Assembly (NCBI GenBank): GCA_023920165.1
Contig: CP089274.1
Coordinates: 1,736,001 to 1,800,000 of the forward strand
Length of the DNA stretch: 64,000 nucleotides
From: Curvularia clavata
Taxonomy: Eukaryota
Direction of reading: 5' to 3'
In this document: positions 1 through 64,000 of the stretch, piece after piece
Position numbering within the stretch: position 1 is the first letter of the stretch
How the letters are laid out: the number at the start of each line of letters is the position of its first letter
The notes under the pieces: generated by a model
What the model saw: only the letters and a program-made list of their open reading frames with translations
Databases searched by the model: none
What the model was told of the DNA's origin: nothing
Translations under genes and position numbers: made by a program

Positions 1-1593
1 TATAGCTATCTAAAATTAAATAGAAACTCTAACTATATAAGATAGATATAGTCTATATCTTTTATCTACTACTACTATATACTTTTACTAGTCTAGCTAC
101 TTAGAATAAATAGACTATTCTTCTATAGTTTATTATAGTTTAATAAAGAGAGATAGAGAATCTAGTAATAGATATCTATAATACAATTATAAAAGTATAT
201 AGAAATCTACTAATAGTACTATAAACGCTCTCTAGCTATCTAAATAAGTATAGAAGAATTTACCAATTTTTTTTATAGATATTTATATTAATTTTAAATC
301 TATAGTCTTAGAAATTCTACTTTACTAAGTTAAATGGAAAGATTTTCTAGTACTTAAAAAGCTATATAATCTTTTTAAGAAATATAGTTCTAGATATATT
401 AATCAGTATATATAGTTTTATAGATGGTATATTATTATAGAGCTTAAATAGCTATTTTTTATAATTAGGTAGCTAGAGTAAGATATTTTCTATACTATCT
501 TTAAGTAGAGTATATCTAACTATTTCTATTTTAGTACTTATAGAAAGTATCTAAAATAGAAAAATAATATTTAAACTAACTAGAATAGAAATATTATTTA
601 AAAGAATAGGCTATAAGCTCCACTCAATAAGTTAAATATAGAGATAGATAAGTAAGCTAAGCTAAATAAAATATTTAGAAGTAGCTAAAATAATAGTAAT
701 AATAATACTAGTAAAAATAGAAATTTAAATAATAGAACTATTATCTTTTCTACTTTTTATTTACGCACTCGTGCTACTATATTTAGCTAGATTAAATCTT
801 TATTTTAAAAATAGGCTATGTAAAATAGATATATATAAATTAAGTTAACTAATAAGATAACTAAGTTTTATAAGAGTAAACGTCTATACTACTAAAAGGA
901 GAAAGAGTATATAAATATTAGTTAGAATAAAGATATAACTAGATAGATAGATAAATGATAGAATGTAGATATCTACTAAAATATTGAAAATCTATATTAC
1001 TAATAGTAGTAGTAGCTCTAAAAATATCAAGTAACTTATTTAATAGTTTTTATTTTTTTTTATATCTAATAGGTAAATAGATATCTATAAACTACTAGAG
1101 AAGACTCTAGACTATTATATAGACTATAGTCTATAGCTATTATAAGAGTAAACAAAATCTTAACTCTATAAAACTATACTTTAATATCTATAATAGCTCT
1201 ATATATACTAAGCTACTATTAGATTTAAAATTAACTATTATAACTCTACTATATATTATACTATAGAGTATTTTATAATAAAATTTTGTCTAATAATATA
1301 GATGTATAAGATAGATATATACTAACTTAGAGCTATTAGAGTCTATACTCTATAGTCTAGCTCTACTTACCTCTATATTCTAGTTAATCTAGTCTACTCT
1401 CTACCTATATCTTAGCTAGTCTAGCCTACTCTAATCTATATTATATCTAATTTAACTTTAGTCTATAATTTAGTCTGAGTAGCTCTATCTTAATCTAGAT
1501 AGCTTTTTAATATATAAATCAGGGCTAGAGTTAAGCTAGGTTAGCTTATATAAGACCTAACTCTGCCCTAACCCCAATCTAAATACCACCCTA

Positions 1594-1780
1594 ACTATTT
1601 TATATAGAGATTAGTTAGCACTTGAAATTTAGTATACTATATATAGTCTAGTTAGTATAGTAACAAATATAATTAGCTGTCAAAGTAGAGTAAAGTAAAA
1701 AAGCAAAATAAACGTTACTTTTTCGCGCTTAAATATTAAAGTATTTCCAGATTTTAGTATATAAATATATAATATATATT
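1594..1780 (+). repeat. Fragment of a Tc1 left TIR (CAGTGGGGGTTCAT family)
   Basis: Aligns to ~7285-7470, including the TTTTCGCGCTT motif; the outer terminus is missing. Confidence 0.6.
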
Positions 1781-2338
1781 AAGTTTGGCTTTAGGCTTTT
1801 GTATAATATTTTATAAGAAAAATTGAAATTATTGTTTATTTTTAAACTAGTACTTGTGATCTATCTAGCTCTATAGAGTTAAATTAATTTATTATTAATT
1901 TCTTTTCTTATAATAGCGATATTAAGTTTCCCTATCTCTATATTTTCTATTTTCTCTACTTTTTTAAATTTTATCTAGATTAACCACAGTAATATATCTA
2001 TTTAAAATGGATTAAATATATTTCAAGAATAATTACTAAAGGACTACTATTTAGATATTAGTAGATAAGTACTAATAGCTTTTTAAATATTAGCTTTATT
2101 ATGTTCTATCTATTCTATAGTTTTTAAATTAGATAGTAGTCTAATCTATTAAACTAATTTTTCGCTCAATTTAAATACTTCCTAAAGCTCTTAACTATTT
2201 AGTAAAGCTATATAATTATTATCTTTTTTGTTATATGAACATTTTCAATTCTATATTATTTTTAAAGTATTTTGGGTCATTGATACTAGTATTAAATATA
2301 AGTAAAATATCAGATCTAGATAAATAGCTAATTTTATA

Positions 2339-4645
2339 TAGCGGGGTGACACGAAAACAGATTATAAGAAAAAATAGCATTTTTTACTTAGCTATATCTT
2401 AGCTGAAAAGATAGCTAAAAATACAAAAGTTGAAGATTTATATAAAGATTTACTAGCTCTTATGGTCTATAATTTAAGAAAAAAAGTTAGTAAGTATATA
2501 CCTCTTATAAAATAATGCTAAACTGGAGAGAAAAAAAACGTCAACTTCATACCTATTTTTCGCGCTTAGATTTCATAATTTATGTAGCTATTATTATATA
2601 GATATATACAGTGGGGTGACAAAAAGAAAGAGTATAAGAAAAAATAGCTATTTTCAAATAGCTATATCTTAGCTTATAAAATAGCTAATAATAAAAAATC
2701 TAAATTTTTATATAGAGATTTACTAGATTTTGAGATCTGATATTTTAAATACTGCTTAGTAAGCATATAGAATTTATAAAAAATACTAAAGTAGAGAGAA
2801 AATAAAATGACAACTTTAAGCTATCTTTTCGCGCTTGTTTTTTAGATTATGTATATTTATCTATATATAGATAGATACTACTAGTCTATATATAATATAT
2901 ATATAGCTTTAAGCTATATTTGTCTATCTATCTAATTAGCTATATAAGATTTTAAATTTTGGCACTAGCTTATATAAGCATTAGCTTAGTTAGCTATTAG
3001 TAATTAACTAGTATATAACTATAGCTTTCTATATCTAGCAACTTAAAACTATATTTTCTATATAACAGAGCCACAACTCTTAAATTTTAAACGCTAAATT
3101 AAAGCGTTTTTGGACGCTAATATATCTATAAAAAATATAAGTAATTACTTTTAAAAAAAAAATCTATAGTCTATATATAACGCTATAGATCAAATAAAAT
3201 AAAAATGTAAAGCTATTAGTTAGCTAAAAAGAGCTAGTTTAGATAGAATTTCTAAGACGACTGCTAGAGCTATAAGAGCTCTAAATAGAGATATACTATA
3301 TAGTCTTAACCAATCAAAAAATAGATTATTAAATAAAAATAATCTAGAAATATCTAGTAGAACTCTTTAAAGCGTTTTAAAAGTAGAGGGCTAGACTATA
3401 ATAACTAGTTAAAAAAAGCTAATTTTAAATTAGAAACAAGCAAAAAATGGCTACTCTACGCTAAAAATAAGCTTGAAAAGCTTACTAATACTAACGTTAG
3501 AAGAGTTATATTTTCTATTGAGTCTAGAATCTAGCGTAGATAGAGATCTTGAGCTGAATTTTCTTATAATAGGCTAAAATACTACTAAAATTTATAAATA
3601 TATGCTATTAAAAATATACGTACGTTTAGAAAGATTTTTAATAAGCTAAAATATACTTATATATATATTATATTTTATATATATCTATCTGACTACGCTA
3701 ATCTTTAGCCTGTGATATAACTATCCAAGTTTGGGGAGCTATTTGGATAGATGGCAGATCCAATCTAGTGGTTATTAAGACGCTAAAAAGCGTAGTTAAA
3801 TATCGAAATTACTACTATATCAGAAAATGTTTAATACTGTATATGAAACTGGATGTAAAACGCGGTAAGTTTTGCTATATATTTTTACTTATATTATAAC
3901 GGTGCGTAATGTACTATTATACTATATTGGTTATGTAATCTGTAGTCACGTGGGCTAGTAGTTATAAGCCCATCTCTTTTAGTAGTTAGAGATAGTTAGA
4001 TATCTTACAGATACTAGCACTTAAAACTCCAATCTTTCTCTCCTATTCCTCCTCTCAGTTGCCTGTCCACTCACTCCCATACCAACTCTACCGCTCACTG
4101 AGTAGAAACCGTAGTCTTGACTATCTACATCTTTATAATATATTGTTATATATATATATATATTTACATATATATATATATTTCTAACTAGTATAAAATA
4201 CTTTACTAACATATAGCTATCTAGTAGAAGCTAAAGACTAGTATGTAAATATTAGATAGTAATTTACTATTATCATCTTATATATTTACTAAGATATAAT
4301 ATATATCTAGATTTTCTGATTTAGATGGATAACTATAGCTATGATAAATATATAATATATATATATACTAAATGTAAATATCTATATGTAGATAGCTATA
4401 TAAGTCATGAAATCTAAGTGCGAAAAATACGTGTAAAGTTGACGTTTTCTTTTCTTTTTAGTTTAGCATTTTTTTTATAAGAGCTATATACTGCTTTAAT
4501 TCTTTTTAGAATTGGAAACTAAAAAACCTAGTAAATCTCTATATTAATCTCAAACCTTTATACTTTTAGCTATTTTATTGGCTGAGATATAGTTTAGTAA
4601 AAAATGCTGTTTTTCTTTGTAACCTTTTTATGTATCACGCTACTG
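2339..4645 (+). mobile_element. Degenerate long-TIR Tc1 element with two tandem left TIRs (2339 and 2609)
   Basis: (t)agcggggtgacacg at 2339, cagtggggtgac at 2609, right end ...tcacgctactg|TA at 4645. Stop-riddled transposase homologous to 11083-12414, with VWGAIW still readable at ~3728; most of exon 3 is deleted. Confidence 0.85.
3892..4140. mobile_element. Putative solo LTR inserted in intron 2 of the Tc1 copy
   Basis: ~250 bp, GC-richer and absent from sister Tc1 copies. Ends tattataac...ttataata restore to TGTTAC...GTAACA. No clear TSD. Confidence 0.5.
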
Positions 4646-5739
4646 TAGTTAAAAAGCTTTCTAGCTATTAATAAAAGCTATTTAAAATATTATTAATTTT
4701 ATAGTTAAGTTTTAATCATCTAGTACTTTTTTAGTAAAATAAAGTAGTTTTTAGCTAATAAATAGCTACACGACTTTAGCTAGTTAGAAAATTATTTCTA
4801 GAAATGTTAAAAAATATAAATATCTATTCTATTATAGAAAGTAGATATAGTATTTAATATAAGAATAACTATAATTGCTTACTATCTTAATAGAGTAATA
4901 AAATATAATAATATAGGTAGATTAAAAACTTAGAAGAAATTATTAGATATATAAGAGATAGAAATTATTTGAACCTAATATTAATAGATTTATTAAACTA
5001 AACACTAAATTTATAAAAGTAAAATACTTATAAATAGCTATAATCTATTTAACTACTTTAAACTATATATTCTTATTATAACTACAATCTATTAAATATA
5101 GCTTTTACTATCTATTATTAGATATCTAATAGAGTAGTTATGATTATTCGATAACTTAATTTTATCTAAACTAGTATTAATTTTTTAAAATAAAAACTAT
5201 AAAGTCTTAGTATTAAAAATATTGATTGAATAAGATGTTGAGTTTAAAACCTTATATTCGAATCTCTACTTAGATAGTATTCTTTATCTGAACTTTTTAA
5301 TTTTTAGTAAATTAAAGGGCAGTCTGCTTCTTATTTATATAATGTACATTTTAGGCTAATTACTATAGGCGAGCTGATTATAAGAAATATAAATAGAACT
5401 CAATATATTTTAGAGTATGATATATTTAAAAACTAGAGTATTTGATCACATATTGAAAAATCTACAGTAAAATGATAAGCTTTTATAAAGTAAATTTTTG
5501 TTATATAATTATATCAATAACTTTATAACTAGAACGGCTAAAAGAAAACTACTAATATTAAACTTTATCTAATATTACTCTAGTTTCTTATAAAGTTATG
5601 AAATATATACTATATGCTAATATTATCTATTAGATATCCTTCTTTTTTCTGATTTTGTTAATAATTTATTTGATATTTATCCATAAATAAGTTTTAAAAA
5701 GAGATATAAGTCGGCTAAGTAATTCAACAATATACATTT

Positions 5740-5993
5740 CGTAAATACTATAACTACTATAGGATTCAAGCGCGAAAAGTTAGCCTTTATTTTGTTTTTT
5801 TCTTTACTTTACTCTAATAATTTACTATATTTTCTATATACTTACTAAAGTATATTTCAAATGCTAGATTAAAACTACTAACTAATCTCTATATAGAATA
5901 CTAATTTTTATATTTTTAGCTATCTTATTAGCTGAGTTATATTTAATCTAGATTACTATTTTTTGGATTACCTTTTTTTATGAACCCCTACTG
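5740..5993 (+). repeat. Orphan right TIR of Tc1 (CAGTGGGGGTTCAT family)
   Basis: Ends ...tatgaacccctactg|TA and aligns to ~9040-9287. Confidence 0.75.
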
Positions 5994-7193
5994 TAAAATT
6001 AAAAAAACTATAATATAGAGATATATAAGTATAGAGATAGTATTATAATATCTAAAATGTATGACTTGAATAAATATAATATCTCATGCTATTTGATTAA
6101 AATCATACTAGTTAGATAATAATATAAATATAGATATAAGAATAAATGTAAATAGCAATAGTAATAATAATATTCCTATAAATAGGGATAGTGATATAGA
6201 GATAGAGGATATTAAGATAGTAGATATAGGAGAGAGATTAAATAAAATACTAATATAGCGATAAAGAGACTAGATAAACTATATAATTCAGTTTAATTCA
6301 AAAATAAAACATAATTACTAAAGTGTTTCTTAAATGTTTTGTAAAAGGCTGAAGTCGGATAGATAAAATATAAATTCAGAAATTTAAGTTATATAATTTT
6401 ACTTAACTAAGTAAGAATAGTTATATTAAAATACTAAAGTTCTTACTATCTATATAACTAGACTCTCTACGTAGTATCTTACTTACTAGAAATAATCTAC
6501 TAATCAAAAGCTATTCCAGTGTAATAGTGTCTTTATATAGTTTATTAAATATCAATTTTGTTATTTTTTATAAGATATCAAATAAAGCTATTATTATTAT
6601 TTTATAACTTAGGTCTTAAGCTTTAGTCTATTATAGGATATCTCATAAGATACTTTATAAAAAATATTTTAATCGTTTAATAGAAGTTATAGTATACTCG
6701 ATCTTATAGTACTGAATTAATAAATTATTAAATCTTTTCTTTATATTAGTAATGTAAGTATCTTCTATATCTATTCTTTTAATTTCCAATATTTCTAACT
6801 TTATACTAATAGAATATAATAAAACTTCTATCTAATATTATGTTTTTCTAGACTGAAATGTGATTTTAAACTTGATCTATTTTTTAGTTTATTTCTAAAT
6901 TATGATAGTCTAGTAGATGTTATATATATTATGATATAGCTAGTTATGAATAGTTTAAATAAACTAGTTTTTTGAATTTTTTGAATTAAATTAAACTGAT
7001 ATTTATATAGTTATATAGCTTTCTAGCTATGAATAGAAATAGTATAAAATAGTAATGCTTTTTATAGTTAAATTTTAGAAATTTAGTAGTTTTTGAATAG
7101 AACAAATAGTTTTTGGCTAAAAGATATCTAAAATACTATAGCTAGTTAGAAAGCTTTTTCTAAAAAAAATTTAAAAAGTTAGTTTCTATTCTA

Positions 7194-9287
7194 CAGTGGG
7201 GGTTCATTGAAAAAAAGTACTAAAAAAAGTAGTAGTTTTAGAACGATTATAACTCGGCCAATAAGATAGCTAAAAATATAGAAGATACTATTTTGTATAG
7301 GGATTAGTCAGCAGTTTTAATCTAGTATCTTAGATCGAGCTTAGTGAGCATATATAGAATACAATAAATTGTTGAAGTAGAGTAGAAAAAAAGTATAAAA
7401 TAAAATCTACGTTTTCGCGCTTGAATATTATAGTATTTATAGTTTTTAGTGTATATATATGATATATCTATATACATATATAATATATATTTCTTATAGC
7501 TATAGTTATCTATCTAAATACATAATTATATAAGATTGTAAATTTTAGCACTAGCTTACGTAACTAGTAGCTTAGTCAGCTATTTGTCAGCTTTTAGTAT
7601 ATATAGATAACTTTCAATCCTAACTAACTTAGATCTATATTTCCCCACCATGGATCCACATTTTTCAAAATTCGAACGTCAAATCAAAGCGTTTTTAGAC
7701 GCCCAAACACCAATTAAGAATATTATAAATTATTTTAAAAAAAAACCCACGATCTATTCATAACGCTATTTATCGAATTAAAAAAAAATTAAAATCTATT
7801 AGTCAGCAAGAAAGAGCTAGTATTGGCAGAATTCCAAAGGTGTCTTCTAGGGCTGAAAGAGCTATTAATAGAGATATTACTAGAAGCCCAAAAAAGACAA
7901 ATAAAAGATTATTACAAGAAAATAATCTAAATGTTTCTTTTAGTACACTTAAAAGAGTATTAAAAGAAGAAGGCTAGGTAATAAATATTTGTTCAAAAAA
8001 ACAGATACTAAACAAAGAAAAAGGTAAAAAAAGACTAGCTTATTGTAAAAAACAGCTAACTAATCTAAGTAAAATAGATTTTACTAAGATTATATTCTCG
8101 GACGAGTCTGGAATTGAGCGTGGGCGTAGATCTAGAGCTGAATTCTCTAGAAATCGCCCAAAAAAACGACAAAATCCAAAAATGTATTCTACAAAAAATA
8201 CAAGTACGTTTAAAAATATTTCTAATAAGCCAAAATATAGTAATATATATATATAACTATATATATCTATTATCTATTATATTTTATTTATCCAGCTGAC
8301 TAAGCCGATTTTTAGCCCATAATATAACTATCCATGTTTGGGGACCTATTTGGATAGGTGGAAGATCCGATCTAGTGGTTATAAAGACACCAAATAGTGT
8401 GATTAGTCATCGAAATCACCACTATATAAGAAAATGTCTAATACCCCATATAAAGCCAAAGTTAAAAGCTGGTAAGTTATATATATTATTTTACTCGTTA
8501 TTTATATATATAAATATTTCTAACTAGCTAGATATATTTTGCTAATATATATATATTTAGGCTTGCAATTTCAACAAGATAACGCTAAAATCCATAAAGC
8601 TAGAAACGTTCTAGACTGGTTTAGGCGCCATCATATTAAGATTTTTGAACATCCAGCGTATAGTCCGGATTTAAATCCAATAGAAAACGTATGGAGCTTT
8701 CTTAAAAATCAGCTTACTAAGCTGCAAGCTAGTAGTCTTGGCACGGGTAATAACCAGCAAAGTATTGATACTTTTATTAATACTATATTAGAAGAGTGGC
8801 ATAATATACCGCAAAAAGATATAGATAACTATATTTTATCTATACCAAAACGCTATAATAGAGTAGTAGAAGCTAAGGGCTAGTACACTAAATATTAGAT
8901 AATAATTTACAGTTATTATCTAATATATATACTAAAATATAACTTCTATATATATCTAATAACTTAGATAGACAACTATAGCTATGAAAAATATATATTA
9001 TATATATATATAGTTATAATATATATATATACTAAAAATAATAAATACTAAAATATTTAAGCGCGAAAAAACAGCTTTTATTTTGCTTTTTTTCTCAACT
9101 CTACTTTAACAATTTATTGTGTTCTATATATGCTGTCTAAGCTATACCTAAAATACTAGATTAAAACAGCTAACTAATCTCTACTCAAAACGGTATCTTT
9201 TATATTTTTAACTATTTTTCTAGTTGAGTTATAGTCGTTCTAAAACAACTACTTTTTTTAGTACTTTTTTTATATGAACCCCCACTG
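7194..9287 (+). mobile_element. Full-length Tc1 (DD34E) element with long TIRs; transposase disrupted
   Basis: TA|cagtgggggttcat...atgaacccccactg|TA. ATG at 7650; FSDES, VWGPIW, QQDNA and SPDLNPIENVW motifs; two introns. One extra A in the run at ~7737-7745 and TGG->TAG stops at ~7975 and 8881. Confidence 0.92.
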
Positions 9288-10625
9288 TAATATATGAAAT
9301 AAATATATTACATAGTATGAAAATAATTAGAACTTATTACTATCTGGATAGATTAATAGAGTATAAAGATATTGTTGAATTAAAATTTTATAAAAGGTTA
9401 TTAGATATATAAGAAATAGAAAATATATAGAAAATAATATTAATAGACTTATTGAACTAAAAACTGAATTTATAAAACTAGAATACGTATAAATAGCTAC
9501 TTGGCTTTGGTCTTTTATAGAATATTTTGTAAAGTATTTGATAAATCATATTTTAATTATTAAAATAATAGTTATAACTTCTCTTGCTCTATAAAGCTAG
9601 ATTAATATATATATTATGAACTTTCGCTCTTATAGTAGTTATATTGATATTCTCTATCTCTATATTCTTTATTTCCTCTACTTTTTTTGACTTTACTTAG
9701 ATAAAATATAGTATTATATGTATTTAAAACTAATTTAAATTATTTTAATAATAATCTATAAAGGTCTACTATTTAGATATTAGTATATAAGTAGTAATAC
9801 CTTTTTAAATATTAGCCATATTACTTTCTATCTATTCTATGATTTCTAAGCTATATAGTAGTCTAAACTATCTAATTAACTTTTAGCTAATCTTATATAC
9901 TTTTAGAACATTTTAGTCATTTGCTAAAGCTATATAATTATTATCTATTTTTCTTATTTAAATATCTTACATATTATAAGATTTTTAAAAAAATTTAAAA
10001 TAATCTACAGTAGTATTAAAAGAAGTAATATATTAGATCTGGATCAGTAGCTATTTATATAAGTCTATAGCTATTATAAAAGTGAGTAGTTTGAAATAAA
10101 TAAAAATATAGATTGAAGTAATATAGATATAACTATATATAGACTGAACTATACTCTAGTCTAGACGTTTATTGGGATCAAATTAAGAGCTAGGTTAGAT
10201 CTAATAATGACCCGTATCTAGATATAAGTATTAGATATCTTCTATAGATATTTAGTGGATTTTTAATATTCTTATATACTAGATTTATAAGTATCTACTA
10301 AATCTAAAGTATCTCTATTATTCTATTTATTTCTATATATATTAAGTAATATTTTCTATTAAAACTGATTTGACTGGTCTTACTCGTGCTATTATATTAT
10401 ATTAAAAATCTGTTTTAGCTAATAATCGTTCTTAAAAAAATAATATAGCTTATATATAAAAATATATTTGAGCCTAAGCTTTTCTAGAGCTACTTTAAAT
10501 ACTTTATACTATTATATTCTATACTTATATATAAGTAGAATCTTTCTGATTTTTATCACCTAAAGTTTGTAGATTTAGACTTTCTATACTAATTATAGTT
10601 AAATTGATTTTAGACAAGTTATATA

Positions 10626-12732
10626 CAGTGGGGTGACACGAAAAAAGATCACAAGGAAAAACAGCATTTTTCACTAGGCTATATCTTAGCTAATAAAATA
10701 GCTAAAAATATAAAAGCTTGAGATTTGTATAGAGAATTACCAGCTCTTCTAGTCTATAATCTAAAAAGAAGCTTAGTAAGTATATAGCTCTTAGAAAGAA
10801 ATGCTGAACTAGAGAGAAAAAAAAACGTCAACTTTGCACGTATTTTTCGCGCTGATATTTGTTATTTTATATAGCTATCTATATATAGATATATACTATT
10901 AGTATTTATATATAATATATATAGTTTTAAGCTATAGTTGTCTATCTAGTTAAATAGCTATATGAGATTTGAAATTTTGGCACTAGCTTACATAAGCACT
11001 AGCTTAGTCAGCTATTAGTAATCAACTAGTATATAACTATAGCTTTTCATTTCTAGCAACTTAAAACTGTATTCCCCACACAATGGAGCCACAACTGTCG
11101 AATTTCGAACGCCAAATCAAAGCGTTTTTAGACGCTAATACACCTATAAAAAATATAATAAATTACTTTCAAAAAAATCCACGGTCTATATATAACGCTA
11201 TAGCTCGAATAAAACGAAAATATAAAGCTATTAGTGAGCTAAAAAGAGCTAGTTTAGGCGGAATTTCTAAGACAACTTCTAGAGCAATAAGAGCTCTAAA
11301 TAGAGATATACTACGCAGTCCAAAAAAACCAAAAAATAGATTATTAAACGAAAATAATCTAGAAATATCTAGTAGAACTCTTCAAAGAGTTTTAAAAGCA
11401 GAGGGCTGGACTATAACAACTAGTCAAAAAAAGCCAATTTTAAACGAGAAAAAAGCTAAAAAACGCCTACTCTACGCTAAAAATAAGCTTAAAAAGCTTA
11501 GTAATATTAACTTTAAAAAAGTTATATTTTCTGACGAGTCTGGAATCCAGCGTGGATATGGATCTCGAGCCGAATTTTCTCGAAATAGGCCAAAATACCA
11601 CCAAAATCCAAAAATATACTGTACTAAAAATACAAGTACGTTTAAAAATATTTCTAATAAGCCAAAATATAGTAATATATATATGTAACTATATATATAT
11701 CTTATATTTTATATATCTAGCTGACTAAGCCAATTTTTAGCCCATGATATAACTATCCAAGTTTGGGGAGCTATTTGGATAGGTGGCAGATCCAATCTAG
11801 TGGTTATTAAGACGCCAAATAGCGTAGTAGAACATCGAAATCACCACTATACTAGAAAATGTCTAATACCATATATAAAACCGAATATAAAACGCGGTAA
11901 GTTCTGCTATATATTTTTACTTATATATATATATATATCTAAATATATAAATATATATATATAAGTCTAACTATACAGTTATAGTTAGCTAATCTATATC
12001 TATTTAGGCTGGAAATTCCAACAAGATAACGCAACAATCCATAAAGCTAGAAACGTTTTAGACTGGTTTAAGCGCCATAAAATTACACTTTTCGACCATC
12101 CAGCGTATAGCCCAGATCTAAATCCAATAGAAAACGTATGGAGCTTGCTTAAAAATCGGCTTACTAAGCTGCCAAGCTCTAGTCTTGGCACTGGCGCTAG
12201 TGAGACTAGTATAAATACGTTTATTACAGCTATTCACCAAGAGTGGCATAAAATACCACAAAAAGACATAGATAGCTGTATTTTATCTATGCCCAAACGC
12301 TATAATAGAGTAGTGGAAGCTAAGGGCTGGTATACAAAATATCAGATAGTAATTTACTATTATTATCTTATATATTTACTAAAATATAAGTTATATATAT
12401 ATCTTCTAATTTAGATAAATAACTATAGCTATAAAAAATATATATTATATATATACTAATAGTATATATCTATATATAGATAGCTATATAAATTGCAAGA
12501 TCGCAGCGCGAAAAATACGTGTAAAGTTGACGTTTTTTTTTCTCACTAGTTTAGCTTTGTTTTATAAGAGCTATTTACTTACTAAACTTTTTTTTAGATT
12601 ATAGACTAGAAGAGCTGGTAATTCTCTATACAAATCTTAAGCTTTTATATTTTTAGCTATTTTATTAGCTAAGATATAGCCTAGTGAAAAATGCTATTTT
12701 TCCTTGTGATCTTTTTTCGTGTCACCCCACTG
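10626..12732 (+). mobile_element. Full-length Tc1 (DD34E) transposon, ~325 bp TIRs, TA TSD
   Basis: TA|cagtggggtgacacgaaaaaagatcacaagg...ccttgtgatcttttttcgtgtcaccccactg|TA; the flanks rejoin as continuous Gypsy leader sequence. Confidence 0.96.
11083..12414 (+). CDS. Tc1-family transposase, 3 exons (11083-11635, 11741-11896, 12008-12414), ~371 aa
   Basis: GTACGT...CTGAC...TAG and GTAAGT...GCTAAT...TAG introns join the frames with no stop. Motifs VIFSDES, VWGAI, FQQDNA-(34 aa)-E in SPDLNPIENVW, GWYTKY. Confidence 0.88.
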
Positions 12733-15700
12733 TAAATTATACTAAAGTAGAGATTTAAAGACTACTAAGGATCTATTAGCTATAAAAATAACTATCAATA
12801 GTCAATTAAACTCTTTCTAGTTTAAAGACGTTTTCTAGAAAGTTACTACGCTTTTAAAATTTAGAGTTGAAAATAAAATATCTAGTAAACTACTGGCTAT
12901 TGAAGAGAAAAAGAATTTAGAAGAAAATAAGACTAGTTATCTTTAGAATAAGATTAATAGACTAAAAAGATAAATATCATAACGATTCTACTAAAATACT
13001 ATAGCTTTTAAATTTACTTTTTTTTTTCCTAAATTACTATTAACTATTATTAAACTAATTAAAATTCAATTTAGAGGATACTGATTAGTAATTCTAGATC
13101 TACTATATATCAAACTCATAAAATATACTCTTTTTATTGATAATTTTAGTAATAGAACTAAATCTATATTCTACTAATAGTAAATAGTTATAGAAAGCTA
13201 TTTAATGATTAATATAGACTATTATTAGAGTAAACACGTGTATATAGCTTTAGTTTGAAAATATACTATAAATATTAGTAAAAGATATCTAAAACTATAG
13301 TATCTAGCAAGTTTAATAAAAAACTAGTTCTAAGATCCTAAAAATATATACTGACTACTTTTACATTATATTTTATATCTAGTAATAAAACTATACTAAT
13401 TTCCACTACTTACTTATAGATGAAAAAAAACTTTTACTAAATCCAAAATACGATTTATAAATATTACCATTAACAAGATCTATAGTAAAATTAAGAGCAG
13501 TTTTTCTATTTATAGAGAATATTTATCTCTATTTTATATATTTTATATTCAGAATTTAAATACTAGGAGAATAATTTTCTAAATAAAATAATATAATATT
13601 TTACTTTTCTTAATTCTAAGTAAAAAAAGACTTTTTTTAGATAGAGTTTAGAACATATTTTTCAAAATATTTATACTTTACTAATAATAGTCTATATCAA
13701 TAAATACTAAGACTTTGATTAAAATACGTATAGAGATTAATTTAAACTACCTTTAATCTAATTTTATACTGATTTTAATACTTTTATCTTCTTATTAAAG
13801 ATATCTATACTAGATAATAAGCTATGTACTAGTAATTACTATAACTATAGAAAACTTAGATATTATATAAACGAGTACATTATTTTTGAGATTCAAGAAA
13901 TTCAAATAGAGAAAGAAAAATTTGAAAAAGTATATAAATATTTGATAGAAAAAGACTAGATGGAGAACTATTTAATTTAGAAAAACTCTCTATTTTAAGT
14001 ATAAATACATACTATCTAGTTAAAATTAATTTATTCTATTTATTTAGAACAAAACACTTTCTCGTCTCTACTATTCTTTATTTAATAGAGTTTAGTATTA
14101 GCTTATACTTTTTAATTAATACTAGAATTAAAAAACTTTTATCTTTAGATTTTACTATCATCTATACTTTTTTTAGCTTTTTCTAAATCTCTATCTAAGA
14201 TTTTGTTTTGAAAATTTTAGTCAAAAGATCATAGAATTAAGTCTTAACTAGATTAAATAACTTTATTTAGTTATATATTTAAATTAATAGAAGAAGGATT
14301 TATAATTATCTTTTTATAAGTATGAATACAAAAATATAAAACTACCTAATTAGAATTAAATAGTTAAAATATTTTTAGTCTAGATTTAATATAATCTAAA
14401 ACTAAGTTATATAGCAAACTAAGTATTTTCTGAAATATAGTTTTATACTTTCTATTCTTATATAATTAAGATAATTTTTAGTTAATACTGATATAGAATA
14501 GAATATATAGATAGAAGATATACTATAAAAAAAGAAAGACTATTAGAAATGAAAAAATTCTTATAAAGCTTTTATATTTGGCTTTAGCCCTTTATAGAAT
14601 ATGTTATTAAACATTTTATAGATTATATTTCAATATTCAAACTGATAATCATAGCACACCTAGCTCTATAAAGCTAGATTGATATATCATTAACTTTCTT
14701 CTTTATACAAACGATATTAATATTCTATATTTATATTTTTTCAACTTCTACTATCTCTAACTCTACTCTAATAAAATATAGTAACGTCTCTATCTAATAT
14801 TAACTCCTCTTAGACTAAAGTTTTATTTTAAATTTATACTACTTTTTAGTTAGTATCTAGACTATAATAGTCTATTAGATATTATTTATATTATTACAAA
14901 GCTAGTTATAAATAGTTTAACTATGCTATCTTTTTTAGATTTTCTAAATTGGGTTAAATCCAAATTTATATATTTAAAGAGCTTTGTAGCTATTAATAAA
15001 AGTAGCATAAGATATTAATATTTTATATAGTTAAATTTTATTGATCTAGTATTTTTTAGTAAAGTAGAGTAGTTTTTAGCTAATAGATAGCTAAGATATC
15101 TTAGCTAGTTAGAGAGCTATATCTAGAGATCTTAAAAAATATTAATATCTATCCTATCATAGAAGCTAAATATAGCGTTTAGTATAAGAACAACTATAAT
15201 CTTTTATTATCTAGATAGATTAATAGAGTATAATATCATAGTTAGATTATAATTTTAAAAAAGATTATTAGTTATATAAGAGATAGAAATTAGATAGAGA
15301 GTAATATTAATAGATTTACTAGGCTAAAAACTAAGTTTATAAGGGTAGAGTACTTATAAGTAGCTATAAGCTGTTCTGCTACTTTATACTACGTATTTTT
15401 ATTATAACTATAGTTCATTAAGTATAGATATTACTATCTATTATTAGATGTATAATTATATATAGACTAAAACATACTTCAGCTGGAGTAGCTTATTAAG
15501 ATCTGATTAAGAGCTAGATTAGACCTAATAAAGACCTATATCTAGATATAAATAGTAGATATCTTCTATAGATATTTAGTAGATTTTTAATATCTGCTTA
15601 TCAGAGATTTATAAATATTTATTAACTCTAAAATATTTCTATTATTCTATATATATCTATATATATTTGAATAATATTTTCTACTAGAACTAATTTAATT

Positions 15701-16463
15701 AGTTTTACTTATACTATTATATGATATTAAAAAATTTATTTTAGCTAGCAATAGCTTTTGAAATAATATTATAGTTTATGTATTAAGACTATATTCAAGT
15801 CTAAATCTTTTTAGAACTACTTTAGGTATGTTATATAATCATATTCTCTATTTATATATAAATAGAATCTTTTTAAATTTTCTACTGACCAAAACCTTTA
15901 AATTTAGATCTTTTATACTAATTATAGTTATATTAAATCTAGAGAAATTAGATATATTATACTAAAATAAGAATTTAGAAATTACTAAAAATGTATGAGC
16001 TATAAAAATAATTATAAATAGTTAACTAAATTCTATCCAGCTTAAAAAAGCTTTCTAGAAAGTTACTATATCTCTAAAATCTAAAGTTAACAGAGAAAAT
16101 ACTTAGTAAACTACTAGCTATTAAAAAAGAAAAAAATTTAGAAAAGAATAAAACTAGCTTTTTTTAAATAGTGATTAATAGACTGAATAAAAAATCCTAG
16201 AATTATTTTACTAAAATACTATAACTCTAGATTAATTTCATTTCTTCACTAAATTACTACTAACTATCACTAAATGACTAAAACTAAATTTAGAAAATCC
16301 TAGTTAGTAACTCTAGATCTACAATATATTAAACTTGTAGAGTATACTTTTTTTATTAATAATTTTAGTAATAGAATAAAATTTATATTCTACTAATAGT
16401 AAGTATTAATAGAAAACTACTTAATAATCAATATAGACTATTATTAAAGTAGATATATATATA

Positions 16464-16854
16464 TAGACTGGTAAATCGGGTATTTAGCTAGGGCTATCGA
16501 TTATCTTGGCCAATACTAGTCCAAATCAAGTAATTCTGGCGTCATTAGAGAGCTAGCACTCTAGTCTAAATATTACTAATATATTGTTTTAGCTTAACAC
16601 TAATAGTACTAGTGCTAGAGCTAAAAAAGGAGTAAAAATAGGGGTATACCCGACTCATAACCCAGCCCTAGGGCTCACAAACGGGCTATTAAATAACATT
16701 TGAACTAAGCTAGATACGGCTTAGCTTTATACTACATGATAGAATGCGCTAGCTTAGGGCATTAAAATGACGTCAGAATTACTCGATTTGGACTAGTCTT
16801 TGATGAGATATTGATGAAAGAAGAAAAGTGGGTCAATACCCGTTTACCAGTCTA
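16464..16854. mobile_element. MITE-like non-autonomous element (~390 bp), superfamily uncertain
   Basis: Terminal IR tagactggtaaatcgggtatt / aatacccgtttaccagtcta plus an inner IR actagtccaaatc...gcgtcatt / aatgacgtc...gatttggactagt. A partial second copy lies at 36568-36757. Confidence 0.8.
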
Positions 16855-17455
16855 TGCAGACACCACATCAATTACCGCGACGGGCAGCCGTCTAGGAGGC
16901 GCAGACACCACGTAACGCGCGCGAGGTTAAGGCTCAAATTGGTCTTATTTAATAGAGCGTGAGAAATCGCCGTAGGTCTTCTACCAATTCACTTACTAAG
17001 CAGATCGCGCAGTTAAGTAAAGAGGCTTAGCAAACAGCATATAAGATAGTGCTTCTGATAGAGAAAATTACTACTCTTTAAACGGCTCTTAACGAGTTAA
17101 ATAAGTGTAAAAGCCGCAAGCGGCAATACGTATAGACAGAAGAGACTCTTACTATAGGCGAAGTATAAAAAGTATTAGCTAAATAGACGGGTAGCAGTTG
17201 TGGCAATGGTGAGAGTGCTTTGAAGAGGGTGCGAGAAGAGAGGCGGTACGGGCGTTGTAAGCAGACTAGACACAACGCTCGTACCTATACAGTTAAAATA
17301 AATAGTGCAAGTAATAGCAGCGATTCTAATAATTAAATTAGTATATCGTAATAGTTTATTGACTGTAATAAACGACTGTAATAACGTGTCGACGTCGGCG
17401 CGCTAGTGGGGCGTGAGCCGCTCGGTTGGGTGAGTCGCACGCTTGTAAACCACGT
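16855..17455 (+). mobile_element. 3' fragment and right TIR of a Fot1/pogo element (family of 21183-23029)
   Basis: Matches ~22428-23029 and ends ...gcttgtaaaccacgt|TA. Confidence 0.9.
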
Positions 17456-18442
17456 TATATATATATCTCTAGTTTAGAGATATAATATAGATATTACTAA
17501 AAGATATCTAGAACTATAGTATCTAGCTAATTTAGTAGAGAACTAGTTTTAGAATACTGAAAATATAATAGCTATCCTAAAATTACACTTTATATCTAGT
17601 AATAAGTAAGTAGAAAGTTATACTACTTTCTACTACTTATAAATCAACAAGTAACTTTTACTAAATTTAAAATAAAATATATTAATAATTTTATTAAAAA
17701 ATCTATATTAATATTAAAATAGTTTTTCTACTTATAAAAAAAGATTATCTTTTTCTTATATATCTTTGATTCAGAATTTAAATACTAGTAGAATAATTTC
17801 TTTAATAAAAAAATATGATATTTTGATATTTTTAATACTGAATAAAAAAACAACTTTTTTAAATATAATTTAAAATCTATTTCTAAAAAATTTTATACTC
17901 TACTAATAAAGCTTTATATTAGTTAATACTACAACTACTGTCTAGATATTTATAAAATTTAATCTAAACTAGCTCTAATCTAATTTTATACCTTTTTTAA
18001 TATTTCTAGATTCTTTTTAAAGATCTCTATATTAGATAGTAAATTAACTATTAGCAATCACTATAATTATAGAAAACTTAGATATTATATAAATAAGTAT
18101 TCTATTTTATAGATTTAAAGAATCAAAATAGAGAAGAAAAAATTTAAAGAAGTATATAAATATTTATTAGAAGAAGACTAGATAGAAAACTACTAAATTT
18201 AGAAAAACTTTCTATTCTAGATATAAATAAGTATAATTTAGCTAAAATCAATCTAGCTTACTTATTTAGAAAAAAATACTTGCTAGTCTCTACTATTTGT
18301 TATTTAAAAAGGTTTAGTATTAGCGTATATTTTTTAGTCAATAATAGAGTTTAAAAGTTTTTATTTTTAAACTCTATTATCACTTATACTTTTTTTTAGC
18401 TCCTTTTAGATTCCTATTCAAAGATTTTTTTTTAAAATTATA

Positions 18443-20304
18443 ACGTACCTCACGGGTTCGCGGTCCACACGGGTTCGCGGTCTACTTTTGCCAAGACCCC
18501 ACCAAAATACCTACTATCTACAAATATTACAACAACAACAGCAGTTGCAGTCTTCTAGTGAATGTCAAATACAGCTTGCTCTTCAAGCTCTCAAATAGGA
18601 CGCGAATCTCTTAGAACGACGCGCTGCAGCTCTTTATAACGTCTCTCGAACAACACTACGTTAAAAACGCGACAGATAGGATTTATAAGCAGATTGCAGG
18701 CCTAAAACAATAAATCTAACTAAGCTTGAGAAGGAGATAGTTGTTAAGCATATTCTTGATCTTAGTTCACGTGGATTTCTCTCTAGGCTCGCAGATGTGG
18801 CTAATATAGCTAATTTCCTGCGCGCTAAGCGCAATTTGGGCTAGGTTAGCTAAAACTGGCCTAGCACGTTCGTTAGGCGCTGTCTTAAGCTTAAAGTAAA
18901 GTTTAATCGCAAGTATGACTACAAGAGAGCACTCTATAAGAATTCTAAGGCTATTTAAGACTAGTTTAGTCTAGTAGCTAATATAAAAGCTAAGTATAGT
19001 ATCTAAGATGACAACACGTATAACTTTGACAAGACAGGCTTTATAATAGGCCAGATTACCTCTAGAGCAGTTATTACAGCTTTAGAGAGACGTAGATGGC
19101 TAAAGACTATCTAGCCTGGTAATAGAGAGTGGGCGACAGTTATCTAGGGTATTAATGCGACTAGATGGACGATTCCGCCCTTTATTATACTTAAGGCGCG
19201 CCACTATCTCTTAAGCTGGTATAAAGATGGAGATATACTCTAGAACTAGGTTATTAGAGTCTCTAAGAACGGCTAGACGACTAATAAGCTTGGTCTTACG
19301 TAGCTAAAGCACTTTAATAAGCATATAAAGAAGAAGATAGTAGGTATTCACTATCTACTTTTTATTAACAGCTATAAGAGCCACAACTTGCTAAATTTCT
19401 AAAAATACTATAAAGATAATAAAATTATTACTCTTTATATACCTCTACACTCGTCTCACCTTTTACAGCCGCTTGATATAGACTATTTTACCCCTTTAAA
19501 GCAGGCCTATAGACGCCAAGTCGAATCGCTTATACGCACCTAGATCAACTATATCACTAAATAAAAGTTCTTACCTTACTTTAGACGGGCTTTTAACATA
19601 TTATTTATAGCTAGCAATATCTAAAAAGAGTTTTAACGCGCTAAATTAGTTCTATTTAATCTAGAACAGGTTATATCCGCCTTTAATATCTAGTTACGCA
19701 CTCTATCACTCCTATCTATCGATATCTAGCTCTAGCTATCGCAAACTCTAAAGAATACTCTTAAAATAGAGTTACAATTAATACTAGTAAAGTAGAGGAT
19801 TTAGAAGTATCTAGATAGCTTACTAATATCTATAGTAGAGGCTTTTAAAAAGGTCTTAAAAAGGGTAGCTATTATTATATATAAGCTAGTGTTAGTATAA
19901 AAATAGATTAGTAAGCTTAAAGCAGCTAACGTAGCTACTACGTAACGAAAATTATATAAAAGAAAGTAGGTTTAGGTAGAGAGGATCTTAATAGTTAAAA
20001 ATAGGGCGCGCTTAACTGCTCTCTAGGACTTTGGGGTGCGTAGTAATAGAAAGAAGTTAAAAAAGCAGAAGCGCGCTGAAGTGGGTGAACCGTCTCAACG
20101 GCGGTGTAGATAGTGCAATAGGACTAGATATAACGCGCGAACGTATAAGAATAAAGTAGAAGTAGGCTCTAAATAGTATTTTATATTTTTTTATATTAAA
20201 CTAGCTAAGGTTAGGCTGTATTAGGCTATAATATGGTAGTTTTGGTGGGGTCTTGGCAAAAGTGGACCGCGAACCCGTGTGGACCGCGAACCCGTGAGGT
20301 ACGT
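18443..20304 (+). mobile_element. Full-length Fot1/pogo-type DNA transposon (1862 bp), RIP-inactivated
   Basis: TA|acgtacctcacgggttcgcggtccacacgggttcgcgg... TIRs with internal direct repeats; relic YNFD(E)TGF at ~19020; many TAA/TAG stops. Confidence 0.95.
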
Positions 20305-21182
20305 TAATTGAAAGATTTTAGAACTAAATCTAAACTAGAATAGATATTTGTATTTGGTTATATATCTGAATTAATAGAAAAAACTCTTATAATTATCTTT
20401 TTATAATTATAAATTTAGAGACATAGAACTATATAATTAGTATTGAATAGTTAAAATATTTTTAGCTTCAACTTAATATAAACCAGAACTAAATTATATA
20501 GATAGCTAAGTACTTTCTAATATATAATTTTATACTTTCTATTTTTATATAGTTAAAATATTTTTTTTAATACTAATGTAGATAAAATATATAGAGATAA
20601 AATATACTATAGAAAAGAGATAATTACTATAGATAAAATAGTTTTTATAAAACTTTTATATAAAGAATTAAAGAATATTTTAAACTTTCTAAAATTTATT
20701 TACGACTATCTATTTCTGACTCTACTCTAGACTTTATCTAACTAATATCTTTATCTTATATTACTATTATCTTAGTAAATACTTTCTACTATTTTATGAA
20801 ATATAAAGATAATGAACTTTTTTATAATAAATATTTATAAGATTAATTATATTTTAGAAAACTATATATAGATAGATAATCTTAAAAATACTAAACTTAT
20901 TAAGAATCAACTTCTATCTATTTACTATTTATACTGATATCTTTAGTAAAATAGTAGTAGAGCTATTATTTAAATATTACTTCTATAACTATAAAATTAT
21001 ACTAACTAAATCTCTACTAAATTAAATTAGCCTTTTATATAAGTAGAGTACTAAAGAACTTGAAGCTATTAAAATAGTTATAATAGAAAATTTTAGAAAA
21101 GAATATACTAATCTAAGTAAGTATGTTTTTATCTCTTTACCTCTTTATATTTAGAAGCTACATAAAAATATCTATATCTATA

Positions 21183-23029
21183 ACGTGGTTCACAAGCGAG
21201 CGGCTCACCCAACTAAGCAGCTCACGCCCTACTAGCGCGCCAACGTCGACACTACAACGCGTTATATCTCAGCAACGCGATAATTAATTAACTTATTCTA
21301 AATTAGATCTTTAACTTACTCTTTTTAATATCTAATTATAACGTATTTAAAGCTGAAAATATACTGCCTCTTTCTATAACGTATCTTAAAGAACTTTATC
21401 TTACTAACGCGCTAGAAAATGCTTTTAACGCGACTATAAACTAAATTTAAAGTGCCTAAATAAGCTAGAAGAGAAGACTATAGTTAAGTATATTCTTAAA
21501 AAATCTACGCGAGAATTTACGCCTATAAAAGCTAATATTTAAATAATAGCTAATAAACTATTATATAAGTAGAAGAGTAATCTTACTAATAAAAACTAGA
21601 TTAATAACTTTATTAAGCGAACTTTTAAGATCTATACACGCTAGAGCCGTCTCTATAATTACTAGTAAGCTGTCTATAAAAATCTAATAGCTATCTAACG
21701 CTAGTTTAACTTAGTTTAGATAATAAAGTAGAAGTAGAGTATTATAGATAATAATATCTATAATTTTAATAAAACTAGCTTTATAATAGGTAAGATTTTA
21801 TTATAGTTAGTTATTATAGGCTTAGAAGAGTATAGTAAAAAGAAGTAGATATAGCTAGACAACTATAAGTAGATTACTACGATTTAAGACGTAGATGCGT
21901 TAGATTGCTAGATACTATTTTTTATTATCTTTGCAGGTAAGATACTTATTAATATTTAGTTTAAAAATTTATCTACTAACTAGATTCTTAAAATTAGTTC
22001 TAATAGCTAGACAAATAATTAGCTTAGTATTATTTAGTTAAAGTACTTTAATATCTATATAAAGAGGTATACTATAGATAGGTATTAACTACTAATTATT
22101 AACGGCTATAAAAGTTACTATTCTATTAAATTTTAAAATCTTTATAAAGAGAAGAATATTATTCTTCTTTATATGTCTGCGCACTTATCTTATCTATTAT
22201 AGCTTTTTAACGTCGTCTATTTTTTACTGTTAAAGTATAAGTATGACGACGCTATTTTAGGCTTGGTACGTAACTATACTAACTATATTAGTAAGAAGAC
22301 CTTTCTACTAGCTTTTAAAGCGGCTTTTAAGTAGTCTATTACGAAGGAGAATATTTAAACTAGTTTTAGAGGCGCTGGTCTAGTTCTATACAATCTATAG
22401 GCTATACTATTAAAGCTTGATATAGTGGTGTAGACACTATATTAATTACCGCGATAGGTAGCCGTCTAGAAGGCGCAGATACTACGTAATATACATAAAA
22501 TTAAGACTTAAATTAGTCTTATTTAATAGAGTATAAAAAATCGCTGTAGGTCTTCTGCCAATTCACTTACTAAGTAGATCGCGTAGTTAAGTAAAGGGGC
22601 TTAGCAAATAGCATATAAGATAGTACTTCTAATAGAGAAAATTACTACTCTTTAAGCGGCTTTTAACGAGTTAAATAAGCGTAAGAGCTATAAGTGGCGA
22701 TACGTACGGATAGAAGAGACTCTTACTATAGATAAAATATAAGAAGTGTTAGCTAAATAGGCGGGTAGTAGTTATAGCGACGGTGAGAGTGCGTCGAAGA
22801 GGGTGCGAGAAGAGAGACGGTGCGGGCGTTATAAATAGACTAGATATAACGCTCGTACTTATATAGTTAAGATAGATAGTGTAAGTAATAGCGGCAATTC
22901 TAATAATTAAATTAGTATATTATAATAGTTTATTAACTGTAATAAAAGACCGTAATAACGTGTCGACGTTGGCGCGCTGGTGGGGCGTGAGCCGCTCGGT
23001 TGGGTAAGCCGCTCGCTTGTGAACCACGT
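21183..23029 (+). mobile_element. Full-length Fot1/pogo-type DNA transposon (1847 bp), RIP-inactivated
   Basis: TA|acgtggttcacaagcgagcggctcaccc...ccgctcgcttgtgaaccacgt|TA; relic DDE transposase. Confidence 0.95.
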
Positions 23030-23983
23030 TATAGTAAATCTAAAAATAGTTTCAATTAATAATTATTTATAGATCTTTCTAAGACTATACTAATTTAATA
23101 ATTAAATTAACTCTACGTTTATTAAAATCTATATAGTCTAATTCTAAAAAACAAAACTTTTGTATGTAGTTAAATCTATATAAGAGCTAATATCCTTTGA
23201 TCTACTGAAGTAATTAAATTTGTTCTATAAAAAAACTAAATTTTATTTAAGTTAGAGTCAAAATCTCTTCGGGATAGATACTATATTATAAATAGATTTT
23301 TATTCCATTCTAACTATCTATATATATATTTTTTTCTAAATTTACTTTTATGATTTATTTTATATAGAAAGTAAATAATTATATATTTTTAGTATATTTT
23401 AGTATAAAGAAGATCTACTAACTACTATTCTAGAAATACTACTAGAACAGTATGGAATCTATCTATAAAAGATATGTATAGAATTATATAGTTTATAGAA
23501 GGATATATTCTAAATAAACCTAAGTTTTAAAAATGATCTATTCTCCACTAATCTATAATTAGCTAATATAGTATTTATTTATTAACTTTAAATAATTTTT
23601 TTAAATCTAATTTAGATACAATTAATTAGTTATTAAAGTAGGCTATTTCTATCTCTTACTATAAGGCTATTAATAATAAAAAAAATAGCTAATGTATTTA
23701 TTTAATAGATATACTAGTTTAGTTGTATATCTAAAACTATAGTTTCTAACTAAGAACTATAGTTTATTTTAAATTTTTAGTTAGATCTTTACTAGATTCT
23801 AAGTATTAAGATTAAGCTATTAACTACTTACTATAAATAATGAATAATTAGATAGAGATTAAAAATGAATATATTAATTAGAGACTATATTTATTAATAT
23901 TCTACTACTAAGATAACTAGAGTAAACTTCTACTTTTAATTAATTATATTAATATTTTATTACTATATTTTTTAACTAGTATA

Positions 23984-25837
23984 ATGTAGTTTGCAAGCGA
24001 GTCGGCCATACAAGCGAGTCGGCCACCCCACCAACTTATACACCTCTACAGGCGTATAACTCTACCATATTATAATAATATAAATATATATTAATATACT
24101 AGATTAAATAGTATCTAGAGTATCTTTTTTATATATACGTAAGTTATAGCCAGTCTCTCTACACCTAGTACAGCGCGCTAGAGCCTGGCGGCTAACACCT
24201 AATCGCTCTCTACTCTAATACTTCTTATACGCAATCTACTTATCGGCCTTATATTAAGTAAGTATATCTTTACTAGCTCCCTTTATAAGAACTCCACGCT
24301 TCTATATCTACTTTTTCTTATACTTTTAATACTCTAATATTACTATATTAGCTCTTTTAAGGCTAGCAATTCGATCGCGTATTAGCTTAGCTAAGAGTAT
24401 TATCATTTCTACCCTCTTCTTAAGCTAGCTAATTACTATAATAATTAACATTAGTAATAAGCTTTTATACTATTAAACGCGATTACTTATTAGTATTAAT
24501 TAAGCTTTAAGCTCGCGTAGGTTATCTAACGTATAGGCCTGCTAGAGAGCTTCTATAAAAGTAGCTAGAGAAGTAGACATACGCAGCTATATATCAAGCT
24601 TTAAAAGAATAGCTTCTAGCTATAGAAGAATAAGGCCTGCGCCTTAGAAAGCTGAGTAGATATTAGCTAACGTAAAGAATCTATTAAACGCTACCTTAAA
24701 CGCTAGTAGAAACTTAAGCTTAGTAATATAGTTAATATAGTTATATATTAGACTCTCTACCTCACGGCTATACGCGCGCTTTAGCGGCGAGAAATAGCTA
24801 ATATCAAGAGGCTAAAGTAGATAAGATAAGTAGGGTGGCATATAGAGCGTATAAATATTATTCTTCTTATAGAGCTTTTAGAACTTAAGTGACTAGTAGC
24901 TCTTGTAGCTATTAAGAATAAGTAGCTGGCGTATTCTAATAATCTTACTATCTATATATTTAATAAAGTGCTTTAGCTACTTAACTTCTAGCTTATTAGT
25001 TATCTAGCTATTATTACTAACTGCGATCGCCTAGTTGCGTAGAATATCTACCTCTTTATATTAGATAGATAGATAATACTTACTAGTAAAGATTAGAAAT
25101 AGTAGAATAGACTAGCTAGCTATATTAATCTTAGCGATAAATATCACCTACCTGCGACTACCTAGCTAGATAGTCTTTAGCTAAGCTCTTCTTTCTAAAA
25201 CTATAATAATAAGCTAAGTAGTAATCTTATCTATTAAAAAGCCAGCTTTATTAAAGTTATAGACGTTGTCATTATAGATACTATACTTAGCCTTTATCTA
25301 CTCTATAAGCTTAAACTAGCTTTTAATTAAGACTAGATCTTTATATAAAGCTCTCTACCTATTATATACTTAATTAAAACGCGTCGTAAGACTATCTATA
25401 CGCTTAACAAAGTTGCGCGGCTAGTAGACGCCAATCTGGCCAGCGCCGCACGCAGCTAGAAGTCTATTAGCTATATCGCGCATAGCTGCGTAGATAGGCG
25501 AAAATCTATATAGATTAAGATTAAGTATATAGCTAATTATCACCTCCTCTTCTAGCTTAGTAAGCTTCTTTAAGTTAGACTAGCAATCGCGTTAGACAGA
25601 CTTGCCAGCGCATTAGTCATTAAGTATAGATTTTAGAATATTATATACTAATACAGCCTATCTAGAGCTACTTAGCTACTAGCTATAAAAAGAAGAGATA
25701 GTAAGAATAATATTAACTTTATTACGAGATTATAGAGTACGTAGTAGTAGAGCCATTATAGTGTATAGCTTTCAAAGTGCACAAAGTTAATAGGGTGGCT
25801 GACTCACTTGTATGGCCGACTCGCTTGGAAACTACGT
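23984..25837 (-). mobile_element. Full-length Fot1/pogo-type DNA transposon (1854 bp), RIP-inactivated
   Basis: TIRs atgtagtttgcaagcgagtcggcca / tggccgactcgcttggaaactacgt flanked by TA; transposase relic on the minus strand, related to 28551-29371. Confidence 0.93.
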
Positions 25838-28550
25838 TATATTTATACTACATTCTATATAGTTCTAAATTCTAATAAAGTTAGAACTAAAAATATTCTA
25901 CTAATTTTCTTACTTTTATAGATAAGCTTAACTATGAAAATACTCTAAAAATAGATATTTATATATATAATACTTAGAAAATAGCTAAAAAATAAATAGA
26001 GAAAGTCTTAAATAGAATACTAACTATAGTTAATTACTATTACTATTCTTTTAATTAGAATATTAAACATACAGTTTTTCTAAGTATTTAGAACTTTATA
26101 ATAGACTATTTAAATAGAAAACTATACTCTAAATAGAAAAACTTTTTTAGAGTACTTAAAAAAGTAGAATTTTTATACCATTTAAACTTTCTTAAAAAAA
26201 TCTAGATTTATAATATTTTTACTTTAGATCTATTTTATAGATATTTTTAAAACTCTTTTCTAAGATAAAATCTTTTAGATTTGTTAAATACTTTTATTGA
26301 GAATATAAAAAAATAGAAAGTAGAAAAAATTCTAGTAATTAGATTATATTACTTAAATCTAAAATACTAAATATAGTAGATTAGATAAAATTTAGACTTT
26401 ATTTAGTATTTAATTTTAATTTCAATTTTAATTTCAATTTTAAATAAGCTCTATATGAGTTTAAACTTTTCTATACATAATATCTTACTAAGCTAAAACT
26501 TCAATATTTTTTTTAGTAAATAGAATATAGAATAGAAATAAAATATAGAGAATATAACTTTACTATAAAATAATAAAATTTGGAGAAAAAGAAATAGAAA
26601 CTTTATTAGATATTAGTAATAAAAAAATCAAAACTTAAACTTTATAACTACTAGTAAATCTTTACAATATTCTTTTACTTAAAATTTGATATCAAAGCGC
26701 TTTAGCTTAGTATTAGCTATTTTCTAGTTAACTTTACTTTTATTTTTTGTTTACGAGAAGGATAAACTAGACTATTTCTCTAACTTCTTAATTCAGAAGC
26801 TATTTTAAATACTACTCTAAGCTAATTTAGTTTTAAAATATAAAAGATGCTTTTCTATATTATTAACTATATTAACTAACTTTAAAATACTATTTTAAAT
26901 ATTCTTTAGAATCTAGTTCTAAGCGATAAAAAGCTAATTACCTAAAAGCTTCTTCTTCTAGAATTTAATAATTTAGACTCTATAAATAATATCTAAAATA
27001 GTAATAATAATTCAATTAAGTAGTATTTCTATATTAGTAGTAATTATAGAGCTATACTAAATAATAGTATATAATTTAATAGTTTTGATTAAATTATAAA
27101 GCTTTTTAAATATATGTTTAGAAATCTATCTAGATTAGCTCAACTATAAATAATAATAATAGAAAAAGATAATTTATAAAACTATACTTCTCTTTCTACT
27201 AAATATGATAAAGATATTTTTTGGAAAAATTAGATAAATAAGTATATGTAATATTGAATTAATAGCGTAACAAGACGTAGATAATTTATAGGTAGATGAA
27301 GTAATATATATCTAGTAATATAGTAAATAGATAATAAAAAAATATAGTAAAGACAAGTATATTAAGTTATAACTAACTTATTTTAATCAAAAAGTATAGA
27401 AGAGAAAACTTAGTAGTAATACTATATTATTATTAATATACCTATTAGAAAGAGTAAATCGTCTTAGTATATATAATTTAAATAGCTATTAAATTCTAAT
27501 TATAAATAAATTGCTAGCAATTTCAAATTCTAATTAAAGCGTTTAAGTCTATCTAGTCGATAAAAGTAAATAGTCTAGTAGCTAGATAGTAAAATAGTAG
27601 TACTATATAAGTACTAGAGTAGTTACTAAAGCTTAAATATAAAAACTAAAGTAAAAGATATATATAGCTATAAAAGCTATACTAGAACTGGAGTATTTTA
27701 TTACTTAGAGTAGTATAGTATGGAGAAAATCTAAAGAAATTAGAAATAAGAGACTTTATAGTATAGAAAAAAAAATAACTACTTAAACTAATAGCTATAA
27801 AGCTAGCTATCTACTAGAGAAAGAGATAATATAACTATATATAGACTATACTATACTTTAGGTCTAAACGCTTATTAAAATCTAATTAAACGCTAGATTA
27901 AATCTAATAAAATCTATATCTAGATATAAATACTAAATATCTTCTATAAATATTTAATAGATTTTTAATGTCTTTGTATACTAGGCCGATAAGTATCTAC
28001 TAAATCTAAAGTATTTCTATTATTCTACGCACTTCTATATATATTGAGTGACACTTCCTACCAGAACCAATTCGACTAGTCTTGCTCGTGCCATTATAAC
28101 TGATAGATAATTAGTATTAGTTTAGAAGATTTAATGATTATAATAAAATAGATATAGTAAAAACATTTCAAAAATCGAAGAAGCTAATAGATAATATTTA
28201 AATGATAAAAAAGTCTTTAAAGATATTAAACACGTAGTAAATAGAAATTAGTTAAAAAGTAATATTAATTAAACTACTAAACTAGAGACTAAGTTCATAA
28301 AAATAGAGTATTTATAGTCAGAAGTTATATATTATACTATTATCTTACACGTTAAATTTTCATTATAATTATAGTTAATTAAGTATAGATTTCTCTATCT
28401 ATAGTCAGATAGATAATAAGATAATTATTATTTTTTTATAGCTTAGTTCTATTTACACTAGTACCAACTTTTGAAGATAAAAGCTACATAGTTTTTAGTA
28501 TTCAAAATTTAGAGTCTAAAAGGTCTTATATTTAAGTTTCTACTTAGATA

Positions 28551-29371
28551 ACGTGTTGGATAAGCGAGTGAGCCAGGCAAGCGAGTGAGCCACCTCACCA
28601 ACTTTCCACAACGCCTCAACTTCAATCAACTATGGCGTCCCCCCAACAAGCTTCTAAGGTCTCTTGTGAGGCTGATATATATCTTATAATTTCAGCTCTT
28701 AATATAAAGTAAATTGAAACCGAGAGATGCGCTGCTAAGATATTTAATATCTCGCGAGCTATACTCTACCGCCAACGCACTGGTTGCCCTGCCCGACGCG
28801 ATTGTTAGCCTAATTTAAAGAAGCTAACTAAGCTAGAAGAGGAGATGATAGTTGATCATATACTTAATCTCGATTCACGTGGATTTGCGCCTACGTACGC
28901 TGCTGTGCGCGATATAGCTAATAAGCTGCTGGCTGCGCGCGGCGCTAGCTAGGTTAAGTAGAAGTGGCCAGCTAACTTTGTTAAGCGTACAGACAGTCTT
29001 ACAACGCGCTTTAATCGGGCGTATAATAGACAGAGAGCTCTATATGAAGATCTAGTCTTAATTAAGAGCTAGTTTGAGCTTATAGAGTAGACAAAGGCCA
29101 AGTACGGCATCTGCGACGAGGACGTCTACAACTTCGACGAAGCTGGCTTCTTAATAGGCAAGATTACTACTCAGCTTATCGTTACAGCGTCAGAAAGAAG
29201 AGCTCGGCCAAAGGCTATCTAGCTAGATGGTCGCGAGTGGGTGACATTTATCGCTGGGATTAACGCAGCCGGCTGGTCTATCCCGCCGTTTCTAATCTTT
29301 ACTGGTAAGTATTACCTATCTGCCTAGTACGAGGAGGCAGAGATTCTACGCGACTGGGCGATCGCAGTCAG
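28551..29371 (+). mobile_element. 5' half of a Fot1/pogo element truncated by the Gypsy LTR
   Basis: TA|acgtgttggataagcgagtgagcca TIR, ATG at 28632, VYNFDEAGF at ~29124; ends abruptly at the LTR TG. Confidence 0.92.
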
Positions 29372-29642
29372 TGTAACCATGCATAGACCAAAACATACCC
29401 CAGCCAGGGCAGCTTATCAAGATCCGATTGAGAGCCGGGTCAGACCCGATGAAGACCCGCACCCAGGTATAAGTACCAGGTACCTTCCATAGATGTTCGG
29501 TAGATTTTTGATATCCTTTCGTACCAGGCCTATGAGTGTCTACCGAATCCAAGGTGTTTCTGCTGTCCCACGCACTTCCATATGCATTTGAGTGACACTT
29601 CCCACCGGAACCGATTCGACTAGTCTTGCTCGCGCCGTTACA
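29372..29642 (+). repeat. 5' LTR
   Basis: tgtaac...gttaca; direct repeat of 36297-36567; TATAAG at ~29468. Confidence 0.97.
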
Positions 29643-29937
29643 TTATATCAAAAATCTCGTCCCAGCCGGTGACGGCCTTCAAAACAATATCGCAGCTTGT
29701 TTGTTGAGACCGCGCCCAAGCCCAAGTCCCTCCGGAACCGCTCCGGATACTTCACACCGTTACGTCCCATATTCACACATAGGCGGGATCCCTTCGATCT
29801 CCCGCCGACCGAAGCCTTTGGGTTTGGACCTCCTGTACTGATTGCAGTCAGGTTAACTTCGGAGAAGTCGCGTAGATTGCGCCAGGGTAGAGACTCGGAG
29901 ACTACCAAAAACCCATCAGCCACGAAGACAACCGTCG

Positions 29938-31128
29938 ATGGCTGACCTAACCCCATCCGGCTCAGGAGAGCTTTCCAGGAAGTCGCCGCGCTTCCAAGAT
30001 TCGAAGTCAAGAGAGAAGACGCCTGGCAAACCGCCAGCCGTCGAAGAGGAAGAGGATTCGGAAGAGGATGAGACTAGCCTCCTTCGGGCAGAGATCGACA
30101 GGCTAAACGAACAAATCGCACGGCTGTCCCGCCAAAACACCGCAGCCCCAGATCAACCTCTCCCCTCCACCGAATCACCACCGACTATCGCTGAACCAAC
30201 CGAAACTCAATTCGGAAGGTACCAGTCAGCAACCCCGGACCTGCTACGTGTCAAACTCACAGAACGTACCCCTTCCATTGATAACCTTAGTGATGGAACA
30301 GAACCTACGTTCCGCCAATGGCAAGCGTCAATAGAGGACCGCTTAACAATCAATGCGGACCATTATCGGAGTGAACGCGCACGCATGGCTCTAGTCTGGG
30401 GACATACTACAGGTATCGCCAAGGGATACCTGGAACCACAGTACCTAGCCGATTCGGTGGAGGACCGGTTCCAAAACGCCGAAGATATGATAGCTACTCT
30501 AAAATCATACTTCGTATCCGGCAACGAGCAAGCGGAAAGCCGCGCTGCTTTCCACCGCTTGCTCATGGACAAAAAGGAAACCTTCGCTGAATTTAAGGCA
30601 AAATTTATAAGTGCTGCTGTCAAAGGATCCGTATCGAAGTCGGAGTGGTTTTTCTACTTATGGGAAAAAATTACCCCCGCCTTGCGTGTTCCAAACTTGG
30701 GATTTAAACACCAGTGGAACAACTCCTTTGACAAGATGATACAACACCTTACTGCCTTCGATACCGAAAGAAGGAACACTCCTTTCGGACACGGTTCGGA
30801 ACCCACTTCCAATAATTCTCGTACTCCACCAACGAAGCCCCGCGTCAGTCAATACCGGGACTACCGCCCAAACACTTATGGAGTCCGATCCGAACCAGCT
30901 CCGACCCAATCTCGCGCTCATTCTAATACCCCCAGGTTCCCTTCAAAGACCCCCGCACCGGATAGCAAACCGACTACTAGTAATTGCTATAACTGCGGAA
31001 AACCTGGACATTATGCGAATGAGTGCCCCATTCCTCGGGTTCGAGAAATCGAAGCAGAGAAGGAAGAATTCGAAGAAGCACACGAATACTTATCGGAAGA
31101 GGACCGGGCGGGAAACCACCAGGCCTAG
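29938..31128 (+). CDS. gag: Gag (396 aa) with CCHC zinc knuckle
   Basis: Open ORF containing CYNCGKPGHYANEC. Confidence 0.95.
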   Translation: MADLTPSGSGELSRKSPRFQDSKSREKTPGKPPAVEEEEDSEEDETSLLRAEIDRLNEQIARLSRQNTAAPDQPLPSTESPPTIAEPTETQFGRYQSATPDLLRVKLTERTPSIDNLSDGTEPTFRQWQASIEDRLTINADHYRSERARMALVWGHTTGIAKGYLEPQYLADSVEDRFQNAEDMIATLKSYFVSGNEQAESRAAFHRLLMDKKETFAEFKAKFISAAVKGSVSKSEWFFYLWEKITPALRVPNLGFKHQWNNSFDKMIQHLTAFDTERRNTPFGHGSEPTSNNSRTPPTKPRVSQYRDYRPNTYGVRSEPAPTQSRAHSNTPRFPSKTPAPDSKPTTSNCYNCGKPGHYANECPIPRVREIEAEKEEFEEAHEYLSEEDRAGNHQA

Positions 31129-34100
31129 GAAAACTCTCCGCCCTAGGCATGAACAAGTATGATCTAGCTAAAATTGATTTATCCCACTTGTTCGGAGGAA
31201 AACACTTCCTAGTCCCCACCGTTCTTTGTTCGAAAGGCTTTGGCGTCAGCTTGCATTCCTTAGTTGACACCGGAGCCCAAGGTTTTTTATTCTTAAATTC
31301 TGCTATTGCTCGTACCCTTTCCGGCTCTCTTCAGGTCCCCATCCGAAGACTTCCTTTCAAGATCACAGTCAAAGGATTTCAGGACCAAGTCCAAACTAGG
31401 ATAGACAAATATATTCGGTTACATATCCGAATCGATGGAAGAAAGATTTACAACTGTCCCTTCGTGATCATGGATCTAGGGACACAGGACTGCATAATCG
31501 GAATCAAGTGGTTAAGACGTTTCCAGCTTAGGCTTGATACGAGCCGGAACCGAATCGTATGGCCAGCCAAGTACCCTCCAACATATGATCCTGCGCCCCC
31601 TATTCTTGTACAGTTGAAACAATCTTCCGTCGATGCTGATGTGGAACGGGACATACAGAGGCGAGACGCACTATGGGAAAAGGACAACTACCGGAGGCAA
31701 AACAGTCCTCGCAAAGCTCTTATACGAAGAATTAGAGAATGCCTCAAACTTCCCAAGGTTCGTCTACCACCACCTGTTCCCGACCCTACTCCGGACCCTA
31801 TCCGACCAACATCTTCACCCCGTATCGCCATCATTTCGGCAAATGCTTTCCATTATTCTATGAAGCGTAAGGAAAACGAGTTCTTCACGACAAGTATCTA
31901 TGAGATCGATCGCATCTTAGAAGAGCGCATGAAGCCAGACGATCCCGAAAACGCCAAACTTGTTCGGGACCGACTTCCATCCGCTTACCATTCGTACCGC
32001 GATGTCTTCAGCAAGACAGCGGCAGAGCTACTGCCCGAACATCGCCCATACGATCATAAGATTGTGCTGACCGAACCTCTTCCGAATCAATTCAGTCCTC
32101 TGTACAAGCAGAGCACTGAAGAACTCGAAGCCACCAAGACGTTCGTAATGGAAAACCTTAGGAAAGGACACATTGACCCAAGCCACTGCCCCTTCGCCTC
32201 CCCAGTCCTTTGTGTTCGGAAGCCAAACGGAGACATTCGCATCTGTGTAGATTACCGCCGACTCAACGCAATCACCAGAAAGGATGCGTATCCGATACCG
32301 CGCATTGACGAGCTTCTAGCCCGCACCCACAAGGCGAAAATCTTCACCAAGCTCGACATACGTGCGGCATTCAACAAGATCCGAATGCACCCCGACTCGG
32401 AGGAGTACACCACGTTCCGCACTAGATACGGAACCTACAAGTCCAAAGTGCTGCCTTTTGGATTATGCAACGGCCCTGCAACATATCAACGCTACATGAA
32501 TGATGTGTTGATTGATTATCTAGACAGCTTCTGCATAGTCTACCTAGACGACATTTTGATCTACTCCGAATCGGAACCGGACCACCCCCGCCACGTACAA
32601 CAGGTCTTGGAAAGGCTTAGGCAAGCCGGTCTTCAAGTTGACATCAAGAAAAGCGAATTCCATGTCACTCGGACCAAATACCTAGGGTACATTTTGACCA
32701 ACCAAGGTCTAGAGGTGGACCCTGACAAGGTGGAAGCCCTTCAAGATTGGGTCCGACCTACCACCGTTACTGGTGTGAAGTCGTTCCTAGGGTTCACTGG
32801 GTTCTACAGGCAGTTCGTTCCTGAATACTCGCGAATTGCGAAACCTCTCCTCGCCCTCCAGAGCCCCTCAAGACCATTCGTATGGGATTCGGAGTGCGAC
32901 CAAGCCTTTGAAAGGTTAAAATCTGCACTGCTGGCAATTCCCACCTTGTACCACTACCATCCAGAGTATGATACCAAGGTGGAGACCGACGCGTCCGATG
33001 GCGTTGTGGCAGGCGTTCTTTCCCAAAAGCAGCCAAATGGAAATTGGTGTCCTGTAGCATTCTTCAGCAAGGTCCTATCCGGGTCTGAGCTGAACTGGGA
33101 AATACACGACAAAGAACTATTCGCCATTGTAACGGCGTTTAGCAAGTGGCGACCGGAGCTACTATCAATACGCTCTCGTGTCGATGTGTACTCAGACCAC
33201 CGTTCCCTCGAATACTTTATGACTACCAAAGTCCTGAATGCCCGCCAAGTGCGATGGGCGGAAGAATTGGCATCCTTTAATTTCCACATCCGATACACCC
33301 CTGGAAAGGATAATGCTCGTGCTGACATCCTCTCCCGACGAGAGCAAGATGTGGGGAATCTGAAGACAGCCCAAATCGACAACCGTTCGCGGGTCCTCCT
33401 GGGACCGCACCGACTCGATAACCGAATTAACTCCGAACTTGCTAAGACCTATGTAGCCCAACTCCAAGCGGAATCTTTCTTTTTACTTGTAGTTGAGCCT
33501 ATATCGGAGCCGATGTCCCTCGATTTGCTGGAGCTGATCGAGTCTATTCTATAAGAGAACCGAGCCTTGTTTGGGGCAGAGCGAAGGTCCCTTCTGGACA
33601 GATACCGGATCGAAAACGGACTCCTGCTCTATTCCAACCGCCTATGCATTCCTTCTACTTCTACCCTTGTGACTCGCCTTATTCGGGAAGTACACGACCA
33701 GGTATCCTCAGCGCACCCTAGTGCGAAGAAGACCTACCAACTACTGTCCCAGAAGTACTACTGGAAGGGTATGGAATCCACCTGTAAAAGGTATGTGCGG
33801 AATTGCATAGCCTGTAGGAAGGCCTATCCTAGACAGACCCGAATTCTAGGGATGATTCATCTTTTGCCAATTCCTGACCGGCCGATGCAGCACCTGTGTA
33901 TCGACTTTAAGGAATTTCCCCGAGACCGATCCGGTTACGACATGATTATGGTCGTGATCGACCGGTTATCTAAGCAGGCCATCTCCATCCCCTGCCATAA
34001 GACTATTGATGCAAGGGGAATGGCCGACCTATTCGTGTAATGGGTGTACCGATTTGGCCACACACCTGAAACTATAGTCTCTGACCGAGGACCATAGTTT

Positions 34101-35045
34101 ATTTCAAGCTTCTGGTCGGAATTCTGCCGAATCCTAGGCGTTAAGGTTAAGCTGTCAACCGCCTACTATAAAGAAACGGATGGTCAGACAGAGATTATGA
34201 ATAAGTACATCGATTAGAGGTTGCGCCCATTCGTATCCTACTACCAAGACAACTGGAGTGGACTTCTACCTTTGATCGATCGTGCTTAAATTTCCCTACC
34301 ACATTCTTCTATTGGTACGTCCCCGTACCACATCCTATATGGTTCCGAACCCCGGCAGAGTTGGGACTGGAAACATTCCACCAGCCCTCTCACCCCCACT
34401 GACAAACTCAACTATAAGGATGCATTGGAAATGGCTACCCGTATGTACGACGCATGGAAGGTGGCTAAGGAACAAATGGAGAAAGCCCAGGATAGGATGC
34501 GAACTACAGTCAACCGCCATCGCCGTTCTGTTGATTGGGATGTTGGAGATATGGTCTTCCTAAGTACCCGGAACCTCGCGTCAGACCGTCCGAGCAGGAA
34601 GCTATCCTCCAAATGGGAGGGGCCCTTCAGGGTACTTGAGAAGGTAGGACATTTATACTGCTTGGACCTTCCGAAAGGGTCCCGGATCTATGATGTCTTC
34701 GCCCCGGATCTGTTATGCAAAGATTCTTAAGACCCCCTCCTAGGATAAGAATCTCTAAGGCCCCTAGCAACTCCCATCCAAGGCGTGGAAGAATGGGAGG
34801 TAGAAGAAATCCTAGTAAGTAAGTTGTACCGCTCAAATCTAAAATACTAAGTACGGTGGGTCGGATATGACCCGGATCCTACCTGGTACCTAGTCTCAAA
34901 CTTTATGGGAGCCCCACACAAGCTCAAACTCTTCCATGAACAACATCCCACCAAACCGGGACCCCCACGTTCCCTTGGCAAGTGGATCACGGCATGGGAA
35001 TAAGGTACAGAGGATATGACTTCACTGTAGGATGACAAAATTTAA
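31110..35045 (+). pseudogene. pol: Pol (protease, RT, RNase H, integrase, chromodomain) in the -1 frame; open to 33554, then nonsense codons
   Basis: LVDTGA, YLDD, TDAS/DKEL/DHRSL, HHCC finger, SDRG, chromodomain WEVEEIL...VRWVGY. Stops at 33552, 34038, 34095, 34215, 34287 and later. The 3' end is approximate. Confidence 0.95.
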
Positions 35046-35143
35046 AGAAAAGGAAAAATAGAAACTTTATTGGGTATCAGTAATAAAGGAAACTCGGACC
35101 CGAACCCCACAACCACCAACAAACCCCCAAAATGTCACCTCAC

Positions 35144-35811
35144 TCAAAGTTCAACATCAGAGCGCTCCTGCTTAGCGTCGGCCATCTCCTGGCCAACCGC
35201 ACCCTTGTCCTCCTCAGAGGAGGAGGACAAACTAGACCATTCCTCCGACTCCTCGACCCGAGGGCCGACCCGGGCGCCACCCCGAGCCGACCTGGCCTCA
35301 AGACGCGAAAGGCGCCTTTCTATGCCATTGACTGTATCGACCAACTCCAAGATGCTGTCTCGGATGTCCCTCAGGACCTGGTTCTGGGCGACGAGGAGCT
35401 GATTGACTGAAAGCTCCTTCTCCTGGGACCTGACAACTTGGACCTTGCGGGCGATGTCCAAAGCGGCGGCAGCGATTCGATCAAGCAATACCTCCGTATC
35501 GGCATCAACTGCAGGGCCATACCGAGCGATGGCACACAACTCGATGGCATCGATTAAATCGTGAAACTCCTCGAAGACGTACTCGGGAACCTATCCGGGT
35601 TAGCCAAGCTGCAAATAGTGAAGGAAAAGAGAAGCAAACTTATAGGATCGCACTTCTCCTTCTGCTGGGTGCAATAAAGACACTTCTTGGAGGAATCGGA
35701 CGGGTAGGCGTAAGCAATGTCGAACTGACGGCGCGCCAAGGCGCGGACAGCTCGCAGATAGATGAAGCGATACGCATCTGGCAGCGCACCGGGCGGACAA
35801 CGAAGAGGCAT
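35144..35811 (-). CDS. Antisense accessory gene of the Gypsy element, 2 exons (35811-35644, 35590-35144), ~204 aa; splice donor mutated in this copy
   Basis: ATG at 35811; 53-nt intron (A)TAAGT...GCTAAC...TAG joins two ORFs in phase; CLYCTQQKEKC motif followed by a helical/coiled-coil region and an acidic tail. Confidence 0.75.
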
Positions 35812-36296
35812 AGCGAAAACGAGTGCGTTGAGTTGTAACTGACTTGTTTTGATTGAGAAGCGTGGAGGAGAAAACTCGGCGGCGACACTGTGTTGTTGTT
35901 GATATACACACTGGGGGAGCAAACAGTCTTGGCACACGTGACCTGGATAGCCGTTGGACCCTGACTACAAACGAATCGCCGGCGACTCGGGGCTCCGATC
36001 GAAGCGTCCAGGCCTGTCTGGCAGGTGAAGGCAAACGGCCTAGCGGCTAGGCAGCAAGGCAGCAGCGCCACGTGAGTACCGGAATGGTCACTGAGGCTCA
36101 GGCACAGAGGCTTAAGTGAAGGACATGCACGGCCACGGGAGCTACACCGGAACCGGAGCATCCTATTGCCCGGAGTGGCGCAGTGTGGGGAAAATCTGGG
36201 GGAAATCAGGAACGAGGGACTCTATGGTGCAGGGAAGAAGAATGACAACCGGAATAGACAGCTGTGGGACCAGCTGTCTACCGGGAGGGGGGGTAA

Positions 36297-36567
36297 TGTA
36301 ACCATGCATAGACTAAAATATACCCCAGCTAGGGCAGCTTATCAAGATCCGATTGAGAGCCGGGTCAGACCCGATGAAGACCCGCACCTAGGTATAAGTA
36401 CCAGGTACCTTCCATAGATGTTCGGTAGATTTTTGATATCCTTTCGTACCAGGCCTATGAGTGTCTACCGAATCCAAGGTGTTTCTGCTGTCCCACGCAC
36501 TTCCATATGCATTTGAGTGACACTTCCCACCGGAACCGATTCGACTAGTCTTGCTCGCGCCGTTACA
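36297..36567 (+). repeat. 3' LTR
   Basis: Differs from the 5' LTR at four visible sites (36314, 36319, 36330, 36389), all CpA->TpA. Confidence 0.97.
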
Positions 36568-37359
36568 TCGGGTATACCCCTATTTTTACTCCTTTTTTAG
36601 CTCTAGCACCAGTATTATTAGTGTTAAGCTAAAATAATATATTAGTAATATTTAGACTAGAGTGCTAGCTCTCTAATGACGTCAGAATTACTTGATTTGG
36701 ACTAGTATTGGCCAAGATAATCGATAGCCCTAGCTAAATACCCGATTTACCAGTCTAGTGTAGACACTACATTAATTACCGCGATAGATAGCCGCCTAGG
36801 AGGCGTAGACACTATATAACGCGCGCGAGATTAAGGCTTAAATTAGTCTTATTTAATAGAGCGTGAGAAATTGCTATAAGTCTTCTACTAATTTACTTAC
36901 TAAGTAGATCGCATAGTTGAGTAAAAGGGCTTAGCAAATAGTATATAAGATAGTGCTTCTAATAGAGAAAATTACTACTCTTTAAGCAGCTCTTAATAAG
37001 TTAAATAAATATAAGAGCTATAAGCAGCGATACGTATAGATAGAAGAGACTCTTACTATAGGCAAAGTATAAGAAGTATTAGCTAAATAGGCGGGTAGTA
37101 GTCGTGGCGACGGTAAGAGTGCGTTGAAGAGGGTGCGAGGAGAGAGGCGGTGCGGGCGTTATAAGCAGACTGGATATAACGCTTATATCTATACAGTTAA
37201 AATAGATAGTATAAATAATAGCAGCGATTCTAATAATTAAATTAATATATTATAATAGTTTATTAACTGTGATAAAAGACCGTAATAACGTGTCGACGTC
37301 GGCGCGCTGGTGGGGCGTGAGCCGCTCGGTTGGGTGAGCCGCTCGCTTGTGAACCACGT
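36568..37359 (+). mobile_element. Half MITE (36568-36757) fused to a pogo 3' fragment and right TIR (36758-37359)
   Basis: 36568-36757 is the reverse complement of 16464-16653; the rest matches ~22427-23029. Confidence 0.9.
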
Positions 37360-37384
37360 TAGAGCTAAATATAACACTGTGAAC

Positions 37385-37654
37385 TGTAACCATCTATTGC
37401 CCAAGACCCATCCCAAATGAGACAGCTCATTGAGATCCGACTAAGAACTGGGGCAGATCCGATGAAGATCCGTACCAAGGTATAAGTACCTGGTCTATCC
37501 AATAGCTGTTCGGTAGATTTTCGATATCCTTTCCTACCAGGCCTATGAGTGTCTACCAAATTTAAGGTAATTCTGCTGTCCCACGCACTCCCATACGCAT
37601 CTGAGTGACAGTTCCCACCGGAACCGATTCAACTAGTTTGCTCGTGCCGTTACA
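37385..37654 (+). mobile_element. Solo LTR of a related Gypsy subfamily
   Basis: tgtaac...gttaca, 270 bp, diverged from 29372-29642; near-perfect 5-bp TSD TGAAC/TGAGC. Confidence 0.9.
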
Positions 37655-39257
37655 TGAGCAGGTCTATCTTCTCCAATTTAAAGGTCGTGTAAACTGCAGC
37701 GCAATTTAGGTGGTTAGGACAACGGTGGGTCGTACGATTTGTTAACACCACCTCGCAATTAGGAAAAGACTTGTTTTTGTCGAAGCAATATGTTCGTATT
37801 GATAGGTCGAAAAGAGACAGCGAATTTCATAGTCTACTCCACAAATTATTGGCCGCATTCTAGGAAGGGGCACTACTGTTTCGTTTGGCTGATGTTACTA
37901 CCGTTCAGGCTTTAGTCGGTTCAGGCGAACCTATGGAATAAGCAAGGGAGAAGTATCATAGGCGAGCCGGGTCATCGCCGATTCGCCAAAGAGTCAAATG
38001 TGGCACAACGTATGCTGTGGGAAAACGTACCTTGTTTTGATTGCTGTCGCTTATGTCCGAGAAAAGGAAATTATCCCAACCGGCGACGCCTCATGGCGGT
38101 TTCGTGACTGAGCTGAGCTTGGGAAAAGCAACTGCAATCGCATTGGACGCGATAGTCAATAGAGTTCATGTGACTGAGCGGATTGCGATAGGCGCATGTG
38201 CAGGCGCAGGTTGTGGATGAAAAACAAGGACAAGAAAAATCACCTAACTTTAACTCACGAGTTGTGTGATAACCTTTGGTCATGCTCTATCGTCGCGATC
38301 GGCGGATGTGGGGTCTAGTGTTTCCGCCGTTAGACCCTGTACTACGTAAAAACCTCCGGTTGGTTGTGTGTAGGATGAGTGTTCTGGCCACCGCCCCTAT
38401 ACAATACATACAGCGGAGGCTGCAGGTTGTGTCACAAAAATTTGTTATTTGTAGAGCATTGACTATAGCTATATTCGCAAACTAACTTGTTCAATCTCGT
38501 TGGCGTTTTGGCGTATGTAAGTGTTCGTATGAGTAGCTAAGTTCACAGACTTAGCGCTCGACATGCGTTTTGAATTCTTCAAGACTCGATATGGATGGGT
38601 TGTTGGTGTCCTATTAGCACTCTGAACTTTTGATGCACCTGAATATGTCGTCATCTAGGATTAGTGTAAATGCTGATCGATGTCCATTATTTCCTGCATA
38701 AGCTCCCTGCTATAGACGGGCCGGACTGCGCACCGCATCCCGTGCGTTACTTTGCGCCGCTTTGCCTATTGCATTCCAGCTATGGAAATGAACTGAGCGA
38801 TGACGATATCAGACCATCCAGGTAATTTTAGCTCACAAGTGACTTTCAACTTAATCTATGGCGCCACAACAAACACCCGAACCAAACTCCTCCAGGTTAC
38901 GCCAAGCTGACATGCCCATGCAGGTATCCTCCCAACAAACGCATGGCGGCACTTCCACGAACAGATTCCGCTGCAACCGAGTGGCCTTGGTGGCGGCACC
39001 AATGGCCCCCCCAACTTACCCCTTCCCAAGACTAGTCTAAGCTACCTAGTTGATTCTGCGACATGACCTGGTTTGTTCTGCCCAATTTAATGGCACACTG
39101 CTTCAAGCCTCACGTAAGCTTTCAGTATATAGTCTAGACAATACCACCGTACTCCAAAGTGGTCATATTCCATGAAACCTATCCTTTGCCTTGATATTCC
39201 AGTTTCACTTGCCCATTGGTCTTCTTTCGAACTGTTCGCTCCTATCACTCCACGACC

Positions 39258-40625
39258 ATGCAGGACTGTGCCTGGAAAGAGACCCGTCCAGGGCGCTGGG
39301 AACGCCCACAGAGTTACTTGGAGAGGATGAATATACTCACCCGCAATGTTCCTAATGCAATTGGTCGCGATAATTGGGCCAAAAACGCCGTCGCCAAGCT
39401 CAGATTTGACCCCGAAATCAAGGACCCTGCTCCCTACCTAGAAACTGCGTGGAAACAAGTGCGCTACAACCATCCTGAGATCGCCGCTTTCCCACACAAT
39501 GGCAACTATGTATATCGCATAGGAGACGCTACTTCTATCGCCCTATGGGTGTCAGCCACATTTTCGGTTGTCGAGGGCAAAACAGTCGATGAGTTGCTGG
39601 GCCGGATCCCAAGAAACGAACAGATGATGTGCTACTTTCTCCGTGACACGTCAGAGATCTTGATCTGGTCTCCACATTACCGTGTTGACGCCCGTGGCGC
39701 AATCTTCTGTCTCAATCACCTCGTTGAATCACTCGCCAATATGAACCCGGATTTAGTCTTTGGCGGGTGTGCCAAAAACTTAACTCCCAGCATGGAGTCC
39801 ACACTTCACATCAAGCACGAGAAGACACCCACAATTCAAGCTCAAGCTGAGAGCCGCCTTGCTGCACTTGAATCTCACAAACCAGCCCTAGAACTGAAGC
39901 CCAACATCAAATCTCAAAGGCCGGGGTATACCCAGAGGCATTTTGTCAAATTCTCGAAGCGCGATACAAAAGCAATTATGGACTGCTGTGACACTGCAGC
40001 GCTCTCACTAGATGTGGTTCTGCATGCGGCCCTTATTAGTGCCGCGGTAAAACTCGCACCGGCTGATGAACCTCGAAGCTTCATGGCCTCATTCCACTGC
40101 AACCTCCGTGTCCTAATTCCAGAGGGCGAGGCTCCGGAAGACTCACCAACGAGCTATACCAGCGTCATTACGACCGAGGTCATTGTATCACCACGCACCG
40201 ACTTCGACTCGTATTACGCCCAACTCGCGCCAGTATATGCCACAGGCTATGCTCCGTACCTGCAATCTTCGCCTCACTTTTACAAACTTGTTGAAGAAAG
40301 ATTGCTCGCTCCTGAACTAGGGACCAATGGAGAGACTGACGGGCAGCTGCAACCTCGGTTCGCATTCTTGGGGTCAGTCGATGACCATTTGGCCAAGGAT
40401 GTTGGAGATGGGCTTGTCAAGGTAGAAGACTTTTGGCTTGGTGCCGAGACTTTGACTTTGCGGATGATGGTACATACCTGGGTGTGGGACAACCAACTAG
40501 TGGTCAGCGTGTGTTACAATCAAAATTACTGGGACAGGGAGACAGCTGAGAGTTTACTCGGAGGGATGCAGGAAACACTGATTGATGTTATGCTCAGGAA
40601 GGGTGTTAGCAGAGTAAGCTTGTAG
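39258..40625 (+). CDS. CoA-dependent acyltransferase (Tri3-like/condensation fold), ~455 aa
   Basis: Intronless ORF with N-terminal WKET..GRWERP, AWKQVRYNHPEIA, catalytic-type HYRVDARG and C-terminal WVWDNQL..SVCYN. Confidence 0.75.
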   Translation: MQDCAWKETRPGRWERPQSYLERMNILTRNVPNAIGRDNWAKNAVAKLRFDPEIKDPAPYLETAWKQVRYNHPEIAAFPHNGNYVYRIGDATSIALWVSATFSVVEGKTVDELLGRIPRNEQMMCYFLRDTSEILIWSPHYRVDARGAIFCLNHLVESLANMNPDLVFGGCAKNLTPSMESTLHIKHEKTPTIQAQAESRLAALESHKPALELKPNIKSQRPGYTQRHFVKFSKRDTKAIMDCCDTAALSLDVVLHAALISAAVKLAPADEPRSFMASFHCNLRVLIPEGEAPEDSPTSYTSVITTEVIVSPRTDFDSYYAQLAPVYATGYAPYLQSSPHFYKLVEERLLAPELGTNGETDGQLQPRFAFLGSVDDHLAKDVGDGLVKVEDFWLGAETLTLRMMVHTWVWDNQLVVSVCYNQNYWDRETAESLLGGMQETLIDVMLRKGVSRVSL

Positions 40626-41569
40626 ATGATTCTTTTTCTTACTTATCCAAGGTTGTTTATTTTTCGCTAGTCTTTCTATGTCTTTTTTGTTTTCATACTA
40701 TAATGCTCTATGGGGAACACTTCATACAACTCTACCTTCATCTTAATAAAATCTCTCCATCTCCGATAAATCTATGGTGCTAAGAATAAACGCTTTGGTG
40801 TATATTTACTGAGCGCAAGGGACTTTTACAGTAGCTCCTAGATCTATTAGGGTTCCTTCTTTCGCACAAGTTATTTGCTCTCAGCTCTAATATAGGACTA
40901 TTCTTCTATGTAGCCAGGGAAGGAGCTGGGGGAAAGGGTTGGGTTGAAGTTCATGATAGAGCATGTACAAGACAGGAACCTACTTGCAACAAGCTACTGC
41001 AGCAATAGCAAGGACGTACAAGCGCGAAATGCCACCGCTTTGACAAATTTTTGATGCTCATCCTCATGAACTCTTCCGCTTATACTACGGGCCATTGCTA
41101 AATTGCCACGCTTAGCGATATCGCCTAAACGCACGTCTATATATCCTTCCCATGAGCTCGTACCATAGTGTGATACCAGTGCATACTGTCATTGTGTTCA
41201 AGATTGACCTGTCTAATACGGAAGGGTAGGCATTAGCAGCGAACTCAGATCGATTGAAAAACGCTCTGCTTGATCGACTATGTGTAAAGAGAGCCGATAA
41301 CAGGACAGCACCATTGTAGATGTGTCACCTTATCTGCAATGCGGTGAAACGCACCAGGCCCTTTTATGCCCAACGCCAGAGAAGAATGAGTCCAGTTACA
41401 AGTACATGTCATCAAACAGACCGTAACAAAAATGCCCAGTAATTTCCAGGCATGATAGACATCGGCTACATTCGATTGTCATTTAGCGAAGCTCTCTCAC
41501 TGCGTACAGAGTCGCGAAGACAGCCAGGCGGTAGCGCGATGGAGAGATACTGTAGTCGAGATGGAAGCG

Positions 41570-43981
41570 CTACTGCAAACCTGCCTTGTTGATCTTCACT
41601 GTGTGGGCAACAGGCACCAGGATGCCTTTGTTGTCGCCAGCACCAAGAGCGGTGCCCTTGGACCAGCCCATCTTCATCATCAATGCGTGACCTTTGTTCT
41701 CTGGTCCCAATTCGGGAGCGTTTGCGCCGACCGTTTCGCCATCTTTGTAACCCACTTGAGGTTTGCTACGGACACCACCCTGCTTGTGCTTAATGGTAGA
41801 GAACCTGCCAGATCGTCCGCCGCCGCCCTGAGAATAAAGAGGACCGCGCAAGCGTTTGTGGAAATTCCGCTTCTGGATGGCAATGTCGAACTCGTCGTCG
41901 GTGTAAGTATGAGTACGGCTAGTCTTTGACAGAACGGTAAATCGGTCCATCCCGTCACCACGGGAGCGAGAGCTCAAGTTGAAGAATGCAGCAACTTGAT
42001 GAATGGTGGCGCGACGAGAAGATTCCATAGGAGGAAGCGCGAGCGAGTGCATGTCGCCCAGCAAGAATTCGCGCAGTTCTTCAACGACGTCTTCCATGTC
42101 AATGCCACCCTGATACTTGACCTTGAGGTTAGGAGCCTTACCTCTCCTACCCAGTAGGCCTTGTTGACGTAGTTCCTCTCGCTCCGCTTTTTTAAGACGT
42201 TTCTTTGCCCTGTCAGCCGCCCATGCATTTTGGAGCTGCTCGTTCAAGTCAGAGTCCTCTAGCTCTGGTGGTGGTTGGCCACGCCGACCCTTCTTCTTCG
42301 GCTTTAGTGAAGGTCGTTCAGTGTCCATGATATCAAAGCCACCATACGGGTCCATTTCCAGGGCGTCGACCATTGCAGATGCCGAAGGGAAAGACGCTTC
42401 TCTGTGGCCGCGTGTCCTTGACTGGCGCTTCTTGTTTGATGTCTTGTAGCTGCCAAAAGTTGAGACCTTGGTACGGCCAGATGAGTCAAAGAAACTGTCA
42501 CCGCCATATAGAACCATTTCGTCAGAGCCTAAACCGAGCTCTTCTTGTTTTTGCAGGATCCTGGCAATGGTCTCGTCATCCAGCTCATCAGCATATTCGT
42601 CGACATCTTCCTCTTCATCCTCTTCCTCATCCTCGTCGTCGTCATCGTCATCGTCATCTTCTCCCTCTTCCTCCTCGTCTTCGCCGTCTAGTTCGTCGTA
42701 CTCACTCGTAGAGTCGCTGCTTGTAAACATTTGCTGCTCACGTTCCGTGATCTTAGCTTCGAAAGCTTGTACCACTCGCTTTTCGTCGGGGCTTTTCAGA
42801 AAAGTGGCTGGCAGCCAACGAGCGTCATCTATTACAGACCCTTCGTAGACACAGAGATAGTGAAGGCCAGATTTACGTGTCCGCTTTGACAAAATCCGTA
42901 CCACTGTTTCCGCAACGTCAGATGAAGTGCTCAAGTCGTCAAAAGCCTGCAGAAGATCCGAACCCCATTCTTCGCTGTCGTGATCATTGTGTCGGCCGTC
43001 CTGATTTGGAGAATTTGGATCCCAGTCGTTGTGGCTGCCTGCATCTAGATCCATCTCGCGACGGGCAAAGGCAGACGCAGTCAGCAAGTCATTGGTGAAG
43101 CCAAAATCCTCAATGTTTTGCATGTAGTCATCTAAAGCTGCATCGCGGGGGTTGGCAGGATTGTGCGGGTACATATGCACATGTGTGCGCTCTGAGGGAG
43201 ACGGCTGCCAACCGATGCCTGGCTTGCTCCGATGTACCCACTCAGTGGTAGTACCTTCCCACGCAGGCCTACCCCGTCTTCGCTTTGCAAACTGATCTTG
43301 ATCCACCTCGTCAACATCCGATTCTGCATCCCGTTGGGCATGAGACTCGTTGTCCGCACGAAGGCTGGACTTTGCCGATCCTTGAACCTTGTGTATCTCG
43401 GTCGGCTGCGTGGGTGGGTTGGTTGCAGATTGGTTTGGTCTAATGGTGGTGGGTGCAGATGCAGCTGAAGGCTGGCCGCCACGCCCTCTGAAGAGCACCT
43501 CGTCGGCACTCGAAGACGAGGCATCCGAGGGTGCTGGCGATGGGCTGCGGATAGCCATGTGCGCCATGGCTTGGGCGTTGTCTGGCGTGGACGCGGGCGA
43601 CGAAGGTGTGACCGAGTCGGAGGCGTTTTCAGGGCAGTTTGCTTGGACAAGCTTGTCGTCGGGCAGAGGCTCTTTAAGGGTGCCTTGGAGATGGCCAGCG
43701 CTTACGAAGTGAACGGGCATGTGGCGCAACTTATTGCCCGGTTGGAAGGCGGTGGTGCGGTGGTTTGACATCCAGCGGGCCTCATCCTGGAGAGAAAACT
43801 TAGGTGCGATTGCTGCAAACACAGTCAACAGGCGGCGCCGAGGGGGAAGGTGGGCAAACGTACGCTCGTCGTGGACAGGCCGTGTCGGGGCGGAGTGGCG
43901 GTTGGCAGGCGTGCGACGGGGAGTGGTCTTGGCCGAGCCGCCCTTTGCCCTTGGCTTTGCCTTTTTCTTTCCACGCGACAT
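41570..43981 (-). CDS. SQS1: R3H and G-patch domain protein (Sqs1-like)
   Basis: R3H (PPMESSRRATIHQVA) and C-terminal G-patch (NKGHALMMKMGWSKGTALG); acidic tract; probable 51-nt intron at 43813-43863. Confidence 0.9.
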   Translation of the reverse strand: MSRGKKKAKPRAKGGSAKTTPRRTPANRHSAPTRPVHDERTFAHLPPRRRLLTVFAAIAPKFSLQDEARWMSNHRTTAFQPGNKLRHMPVHFVSAGHLQGTLKEPLPDDKLVQANCPENASDSVTPSSPASTPDNAQAMAHMAIRSPSPAPSDASSSSADEVLFRGRGGQPSAASAPTTIRPNQSATNPPTQPTEIHKVQGSAKSSLRADNESHAQRDAESDVDEVDQDQFAKRRRGRPAWEGTTTEWVHRSKPGIGWQPSPSERTHVHMYPHNPANPRDAALDDYMQNIEDFGFTNDLLTASAFARREMDLDAGSHNDWDPNSPNQDGRHNDHDSEEWGSDLLQAFDDLSTSSDVAETVVRILSKRTRKSGLHYLCVYEGSVIDDARWLPATFLKSPDEKRVVQAFEAKITEREQQMFTSSDSTSEYDELDGEDEEEEGEDDDDDDDDEDEEEDEEEDVDEYADELDDETIARILQKQEELGLGSDEMVLYGGDSFFDSSGRTKVSTFGSYKTSNKKRQSRTRGHREASFPSASAMVDALEMDPYGGFDIMDTERPSLKPKKKGRRGQPPPELEDSDLNEQLQNAWAADRAKKRLKKAEREELRQQGLLGRRGKAPNLKVKYQGGIDMEDVVEELREFLLGDMHSLALPPMESSRRATIHQVAAFFNLSSRSRGDGMDRFTVLSKTSRTHTYTDDEFDIAIQKRNFHKRLRGPLYSQGGGGRSGRFSTIKHKQGGVRSKPQVGYKDGETVGANAPELGPENKGHALMMKMGWSKGTALGAGDNKGILVPVAHTVKINKAGLQ

Positions 43982-44610
43982 TGCGATGACAGCGGGCGCG
44001 ATTGCAAGGGGGAAAGCAGGAGTCGACGTGGCAAGGCCGGGGCGAAGACGAGGTTGAGGGCTGGATCAAAGATGATGCGCACTTGCGAATAGCCTACCCA
44101 CTGGACTTAATAGTGGGGCTGACATTGTACATTACTAGGTGGGCGTGGGGTGCATCGGAGCTTATGACGACAATTGTGCGGCATTCCCATATCAAACGAT
44201 ACTTGTCCCTGTACCCCCGTCGCCATGCTAGACACGGGCGTGCAGTACGTGACGAGCTGCACAAGTACGTACTTGTACTACGGCATAGAGGCGTGTTTGG
44301 AGCTCGGGGGCACTGCCAGCTGATAGCCACCCCTCCCCCGCCACGCCCTGGGTAGAGCCGCATATGACCTGGGGCGAGCCGCAGCTCCTAACTAACCCAC
44401 ATACATCCCGGGCTCGACATCGCGTCGAGGCTCCCTTCTTCCTTGTAGCCCGTGTGTTTTCACTCTGCGGTCCAGTGCACACAACAGGCGCAGAAGACCA
44501 AGACACATGTAGCCAGCTCCAGGCAGCCCTCATCTCGCACCTCCGCACCACCTCCGCATTCGACACCCGCCTACGCCCGGCCACCACCAACATACAAGAC
44601 AGCACTCATC

Positions 44611-46088
44611 ATGCACGACTTTGAGCGTGTCAGCCGCAGCATCGTCCGCACCTTTTATGACCCCCCGCCAACAAACGACTCCAACGAGCCCATATGGCTG
44701 CTGGGCCAGCGTTACGATCCTCGGCCACCGCCCACCAGGCTTCCGCCAACCGACGCCTCGCCTGCCGACACACCCACCCCACCGTCTGAACGCAACGAAG
44801 ACGAGAGCTGGATACGCACAAGCGTCGAGGAAACGGAGCGCAAGGAAGCCCCAAATGGCGAGGATCCAGCACAATACGGCAACTGGCCTTCTGCCTTTCT
44901 CGATGACTTTGAGTCGCGCATATGGATGACCTATCGCTCAGGCTTCACCCCAATCCAAAAGAGCCAGGACCCAAAAGCAACGAGCGCCATGAGTTTTCGT
45001 GTTCGCATGCAGAACCTCACCTCGCCTGGCTTCACCTCGGACACGGGTTTTGGCTGCATGATCAGGAGCGGCCAGTGCATCCTGGCCAACGCGCTACAGA
45101 TACTACGCCTCGGCCGCGACTGGAGATATCAGGACAACCCTACGGCCAAAGAGCATTGTGAAATCCTCTCCATGTTCGCTGATGATCCCAGGGCACCTTT
45201 TTCCATTCACCGCTTTGTCGAGCACGGTGCAGCCGTCTGCGGAAAGTACCCGGGCGAATGGTTCGGTCCTTCGGCAGCAGCACGCTGTATTCAGGACCTG
45301 GTCAACAAGCACAAAGAGAGCGGCCTGCGCGTCTATGTGTCTGGCGACGGCGCAGACGTCTACGAGGACAAGTTGAAACAAGTCGCCATGGACGATGACG
45401 GAGAATGGCAGCCTACGCTCATCTTGGTCGGCACCAGGCTGGGCATAGATAAGATCACGCCGGTTTACTGGGAGGCGCTCAAAGCAAGTCTGCAAATGAA
45501 GCAGAGCTTGGGCATCGCGGGGTAAGACGCACATTTCTATTTGGTTTTATTTTGCTTTGCTTTGCTTTGCTTTGCTTGACCAGTTCGCTAACTCGACATA
45601 GCGGTCGTCCATCCGCTTCGCACTACTTTGTAGCCACACAGTCAAATACCTTCTTCTATCTCGACCCACACAGCACTCGTCCCTTGCTTCCTTACCGCCC
45701 GCCCTCGTTGTCTACCGAGAGCCAGCCGTCAGCGGTGCCATCCAGCTTGGATGCCTCCGCTACATCAACGTCTTCATCCACAACCCTCGTTCCCTCAACA
45801 ACGCCCACAGACGGCTCGAATCTGTCTACGACATACTCGGACGAAGACTTGGCAACCTGCCATACACGTCGTATCCGCCGCCTCCAGATCCGTGAGATGG
45901 ACCCGTCTATGCTCATCGCATTCCTCATCACGTCTGCCCAAGACTACGAAAATTGGAAAAAAGGCGTCCGCAGCGTCCAGGGCAAGAGTGTGGTGCACGT
46001 GCAAGAACAGGAGCCGATGCCTAGAGGCCAGGAGAGAGAAGGTGCTGTAGACGAAGTAGAGAGCTGGGACGAGGATGGCCTGCAGTAG
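44611..46088 (+). CDS. ATG4: Autophagy cysteine protease Atg4; intron 45522-45601
   Basis: SDTGFGCMIRSGQ, GEWFGPS, IAGGRPSASHYF, YLDPH and MDPSML motifs. Confidence 0.97.
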
Positions 46089-46667
46089 CGGATATTTGGT
46101 GTGCTGTTTCAACTGGCGTTTTGTGGGGTGGGTTAGCAATGACATCATACGACGGGTAATCGCATTTTTGGAGTTGGTCCGCGGGATCCAACTTGTGTAC
46201 ATATCCATAGATCCCAAATCTGATGAGCAATCGCCGTATTTGATGCGCACCGCCGAATTTCGAAAAAGCTGGTCAATCACTCATCGGCTCACTCTGTTCC
46301 GTCATGATGCGTCCCAGGTGTGAGGGTGAGATGGTGTGCAGTACGAGTGTCTGTGGTGATCGCAGCCCTACATAGTCGAGGTTAATGGGGTGAACGATTT
46401 AACGTGCATGTGGAATTGAAAAGTAGGAAGTTGTAACAATTGAGCAAAATCTGTGAAGTTTGAAATAATTGATTCGTTCCCGTCTGCTGTGGTATAATGT
46501 ACAGACCCATATGGACCTCGTAGTCAAAGATGACTAGATGATTCGATGACAGACAAACCGACCCATGATCACATTAGCAAAGGACCCATGAACACCGCAC
46601 CCCGTAACCACTTGTCAAAGTGACAAGAGAAAGACCCAAAGAAAACATCCTGCGAAGAAAAAGCACT

Positions 46668-47256
<589 letters not shown>

Positions 47257-47766
47257 TTCTGAGGTTGTGGGAGTTTGGGGTGGAAAGTGGAAATCGGTTT
47301 GAAAAGCAGAAGCTTCGAGTGAGATGGAGCAGGCTGAGTGTCGTGGGCGGGTGGTCGAGATGGATGAAGAGAAAGGTCGTCGACGGCGGGGGACGCGCTA
47401 CTTATGGGGAGCGCGCTCTCGTGTTGTGATCCAGCAGCGGCCGCGTGGTCCGTGCGGAGGAAGGCTGGCCGCCTTGCCCGTTTGGGCGCTAGGCGAGGGC
47501 GGCCAGTGATCTTGCGTCGACGTGCGGCAGGCGCTATGCTGCGTCGCTACCCTTTTGGCGCGCTAGCGTGCGCAGGTTGATCTCGCGCACTCGCAACACG
47601 CCAGCGCCGTCCTTATAAGACGGCCCCGCCCCCCAACACCAGCAAGCAATCCATCGTCTCGACACTCCACGCCCACAACCAGCTCACCCACGCCACTCTC
47701 ATCCCCACTCCCGTCTTCCACGACTCCCACTTCAAAACCAAATCCCCAAACTCTTCAACCATCAAA

Positions 47767-48397
47767 ATGACTGGCGGCAAGTCCGGAGGCAAGGCCAGCG
47801 GCTCCAAGTCCAGCGCCCAATCGTGAGTACCCTCTGCCTTCATCTGCACCTGCACATCTTTGCTCCAATACGCTTTGCGCATCTTTGGGACTTAATCGCC
47901 AGCATTTTGACGCGTTTTTGCACCGATTGACGCGTCCTTTTCCATTTCGCGTTCCATATTTGCAATGTTGCATCATCAGCTAACATGTCTTCTAGTCGTT
48001 CATCCAAGGCCGGTCTTGCTTTCCCCGTCGGTCGTGTCCACCGTCTCCTCCGCAAGGGCAACTACGCCCAGCGTGTCGGTGCCGGTGCTCCCGTCTACCT
48101 CGCCGCCGTTCTTGAGTACCTCGCTGCTGAGATCCTCGAGTTGGCCGGTAACGCTGCCCGCGACAACAAGAAGACCCGTATCATTCCCCGCCATCTCCAG
48201 CTCGCCATTAGGAACGATGAGGAGTTGAACAAGCTTCTCGGACACGTTACCATCGCCCAGGGTGGTGTCCTCCCCAACATTCACCAGAGTACGTTGCATC
48301 AATCTTGCACTCTTGCGCATCCTTTACTAACACATTTTCAGACCTGCTGCCCAAGAAGACAGCCAAGCCTGGCAAGGGTCCTTCGCAGGAGCTCTAA
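47767..48397 (+). CDS. HTA1: Histone H2A; two introns
   Basis: [12 protein letters not shown]...[24 protein letters not shown]...LLPKKT...SQEL. Confidence 0.99.
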
Positions 48398-50115
48398 GCG
48401 CCTTTTGCTTTTGAGTTTCTTCTTCACGGCGTGGTTACTTATGGGTCTTTTTCATCTGCAATGATAATGGGAGTCGGTCTGGGTTTTGGGTTCTCGGCTT
48501 TTTACGGGATTTATACCAGAGCTGTATATTAGCTGGTCGCTTTGATGACCGCAGGCTCATGAGCTGAATCGAGCATATCACTTCACCCAACTGTTCCACC
48601 TTTTTTCGTGTCCTTATATGTTTGCTCGATCTCGCAGGCTCTTGTATTTCTGGTTGTTCGCTTTTGTGTTGTGCGAGTGGACACTGGCGACATTTGGCAC
48701 GTTTCTCGTTGGTTTACACATGGCACCTGGGCACATCCACTGGTTATCAGTGGGCACGTGCGCAGATACACCGCAACCTTCGCATTCGGCGACATGCTCG
48801 TGATGGATGTGGTCAGGTATTGGATACAAAATTTCTGCCGTTTTCGTCGGATTAGCCCCGTCACAATTGCTCTGCTGACTCCAGAGCGAGAAAGCGCGCC
48901 AATCTTGCCTGTTGATGGCTTGAGTCTGGTATTTGCACTATTGAGATGTTGCTGTGGCCTATTGCTATTATATGGCGCTTTTTTTTTAGATAGAAGACTA
49001 CGTCAATCGTGATAGACAAAACAGTGTTGTATTCAAGTCGTGAAATGTATCTATTTTCTGAAATTCATTAAACTGTGTCACTCAAATGATTGGCGTGACA
49101 TGTTCGGCGGCGGTGCATTCATCGCTCATGTGTAGAAGTTAACTATACAAATACGCGTGGGCAAGATACTTATGATATGCATTACACTGGCGAACATGTT
49201 TGCTCTACTTTTTTATGTAATTTTTGGTTGTTATGCTGTTGATATGTTGGGTAGCGCCAATGGATTCGCGTGGTAGGAATGGGACTTCCTACTTGCCATA
49301 TCGTTAGGCAAAGTAGCCAATTACTTCACATATTGCTCAAATAGGCAATTTTACATGCTTGGTTAAACATCTTTACTCTTTCTTATGTATTTGGTGGCCT
49401 TCCTATGATTTTAACATTATTGTAACAATGTGTTGTGTCGTGATTCTGGAAGATTGTCCAAAAGGGTATTTACACATTTTTACATTTACCGCATATTCGC
49501 AAACTCAACAAAAATTCACCACAGCACAACAGCATTATGAAACATGCCAAAACTCTGCAAGAACATGGATTCCAACCCAAAGAAAATATAGACATATTTT
49601 CCATGTCCTGAAATTCGAGTTGTGGTGCCGGCCTATCAACATGGGGTCTGGAGACGCGTCTGGCCGGGCGCGACTACAGCTTCCACAACGAAACGTCACA
49701 CGTATACATAAGCTCAGGCAGTCATGTGCACCACACGCTCGCTGCGCTCAACACAAATACAACATTCATATTCAAGTGCCTAGTTGCACTGCATAGATTG
49801 TCACTGCACCATGAGCGTGCTGCGATTTTGGCACCTGACACGTCGACGCCGCGACCACTATAACAGGAAACGCGTCGCTTAGAAACACCAGATATGCAAA
49901 TGCTCATTACAGCCTGAGCCATATAATACACTGTCAATATTTTCCCATCCAAGCGCACAAGAACCAAGCAAATCAGTGCATTTACAAATATCTCATTCCA
50001 TGGCCGGAAACACGCCTATCCTCCGACCCCGGCCCCACCTAGTACTGACCTCCCCCAACGACGGTATTCCAAAATACTCAAGACAATAGACACGCCAAAA
50101 AAAGGGCGCCTATGC

Positions 50116-51666
50116 TTACAACAGCATTTTCCTGGGATCCTCAATGTACTCCTTGACCTTGACCAAGAAAGTTACAGCCTCCCGTCCATCAAGCAGTCGG
50201 TGGTCGTAGGTGAGGGCAAGGTACATCATGGGCCTGATCTCCACCTTGCCGTTGATAGCAACGGGCTTCTCCTTGATAGCATGGAGACCGAGAACAGCCG
50301 TTTGCGGAAGGTTGATGATGGGGGTACCCATCAAACTGCCAAAGACACCGCCGTTGGAAATGGTGAAAGAACCACCGGCCATGTCCTCAATGGTGAGTTT
50401 GTTGTCGCGCGCCTTTTTGCCGAGGTCGGCAATGGCCTTCTCAATGCCAACCATATCCATGCTCTCGGCGTTCCTGACGACGGGCGTAACGAGTCCCTTC
50501 TCGGTAGCGACGGCGACCGAGATATCGACGTAGTCACGGTACACGATGGTGTCGCCACCGTTAGGGCCCTCGATGGAAGCATTGACAGCAGGGACATCAC
50601 GCATGGCGAGGATGCAGGCGCGGGAGAAGGCGGACATGAAGCCAAGCTTGACGCCCTTGTTCTTGAGGATCTCATCCTTGTAGAGCTTGCGGAACTCCAT
50701 GATGGACGACATGTCGACCTCGTTGAAGGTGGTCAAGGAAGCAGCCGTGTTCTGCGACTGCTTGAGGCGCTCGGCAATGCGGAGACGCATGCGGTTCATC
50801 TTGACCTGCATTGAATAGTTAGCGCACATATTAGGCAACATGAGCCATGTGGACATACGCGACGCTCCTCACGGCTACCAGGGATGGCAGGCTTGGACTC
50901 GTCCTTTGGCTTGGACTCCTTCTTGGGAGGCTCAGGCTTGGACTCGTGCCTGGGCTTCTCTTCTTGCTTGGGGGGCTCTGGCTTGGACTCCTCCTTTGGC
51001 GCCTCGGGTTGAGACTGCTCCTGTTGGCCTTGGGGTTGCGACGAAGTCTCCTGCTCCTTGGGTGCGGCTTCTTTGGGCTCTTCGCTGGCCTCCTTTTTTC
51101 CACCAGCGGGCGCAGCGCCGGCCTCGAGCTTCACAATTTCCTGTCCAACCTTGACGGTGTCCTCTTCGTTGACAAGGAACTCCTTGATGATACCAGCCTC
51201 GGGCGCATTCACGGCTACGTCGATCTTGTCGGTCTCAATGGTTGCGATTTCCTCATCTTGCTCGACGTGGTCGCCAACCTCTGCACACGGCGTTAGCTTC
51301 TGGCCGCAATGGAGCACTGGGAAATGACCGCACGTTTGGACCATTGCTTGAGGGTTCCCTCGCTAATGGACTCGGCCATCTCGGGGACCTTGACAATGAC
51401 GTCGGCATAGGTTCTTGTCTGGTCGAGAGCGCACAGGCGCAGCGTGGAGAGGTGTCCAGGTCGTCTGTGTGGGTGTCAGGCAAAGGCATTGGGGGTTGGG
51501 CGAGAGAAGGGCGGTACCTTGAGGCCTGGCCGAGGAGACCAGAAGAGCTGGCTCTTGTGACGGCTGAGTAGGAGCGGGCTTGGGGCATGCATCGTGGGCT
51601 TGGGCGCAAAGCTCGCACAGAGCGCAGGGCAGCTGGCAGGCGGCGGAGACAGTGCTGGCCAGACAT
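50116..51666 (-). CDS. KGD2: Dihydrolipoamide succinyltransferase (2-oxoglutarate dehydrogenase E2), multi-exon
   Basis: Lipoyl domain IETDKIDV, catalytic [12 protein letters not shown], mitochondrial-type N-terminus. Confidence 0.97.
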
Positions 51667-51975
51667 GGTGGGCGGCTAAGCGAGTAGGCAAAAGAAAGGA
51701 AAAGAGATGGGAGGGAACGAGATGGACGCCGAGCGACGGGCTTGGGGGGCGAGGGGAGCGGGCTTGAGGCAATTGCTGTCGAGGTCTGAGGCAGAGGCAG
51801 GCACGCTGCACTGCACAGGCTTCTGACGTCCCACCCACCCGCAGCCGGAAACCGCGCCCCGTCACAGGCACGCCCGCCAAGCCCGCGCCCTCAGCCGCCC
51901 TCAACACCTCACACGCCTCCGCGACCCAACAGCGAGCGCCATTGCGGCCACCATCGACGTCCTGCACCGCCCGCC

Positions 51976-52560
51976 ATGAGCTCAAAAACACATGTCCTGT
52001 ACGCGCTGCCCCCCGTGAAGTCCTGATGCGCCCTCGCTCAAGCTGACGCCGCCGCAGCCGCCTCTACAGGCAGTCTCTGAAGCTCGCCCTCGACTGGAGC
52101 GTCCACCGATACCTCTGGCGCGGACAGGCCCTCTACATCCGCGAACTCTTCGAGGCCAAGAGGAACGTCACCGACCCGCGACAGATGAGGGTGCGTCTCG
52201 CCATTCCCGCTGCCATGCATACACACATACTCTCTCCACACCCACACGCATCATGGCTGTACCAAGAACACTTCTAACAGCATGCACAGGACTTGATCAA
52301 GGAGACGGAAGAGCTTCTCGACAAGTGGAAGCATCCGGATCCTTACCGCCCACCTACGGCTCCCGGAGGTTCGTTACTCCCTCCTCGCCGGATACTTTTC
52401 CGCGTCGGCCGCGGACAGGACTACGCTGACAGTTTCCATAGGTTCCAAGTACGAGCGCAACGTGCCTTGCCCAATCACCGAACGTGAGTTTCTCATTCAC
52501 TCCCTCGCAGAGACGACCAGCATTGACCTGCCTTTAGCTCCGCCAAAGATGATTTTGTAG
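51976..52560 (+). CDS. NDUFB9: Complex I LYR-family subunit B22/NDUFB9, multi-exon
   Basis: Spliced LRLYRQSLKLALDW...WRGQALYIRELFE...WKHPDPYRPPTAPGGSKYERN. Confidence 0.92.
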
Positions 52561-52666
52561 TGTTTGCCATGGGAACCAGTGTCCGAGTCAACTTGTACAT
52601 ACTATATCGAAACAGTGCCACTACCGCAGTAGCACACAATATCACAGTCGATGAAGCCCATGGCCT

Positions 52667-54772
52667 CTACCCAGTCTGAAACTTCCTCACCCTACGTACA
52701 GTGTTCAAATATCCCATGTTCTCTATGACATGCTCCTTTTCCACCCACGGCGCTGCATCCTTGAGAGCCTTTGGTGCCTGTGTATCCTTTGCGTCTGCGC
52801 TTTGCTGCATACACGCGTCCTCTGTATATGCCCACTCTGGCATATCGCAACAGCCTCCAATAAGTACCGTCCTTTCGGGTGATAGATGGTATAATAATGA
52901 CTCGTGCGTCTTCGGCACAAGGACCTGCATCACCTTCTTCTCTGCATCGAAGCCACGAATCATTGCAGTGCAAATAACCTTTGTTGTGCGCGGGTCCAGT
53001 GGCTGTACCATGCCCAGTGATTCGGACCCTGGGAAGAACGGAAGACGATACTTCTTGGTTCGTGGAAGAGAGGTGTAAGGGGCCGGCACAGCCGACGACG
53101 TGGACTGAGCAATTTGCACAAGGGATCCATTCAATGCATGCATCAAGGAAGCAGCCTCAACGGGTTCTGAATACATTGCCAAACCCACTACATCTTGCAT
53201 CCGCTCACTGGTCTCCTCGTAGCAGAACTCCCATGGTACGGCGTGCGAGAGTGGCTCAGCACTCCAGTTCATCACCTGTCCTTGTCCAATGCTTGTACTG
53301 GCAGATTGGAGGTGGAAGTAGGACTGCAGCTGCATAGCACGCAGTTCAGTCTCCGTCCTCATTGGCGCCAACTGTGCGTGCTGCGCAGTGATCTCATACA
53401 CTGCACCATGGTACTGTGACGCAGCAGTCTGCAGCATGTGTAGCCTTGTTGCTGTTTCCGTGTCAATGGCTCGCGTATCCCCTACGTGGACCACATTATG
53501 TGGTCTCAGTCTTGTGAGCAGCTTGTTGAGTACGTCAAACTGTGTCGAGTAGAGGAATCCAGGTGTATCAACAACGAGCGGTAGAAATGGGTCTTGAGAG
53601 TGCATGCTGCGGTATGCTCGGAACAGATCTTCAACGCAGGCCTCGTAGTGATCAGAGTAATTGGCCAAGTTGGTAGGAATGGCATGTGAGTACACCAACT
53701 CATTGGCGGCCGTATCTTTTGGTTGCGTCACAATGGACGGATGAGCGAAACTTGGTCCTAGGTTCAATTGCCTGACAATAACGAGAGATATCTGTCCCCC
53801 AGGCGTATACTCTTGTTTCCTTGGATCAAGGTCCATGTAGCATACAGCTGGCACAGCTGGAGCAGTCTTTCCCAAGCCTGTAAGGGACCGGTTGATGAAC
53901 CTCTTAACAAATGTTGATTTTCCTGAACTCAATGAACCAACAACGACAGTTGTAGATGGGCTACCTGCACAGTCCTCAATGGAGCGCAGCCAGTCCTCGG
54001 GTGCCATTTCAGGACACAATGGTCGGGAAAGCGCGTCGGTACTTGTTTCAGTCACCTGCAGAAATAGTCAGATTGTATGCGGAATGTGAACCTGCTTCAG
54101 CCAATGTACAGACTGTTGGTTTATTCTGTGTCCTCTGGTCCAAAAAAGAGCAGCACTTACAACACGAAACGATCTTTCTCTCTCATGCATGTGTGAATCA
54201 ACGTTCCAAATATTCTCAAAGAGTGGACTGATGACAGCAAGAGGCGCTGGTGCTCTGCACGACTGGAATCGTATATGATTTGTGCCGTCCAGCCCACGAA
54301 TCTTGTAAATAGGACTAGTAGCCGGCACATAAGCTCGATACACTCTGTTCTTCTGGCCGTCTCGACCAACTGTACCAATATTGGCGCCATTGATATGAAT
54401 GGCCCCTCTTAGTACCATGAGTTCAAAACAGCCTATGAGTGCGATGGTCGCGTGTTTGCTTAGATTGATGGTGAGTTCGGTGTCGCTCTCTGAGACGATG
54501 TTCTGGGGTTCGTGTCGCCAATTACAAAGTTTGAGGTTGCGCTGTACGGGCACATTTTCCCCATCTGAGTCTGAATCCTCATGCTCTGGATCCGTCTCCC
54601 CCATTAACGGACTTGCTGGTACAGATATTTGCTCAAAAGTGACTTCTGATATTTTCTCGACTTTAGTTGCAGCTTCTGTTCTTAGGCGAGCTGCCGCAAT
54701 CGCAGTAAGCGGTTTTCCGTTAGCGGCAGTTTGTGCGCTGAAATCTTCGCCTCTTTTTCGTTTTCCCGGCAT
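52667..54772 (-). CDS. GRC3: Polynucleotide 5'-hydroxyl kinase Grc3/Nol9; intron 54056-54160
   Basis: P-loop GSLSSGKST, DLDP..QEYTP.G and VVDTPG of the Clp1/Grc3 family. Confidence 0.9.
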
Positions 54773-54961
54773 CTGGAATGCTAATAAATTATTGGTGTTG
54801 TAATCCCGGCTGATGGTGTTGAAGGGCTGAGACGCGTGGATTTTATCTGGGTTGCGCCTGTGGCCTAAAGCGGACTAGCGCCCGTGTGGCTGGAGGTCCG
54901 CGCGCAAAAAGTTCCAACTGAATGAACTCACTTTCGCAGAGAGCAAAGCTCAACACACACC

Positions 54962-56319
54962 ATGAAGGACGTGAAGAAGACCAAGGTGCCGCTACCTCCC
55001 TCCAAGCCGAAGAAAAAGTCTCAAGATGCTCCGTCGAAACCGCAGTTGAGCCAGGAATTTGTCGATAGCGACGCCGATTCTGCGAGTGAGAACACCGCGC
55101 GACCGAAGGAGAGCGAGAAGCCCAAAACCACCATTGGCATCCACGTAAACGGCGTCCCGAAATCGAAGACCAAGTCCACTAAGACAGATGCGGCGGCTTC
55201 AAATTCTTCGTCAAAACCAAGTGCACCCCCCGTAAAAAAACCGGCGTCCAAGCAAATCGTGACGCAACGCGATGCTGCAGACTTGTCGAGCTCGGAGGTC
55301 AGCGACGATGACGATGCGCACGCTCGGGACACACAAACCAAACTCCCAGGCAATGAGGTGAAGACAGATGTTTCGAGCGATAGCGACAGTGATAGCGACA
55401 GCACAACCAGCTCAGATAGCTCGAGTGAAGAATCGGATACCAACGATGCGCCGCAAGTGGCACGCATTCCGGCACCATCGCAGCCTCAGACACAAACACC
55501 AACACAGTCGCATGCTGTAGACTTCCGACCAACAAAAGCTTTTGTACCTCCCAAAGGATTTAATCCTCTGCCACTAAACGACAAGACTATTTCGAGACCT
55601 TCGACAAGCCTATTTGATAATTTGGAAGGAAAACAACTGTGGCATATCACTGCTCCAGCAGGAGTTTCATTCAAGGACCTCAAGGAGCTCGCAATAGACA
55701 AGATCAAAGGAGGGGAGGCGATCTTGAGCCACAAAGGCACCGACTATGGCTTCTCTGAACTGGAGAAGAATGAGGATGGTACACGGCAAGTTTTTGTGCC
55801 CAGAAAGGATGGAATGAAGCCAGGTTCGTTTGTTGATTACTGCTAATGAGGTCGTGACTGACTGTTCTAGTATTCGCTCGGATAGACCAGACTCTGCGCC
55901 TAAGGGCTGTTGTGCGACTACCCAAGCTCAGCTCCCTCCAGGCAGACCAGAAGACGGGCTCAGAGGCAGCAGCCTCGATAACGCGATCCACCATTCGGGC
56001 ACCAAGACCCCAGGTTACTGGCCTAAGGATGCGATTCCTTCCCACTGGCTTTAGCGGCACTGACCCGGGGACCATCGGCGACTCTGATGATGAAGCAGAG
56101 CCCGTCCGGGAAACGACCGTGCTTGGAATGCCAGAGGCTAGCAAATTGTCCAAGAAGCAGAAGAGGAAACACGCCGATGTCAACGGCACGGAGACAAGTG
56201 AAGCGCCATCGAAGAAAAGTAAGAAGCACCAAGACTCTGAAGAAGCCAAGAGGAAGGCGGAGAAGAAGGCCAAGAAAGAGAAGAAGCGCGCAAAGGAGGC
56301 GGCTTCTGTGGGTTCGTGA
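54962..56319 (+). CDS. RPA34: RNA polymerase I subunit A34.5-like; intron 55824-55870
   Basis: GKQLWHITAPAGV motif, GLRMRFLPTGF and a Lys-rich C-terminal tail. Confidence 0.8.
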
Positions 56320-56973
56320 GGTTGCTCGAGAGGGATTGTAACGGATGGATATCTTTGGAGGGATCCTGGAACCTATGGGATCGTGCAGCAAGCAAGCGAG
56401 CGAGGGAGCTAGAACAATAAAACGACGCATCACTTGGGGCGCCAATTGGCACGACTCGCACCTCGAGAGCGGTGCTGCGAAAGGGTGTTTGGGACGCCGA
56501 TGCGTTGTTGAGGCTGTAGCACGAGCAGTGACTGGAGAGGGAAGCTAGCGCTGGGCACGCGCAAACTACATAGGCCAGGTCAGCAGAATAACAAGCACGT
56601 TGAAGCCCCGTCGCATGTCGCCATGGCAGTGTAGCGTATGTTAAATGGTGGTAGGCAGCATGGGTTTGATGTTTCGCACTGTCAAACACCTGGCAGGGGC
56701 TGTACATATCTGCACGTAGGTATGCATTGGGCGTTAGGCGACATGGGTCTTGGCTGGGACGCCCGGGCGGGAATGACGAATTGACACTAGCGCAGGGCTA
56801 AACAACGCGCTCTCTGTTGTCACCGGCGAGCAAGGCCAGGCCATCCACCGCAATTGTCGCCAACCTTTGACTCGACTGCAGCCCTGGCCGCTGCAACATG
56901 TGCATGACCAGGCCTCGCGCTTCTTGTACCCCCCGCGCCTGCCCTGCTTGCTGTTGTGCGTGCATCTGCCGCC

Positions 56974-59900
56974 ATGTCCTCCAACGACGCTCCCGTCTCC
57001 ACCACTGAGCCCTTGCAAACAAAGCCCGACTCGACACTCTCGACCACCACCACCGCCGCCGCCGACGAGCACATGGCCCACGACACATCCCAAGACGACC
57101 CTGACCAGCTTTTTGACCAGCCCGACTCAGACCTCCCGCCCCTCCCTCTCGGCGACGACGACAGCATCATCCCCGATGTAGTCGGTGAAGAAGACGCGCG
57201 CCATGACGAGAGCGCCTTTGACCATGGCGAGATGAAGCGCCAATTGATGGACATAGAGTCGAGCTTCATACCGGAAGCACCCATCCATGCCGAAGCAACA
57301 CAGATACTGCCGGGGGCCGACGACACGTACCTGTTCGGGGGCTCCCCAGGAAACTCGCAGCAGTCGTCTCGTCCAGCCCATGACGAATCAGCAATGCGCA
57401 GGGTCATGGACACTCTTGAAGAGATGACGAAGCCGAAAAAGAAGCCCAAGAAGCTCGAGGTGCGAAGTGGGCATACGCCTACCAGTTCGCAACACAGGAA
57501 CTCCTATCACGCAGACTCCCCTTCCTTCTCAGACAGCCCTACACCTGCCACTGCTTACAAGGCGCCCGCTACTCAGCCTCTACATCAAGGTGCTGATGAC
57601 TCCATTGAAGACTCTATAGACGCCGACACATCGATATCAGATGTGGCCCCTTCCTCGCCCTCCGCACAAGCAGCGCAACGAAGCCAGTCACGCGTCATGG
57701 CAGAGGAAGTTGCACATCATGCACCGGATGATAACTACGAGGGTCATGGGGAAGAGGAAACAAATGATGCAATCTCACAAGACAGGCAAACCGCTCTAGG
57801 TGCCCAGCAAAAAGAAGGTGACATGCGGCGTCCGGCATCCAGTGCTTCTACAGTCAAGGCCCCGGATTTCTCCCAAACAGAAGACGGCTCCTCGCTCACA
57901 AACACGACTGAATCCAGCGTTGACAGTGCAGCCATGCCCCCGCCAGCTGTTCCCGCGAGCTCACTAAAGGTAAGCAATCGACCAGACTACCTGCACCACC
58001 GCAATTCGAGTCAGCGGTCATCCGTGTCCTCCCTGACAAATCGCTCTGATGCATCTGGAGATGGCGCAACCGAATCGAGCCTAGGTGCAGACTTTGCCCT
58101 TCAAACTGGAGGTGCGGTTCCACGCTCCAGCGCACCACAGAAAATGAGCATTGCCCTATCACGCCTACCGAGTTTGGGTAGCATCGCATCATCCATGTCG
58201 GGGTACAGTGACACTAACCCTTGGGATAAGGGCCGGAGTATTAGTGCCAATTCCTTATCCGGCTTTCTGCAACCAGATAATAGCTTGGGTCGTTTAGACG
58301 AAGAAGTGCCCGGCAGTGCAACACCGCCCGAGACGCCGCGTGCTCCTAGTGTTCAGCCTGCTGCACCTACCGACACAGTCATTGCTAGACACGTTCAGGA
58401 TATCCAAGTCCCTGATTCTATTGCCCGGGACTTCCGAGCTAAGCACTCGCGGTCGCCCGACAAACGGCACATGGCCACTCCCTTCACACGGAGCAAACAT
58501 AATCTGACGCTCAAGGAACAAAACAGTAAGATTGACAAACTCAGCAAGGAAAACTTTGACCTCAAACTCAAAATTCACTTCCTGGATCAAGCGCTCCAGA
58601 ACCGATCGGACGAGGGAGTCAAGGAGATGATTTCAAAAAACGTTCAACTCCAGACAGATCTAGCTACCGAGAAGAAGGAAGGCCAGTCTATGCGAAAGAA
58701 GATCAGAGACCTAGAGCGCAGACTCAAGGCTCAAGAAGAAGGATCTGCTAACGCCAAGGACGTTGCCAGTGGCTCTGAGGATGGAAGAAGCGAACCCTCC
58801 TCGCGACAAGCAGAGCTGGAAGAAGAGATTGAGTTCCTCCGAGAGCGCTTGGAGTCTACCGAGATTACAGTAGATCAGTGGCAGCAGGAAGCGCTTCAAA
58901 AGGAGGCCGACAATCGACGCATGGCCGACTACATCAAGGCCATGCGGGAAAAGGGCTCTGGCGGCGATTCCGCCGGCGTCGATGAGGCCATCAATATGTG
59001 GAGGGAGGATTTCGAAGACGAGCGAGCAAGGCGCGAGCAAGTCGAGGTTCGCTGTCAACAAGCAGAGGCTGAGGCAGAGCAACTCCACGAAGAGGTCCAG
59101 CGTCTAAAGGAGCAGATGCAACAAATGCAACAACATTCTGTGCCGAACCACCATGTGAATAAAACCTTCAGCAACTCACGGCGCATTCACCAATCTTTCA
59201 CAGCACGCTCAAACGCTGATTCTGACGGCAATGACCCTGCCGCACCTGTGTCAACAGGTGGTACAAGCACCACGCTTGTAGAGCAACTGCAAAACGACAA
59301 CGACAAGCTGCAGCGAGACTTACATGCACAGGCTTCTATGCTTACATCAAGAAATCGAGAAAACCTTCGCTTGAGGGAAGAGAATGAGAGCTTGAAGCTT
59401 ACCATTAGAAGGGGCGATGCTGGGTCGACTACCGGTGATAGCATCCTGGAGCGCTCAATTTCTCGCAACCACATGCGATCTGTCTCACGTGCAAGCGGCG
59501 GTACTCGCAACACGCAAACAAGCGACCCTGAACGAGATGATTACGAAAGCAAGAACGCAGCCCTGCGAGATGAACTATCGCACTTGAAGCTTTCGTACAA
59601 AGAGCTTGATGATCAGTTGAACGGTCATCTTGATATGCTTGAAACCTCGGAGAACAAGGTGCGGGAACTGGAAAGGGAGATAGAGGCTCAGACAGAAGAT
59701 CTCCAGGCCCTAGCCAGTGAACGTGATGAAGCTTTGGAGTTGCTACAAGACAAGGAGCAAGAGTGCGAAGAGCTGAGACAAGAAGCCTTGGATACCGTAC
59801 AACGGCTGGAAATCGAGCTTGAGCAGAAGCAGAACGAACGGGATCGCCTCTATACCGATCTGGAGAACATTACCGAAGATTTCCACGCATTACAGCAGGA

Positions 59901-61767
59901 AATGAAGAACGTCAGCGAAAGCCTGTTGCAGCTCGAAGATGATCGAGATGCAAGCCTGCGTAAGATTCAAAATCTCGAGACCGAACTCAGCGATGCCAAC
60001 GAAGAGTTGAACAAACAAGACAAAGTCATCAGCGAGGAAAGGTCGAAGAATGAGCGGTTGGATATTCAGCTCGAGTCATGCCAGGGTGAAATCGATTTTC
60101 TCCGAGAAGAGCAGGAAAGCGACAAAATCAAGATTGGTGAGCTCGAGTCGGCTTTGAGCCACACCCAAGCCTCTCTGCAAGAGGCCAGAGAGCGTTCCCG
60201 AGATTTGGAGGAGCGTATGGCAGAAGAGAGGCAGCAACGCGACGTCTTGGAAACCCAAGAGAAACAAGAAGTGGAAAAAATCATTACAGAGCTTAATGTT
60301 CAGCTGACCAAACTCAAAGAGGACAACCGGAAGCTTCGAAAGAACCTGTCTGGCAAAGAAGTTGAGGCTTCAACCTGGCAGCAACGGCATGATGAGCTGG
60401 AGCAGACTCTTCGTGAGTCCCTGGGTAACCTCAATGGCACAAGGGCAAGCCTCTTCAAGGTTCGGAATCATGTCCCTACTTACTACATTATCTGCTCACA
60501 CATTATACAGGACATCACGAAGCTCCAACGAGATCTCCAAACTACTACTCAAGAACTAGATGTTGTCAAAACTGACCTCGCAGAGAAGGACCGGCTTCTA
60601 CGTAACCGTGATACTCTACTGGAAAACACTGGAATGGAAAGCCGTCGTTTGTCTGAGCTGCTTGAGCGTGAGCGCCAAGCACGTAGACAAGATCAAGCAG
60701 CATTTGAGAATGCCAAGCGCAGCCACCAATCTACTGCCAGGGCAGCGCAACAGCATGAAGCAAAGATTGTTGAACTCGAAAGCCTCCGTAACCAGGACCG
60801 TCACAGACTCCACAATCTGGAGAAGCAGTACAAGGAACAGCTACTTGAGCGCAACAATCTTCTGTATGCTCTATGGAACCGTCTGTCCACTCTTTGTGGC
60901 ACCGAATGGTCCCGTAACCATGCCCTGATCAACGGAGAGCTTACTTCTATGGAGCTCATCTCGAAAAATGTCCAGGGCTTTAACAAGAATATCATTTTCG
61001 CGGTGAGGACCGTGGAAGGTATCATCGGTAGTTTCAAGCAAAGGATCAGGAACATCGAGAAAGACTTGGTCCGTGACTATCAAACTCTCGAACATACCCT
61101 GGAAAACCGTGTCAAGAGACTAGACCAGCTTGAAAAGCTTGTCATGGCACAGCGTCAGTCAATCGGAAGACCTAGCACCGTTCGTGGCGGTATCGTCGAC
61201 CTGAATACAGCCGAGATTAACAAACTACGATCTGAGAACAAGACTTTGCGATCCGAAGTTCAGACCCTTCGTGCTATCACCACAACCACACAGTCTGGAA
61301 ACGATGTCATTCTCAGTCGTTCTTCGTCACGGGCCGGGTCGCCTACCTCGTCCAAGCGTGCTAGCATGGCACAAACGCTCCTGCGTGCGCAGTCCGCCTC
61401 CGTTGTTGAGCACCTGTCATCGTCGACGCCGGGCCATCCCTATCCTGCTGCTGGGCCCGTTCAGCCAAGTGAGCAGAAATGGATACATCGCCTCAAGGAA
61501 CTGGAGCGACGGTTGAAGGCTGAGCGAGAGGCGCGACTTCTGGATCGTAGCGGCGCCAGGAAGCGATTGGAGCAAAAAGTCGAAGAAAATGCCGATTTGA
61601 GGGCCGCACTAGAGAAAGAAAGAGACCGAAGGGACGAAGAAAATGAAAGCGTGCAAAGAAGTGCATCAGCTAGTGGAAACCGAGTTGGGGGAAGTGGACG
61701 TGCCAGCGTGGTGGGAAGCATGAGACACGCCAATGGCAAAGACAGAGACGGAGGAGAGATGTACTAG
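56974..61767 (+). CDS. apsB: ApsB/Mto1-like microtubule-organising-centre coiled-coil protein
   Basis: CM1 motif LTLKEQNSKIDKLSKENFDLKLKIHFL, long coiled coil, C-terminal KWIHRLKELERRLKAEREAR; probable 51-nt intron at 60460-60510. Confidence 0.92.
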   Translation: MSSNDAPVSTTEPLQTKPDSTLSTTTTAAADEHMAHDTSQDDPDQLFDQPDSDLPPLPLGDDDSIIPDVVGEEDARHDESAFDHGEMKRQLMDIESSFIPEAPIHAEATQILPGADDTYLFGGSPGNSQQSSRPAHDESAMRRVMDTLEEMTKPKKKPKKLEVRSGHTPTSSQHRNSYHADSPSFSDSPTPATAYKAPATQPLHQGADDSIEDSIDADTSISDVAPSSPSAQAAQRSQSRVMAEEVAHHAPDDNYEGHGEEETNDAISQDRQTALGAQQKEGDMRRPASSASTVKAPDFSQTEDGSSLTNTTESSVDSAAMPPPAVPASSLKVSNRPDYLHHRNSSQRSSVSSLTNRSDASGDGATESSLGADFALQTGGAVPRSSAPQKMSIALSRLPSLGSIASSMSGYSDTNPWDKGRSISANSLSGFLQPDNSLGRLDEEVPGSATPPETPRAPSVQPAAPTDTVIARHVQDIQVPDSIARDFRAKHSRSPDKRHMATPFTRSKHNLTLKEQNSKIDKLSKENFDLKLKIHFLDQALQNRSDEGVKEMISKNVQLQTDLATEKKEGQSMRKKIRDLERRLKAQEEGSANAKDVASGSEDGRSEPSSRQAELEEEIEFLRERLESTEITVDQWQQEALQKEADNRRMADYIKAMREKGSGGDSAGVDEAINMWREDFEDERARREQVEVRCQQAEAEAEQLHEEVQRLKEQMQQMQQHSVPNHHVNKTFSNSRRIHQSFTARSNADSDGNDPAAPVSTGGTSTTLVEQLQNDNDKLQRDLHAQASMLTSRNRENLRLREENESLKLTIRRGDAGSTTGDSILERSISRNHMRSVSRASGGTRNTQTSDPERDDYESKNAALRDELSHLKLSYKELDDQLNGHLDMLETSENKVRELEREIEAQTEDLQALASERDEALELLQDKEQECEELRQEALDTVQRLEIELEQKQNERDRLYTDLENITEDFHALQQEMKNVSESLLQLEDDRDASLRKIQNLETELSDANEELNKQDKVISEERSKNERLDIQLESCQGEIDFLREEQESDKIKIGELESALSHTQASLQEARERSRDLEERMAEERQQRDVLETQEKQEVEKIITELNVQLTKLKEDNRKLRKNLSGKEVEASTWQQRHDELEQTLRESLGNLNGTRASLFKVRNHVPTYYIICSHIIQDITKLQRDLQTTTQELDVVKTDLAEKDRLLRNRDTLLENTGMESRRLSELLERERQARRQDQAAFENAKRSHQSTARAAQQHEAKIVELESLRNQDRHRLHNLEKQYKEQLLERNNLLYALWNRLSTLCGTEWSRNHALINGELTSMELISKNVQGFNKNIIFAVRTVEGIIGSFKQRIRNIEKDLVRDYQTLEHTLENRVKRLDQLEKLVMAQRQSIGRPSTVRGGIVDLNTAEINKLRSENKTLRSEVQTLRAITTTTQSGNDVILSRSSSRAGSPTSSKRASMAQTLLRAQSASVVEHLSSSTPGHPYPAAGPVQPSEQKWIHRLKELERRLKAEREARLLDRSGARKRLEQKVEENADLRAALEKERDRRDEENESVQRSASASGNRVGGSGRASVVGSMRHANGKDRDGGEMY

Positions 61768-62887
61768 TACGTACTGTTGACGGTGTTTTTCTTTTCTTTT
61801 CTTTGGTATATTCTTTTATACCACTTCACCTCTGCTAGACTTTTAAGCGCTTTCTGTAGTTTGCTGTTGGGTTTTTCTTTTCACGACCTAATGTATAACG
61901 AGGACAAGCTTGGTTGCTAAATAGGCGTGAGGGCATTGCCATATATTTCTTGGGGTAATTTCGGTATGTCATCTTTGAGGGAGAAAGACGGCCAGTGGTT
62001 TAAATGGAACATGATACCTCGGCGTATGTGATAGACGGCTCTATTATTTTATCTTTGAAACTAATACTTACGGGCAACGTCATGATTTTCTTCCTAAAAA
62101 TCTGATTTGGGATATACAGCGTACTCGTCGTGTGCCCAGAGAGCAGCAGTCACTACTTCTGAGTGAGAAACACTCGGACTTTTCATCATGCTCTCTTACT
62201 CGATAGCAGTCATTTGACCATCCCAAGAAATCCGCTGATCGTAATCAGACTTACGTGCGAGCTGTTAGGTCAATTCACAGCGTGAATAATAGTTCGTTTC
62301 CACTTACAGCGTATATATCTCAGGCACGTAAAAGCTGTGAGGTGATAGTTCACTCATTTACTTGGCCACCAGTCATGAGGGCTACCGTTGATTTACCGCT
62401 CAACTAGTCAACTCTGACCTTTAGTCTAAGGTAATGCGCAGCCTCGTTTCTCTATTGCAAGTATAGTCGCTCGTGGTAATGTCCACTTCTCGTACATTGT
62501 TGTGATAATACCTGGTCCTTATAGAGTGTTTCCTCAAGCGAAGCCATGAACTCGAATCAGAATCTCACTTACAACCGGCAGAGCGCAAGTCTGAATCCAA
62601 CATGGTGAGCTTACTTTGTACTCAGTAACATAGCCGATTGCTAACTTCCAAACAATAGCTATCACAACCTAACGTCTTCGTTAACACCAGCACCAACACC
62701 ATTATCTCGTTCCCAGCCATCAGGCGATTCTGATCTCTTTGCAACTCTTCTGTTCGATCGTCAACGGGCTTATCAACGGTCATCAAGCACCTTCCTCGCG
62801 CCCCATTCTTCATCACCATCTACAATCAGAGACTTCAACCCTGCCACACAAAGTCTCCAGTTGAAACACGGAGCTCAGGTCGCAGTC

Positions 62888-63655
62888 ATGCCGTCTAAGA
62901 CAAGAAACATGAGCGAGAAAGAGAAACGACAAGTAGAAGGAAAGAGAGTAACAAAAACCCCATCAGCGAAACCCGATAGGAAACTTGTAAGACGTAGAGT
63001 AGCAAGGAGTCCAGAGGTTACGAGAGAGACGGCTTCTCGAGAGGACAAGGATGTGGTGATGACATCTTCTGGTGAAGAAGAGGCACAGGAGATCCAACAC
63101 CTACGCGACGAACTTGAAATTGCAAATGCAAGAATTAAGCTACTCGAGGAGCTTCTAGAAAACAAGCAGACTGCATCACGCAATCCAAGCATTGAACACG
63201 ACGATCGAAAGGATGTCTCATTCAAAGCAGAGAATAACGCGCGAAAACACCAACCGTATGACTTACCTAGGACTGAAGAAAGCGCACCACTTCAAGTCAC
63301 GAACAGTCAGAAGAAGCCTATCGCGCTCACAGTTCAAATCCAACCTCAACTTCCATTAACTCCTCAGTCTCCTCTTTCGTCAGTACCACCAGCCTCGCCT
63401 TACCCGGGCACTATTAGTGCTATCTTGAATGAGGAAGATATTAAGCTAGAAAACGTTCGCGCAACATACACCAAAGTCAAAACAAAGCTGGATACCATTA
63501 AGCTTATCGTTAGAAAACTGGACTGGTGCACAGAGTCGATGGATGTCAGCAATTTTGGCGAGTTTGGGGTGCACATGAAGCGGTTGAGAGAGTGGCTAGA
63601 AGAAGATGAACAGAAACAGCTACAGCAGCAACATCAGAAACAGAGCAAGGAGTAG
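62888..63655 (+). CDS. Hypothetical protein (~255 aa) with coiled-coil segments
   Basis: Long ATG-initiated ORF with a pyrimidine-rich leader; no motif recognised. Confidence 0.7.
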   Translation: MPSKTRNMSEKEKRQVEGKRVTKTPSAKPDRKLVRRRVARSPEVTRETASREDKDVVMTSSGEEEAQEIQHLRDELEIANARIKLLEELLENKQTASRNPSIEHDDRKDVSFKAENNARKHQPYDLPRTEESAPLQVTNSQKKPIALTVQIQPQLPLTPQSPLSSVPPASPYPGTISAILNEEDIKLENVRATYTKVKTKLDTIKLIVRKLDWCTESMDVSNFGEFGVHMKRLREWLEEDEQKQLQQQHQKQSKE

Positions 63656-63809
63656 TATGTAACGATGAAACGTCAATCAAAAAATTCATTGAGCTTTACG
63701 ACAACTCTTTTTCTATGTTTCTGAACAAGGCAAGATTAAAAGCCCGATATTTCAAATCAGAGCAATGACTCAAAGGATGAGGACGAAAAACAACCTATCA
63801 ATCGTCGCC

Positions 63810-64000
63810 CTACAATCCAAACTTGCTCTTGACAGCTCCCATCACAAAGCCTCTTTTCTGTTTGCCCACAAATTTATTAACATCATTTGCCCAGCCTGCG
63901 CTGTTCTGAGAGAGGTTGTCCATGCTGTCGCCGACAATATTGAGCTTCTCAGTACGCTCATTGAGTTGTCGTGAAGCCCACGCACCCCAGCCTTCTTGAG
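63810..64000 (-). CDS. SRO7: C-terminus of an Sro7/Lgl/tomosyn-like protein (partial, runs off the window)
   Basis: Minus-strand translation QEGWGAWASRQLNERTEKLNIVGDSMDNLSQNSAGWANDVNKFVGKQKRGFVMGAVKSKFGL* resembles the SNARE-like tail. Confidence 0.8.
   Translation of the reverse strand, partial: QEGWGAWASRQLNERTEKLNIVGDSMDNLSQNSAGWANDVNKFVGKQKRGFVMGAVKSKFGL

Follow-up and report, generated by a model that had tools for sequence, protein, structure and literature searches.

The Tc1-like element found at positions 10626-12732 of the window (the whole stretch of 64,000 nt of the Curvularia clavata contig CP089274.1 that was analysed) is probably a structurally complete and young DD34E copy, belonging to a clade whose RIP footprint has been filtered by purifying selection. 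This element, named hereafter the focal copy, was compared with two sister copies of the window, with the surrounding Gypsy remains, with metagenome relatives and with ordinary fungal Tc1 transposases.

Structure and insertion site of the element

The focal copy is a complete Tc1-like (DD34E) transposon of 2107 bp with CAGTGGGG...CCCCACTG at its ends (Table 1). Its two arms carry 25 mismatches over 300 nt, of which just 9 are transitions, and the outermost 36 nt of both arms are identical by eye; the near-perfect inverted ends reported by the first-pass annotation are therefore those of the tips and not of the whole arms. A 112-nt unitig of the DNA run X1 across 12623-12734 (right arm and TA) matched without any difference at a depth of 2161. 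The tip CAGTGGGGTGACA is kept in relatives as CAGTAGGGTGACA / CAGAGGGGTGACA, and the tips are common to the focal copy and the relatives L004, L006 and L007. A regular-expression search of the relatives for CAGTG-type tips gave none; their tips, obtained by repeat search and reading of the ends, are CAGTAGGG / CAGAGGGG. When a second internal transposase-binding site was sought in the arm, no direct repeat of the terminal sequence was detected within 10626-10930 (seed 7). Sleeping Beauty has an IR/DR layout with a second internal binding site per arm, and 300-nt arms devoid of an internal copy of the terminal site do not correspond to that layout. The block TTTTCGCGCT is unchanged in all three window copies, has a mirror image near 12505-12515 and might act as a binding site inside the arm or as a promoter element.

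Table 1. Features of the focal copy and of its surroundings (positions in the window).
Feature	Position	Strand	Basis
TA target-site duplication, left copy	10624..10625		flank letters and paralogous Gypsy without insertion
Left terminal inverted repeat, 300 nt, tip CAGTGGGGTGACA	10626..10925	+	arms 92% complementary
CG-rich block TTTTCGCGCT within left arm	10844..10853	+	invariant alignment columns 219-228, surroundings diverged
Leader, presumed promoter region, arm to ATG	10926..11082	+	position between left arm and start
Exon 1: DNA-binding region with HTH of paired type; D151, the first Asp of the triad	11083..11635	+	PF01498 match, alignments
Intron 1, 105 nt, GTACGT..TAG	11636..11740	+	frame model; X16 contig joins 11635 to 11741
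Exon 2	11741..11896	+	frame model and X16 contig
Intron 2, 111 nt, GTAAGT..TAG	11897..12007	+	frame model; X16 contig joins 11895 to 12007
Exon 3 core, D243 and E278 (DD34E), to canonical ...GWYTKY	12008..12342	+	DDE_3, Sleeping Beauty alignment
CAG replacing the family stop, then 23-codon Ile/Tyr/Leu-rich tail and TAG	12343..12414	+	comparison with sisters and relatives
Right terminal inverted repeat	12433..12732	-	arm complementarity; X1 unitig without differences
TA target-site duplication, right copy	12733..12734		flank letters
Host Gypsy gag/pol remains	12875..14471	+	37 stops
Paralogous RIPed Gypsy stretch with uninterrupted (empty) target site	15451..16466	+	comparison with flanks of the insertion
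Sister A (sisA), heavily RIPed copy, exon-3 region replaced	2609..4645	+	alignment of window copies
Sister B (sisB), diverged sub-lineage member	7194..9287	+	76% identity, many transversions

In the paralogous Gypsy, both flanks of the insertion meet with a 2-nt overlap at 15953-15954. The focal copy would thus have inserted at a TA inside a Gypsy element that had already been degraded by RIP. As previously described from the sequence, the host Gypsy is destroyed and CAA, CAG and TGG codons of the sisters have become stops: 24 in-frame stops were counted in sisA, among them CAA>TAA (six times), CAG>TAG (twice) and TGG>TAG (three times), and sisB contains TGG>TAG twice plus one extra base. The focal copy has been free of RIP since its split from sister A, with 8 RIP-direction changes on its branch versus 70 in sisA, 41 of the latter in CpA context.

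The transposase gene

Once the two introns are removed, the frame is open for 371 codons from the ATG at 11083 to the TAG at 12412-12414 and encodes 2 Met, 8 Trp (TGG) and 13 Gln (11 CAA and 2 CAG). Chance alone would leave 371 codons open with a probability of 1.6e-13 at the composition of the focal copy, and open runs reached at most 121 codons in 2000 shuffles. The catalytic triad is formed by D151, D243 and E278, with 34 residues between the second Asp and the Glu, and is supported by alignments with P0041 and SB100X. Exon 1 matches PF01498 (HTH_Tnp_Tc3_2; 33.0 bits for a cut-off of 31.5), an HTH family also present on the atlas neighbours of the transposase, and exon 3 matches PF13358 (DDE_3; 1.5e-13). 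In addition, exon 3 aligns with Sleeping Beauty (5cr4; 4.6e-12) up to the last Sleeping Beauty residue. Intron 1 occupies the same position in relatives of the focal copy. In a 507-nt contig of run X16, which is labelled with the same species, both introns are absent and the joints fall on the borders predicted; at the second joint the cut may equally be set one base rightward (+1). No intron-less joint was found in the DNA runs X1 and X2. The first-pass annotation of a spliced frame of about 371 codons with its DD34E, Trp and Gln codons and GT..AG splice sites preserved is thus borne out, as is its mention of only two Met.

Copy number, transcripts and the C-terminal tail

X1 unitigs lying on the element displayed 0-2 differences at depths of 835-2161 whereas zero-difference contigs of the flanks had depths of 113-119; in X2, the depth was 516 on the element versus 55.5 on the flank. 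X2 gave no cover at 12802-13049. The focal copy is therefore about 1% away from unitigs 9-19 times deeper than its own unique flanks. This suggests that the family multiplied recently in a burst, the summed contig depth being not equal to a copy number. Loose ends at 10621 and 12737 continue into other flanks. The joint 10625|12733 of an empty allele was not among the X1 and X2 joints listed, and contigs cannot show absence. The share of words of the element was 0.25-0.52 in runs X3-X15, which carry other organism codes and include metagenomes of air and roots, and smaller in X16-X20, with 13 organism labels represented in this word search; contigs of X1, X2, X6 and X16 were aligned to the element. 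The near-identical copies for which a search had been proposed are hence present in two DNA runs.

The X16 transcript contigs, of which the RNA label is a guess, are about 97% identical to the focal copy. One of them is missing a base at 11337, a loss that would end the frame at codon 88, and the spliced contig thus appears to derive from a frameshifted copy about 3% different and not from the focal copy. A multi-copy, near-identical family together with a spliced transcript makes recent mobility plausible. The transposase used in this recent burst would have been provided by the focal copy or by a near-identical one.

At 12343-12345 the focal copy reads CAG where both sisters read TAG, in agreement with the first-pass annotation, and the frame gains 23 codons. 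Because the stop directly follows (T/N)KY in all 12 relatives whose sequence covers the C-terminus, the tail results from a derived stop loss and is not ancestral; the frame running past the canonical ...TKY is a trait of the copy and not of the family. The tail is hydrophobic, is present in no relative and may impair the enzyme. There is accordingly an appreciable chance, short of an even one, that the focal copy is non-autonomous, the tail and four residue differences from the high-depth majority (L53P, C180S, E215K and T222I) inactivating a protein whose burst would have been driven in trans. Transposase supplied in trans readily moves Tc1 elements, and Sleeping Beauty terminates at the TKY where the 12 relatives without tail also stop. 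Against this reading, an X2 unitig of depth 516 spans 12260-12363 with one difference, at an unspecified position, so that the form with the tail may be the one present in many copies.

RIP footprint in the focal copy

The focal copy has a GC content of 29.5%, a TpA/ApT index of 1.32 (1.05-1.35 in its exons) and a (CpA+TpG)/(ApC+GpT) index of 0.80, confirming the strong AT and TpA richness noted earlier. For the GC block, these indices are 0.77 and 1.20. The usual thresholds are 0.89 and 1.03, and both indices of the focal copy fall on the RIP-affected side. The footprint was compared with 8 host or Gypsy ORFs and 32 metagenome relatives, and the Met content with 24 ordinary Tc1 transposases. 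At synonymous third positions, C is found in 7/81 cases when A follows and in 44/100 when any other base follows (p=6e-8). With G as the next base, C remains frequent (16/26, 62%), so that neither AT bias alone nor deamination of CpG accounts for the depletion before A. The opposite is observed in the 8 host or Gypsy ORFs, in which C makes up 50-93% before A. The comparison of synonymous RIP targets put forward by the first-pass annotation thus came out in favour of RIP.

Two observations do not follow this pattern. The TpG half is flat (NTG 5/30 versus 27/126, p=0.8), and the noncoding parts of the focal copy are no poorer in CpA than the exons, with (CpA+TpG)/(ApC+GpT) values of 0.74-0.86 in the arms and 0.94 in the leader, the flanks being at 0.42-0.50. 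The noncoding parts count against a RIP footprint because neutral sites should show RIP best. The coding sequence nevertheless bears an old, context-specific RIP footprint, which predates the split from sister A and is common to relatives sharing just 39-62% protein identity.

Among the CpA-context sites left in the focal copy, 12 are synonymous, 50 missense and 20 stop-making, the amino-acid-changing share of the remaining CpA/TpG being 70/82. The Trp, Gln, His and Cys counts lie inside the range of the 24 ordinary Tc1 transposases and Met alone is low (2 in the focal copy and 1 in L001 and L004, for 5-12 in the ordinary transposases). P0124, an ordinary Tc1 as AT-coded as the focal copy, retains 7 Met. 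The focal copy is not RIP-proof, since its sisters were killed at exactly its stop-prone codons. The earlier proposal that the element passed through RIP under purifying selection, lost its dispensable RIP targets and became hardened consequently requires amendment: the passage is supported for the lineage and not for the copy itself, which shows few changes since the split; synonymous C before A is indeed depleted while the sites listed above remain; and the hardening is only partial. A loss of RIP targets describes two of the relatives, L001 and L004, far better than the focal copy.

Metagenome relatives and purifying selection

The closest relatives were found only in metagenome or Logan sequences, in singleton clusters. 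In all 32 relatives with the same introns, C before A amounts to 0-3 of 23-96 (p<0.05 in 30/32), and Leu/Val NTG codons are absent in 27/32 relatives, in which the other G-ending codons reach about 1/5 to 1/3; the RIP footprint is thus stronger in these relatives than in the focal copy. Despite an extreme RIP-like composition, the matched parts of 8/32 relatives contain no stop. L001 and L004 possess complete 348-aa frames and the introns of the focal copy. Full-length counts were made with L001 and L004, which are complete, and L009, which is open to the contig end; L007 and L013 were left out, the intron-1 model being out of frame in L007 and no in-frame solution for intron 1 being obtained in L013. 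Over their whole coding sequence, L001 and L004 retain 34-36 C/G in CpA context, of which 0-2 are synonymous, and they encode 19 M+W+Q+H+C residues versus 33-60 (median 48) in the 24 ordinary Tc1 transposases. The clade carries another residue at 5 of the 9 columns where ordinary Tc1 conserve Trp, and the conserved Met before VWG is replaced by Q, S or K. Stop-making codons persist in every clade member counted (13-20).

Purifying selection acts between the lineages of the clade: dN/dS is 0.28 between the focal copy and sisB and 0.24-0.34 between the lineages of the relatives, versus 0.80 when the RIPed sisA is used. The dN/dS comparison proposed earlier thus gives about 0.3 between sub-lineages. 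Taken together, the footprint, the relatives and these dN/dS values indicate that the lineage lived through RIP under purifying selection.

The following explanation is considered probable. The elements form a distinct fungal Tc1 clade of about 2.1 kb whose inverted ends are long and whose 348-aa transposase gene has two introns conserved throughout, and their coding sequences carry a deep RIP footprint (CpA>TpA, TpG>TpA) passed through purifying selection. Synonymous RIP sites are close to exhausted and Met has almost disappeared, the frame, the triad and the splice sites being kept. If RIP episodes, i.e. sexual cycles, are rare, copies with only harmless changes could re-amplify between them, and the lineage would survive because of this. 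The purge of targets would be mainly a by-product of the filter, lowering only modestly the risk in the next round of RIP.

It is unlikely that the same purge represents an adaptation, in which the clade would have been selected to shed RIP-vulnerable codons and autonomous copies would survive RIP cycles much more often. The codons vulnerable in that reading are those for Met, Trp, Gln, His and Cys and all synonymous CpA/TpG. The near absence of synonymous targets and the low M+W+Q+H+C content of L001 and L004, the substitutions at the conserved Trp and Met columns and the stop-free relatives all agree with it. However, mutation plus filtering would passively yield the same pattern, the stop-making codons that killed sisA and sisB are left in every member, the focal copy stays within the ordinary range with the exception of Met, and the residue differences may just mark an old clade. 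Moreover, RIP recognises homology and not CpA content.

It is very improbable that the element is a natively AT-rich transposon of which the composition mimics RIP in the absence of any RIP history. The low GC is indeed old and family-wide, the focal copy has undergone no recent RIP, and the arms and leader are just mildly CpA-poor. This explanation is contradicted by a depletion specific to C before A with C before G maintained, by the loss of NTG in relatives that keep other G-ending codons, by the TpA/ApT index of the exons, and by the loss of Met, which AT bias spares, as seen in P0124. Finally, the idea of a transposase gene that has been domesticated, or of a dead relic whose frame is open by accident, has nothing in its favour beyond the open frame and is refuted by the anatomy of the element (intact arms, TA duplication, multi-copy depth, other insertion flanks) and by the negligible probability of such a frame.

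Comparison with known systems

Like Sleeping Beauty SB100X (PDB 5cr4) of the IS630-Tc1-mariner superfamily, the element combines a TA duplication, terminal inverted repeats, an N-terminal paired-type HTH and a DDE domain with a 34-residue spacing, and its ...TKY aligns to the last Sleeping Beauty residue. It differs by its two spliceosomal introns, its 23-aa stop-loss tail and its coding sequence of 30-35% GC with a RIP-type context bias. With the 24 full-length ordinary fungal Tc1 transposases it shares about 25-36% identity in exon 1, the domain order, the FSDE, QQDNA and SPDLNPIE motifs and a size of about 340-360 aa; the Met and M+W+Q+H+C contents set the clade apart (1-2 Met, and 19 such residues in L001 and L004). 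Named fungal elements include impala and Crawler. RIP relics such as sister A and the Gypsy flanks display the same high TpA/ApT and low (CpA+TpG)/(ApC+GpT), but they contain stops at CAA, CAG and TGG (24 in sisA, 37 in Gypsy) and the focal copy has none.

In the parts of the reports available here, crapaud/grenouille in Podospora (PMC10787394) and small DNA elements in a lichen fungus (10.1101/2024.12.24.630239) are said to escape RIP, the routes given being timing (vegetative bursts), small size and divergence (PMC10787394, 10.1101/2024.12.24.630239); horizontal transfer is included among the routes of persistence (PMC10787394, 10.1101/2025.06.16.659975). As in these accounts, copies re-expand here in a RIP-proficient genome, and our data, too, are most simply read as a burst that took place between sexual cycles. 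The same portions of text mention no coding sequence saturated with harmless RIP changes yet open (PMC10787394, 10.1101/2024.12.24.630239), and the focal copy, at 2.1 kb, is far above the size limit given for size-based escape. RIP leakage is described as shaping functional genes beside repeats, namely avirulence effectors of Leptosphaeria maculans (PMC2973834, as far as the part available goes), where RIP-type mutation plus selection likewise leaves a functional coding sequence. Such an effector is a single-copy bystander, whereas here a multi-copy transposon, the very target of RIP, stays functional. A bipartite RIPed genome is also described, in the part of the report available, for the cosmopolitan fungus Paecilomyces variotii (PMC6300479). 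A literature search of titles and abstract starts did not retrieve any transposon lineage that is intact and at the same time saturated with synonymous RIP mutations.

Significance

The focal copy, an autonomous-looking element of 2.1 kb, and the 32 relatives, coming from unrelated samples, show a transposase gene to be able to take up the RIP spectrum at all neutral sites while remaining under purifying selection. In the usual description, RIP leads transposons irreversibly to their death. We propose only tentatively, and with more doubt than confidence, that the clade is mutationally robust to RIP, repeated RIP and selection having removed every harmless CpA/TpG and replaced many Met, Trp, His, Gln and Cys, some of them at positions conserved in ordinary Tc1 transposases, and that the focal copy is live, expressed and the product of a very recent re-expansion. 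If so, autonomous copies would keep their frame open through a RIP episode and could re-invade the AT-rich graveyards left behind by RIP. Should the loss of codons measurably raise survival of RIP, it would constitute a transposon counter-adaptation against a genome defence that works by mutation. Composite indices class such elements as RIPed, and routine annotation would discard them as dead even though these may be the copies that are active; the focal copy suggests how transposons persist in genomes with RIP.

An intact Tc1-like copy in degraded Gypsy DNA

The sequence features attributed to the element by the first-pass annotation (its ends, frame, introns, DD34E triad and destroyed host Gypsy) were all present in the sequence, and the located features are collected in the following table.

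Features located in the window
Feature	Position	Description
Tc1-like element (intact copy)	10626-12732	starts CAGTGGGG, finishes CCCCACTG; TA at each side
Introns of its transposase gene, both GT..AG	11636-11740 and 11897-12007	splicing out gives ATG 11083 to TAG 12412
CG-rich block TTTTCGCGCT	10844-10853 and about 12505-12515	one per arm
Sister A	2609-4645	82% identical to intact copy
Low-complexity sequence in sister A	3898-4222	unrelated; in place of exon-3 region
Extra arm piece	5834-5941	108 nt
Sister B	7194-9287	76% identical to intact copy
Gypsy retrotransposon, apparently undamaged	29372-36568	GC 50%; adjoins RIPed block

The transposase frame of the intact copy contains 371 codons, among them 2 Met, 8 TGG and 13 Gln codons. 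The probability of 371 open codons arising by chance at the base composition of the element was 1.6e-13, and open runs in 2000 shuffles reached at most 121 codons. Exon 1 matched the Tc1/Tc3 HTH family and exon 3 the DDE_3 family, the alignment of exon 3 with the Sleeping Beauty catalytic domain extending to the last residue of that protein. The catalytic triad consists of D151, D243 and E278, with 34 residues between D243 and E278. The inverted arms (300 nt each) are 92% complementary, and since only 9 of their 25 mismatches are transitions, they have not been driven apart by RIP, the fungal repeat-mutating defence (CpA>TpA/TpG>TpA). The CG-rich block of the arms is invariant in the three window copies amid diverged surroundings and might act as an inner binding site or as part of a promoter.

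The caveat that CAG replaces TAG, adding a 23-residue tail, was borne out. A TAG or TAA immediately follows (T/N)KY in the 12 of 12 relatives covering the C-terminus, both sisters read TAG, and this is also the C-terminal end of ordinary Tc1 proteins and of Sleeping Beauty. The stop was therefore lost by a derived T>C change, giving CAG at 12343, and the added residues are rich in Ile, Tyr and Leu.

Gypsy gag/pol remains with 37 stops were found in the right flank. The left 500 bases of flank align with 15451-15954 and the right 515 bases with 15953-16466 of a paralogous RIPed Gypsy copy, in which the two flanks are contiguous with a 2-base overlap corresponding to the duplicated TA. The insertion is thereby proven, and it took place in Gypsy DNA degraded beforehand.

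The window itself is bipartite. Bases 1-28500 have a GC content of 25% and strong RIP indices (TpA/ApT 1.42, (CpA+TpG)/(ApC+GpT) 0.49), while from 29000 onward GC is about 51% and the same indices are 0.77 and 1.20. The GC-normal part encodes ordinary eukaryotic genes (an ATG4-type peptidase, CLP1-like and Mto1/centrosomin-like proteins), and the window is that of a fungal genome with AT-rich blocks made by RIP. In the apparently undamaged Gypsy, gag (423 aa) and pol (843 aa; RT, RNase H) are open and the LTR pieces are 98-98.5% identical, suggesting that RIP has not acted since its insertion. Together with the intact Tc1 copy, this neighbour suggests a lineage without a RIP episode since these bursts.

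RIP history of the three copies

Sister A is a victim of RIP. C>T/G>A changes on its own branch number 70 (41 in CpA context), compared with 30 transitions in the opposite direction, and sister A has 24 in-frame stops, including CAA>TAA (six), CAG>TAG (two) and TGG>TAG (three). Sister B differs from the intact copy mostly by transversions and carries only two stops, both TGG>TAG, and one extra base. With a dN/dS of 0.28 against the intact copy, it is a member of a diverged sub-lineage which evolved under selection until recently.

On the own branch of the intact copy, only 8 changes are in the RIP direction. There are 30 sites at which it retains C or G and both sisters carry T or A; CpA is enriched among them (13/30 versus a background of 104/489), as parallel RIP of the sisters would predict. 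The intact copy has therefore not been RIPed since its split from sister A. The proposal that this lineage went through RIP thus holds as an older footprint, and not for the intact copy since that split.

Intron 1 stands out by its similarity between copies: the intact copy and sister B are identical at 99 of 105 positions, compared with 75% identity in exon 1 and 64% in the arms. Its first 31 nt recur unchanged in one metagenome relative (L013) and with a single difference in another (L002), the exon 1 protein being only about 50% identical. In several relatives, translation of exon 1 past its end into intron 1 yields a comparable short peptide. The conservation could stem from gene conversion, from an element that controls splicing, or from a product of intron retention (the DNA-binding domain alone).

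A RIP-type footprint in the intact gene

The use of third-position C versus T before A was taken as a measure of CpA>TpA at neutral sites, since every NNC/NNT codon pair is synonymous. In the intact gene, C was found at 7 of 81 such positions (9%), compared with 44 of 100 (44%) before C, G or T (p=6e-8), which is the CpA depletion at synonymous sites that had been put forward as a check. The eight host and Gypsy ORFs of the window show the reverse trend (50-93% C before A). When all C and G of the gene were considered, 12 of 83 in CpA context were synonymous versus 83 of 287 in other contexts. The mirror TpG test was flat in the intact copy, Leu/Val codons ending TG (versus NTA) amounting to 5/30 and other G-ending codons to 27/126. 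TpA/ApT is 1.05-1.35 within exons too. The bias is RIP-type and context-specific; general AT bias or CpG decay is disfavoured as its cause by the specificity for C before A, third-position C before G reaching 16/26. As the own branch of the intact copy shows hardly any RIP-direction change, the footprint is older than this copy.

Relatives and the loss of RIP targets

Exon 1 was searched against 1.84 billion representatives, with only 4 matches at E<=1e-30 (best 58, 52, 44 and 47% identical). These are Lys/Asn/Ile-rich ORFs of about 200 aa continuing into intron 1, and their clusters are singletons from metagenome or Logan assemblies. A metagenome scan yielded 32 loci with 39-62% identity. Their GC is 0.20-0.30 in 25 and up to 0.33-0.53 in the other seven, TpA/ApT is 1.3-1.9 in most, and the CpA index is 0.06-0.66 in 27 of 32. 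Loci with enough sequence share the three-exon layout, with GTAAGT/GTACGT introns at matching places. Long arms were seen in L004 (265 nt), L006 (154 nt) and L007 (119 nt), with tips TA followed by CAGTAGGGTGACA or CAGAGGGGTGACA. One locus, L011, is a RIP-like element within GC-normal DNA, the usual setting reversed (GC 0.24 in the matched part of exon 1, 53% in the locus overall).

Third-position C before A occurs at 0-3 of 23-96 positions in all 32 loci (p<0.05 in 30), and 27 loci have no Leu/Val codon ending TG, other G-ending codons being at about 1/5 to 1/3. The matched parts are without stop in 8 of 32 loci, L001 and L004 encode complete 348-aa proteins ending GWYTKY, and dN/dS between the relatives' sub-lineages is 0.24-0.34, a result which, like that of sister B, answers the suggested dN/dS comparison.

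CpA-context C/G in coding sequences and residue counts
Source	CpA-context C/G	Synonymous/missense/stop-making	Met	M+W+Q+H+C
L001	36	2/20/14	1	19
L004	34	0/21/13	1	19
Intact copy	82	12/50/20	2	35
24 ordinary full-length Tc1 (protein only)			5-12	33-60 (median 48)

One ordinary Tc1 transposase, P0124, is as rich in Phe/Tyr/Ile/Asn/Lys as the clade and yet has 7 Met. Trp is conserved at 9 columns of ordinary Tc1 proteins, 5 of which have another residue in the clade, and the Met preceding their VWG motif is replaced by Q, S or K. These residue counts and column changes indicate that the clade shed RIP-vulnerable codons, more so than the intact copy did. The proposed loss of dispensable RIP targets thus applies to the clade (2 and 0 synonymous sites in L001 and L004) and only in part to the intact copy, which retains 12 synonymous and 20 stop-making sites. 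As judged from sequence, this loss may be no more than a scar of repeated filtering; an adaptation increasing survival through RIP is the less likely explanation. No clade member is RIP-proof: 13-20 stop-making codons persist, and the sisters were killed at exactly such codons.

Copies and transcripts in public runs

Runs under 13 organism labels contain words of the element, as do metagenomes of air and roots. Contigs of four runs were compared with 9826-13532: X1 and X2 (DNA runs of organism A), X6, and X16, which shares the species label and is an RNA run by guess only. Because zero-difference flank contigs enter the element at both ends (up to 10647; from 12708), X1 and X2 both carry the insertion at 10626-12732. 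Flank contigs have a depth of 113-119 (X1) and 55.5 (X2), and unitigs with 0-2 differences within the element 835-2161 (X1) and 516 (X2), that is 9-19 times the flanks. For a single-genome run this ratio suggests of the order of ten near-identical copies, depth itself not being a copy number. Loose contig ends at 10621 and 12737 continue into different flanking sequence, marking other insertion sites.

One contig each of X1 and X2 carries a joint, 10713|12642, between the left arm (its outermost ~88 nt) and the right arm (its outermost ~90 nt); it skips 1928 nt at about single-copy depth. The joined sequence resembles a MITE-like deletion product at another genomic site, unless the inverted repeat made the assembly fold back on itself.

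In X16, a 507-nt contig spans 11536-11635, 11741-11895 and 12007-12258, both introns being absent with borders exactly as predicted; no intron-less joint was found in the DNA runs X1 and X2. The family thus appears to be transcribed and correctly spliced, but with only about 97% identity between the X16 contigs and the intact copy, this transcript is not that of the copy at 10626-12732. One of these contigs lacks the base at 11337, giving a frame stop at codon 88, and the transcript may stem from a defective copy. Among the differences listed, 12/23 (X16) and 13/22 (X6) are synonymous, above the neutral expectation.

Near-identical words also occur in X3-X15 (12 further organism labels and air/root metagenomes), and X6 has contigs 96-100% identical to the element with different flanks. 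This wide occurrence could result from horizontal transfer, from closely related organisms or from the presence of one ubiquitous fungus in many samples.

Persistence under RIP

Transposon persistence under RIP has been discussed in terms of timing, size, divergence and horizontal transfer (PMC10787394; 10.1101/2025.06.16.659975), and in the portions of this literature reached by a limited search no description of such a pattern was found. The best-supported account, which we consider probable, is that of a young, un-RIPed and structurally complete copy, belonging to a Tc1 clade with an old, selection-filtered RIP footprint in its genes.

Follow-up and report, generated by a model that had tools for sequence, protein, structure and literature searches.

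What is an intron-bearing gene doing on the opposite strand of a retrotransposon? The additional genes of LTR retrotransposons are little understood, and the window (the whole stretch of DNA analysed, 64,000 nt) raises the question in an acute form. A Ty3/Gypsy chromovirus occupies positions 29372-36568, and between its pol stop and its 3' LTR sits an antisense gene that would be translated from two exons. Very probably, a Ty3/Gypsy chromovirus lineage of Pleosporales and Leotiomycetes has a true third gene, and this stretch is a copy of it that RIP has disabled.

The element and its antisense gene

The features of the young element, and of an older copy of part of it, are as follows:

29372..29643, plus strand: 5' LTR (TG...CA), part of a 272-nt direct repeat with 98.5% identity to 36297-36568
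29938..31128, plus strand: gag, 396 aa, an ORF with a CCHC zinc knuckle (Pfam zf-CCHC, E 1.1e-07)
31023..35045, plus strand: pol (PR-RT-RNaseH-IN-SH3-chromodomain) in one frame (Pfam RVT_1, RT_RNaseH, Integrase_H2C2, SH3_Tf2-1)
35046..35143, no strand: 98-nt gap where pol and the antisense gene converge, from stop codon to stop codon, holding AATAAA on the minus strand (35071-35066)
35144..35590, minus strand: exon 2, 148 codons plus stop, predicted helical hairpin, heptad helix and acidic Ser-rich tail; 96% identical to P0003
35591..35643, minus strand: intron, 53 nt, phase 0, with an ATAAGT donor in the window copy, branch GCTAAC at 35604-35599 and acceptor TAG
35644..35811, minus strand: exon 1, 56 codons ending ...KCDP, carrying the Cys module (ORF; family alignment; fold matches)
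35812..36296, minus strand: upstream region of the antisense gene, 485 nt, putative own promoter and leader, with GTATATC at 35907-35901
36283-36293, plus strand: polypurine tract GGGAGGGGGGG, at the far end of the 485-nt upstream region
36297..36568, plus strand: 3' LTR, partner of the 272-nt direct repeat
26320..27814, minus strand: old, heavily RIPed copy of the pol-end, antisense-gene and upstream region, GC 19%, recognised by alignment to the young copy

The element has the expected parts of a chromovirus, namely LTRs, a gag with a CCHC knuckle and a pol in the order PR-RT-RNaseH-IN. The LTRs differ at four positions, and all four are CpA in the 5' LTR and TpA in the 3' LTR. The young element lacks a target-site duplication, being flanked by GTCAG on the left and TCGGG/CGGGT on the right. 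The natural stop of pol lies at 35043, and ten premature TAA or TAG stops interrupt the frame from 33552 on; at three of them (34746, 35001 and 35028) other runs read C. Against the intact pol of a metagenome relative (L002), the window pol gives a single-frame tblastn match of 912 aa at 75.8%. At the C-terminus of pol, the Pfam Chromo profile passes its cut-off of 25.1 bits in one relative (L004, 26.2 bits) and falls just under it in two others (L002, 21.6 bits; L003, 21.9 bits). The window stretch colinear with this chromodomain, EEWEVEEIL...VRWVGY, is interrupted by RIP stops.

The antisense gene begins with an ATG at 35811 and spans 35144-35811 on the minus strand, its two exons joining in phase to give a product of 204 aa. 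This is the structure that an earlier note on this DNA had proposed, two minus-strand ORFs in phase across a 53-nt intron with a GCTAAC branch and a TAG acceptor, and its coordinates and quoted protein sequence hold. A Curvularia clavata protein of the same length (P0003, 204 aa) is 96% identical and has the same splice join. (P0004, a gene model of the same sequence, uses a cryptic donor and loses 28 residues.) The element GTATATC lies about 95 nt upstream of the ATG, where a TATA-like element near 35900 had been noted, and the AATAAA in the gap lies 73 nt past the stop codon.

Could the window copy make this protein? The donor ATAAGT is non-canonical, and the earlier note took it to be one RIP-type change away from GTAAGT; all four of the runs compared do read G at its first base, 35643. 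Relative to run X1, 20 of the 25 listed differences are T in the window and C in the run, 16 of the 20 in a TpA context, and both the donor change and the change at residue 18 (35759) are among the TpA-context differences. Residue 18 is Tyr in the window, Cys in the other runs and a near-invariant Cys in the family. It was one of two Tyr codons of exon 1 suspected of being RIPed Cys, and here the suspicion was right. The other, Tyr34, aligns with a Cys in the Leotiomycete subfamily but is Tyr, Phe, Ser or His in all Pleosporales relatives, and is thus not a RIP hit of the window copy. With an AT donor and Tyr for Cys18, the window copy cannot make the protein. Judged from these lesions and the ten premature pol stops, all of RIP type, the window copy of the antisense gene is non-functional, disabled by RIP-type changes. 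One RIP-type transition in a donor and one Cys>Tyr change would be enough to silence such a gene.

As the earlier note had it, the old copy contains the same region: over 1497 nt, 26320-27814 is colinear with 34800-36296 and 58.9% identical (E 3.7e-100). Leaving aside C>T and G>A differences, the two are 93-96% identical, and the 615 exon bases align without gaps. Both copies have the antisense gene in the same place, after pol and before the 3' LTR.

Relatives, linkage and selection

How widely is the gene spread, and does it travel with pol? A whole-library HMMER search returned 55 relatives at E<=1e-3, 16 of them at E<=1e-10. Relatives only 25-56% identical keep the motif, the reading frame and the place of the intron, which is more than chance would give. 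Named members come from Curvularia, Bipolaris, Clathrospora, Polyplosphaeria, Plenodomus (four paralogous gene models), Didymella, Zopfia, Diplocarpon, Pseudogymnoascus, Stipitochalara and Cadophora. These are Pleosporales and Leotiomycetes, the latter being the class that contains Botrytis, and the proteins are annotated as 'hypothetical'. Products in the lineage are about 150-250 aa long. Two family alignments, of 18 proteins (A1) and 15 proteins (A3), together hold 27 distinct sequences. A profile search with the Leotiomycete subfamily found only four proteins, all known already. As a lead only, the ESM Atlas holds three unnamed Ascomycota clusters (157, 63 and 77 members; scores 0.88-0.90) that belong to no Pfam family.

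Genome annotations carry these genes as scattered 'hypothetical proteins', and the gene models of many relatives run through the intron, giving '...P-V-S...'.

Six metagenome loci (L001-L006) were found using a further alignment, A2, which is narrower than A1. In five of them (L001-L004 and L006), the gene lies tail-to-tail with integrase or pol, and the sixth contig ends too early. Long open pol frames accompany it in L003 (1279 aa), L004 (1223 aa) and L002 (913 aa, open-ended). The gene is thus present in both window copies and in all six loci, with frame and intron kept in the six, and across these loci its identity to P0003 (30-56%) drops in step with pol identity (54-76%). By these comparisons, the antisense gene co-occurs and co-diverges with pol.

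All six metagenome loci have a GTAAGT, GTAAGA or GTAAGG donor immediately after the Cys-x-Pro codon and introns of 45-54 nt. Counting the window copy, six of seven introns either shift the frame or contain an in-frame stop, and six of seven also have a YTRAY branch-like motif 9-11 nt upstream of the acceptor. Going by the sequences of the relatives, the features of a spliceosomal intron are all there: GT donor, branch, acceptor, short length and the need for removal to keep the frame. How could an intron survive in a retrotransposon? An antisense intron is not spliced from the sense-strand genomic RNA used for reverse transcription. Since the gene is antisense, its intron would stay in the sense genomic RNA and be inherited by new copies, which makes the family a clean natural example of an antisense intron riding through retrotransposition.

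Has the protein frame been maintained by selection? Across the four pairs with estimable dS, dN/dS was 0.03-0.39, well under 1, including 0.17 for the window copy against L001, 0.27 for L004 against L005 and 0.39 for L001 against L002 (dS was not estimable in two of seven pairs). By this measure, purifying selection acts on the protein that the antisense gene encodes. The central proposal of the earlier note, that this is an antisense, intron-containing extra gene of a fungal chromovirus family, is thereby borne out, by its presence in both copies, by the five linked loci, by the intron in all six and by a strong bias towards synonymous change; the checks that it named on linkage to pol, on GT donors outside the window copy and on dN/dS all came out in its favour.

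A gene can be present in an element without serving it, and this one might be a passenger: part of a zinc-cluster regulator gene of the host, captured by an ancestral element and playing no role in the element's life cycle. Its N-terminal module resembles GAL4-type domains, which are typical host transcription-factor domains of fungi; the UniRef name of two P. destructans members is 'Zn(2)-C6 fungal-type domain-containing protein'; and the function of the gene rests on prediction. However, the gene is open, with its intron, in elements whose intact pol is only 54-76% identical to that of the window. A useless passenger would have decayed over such a divergence, so the kept open gene counts against capture without function, as do the low dN/dS ratios. 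No stand-alone host homologue turned up either, the annotated fungal proteins having been compared by sequence. That the gene is such a passenger is quite improbable.

It might also be the antisense transcription that matters, acting over the 3' end of the element through dsRNA, small RNAs or transcriptional interference, with the protein incidental. The gene and pol are convergent with 98 nt between their stop codons, and therefore the 3' UTR of the antisense gene probably overlaps the sense RNA; passages of PMC8365987 describe Botrytis Gypsy elements as major sources of small RNAs. Against this stands the pattern of change between two close relatives, L003 and L006 (dN 0.004, dS 0.146, 113 codons). 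In the antisense frame, 11 of the 12 changes between their exons are silent, and each of the six found in exon 1 is at a third codon position. Their introns differ at 9 of 54 positions, compared with 12 of 339 in the exons, and so evolve about five times faster. The Cys and Pro residues, moreover, are invariant across relatives of 25-50% identity. For these reasons, selection acts on the protein, and it is highly unlikely that the protein is incidental, although an RNA-level effect may possibly exist in addition. That the two ORFs and the intron-like signals are accidents of non-coding DNA behind pol, as the AT donor of the window copy and the absence of spliced RNA from four runs might suggest, has next to no probability given 55 relatives with a conserved motif, an intron position that is the same in six of six loci, dN/dS well under 1 and a GT donor in all four other runs.

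A zinc-cluster-like regulator?

If the element has a genuine third gene, what does its product do? The N-terminal part holds a Cys module made up of Cys18 (Tyr in the window), Cys44, Cys47 and Cys54, all invariant or nearly so, and the motif SKKCxYCTxQxEKCxP. In the Leotiomycete branch, the module has six Cys, spaced C-x2-C-x11-C-x9-C-x2-C-x6-C (the third Cys in 11 of 15 members). The Pleosporales branch, to which the window belongs, has four of the six; in terms of GAL4, whose cluster holds two zinc ions, these four match the ligand set of a single one. The remainder of the protein is predicted to be largely helical. A heptad-like segment and an acidic tail had been claimed from the sequence, and both are present. 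The former covers residues 129-154, and in the best register over residues 111-165, L, I, V or M occupies 11 of 16 a/d positions (at most 7 in other registers); the latter, residues 161-204 (44 residues), contains 12 D/E, 8 S and 5 K/R. Many relatives also have a basic patch.

The AF2 model (mean pLDDT 79.2) places a compact N-terminal module before helices at 59-80, 87-113 and 118-160. In the models, short helices begin at Cys18 and Cys44, like the two halves of a zinc cluster. When the module was modelled alone (pLDDT 81.4) and used for a fold search, just three chains out of 48,161 scored Z>=2, each of them a Zn2Cys6 domain: GAL4 (Z 2.7, rmsd 3.7, 40 aligned), Leu3 (Z 2.2) and Pho7 (Z 2.1). 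These values, 2.1-2.7, are far under the level that is trustworthy on its own. Foldseek, which had been suggested as a check, gave no match at E<=1e-3 for the whole model and nothing meaningful for the module, while the best hits of a VIA fold search with the whole model (Z up to 6.1) were generic helical hairpins, within the noise for helical proteins.

Sequence searches placed the protein in no described family. Neither Pfam Zn_clus nor DUF3716 matched any of the 27 distinct family proteins at E<=1, and Zn_clus matched none of seven sequences, six of them additional, at E<=10. The two exons and the 27 proteins gave only sub-threshold coiled-coil-like noise against Pfam. NCBIfam gave no match. 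Two profiles run against PDB sequences found no relative, their hits all being designed or helical proteins. The 15 long ORFs scanned in the gene-rich part of the window include no Zn_clus gene.

Zinc binding would fit the four near-invariant Cys together with the weak but specific GAL4-like fold match, and oligomerisation would fit the heptad helix. It is conceivable, if somewhat doubtful, that the gene encodes a small regulator acting in the nucleus, with the build of a zinc-cluster transcription factor. It would have a GAL4-like Cys module with six Cys in Leotiomycetes, cut in Pleosporales to four able to hold one zinc; behind the module would come helices with a heptad segment for dimerisation, the basic patch in many relatives and the acidic, Ser-rich tail. 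Transcription would start from the gene's own promoter within the 485 nt that separate the ATG from the 3' LTR, and the product might bind to DNA in the LTR of the element or in host promoters and thereby tune expression of the element. In the alignment of the window and L002 LTRs, conserved blocks are present, and a search for CGG-type sites there gave nothing interpretable.

Is the gene expressed? No spliced form was seen. The contigs of all four runs (X1, X2, X5 and X10) cross the intron unspliced and without joints, X5 (35556-35824) being the one run on record as RNA. Contigs show neither strand nor rare forms, and unspliced contigs therefore neither show nor exclude expression. Upstream of the gene, the window, L001 and L004 have TATA-like elements and relatives have CA-rich leaders (scored by eye, with the chance level uncontrolled). 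From these signals, an own promoter for the antisense gene is plausible.

The most far-reaching version of the zinc-cluster reading is that retrotransposons of two Ascomycota classes encode their own miniature GAL4-type factor, which switches LTR or host promoters on or off. In such a factor, encoded by an antisense, intron-bearing gene, a zinc cluster (with one zinc site left in Pleosporales) would be joined to a helix for dimerisation and an acidic tail. This we consider rather unlikely. If true, it would be a fungal counterpart of retroviral transactivators and would give a transposon a route to rewire host gene regulation.

Comparison with known systems

With the GAL4-type Zn2Cys6 factors (PF00172), the product shares the CX2CX6C half-motif and the order of Cys module, heptad helix and acidic tail. 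The order in GAL4 itself is DNA-binding, dimerisation, activation. The Zn2Cys6 pattern is CX2CX6CX5-12CX2CX6-8C, and neither branch has this spacing: there are four Cys in the window branch and x11 rather than x6 in the first half of the six-Cys branch, and Pfam Zn_clus does not match. Unlike the zinc-cluster regulators of the host, the antisense product is far shorter and encoded by a retrotransposon.

An analogy in layout is HBZ of HTLV-1, the product of a spliced antisense gene at the 3' end of a retrovirus and a leucine-zipper regulator of viral transcription. In both, a gene with an antisense, spliced layout occupies the 3' end of a retroelement, and its product combines regulator-like domains with a helix for dimerisation, as an analogy only, the likeness on the fungal side being read from sequence. 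There is no homology between them, and HBZ starts in the 3' LTR and has an established function.

The layout itself, with an antisense gene placed after pol and before the 3' LTR, has been published for Boty and its brtn gene in Botrytis (parts of PMC8365987, PMC7264820, PMC4227169 and PMC5987419). Boty as described there is likewise a fungal Ty3/Gypsy element with gag, pol, a chromodomain and an opposite-strand gene in this place, and the likeness drawn here is one of layout. The present family also reaches into the Leotiomycetes, whereas its hosts are mainly Pleosporales. Among the named family matches, there are no BRTN-named proteins and none from Botrytis or Sclerotinia, and besides brtn no fungal antisense extra ORFs were found in the literature searched. 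The earlier note had mentioned antisense extra ORFs from plant Gypsy lineages, where they are indeed known, but had overlooked the fungal brtn of Boty (passages of PMC8365987 and PMC7264820).

These plant genes, the aORF-3R of Grande1, RIRE2, Retand and PvRetro13, have the same position and orientation and, according to passages of the review PMC7264820, are conserved within families like other element proteins, with function unknown. The features by which genes of the aORF-3R and brtn type are recognised (position, opposite strand and conservation like that of element proteins) are all found in the window and in the metagenome loci long enough to show them. The hosts there, however, are plants, and Retand is called a non-chromovirus lineage in a passage of PMC7264820; the comparison is one of layout, not sequence. 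The word 'intron' is absent from the main text of that review, and no function is known, in the parts of PMC7264820 that treat them, for antisense extra genes behind pol in plants or fungi. To these systems, the present work adds a family absent from Pfam and defined across Pleosporales and Leotiomycetes, in which the position of the intron is fixed and purifying selection is clear, and whose predicted architecture suggests a testable function as a small zinc-cluster-like regulator.

The extra gene within its host element

The antisense extra gene lies in a young Ty3/Gypsy chromovirus (29372-36568), the LTRs of which are 272 nt long and 98.5% identical. The main features are as follows:

29938-31128: gag with a CCHC knuckle
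31023 to a natural stop at 35043: pol in a single frame, with PR, RT, RNase H, integrase zinc and Tf2-type SH3 domains
35811, minus strand: start codon (ATG) of the extra gene
35811-35644, minus strand: exon 1, 56 codons, ending ...SSKKCLYCTQQKEKCDP
35643-35591, minus strand: intron, 53 nt, with donor ATAAGT, GCTAAC at 35604-35599 and acceptor TAG
35590-35144, minus strand: exon 2, 148 codons plus stop

The positions of pol and of the polypurine tract (36283-36293) place the extra gene between pol and this tract with the 3' LTR. It converges with pol, the two stop codons being 98 nt apart. About 95 nt separate its ATG from a GTATATC upstream, and 73 nt beyond its stop codon is an AATAAA. The minus-strand exons, 53-nt intron and 204-aa product described in the earlier note agree with the window sequence, and its overall reading of the gene was essentially right. 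The window pol, 75.8% identical to that of an intact relative over 912 aa, contains 10 premature TAA/TAG stops, none before 33552.

No target-site duplication was found at the ends of the young element (left GTCAG, right TCGGG/CGGGT), which makes it a possible recombinant or a possible occupant of a nest of older insertions. The sequence following its 5' LTR (29643-29670, TTATATCAAAAATCTCG...) does not open with the TGG at which a tRNA primer-binding site usually starts. Positions 1-29000 form a 29-kb AT-rich island (GC 18-33%), a nest of many interrelated and heavily RIPed repeats, and the region of normal GC begins at the young element that adjoins it. Immediately to the right of the element, within 36569-37660, come a 0.7-kb repeat (36675-37361), which matches 16766-17457 and 22428-23043 at 86-88% identity, and a third LTR copy (37385-37655), which has diverged to about 82% identity with the element's own LTRs. 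Beyond the repeat island, 39000-64000 holds ordinary housekeeping genes. The 15 long ORFs scanned for families there include an R3H/G-patch protein, an Atg4-type peptidase C54, histone H2A, a 2-oxoacid dehydrogenase E2 with lipoyl domain, a CLP1-like P-loop protein, RNA polymerase I subunit A34.5 and an Mto1/centrosomin-like protein.

RIP damage in the window copy

What has happened to the window copy? Its exons are stop-free. When contigs of four public sequencing runs were compared with window 34700-36400, all four carried the base at 35643 that gives GTAAGT instead of ATAAGT, as predicted by the earlier proposal that the donor is one RIP-type change from GTAAGT. Position 35759 is covered by three of the four runs, and all three have the base that turns Tyr18 of exon 1 into Cys, a residue near-invariant among relatives; the suspicion that this Tyr is a RIPed Cys is thereby confirmed. 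Relative to run X1, 20 of the 25 listed differences are T in the window and C in the run (16 of the 20 in TpA context). The two LTRs differ at four positions, each of them CpA in the 5' copy and TpA in the 3' copy, and at the three pol stops covered by the runs, the runs have C. Together, these differences point to a recent insertion followed by light RIP, mostly in the 3' half of the element. These RIP hits cost the extra gene its splice donor and a Cys that is nearly invariant.

The same region had been recognized in an old copy at about 26670-27345, and 26320-27814 is indeed colinear along the entire 1497 nt, with neither exon gapped. Identity is 58.9%, rising to 93-96% once C>T and G>A changes are left out of account.

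The residues of P0004 (yc1106_00577), a 178-aa protein annotated in Curvularia clavata, match the window exactly, with 28 residues of exon 2 deleted. Its junction (...CDP-I-I-DADTE) is apparently consistent with use of a cryptic GT donor 4 nt downstream of the mutated one (35639-35638). P0004 is a mis-modelled gene from the RIP-damaged form, and shows how gene finders go astray at a splice site altered by RIP. No spliced form was found in the run contigs: those of all four runs, including X5 (the sole run recorded as RNA), are unspliced across the intron, in assemblies that are strandless and drop rare forms, and for which the element's sense-strand genomic RNA would give an identical picture.

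Family, intron and selection

With exon 2 alone as query, P0003 was recovered, a 204-aa Curvularia clavata protein (96% identity) that has Cys18 and the same splice join as the window (...KCDP-VPEYV...). When P0003 was used as the query in a HMMER search of the whole library, 55 proteins scored E<=1e-3, 16 of them E<=1e-10; one match, the repetitive helical protein P0036, is apparently unrelated. Named family members, all "hypothetical" or "uncharacterized", belong to two classes, with Pleosporales members in Curvularia, Bipolaris, Clathrospora, Polyplosphaeria, Plenodomus (four gene models), Didymella and Zopfia, and Leotiomycetes members in Diplocarpon, Pseudogymnoascus, Stipitochalara and Cadophora. 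R20, S41, K43, C47, C54 and P58 are invariant in an 18-member alignment, and C18, C44 and P56 nearly so. Many database models read "VS..." after the Pro, which is translated, unspliced GTAAGT. In four proteins from Logan/ENA contigs (P0006, P0008, P0016 and P0044) the intron is absent and the join is spliced (Cys-x-Pro, then [VIL]P); if the ORFs were called without intron models, these contigs would be spliced RNA or intron-less copies.

A metagenome scan yielded six loci with relatives (L001-L006). The linkage to Gypsy pol that the earlier note proposed to look for was present in five, with the integrase C-terminus and pol following on the opposite strand; the sixth contig ends 240 nt past the match. 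Long open pol frames occur in L003 (1279 aa), L004 (1223 aa) and L002 (913 aa, open-ended). A chromodomain at the end of the pol tail scores 26.2 bits in L004 (cut-off 25.1) and slightly under the cut-off in L002 and L003. Extra-gene identity to P0003 (30-56%) declines along with pol identity (54-76%).

In all six loci an intron of 45-54 nt directly follows the Cys-x-Pro codon, and the GT donor expected of undamaged copies is present in each (GTAAGT in four, GTAAGA and GTAAGG in one each). Counting the window, the intron introduces a frame shift or in-frame stop in six of seven copies, and a YTRAY motif stands 9-11 nt upstream of the acceptor in six of seven. Leotiomycete-type loci (L003 524-1330, L004 2898-3560, L006 174-905) appear to carry another in-frame intron within their coding sequence (57 nt, GTGGGT...CAG in L006; beginning GTAAGT in L004). 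By eye, GTAAGT...CTAAC...AG units resembling 5'-UTR introns are seen upstream of the ATG, as are TATA-like elements (window, L001, L004) and, in several loci, CA-rich leaders.

L003 and L006 are 97.2% identical overall. Their exons differ at 12 of 339 bases, 11 of them synonymous (dN 0.004, dS 0.146), and intron 1 at 9 of 54 positions. Three further pairs gave dN/dS of 0.27, 0.39 and 0.17, with dS near saturation, and dS was uncomputable in two of seven pairs; the ratios are thus below 1, none of them near it. Selection acts on the protein encoded by the antisense strand.

As a gene family, the extra gene is real and well supported, and it is very probably a true element gene that has been inactivated in the window copy. 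A functionless captured host fragment is improbable, given long-term maintenance in intact elements and the synonymous bias. The same two observations leave a purely RNA-level role of antisense transcription equally improbable, and chance is scarcely credible.

The product and known systems

What might the protein do? AlphaFold2 (18-row alignment, mean pLDDT 79.2) predicts that residues up to 58 form a compact module, followed by helices at 59-80, 87-113 and 118-160 and then a disordered tail. The heptad-like segment spans residues 129-154; across 111-165 the best register has L/I/V/M at 11 of 16 a/d positions, other registers at most 7. The C-terminal 44 residues include 12 D/E and 8 Ser. A basic cluster (KKRRR, KRKR) precedes an acidic Ser/Asp/Glu tail in many relatives; the window protein has the acidic tail and a weak basic cluster. 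At their C-termini, relatives such as P0009, P0019 and L002 (the last with its stop at 2287) follow the basic cluster with a short hydrophobic run and then Ser/Asp/Glu (VVVESDSE, VVVVESDSE, VVGVESESD), an ending that resembles phospho-regulated SUMO-interaction motifs; the hydrophobic run is absent from the window protein.

Whole-model fold searches gave generic helical matches only. The N-terminal 55 residues of L002, modelled alone (34 rows, pLDDT 81.4) and searched against 48,161 representative chains, reached Z>=2 with only three, all Zn2Cys6 DNA-binding domains: GAL4 (Z 2.7, rmsd 3.7 Å, 40 residues aligned), Leu3 (Z 2.2, rmsd 2.1 Å, 37 residues) and Pho7 (Z 2.1). These Z-scores are low, in keeping with the domain size, and mean little alone, but the specificity of the modelled match is notable. 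Two Pseudogymnoascus members have the UniRef name "Zn(2)-C6 fungal-type domain-containing protein". What speaks against a true GAL4-type cluster is that Pfam Zn_clus matched no scanned family member; DUF3716 is likewise unmatched by the family. The Cys spacing in the Leotiomycete branch is C-x2-C-x11-C-x9-C-x2-C-x6-C. In the window's branch only Cys18, 44, 47 and 54 are left, which in GAL4 would be the ligands of one zinc ion of the two, so that a single-zinc remnant is plausible. Cys module, heptad helix and acidic tail follow what we take to be the order of a small zinc-cluster activator. Tentatively, the product could be a nuclear, DNA-binding, dimeric regulator, which would act on the element's LTR or on host promoters.

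The same layout, with a gene on the opposite strand between pol and the 3' LTR, was described for a fungal chromovirus in 2011: brtn of Boty-like elements in Botrytis cinerea, which is reported for Sclerotinia too, according to the available parts of the sources (PMC8365987, PMC7264820, PMC4227169, PMC5987419). Plant examples are Grande1, RIRE2, Retand and PvRetro13, their function being stated as unknown in the part available (PMC7264820). Our literature search found no fungal antisense case besides brtn, and the 2011 paper or supplementary files of the literature may already cover features treated here as new. In position and orientation, as far as these excerpts describe it, brtn is the same as the extra gene, and the category of an antisense gene behind a fungal pol is already known; the present case is of value for how broad the family is, for its fixed intron and for a zinc-cluster-regulator hypothesis open to testing.
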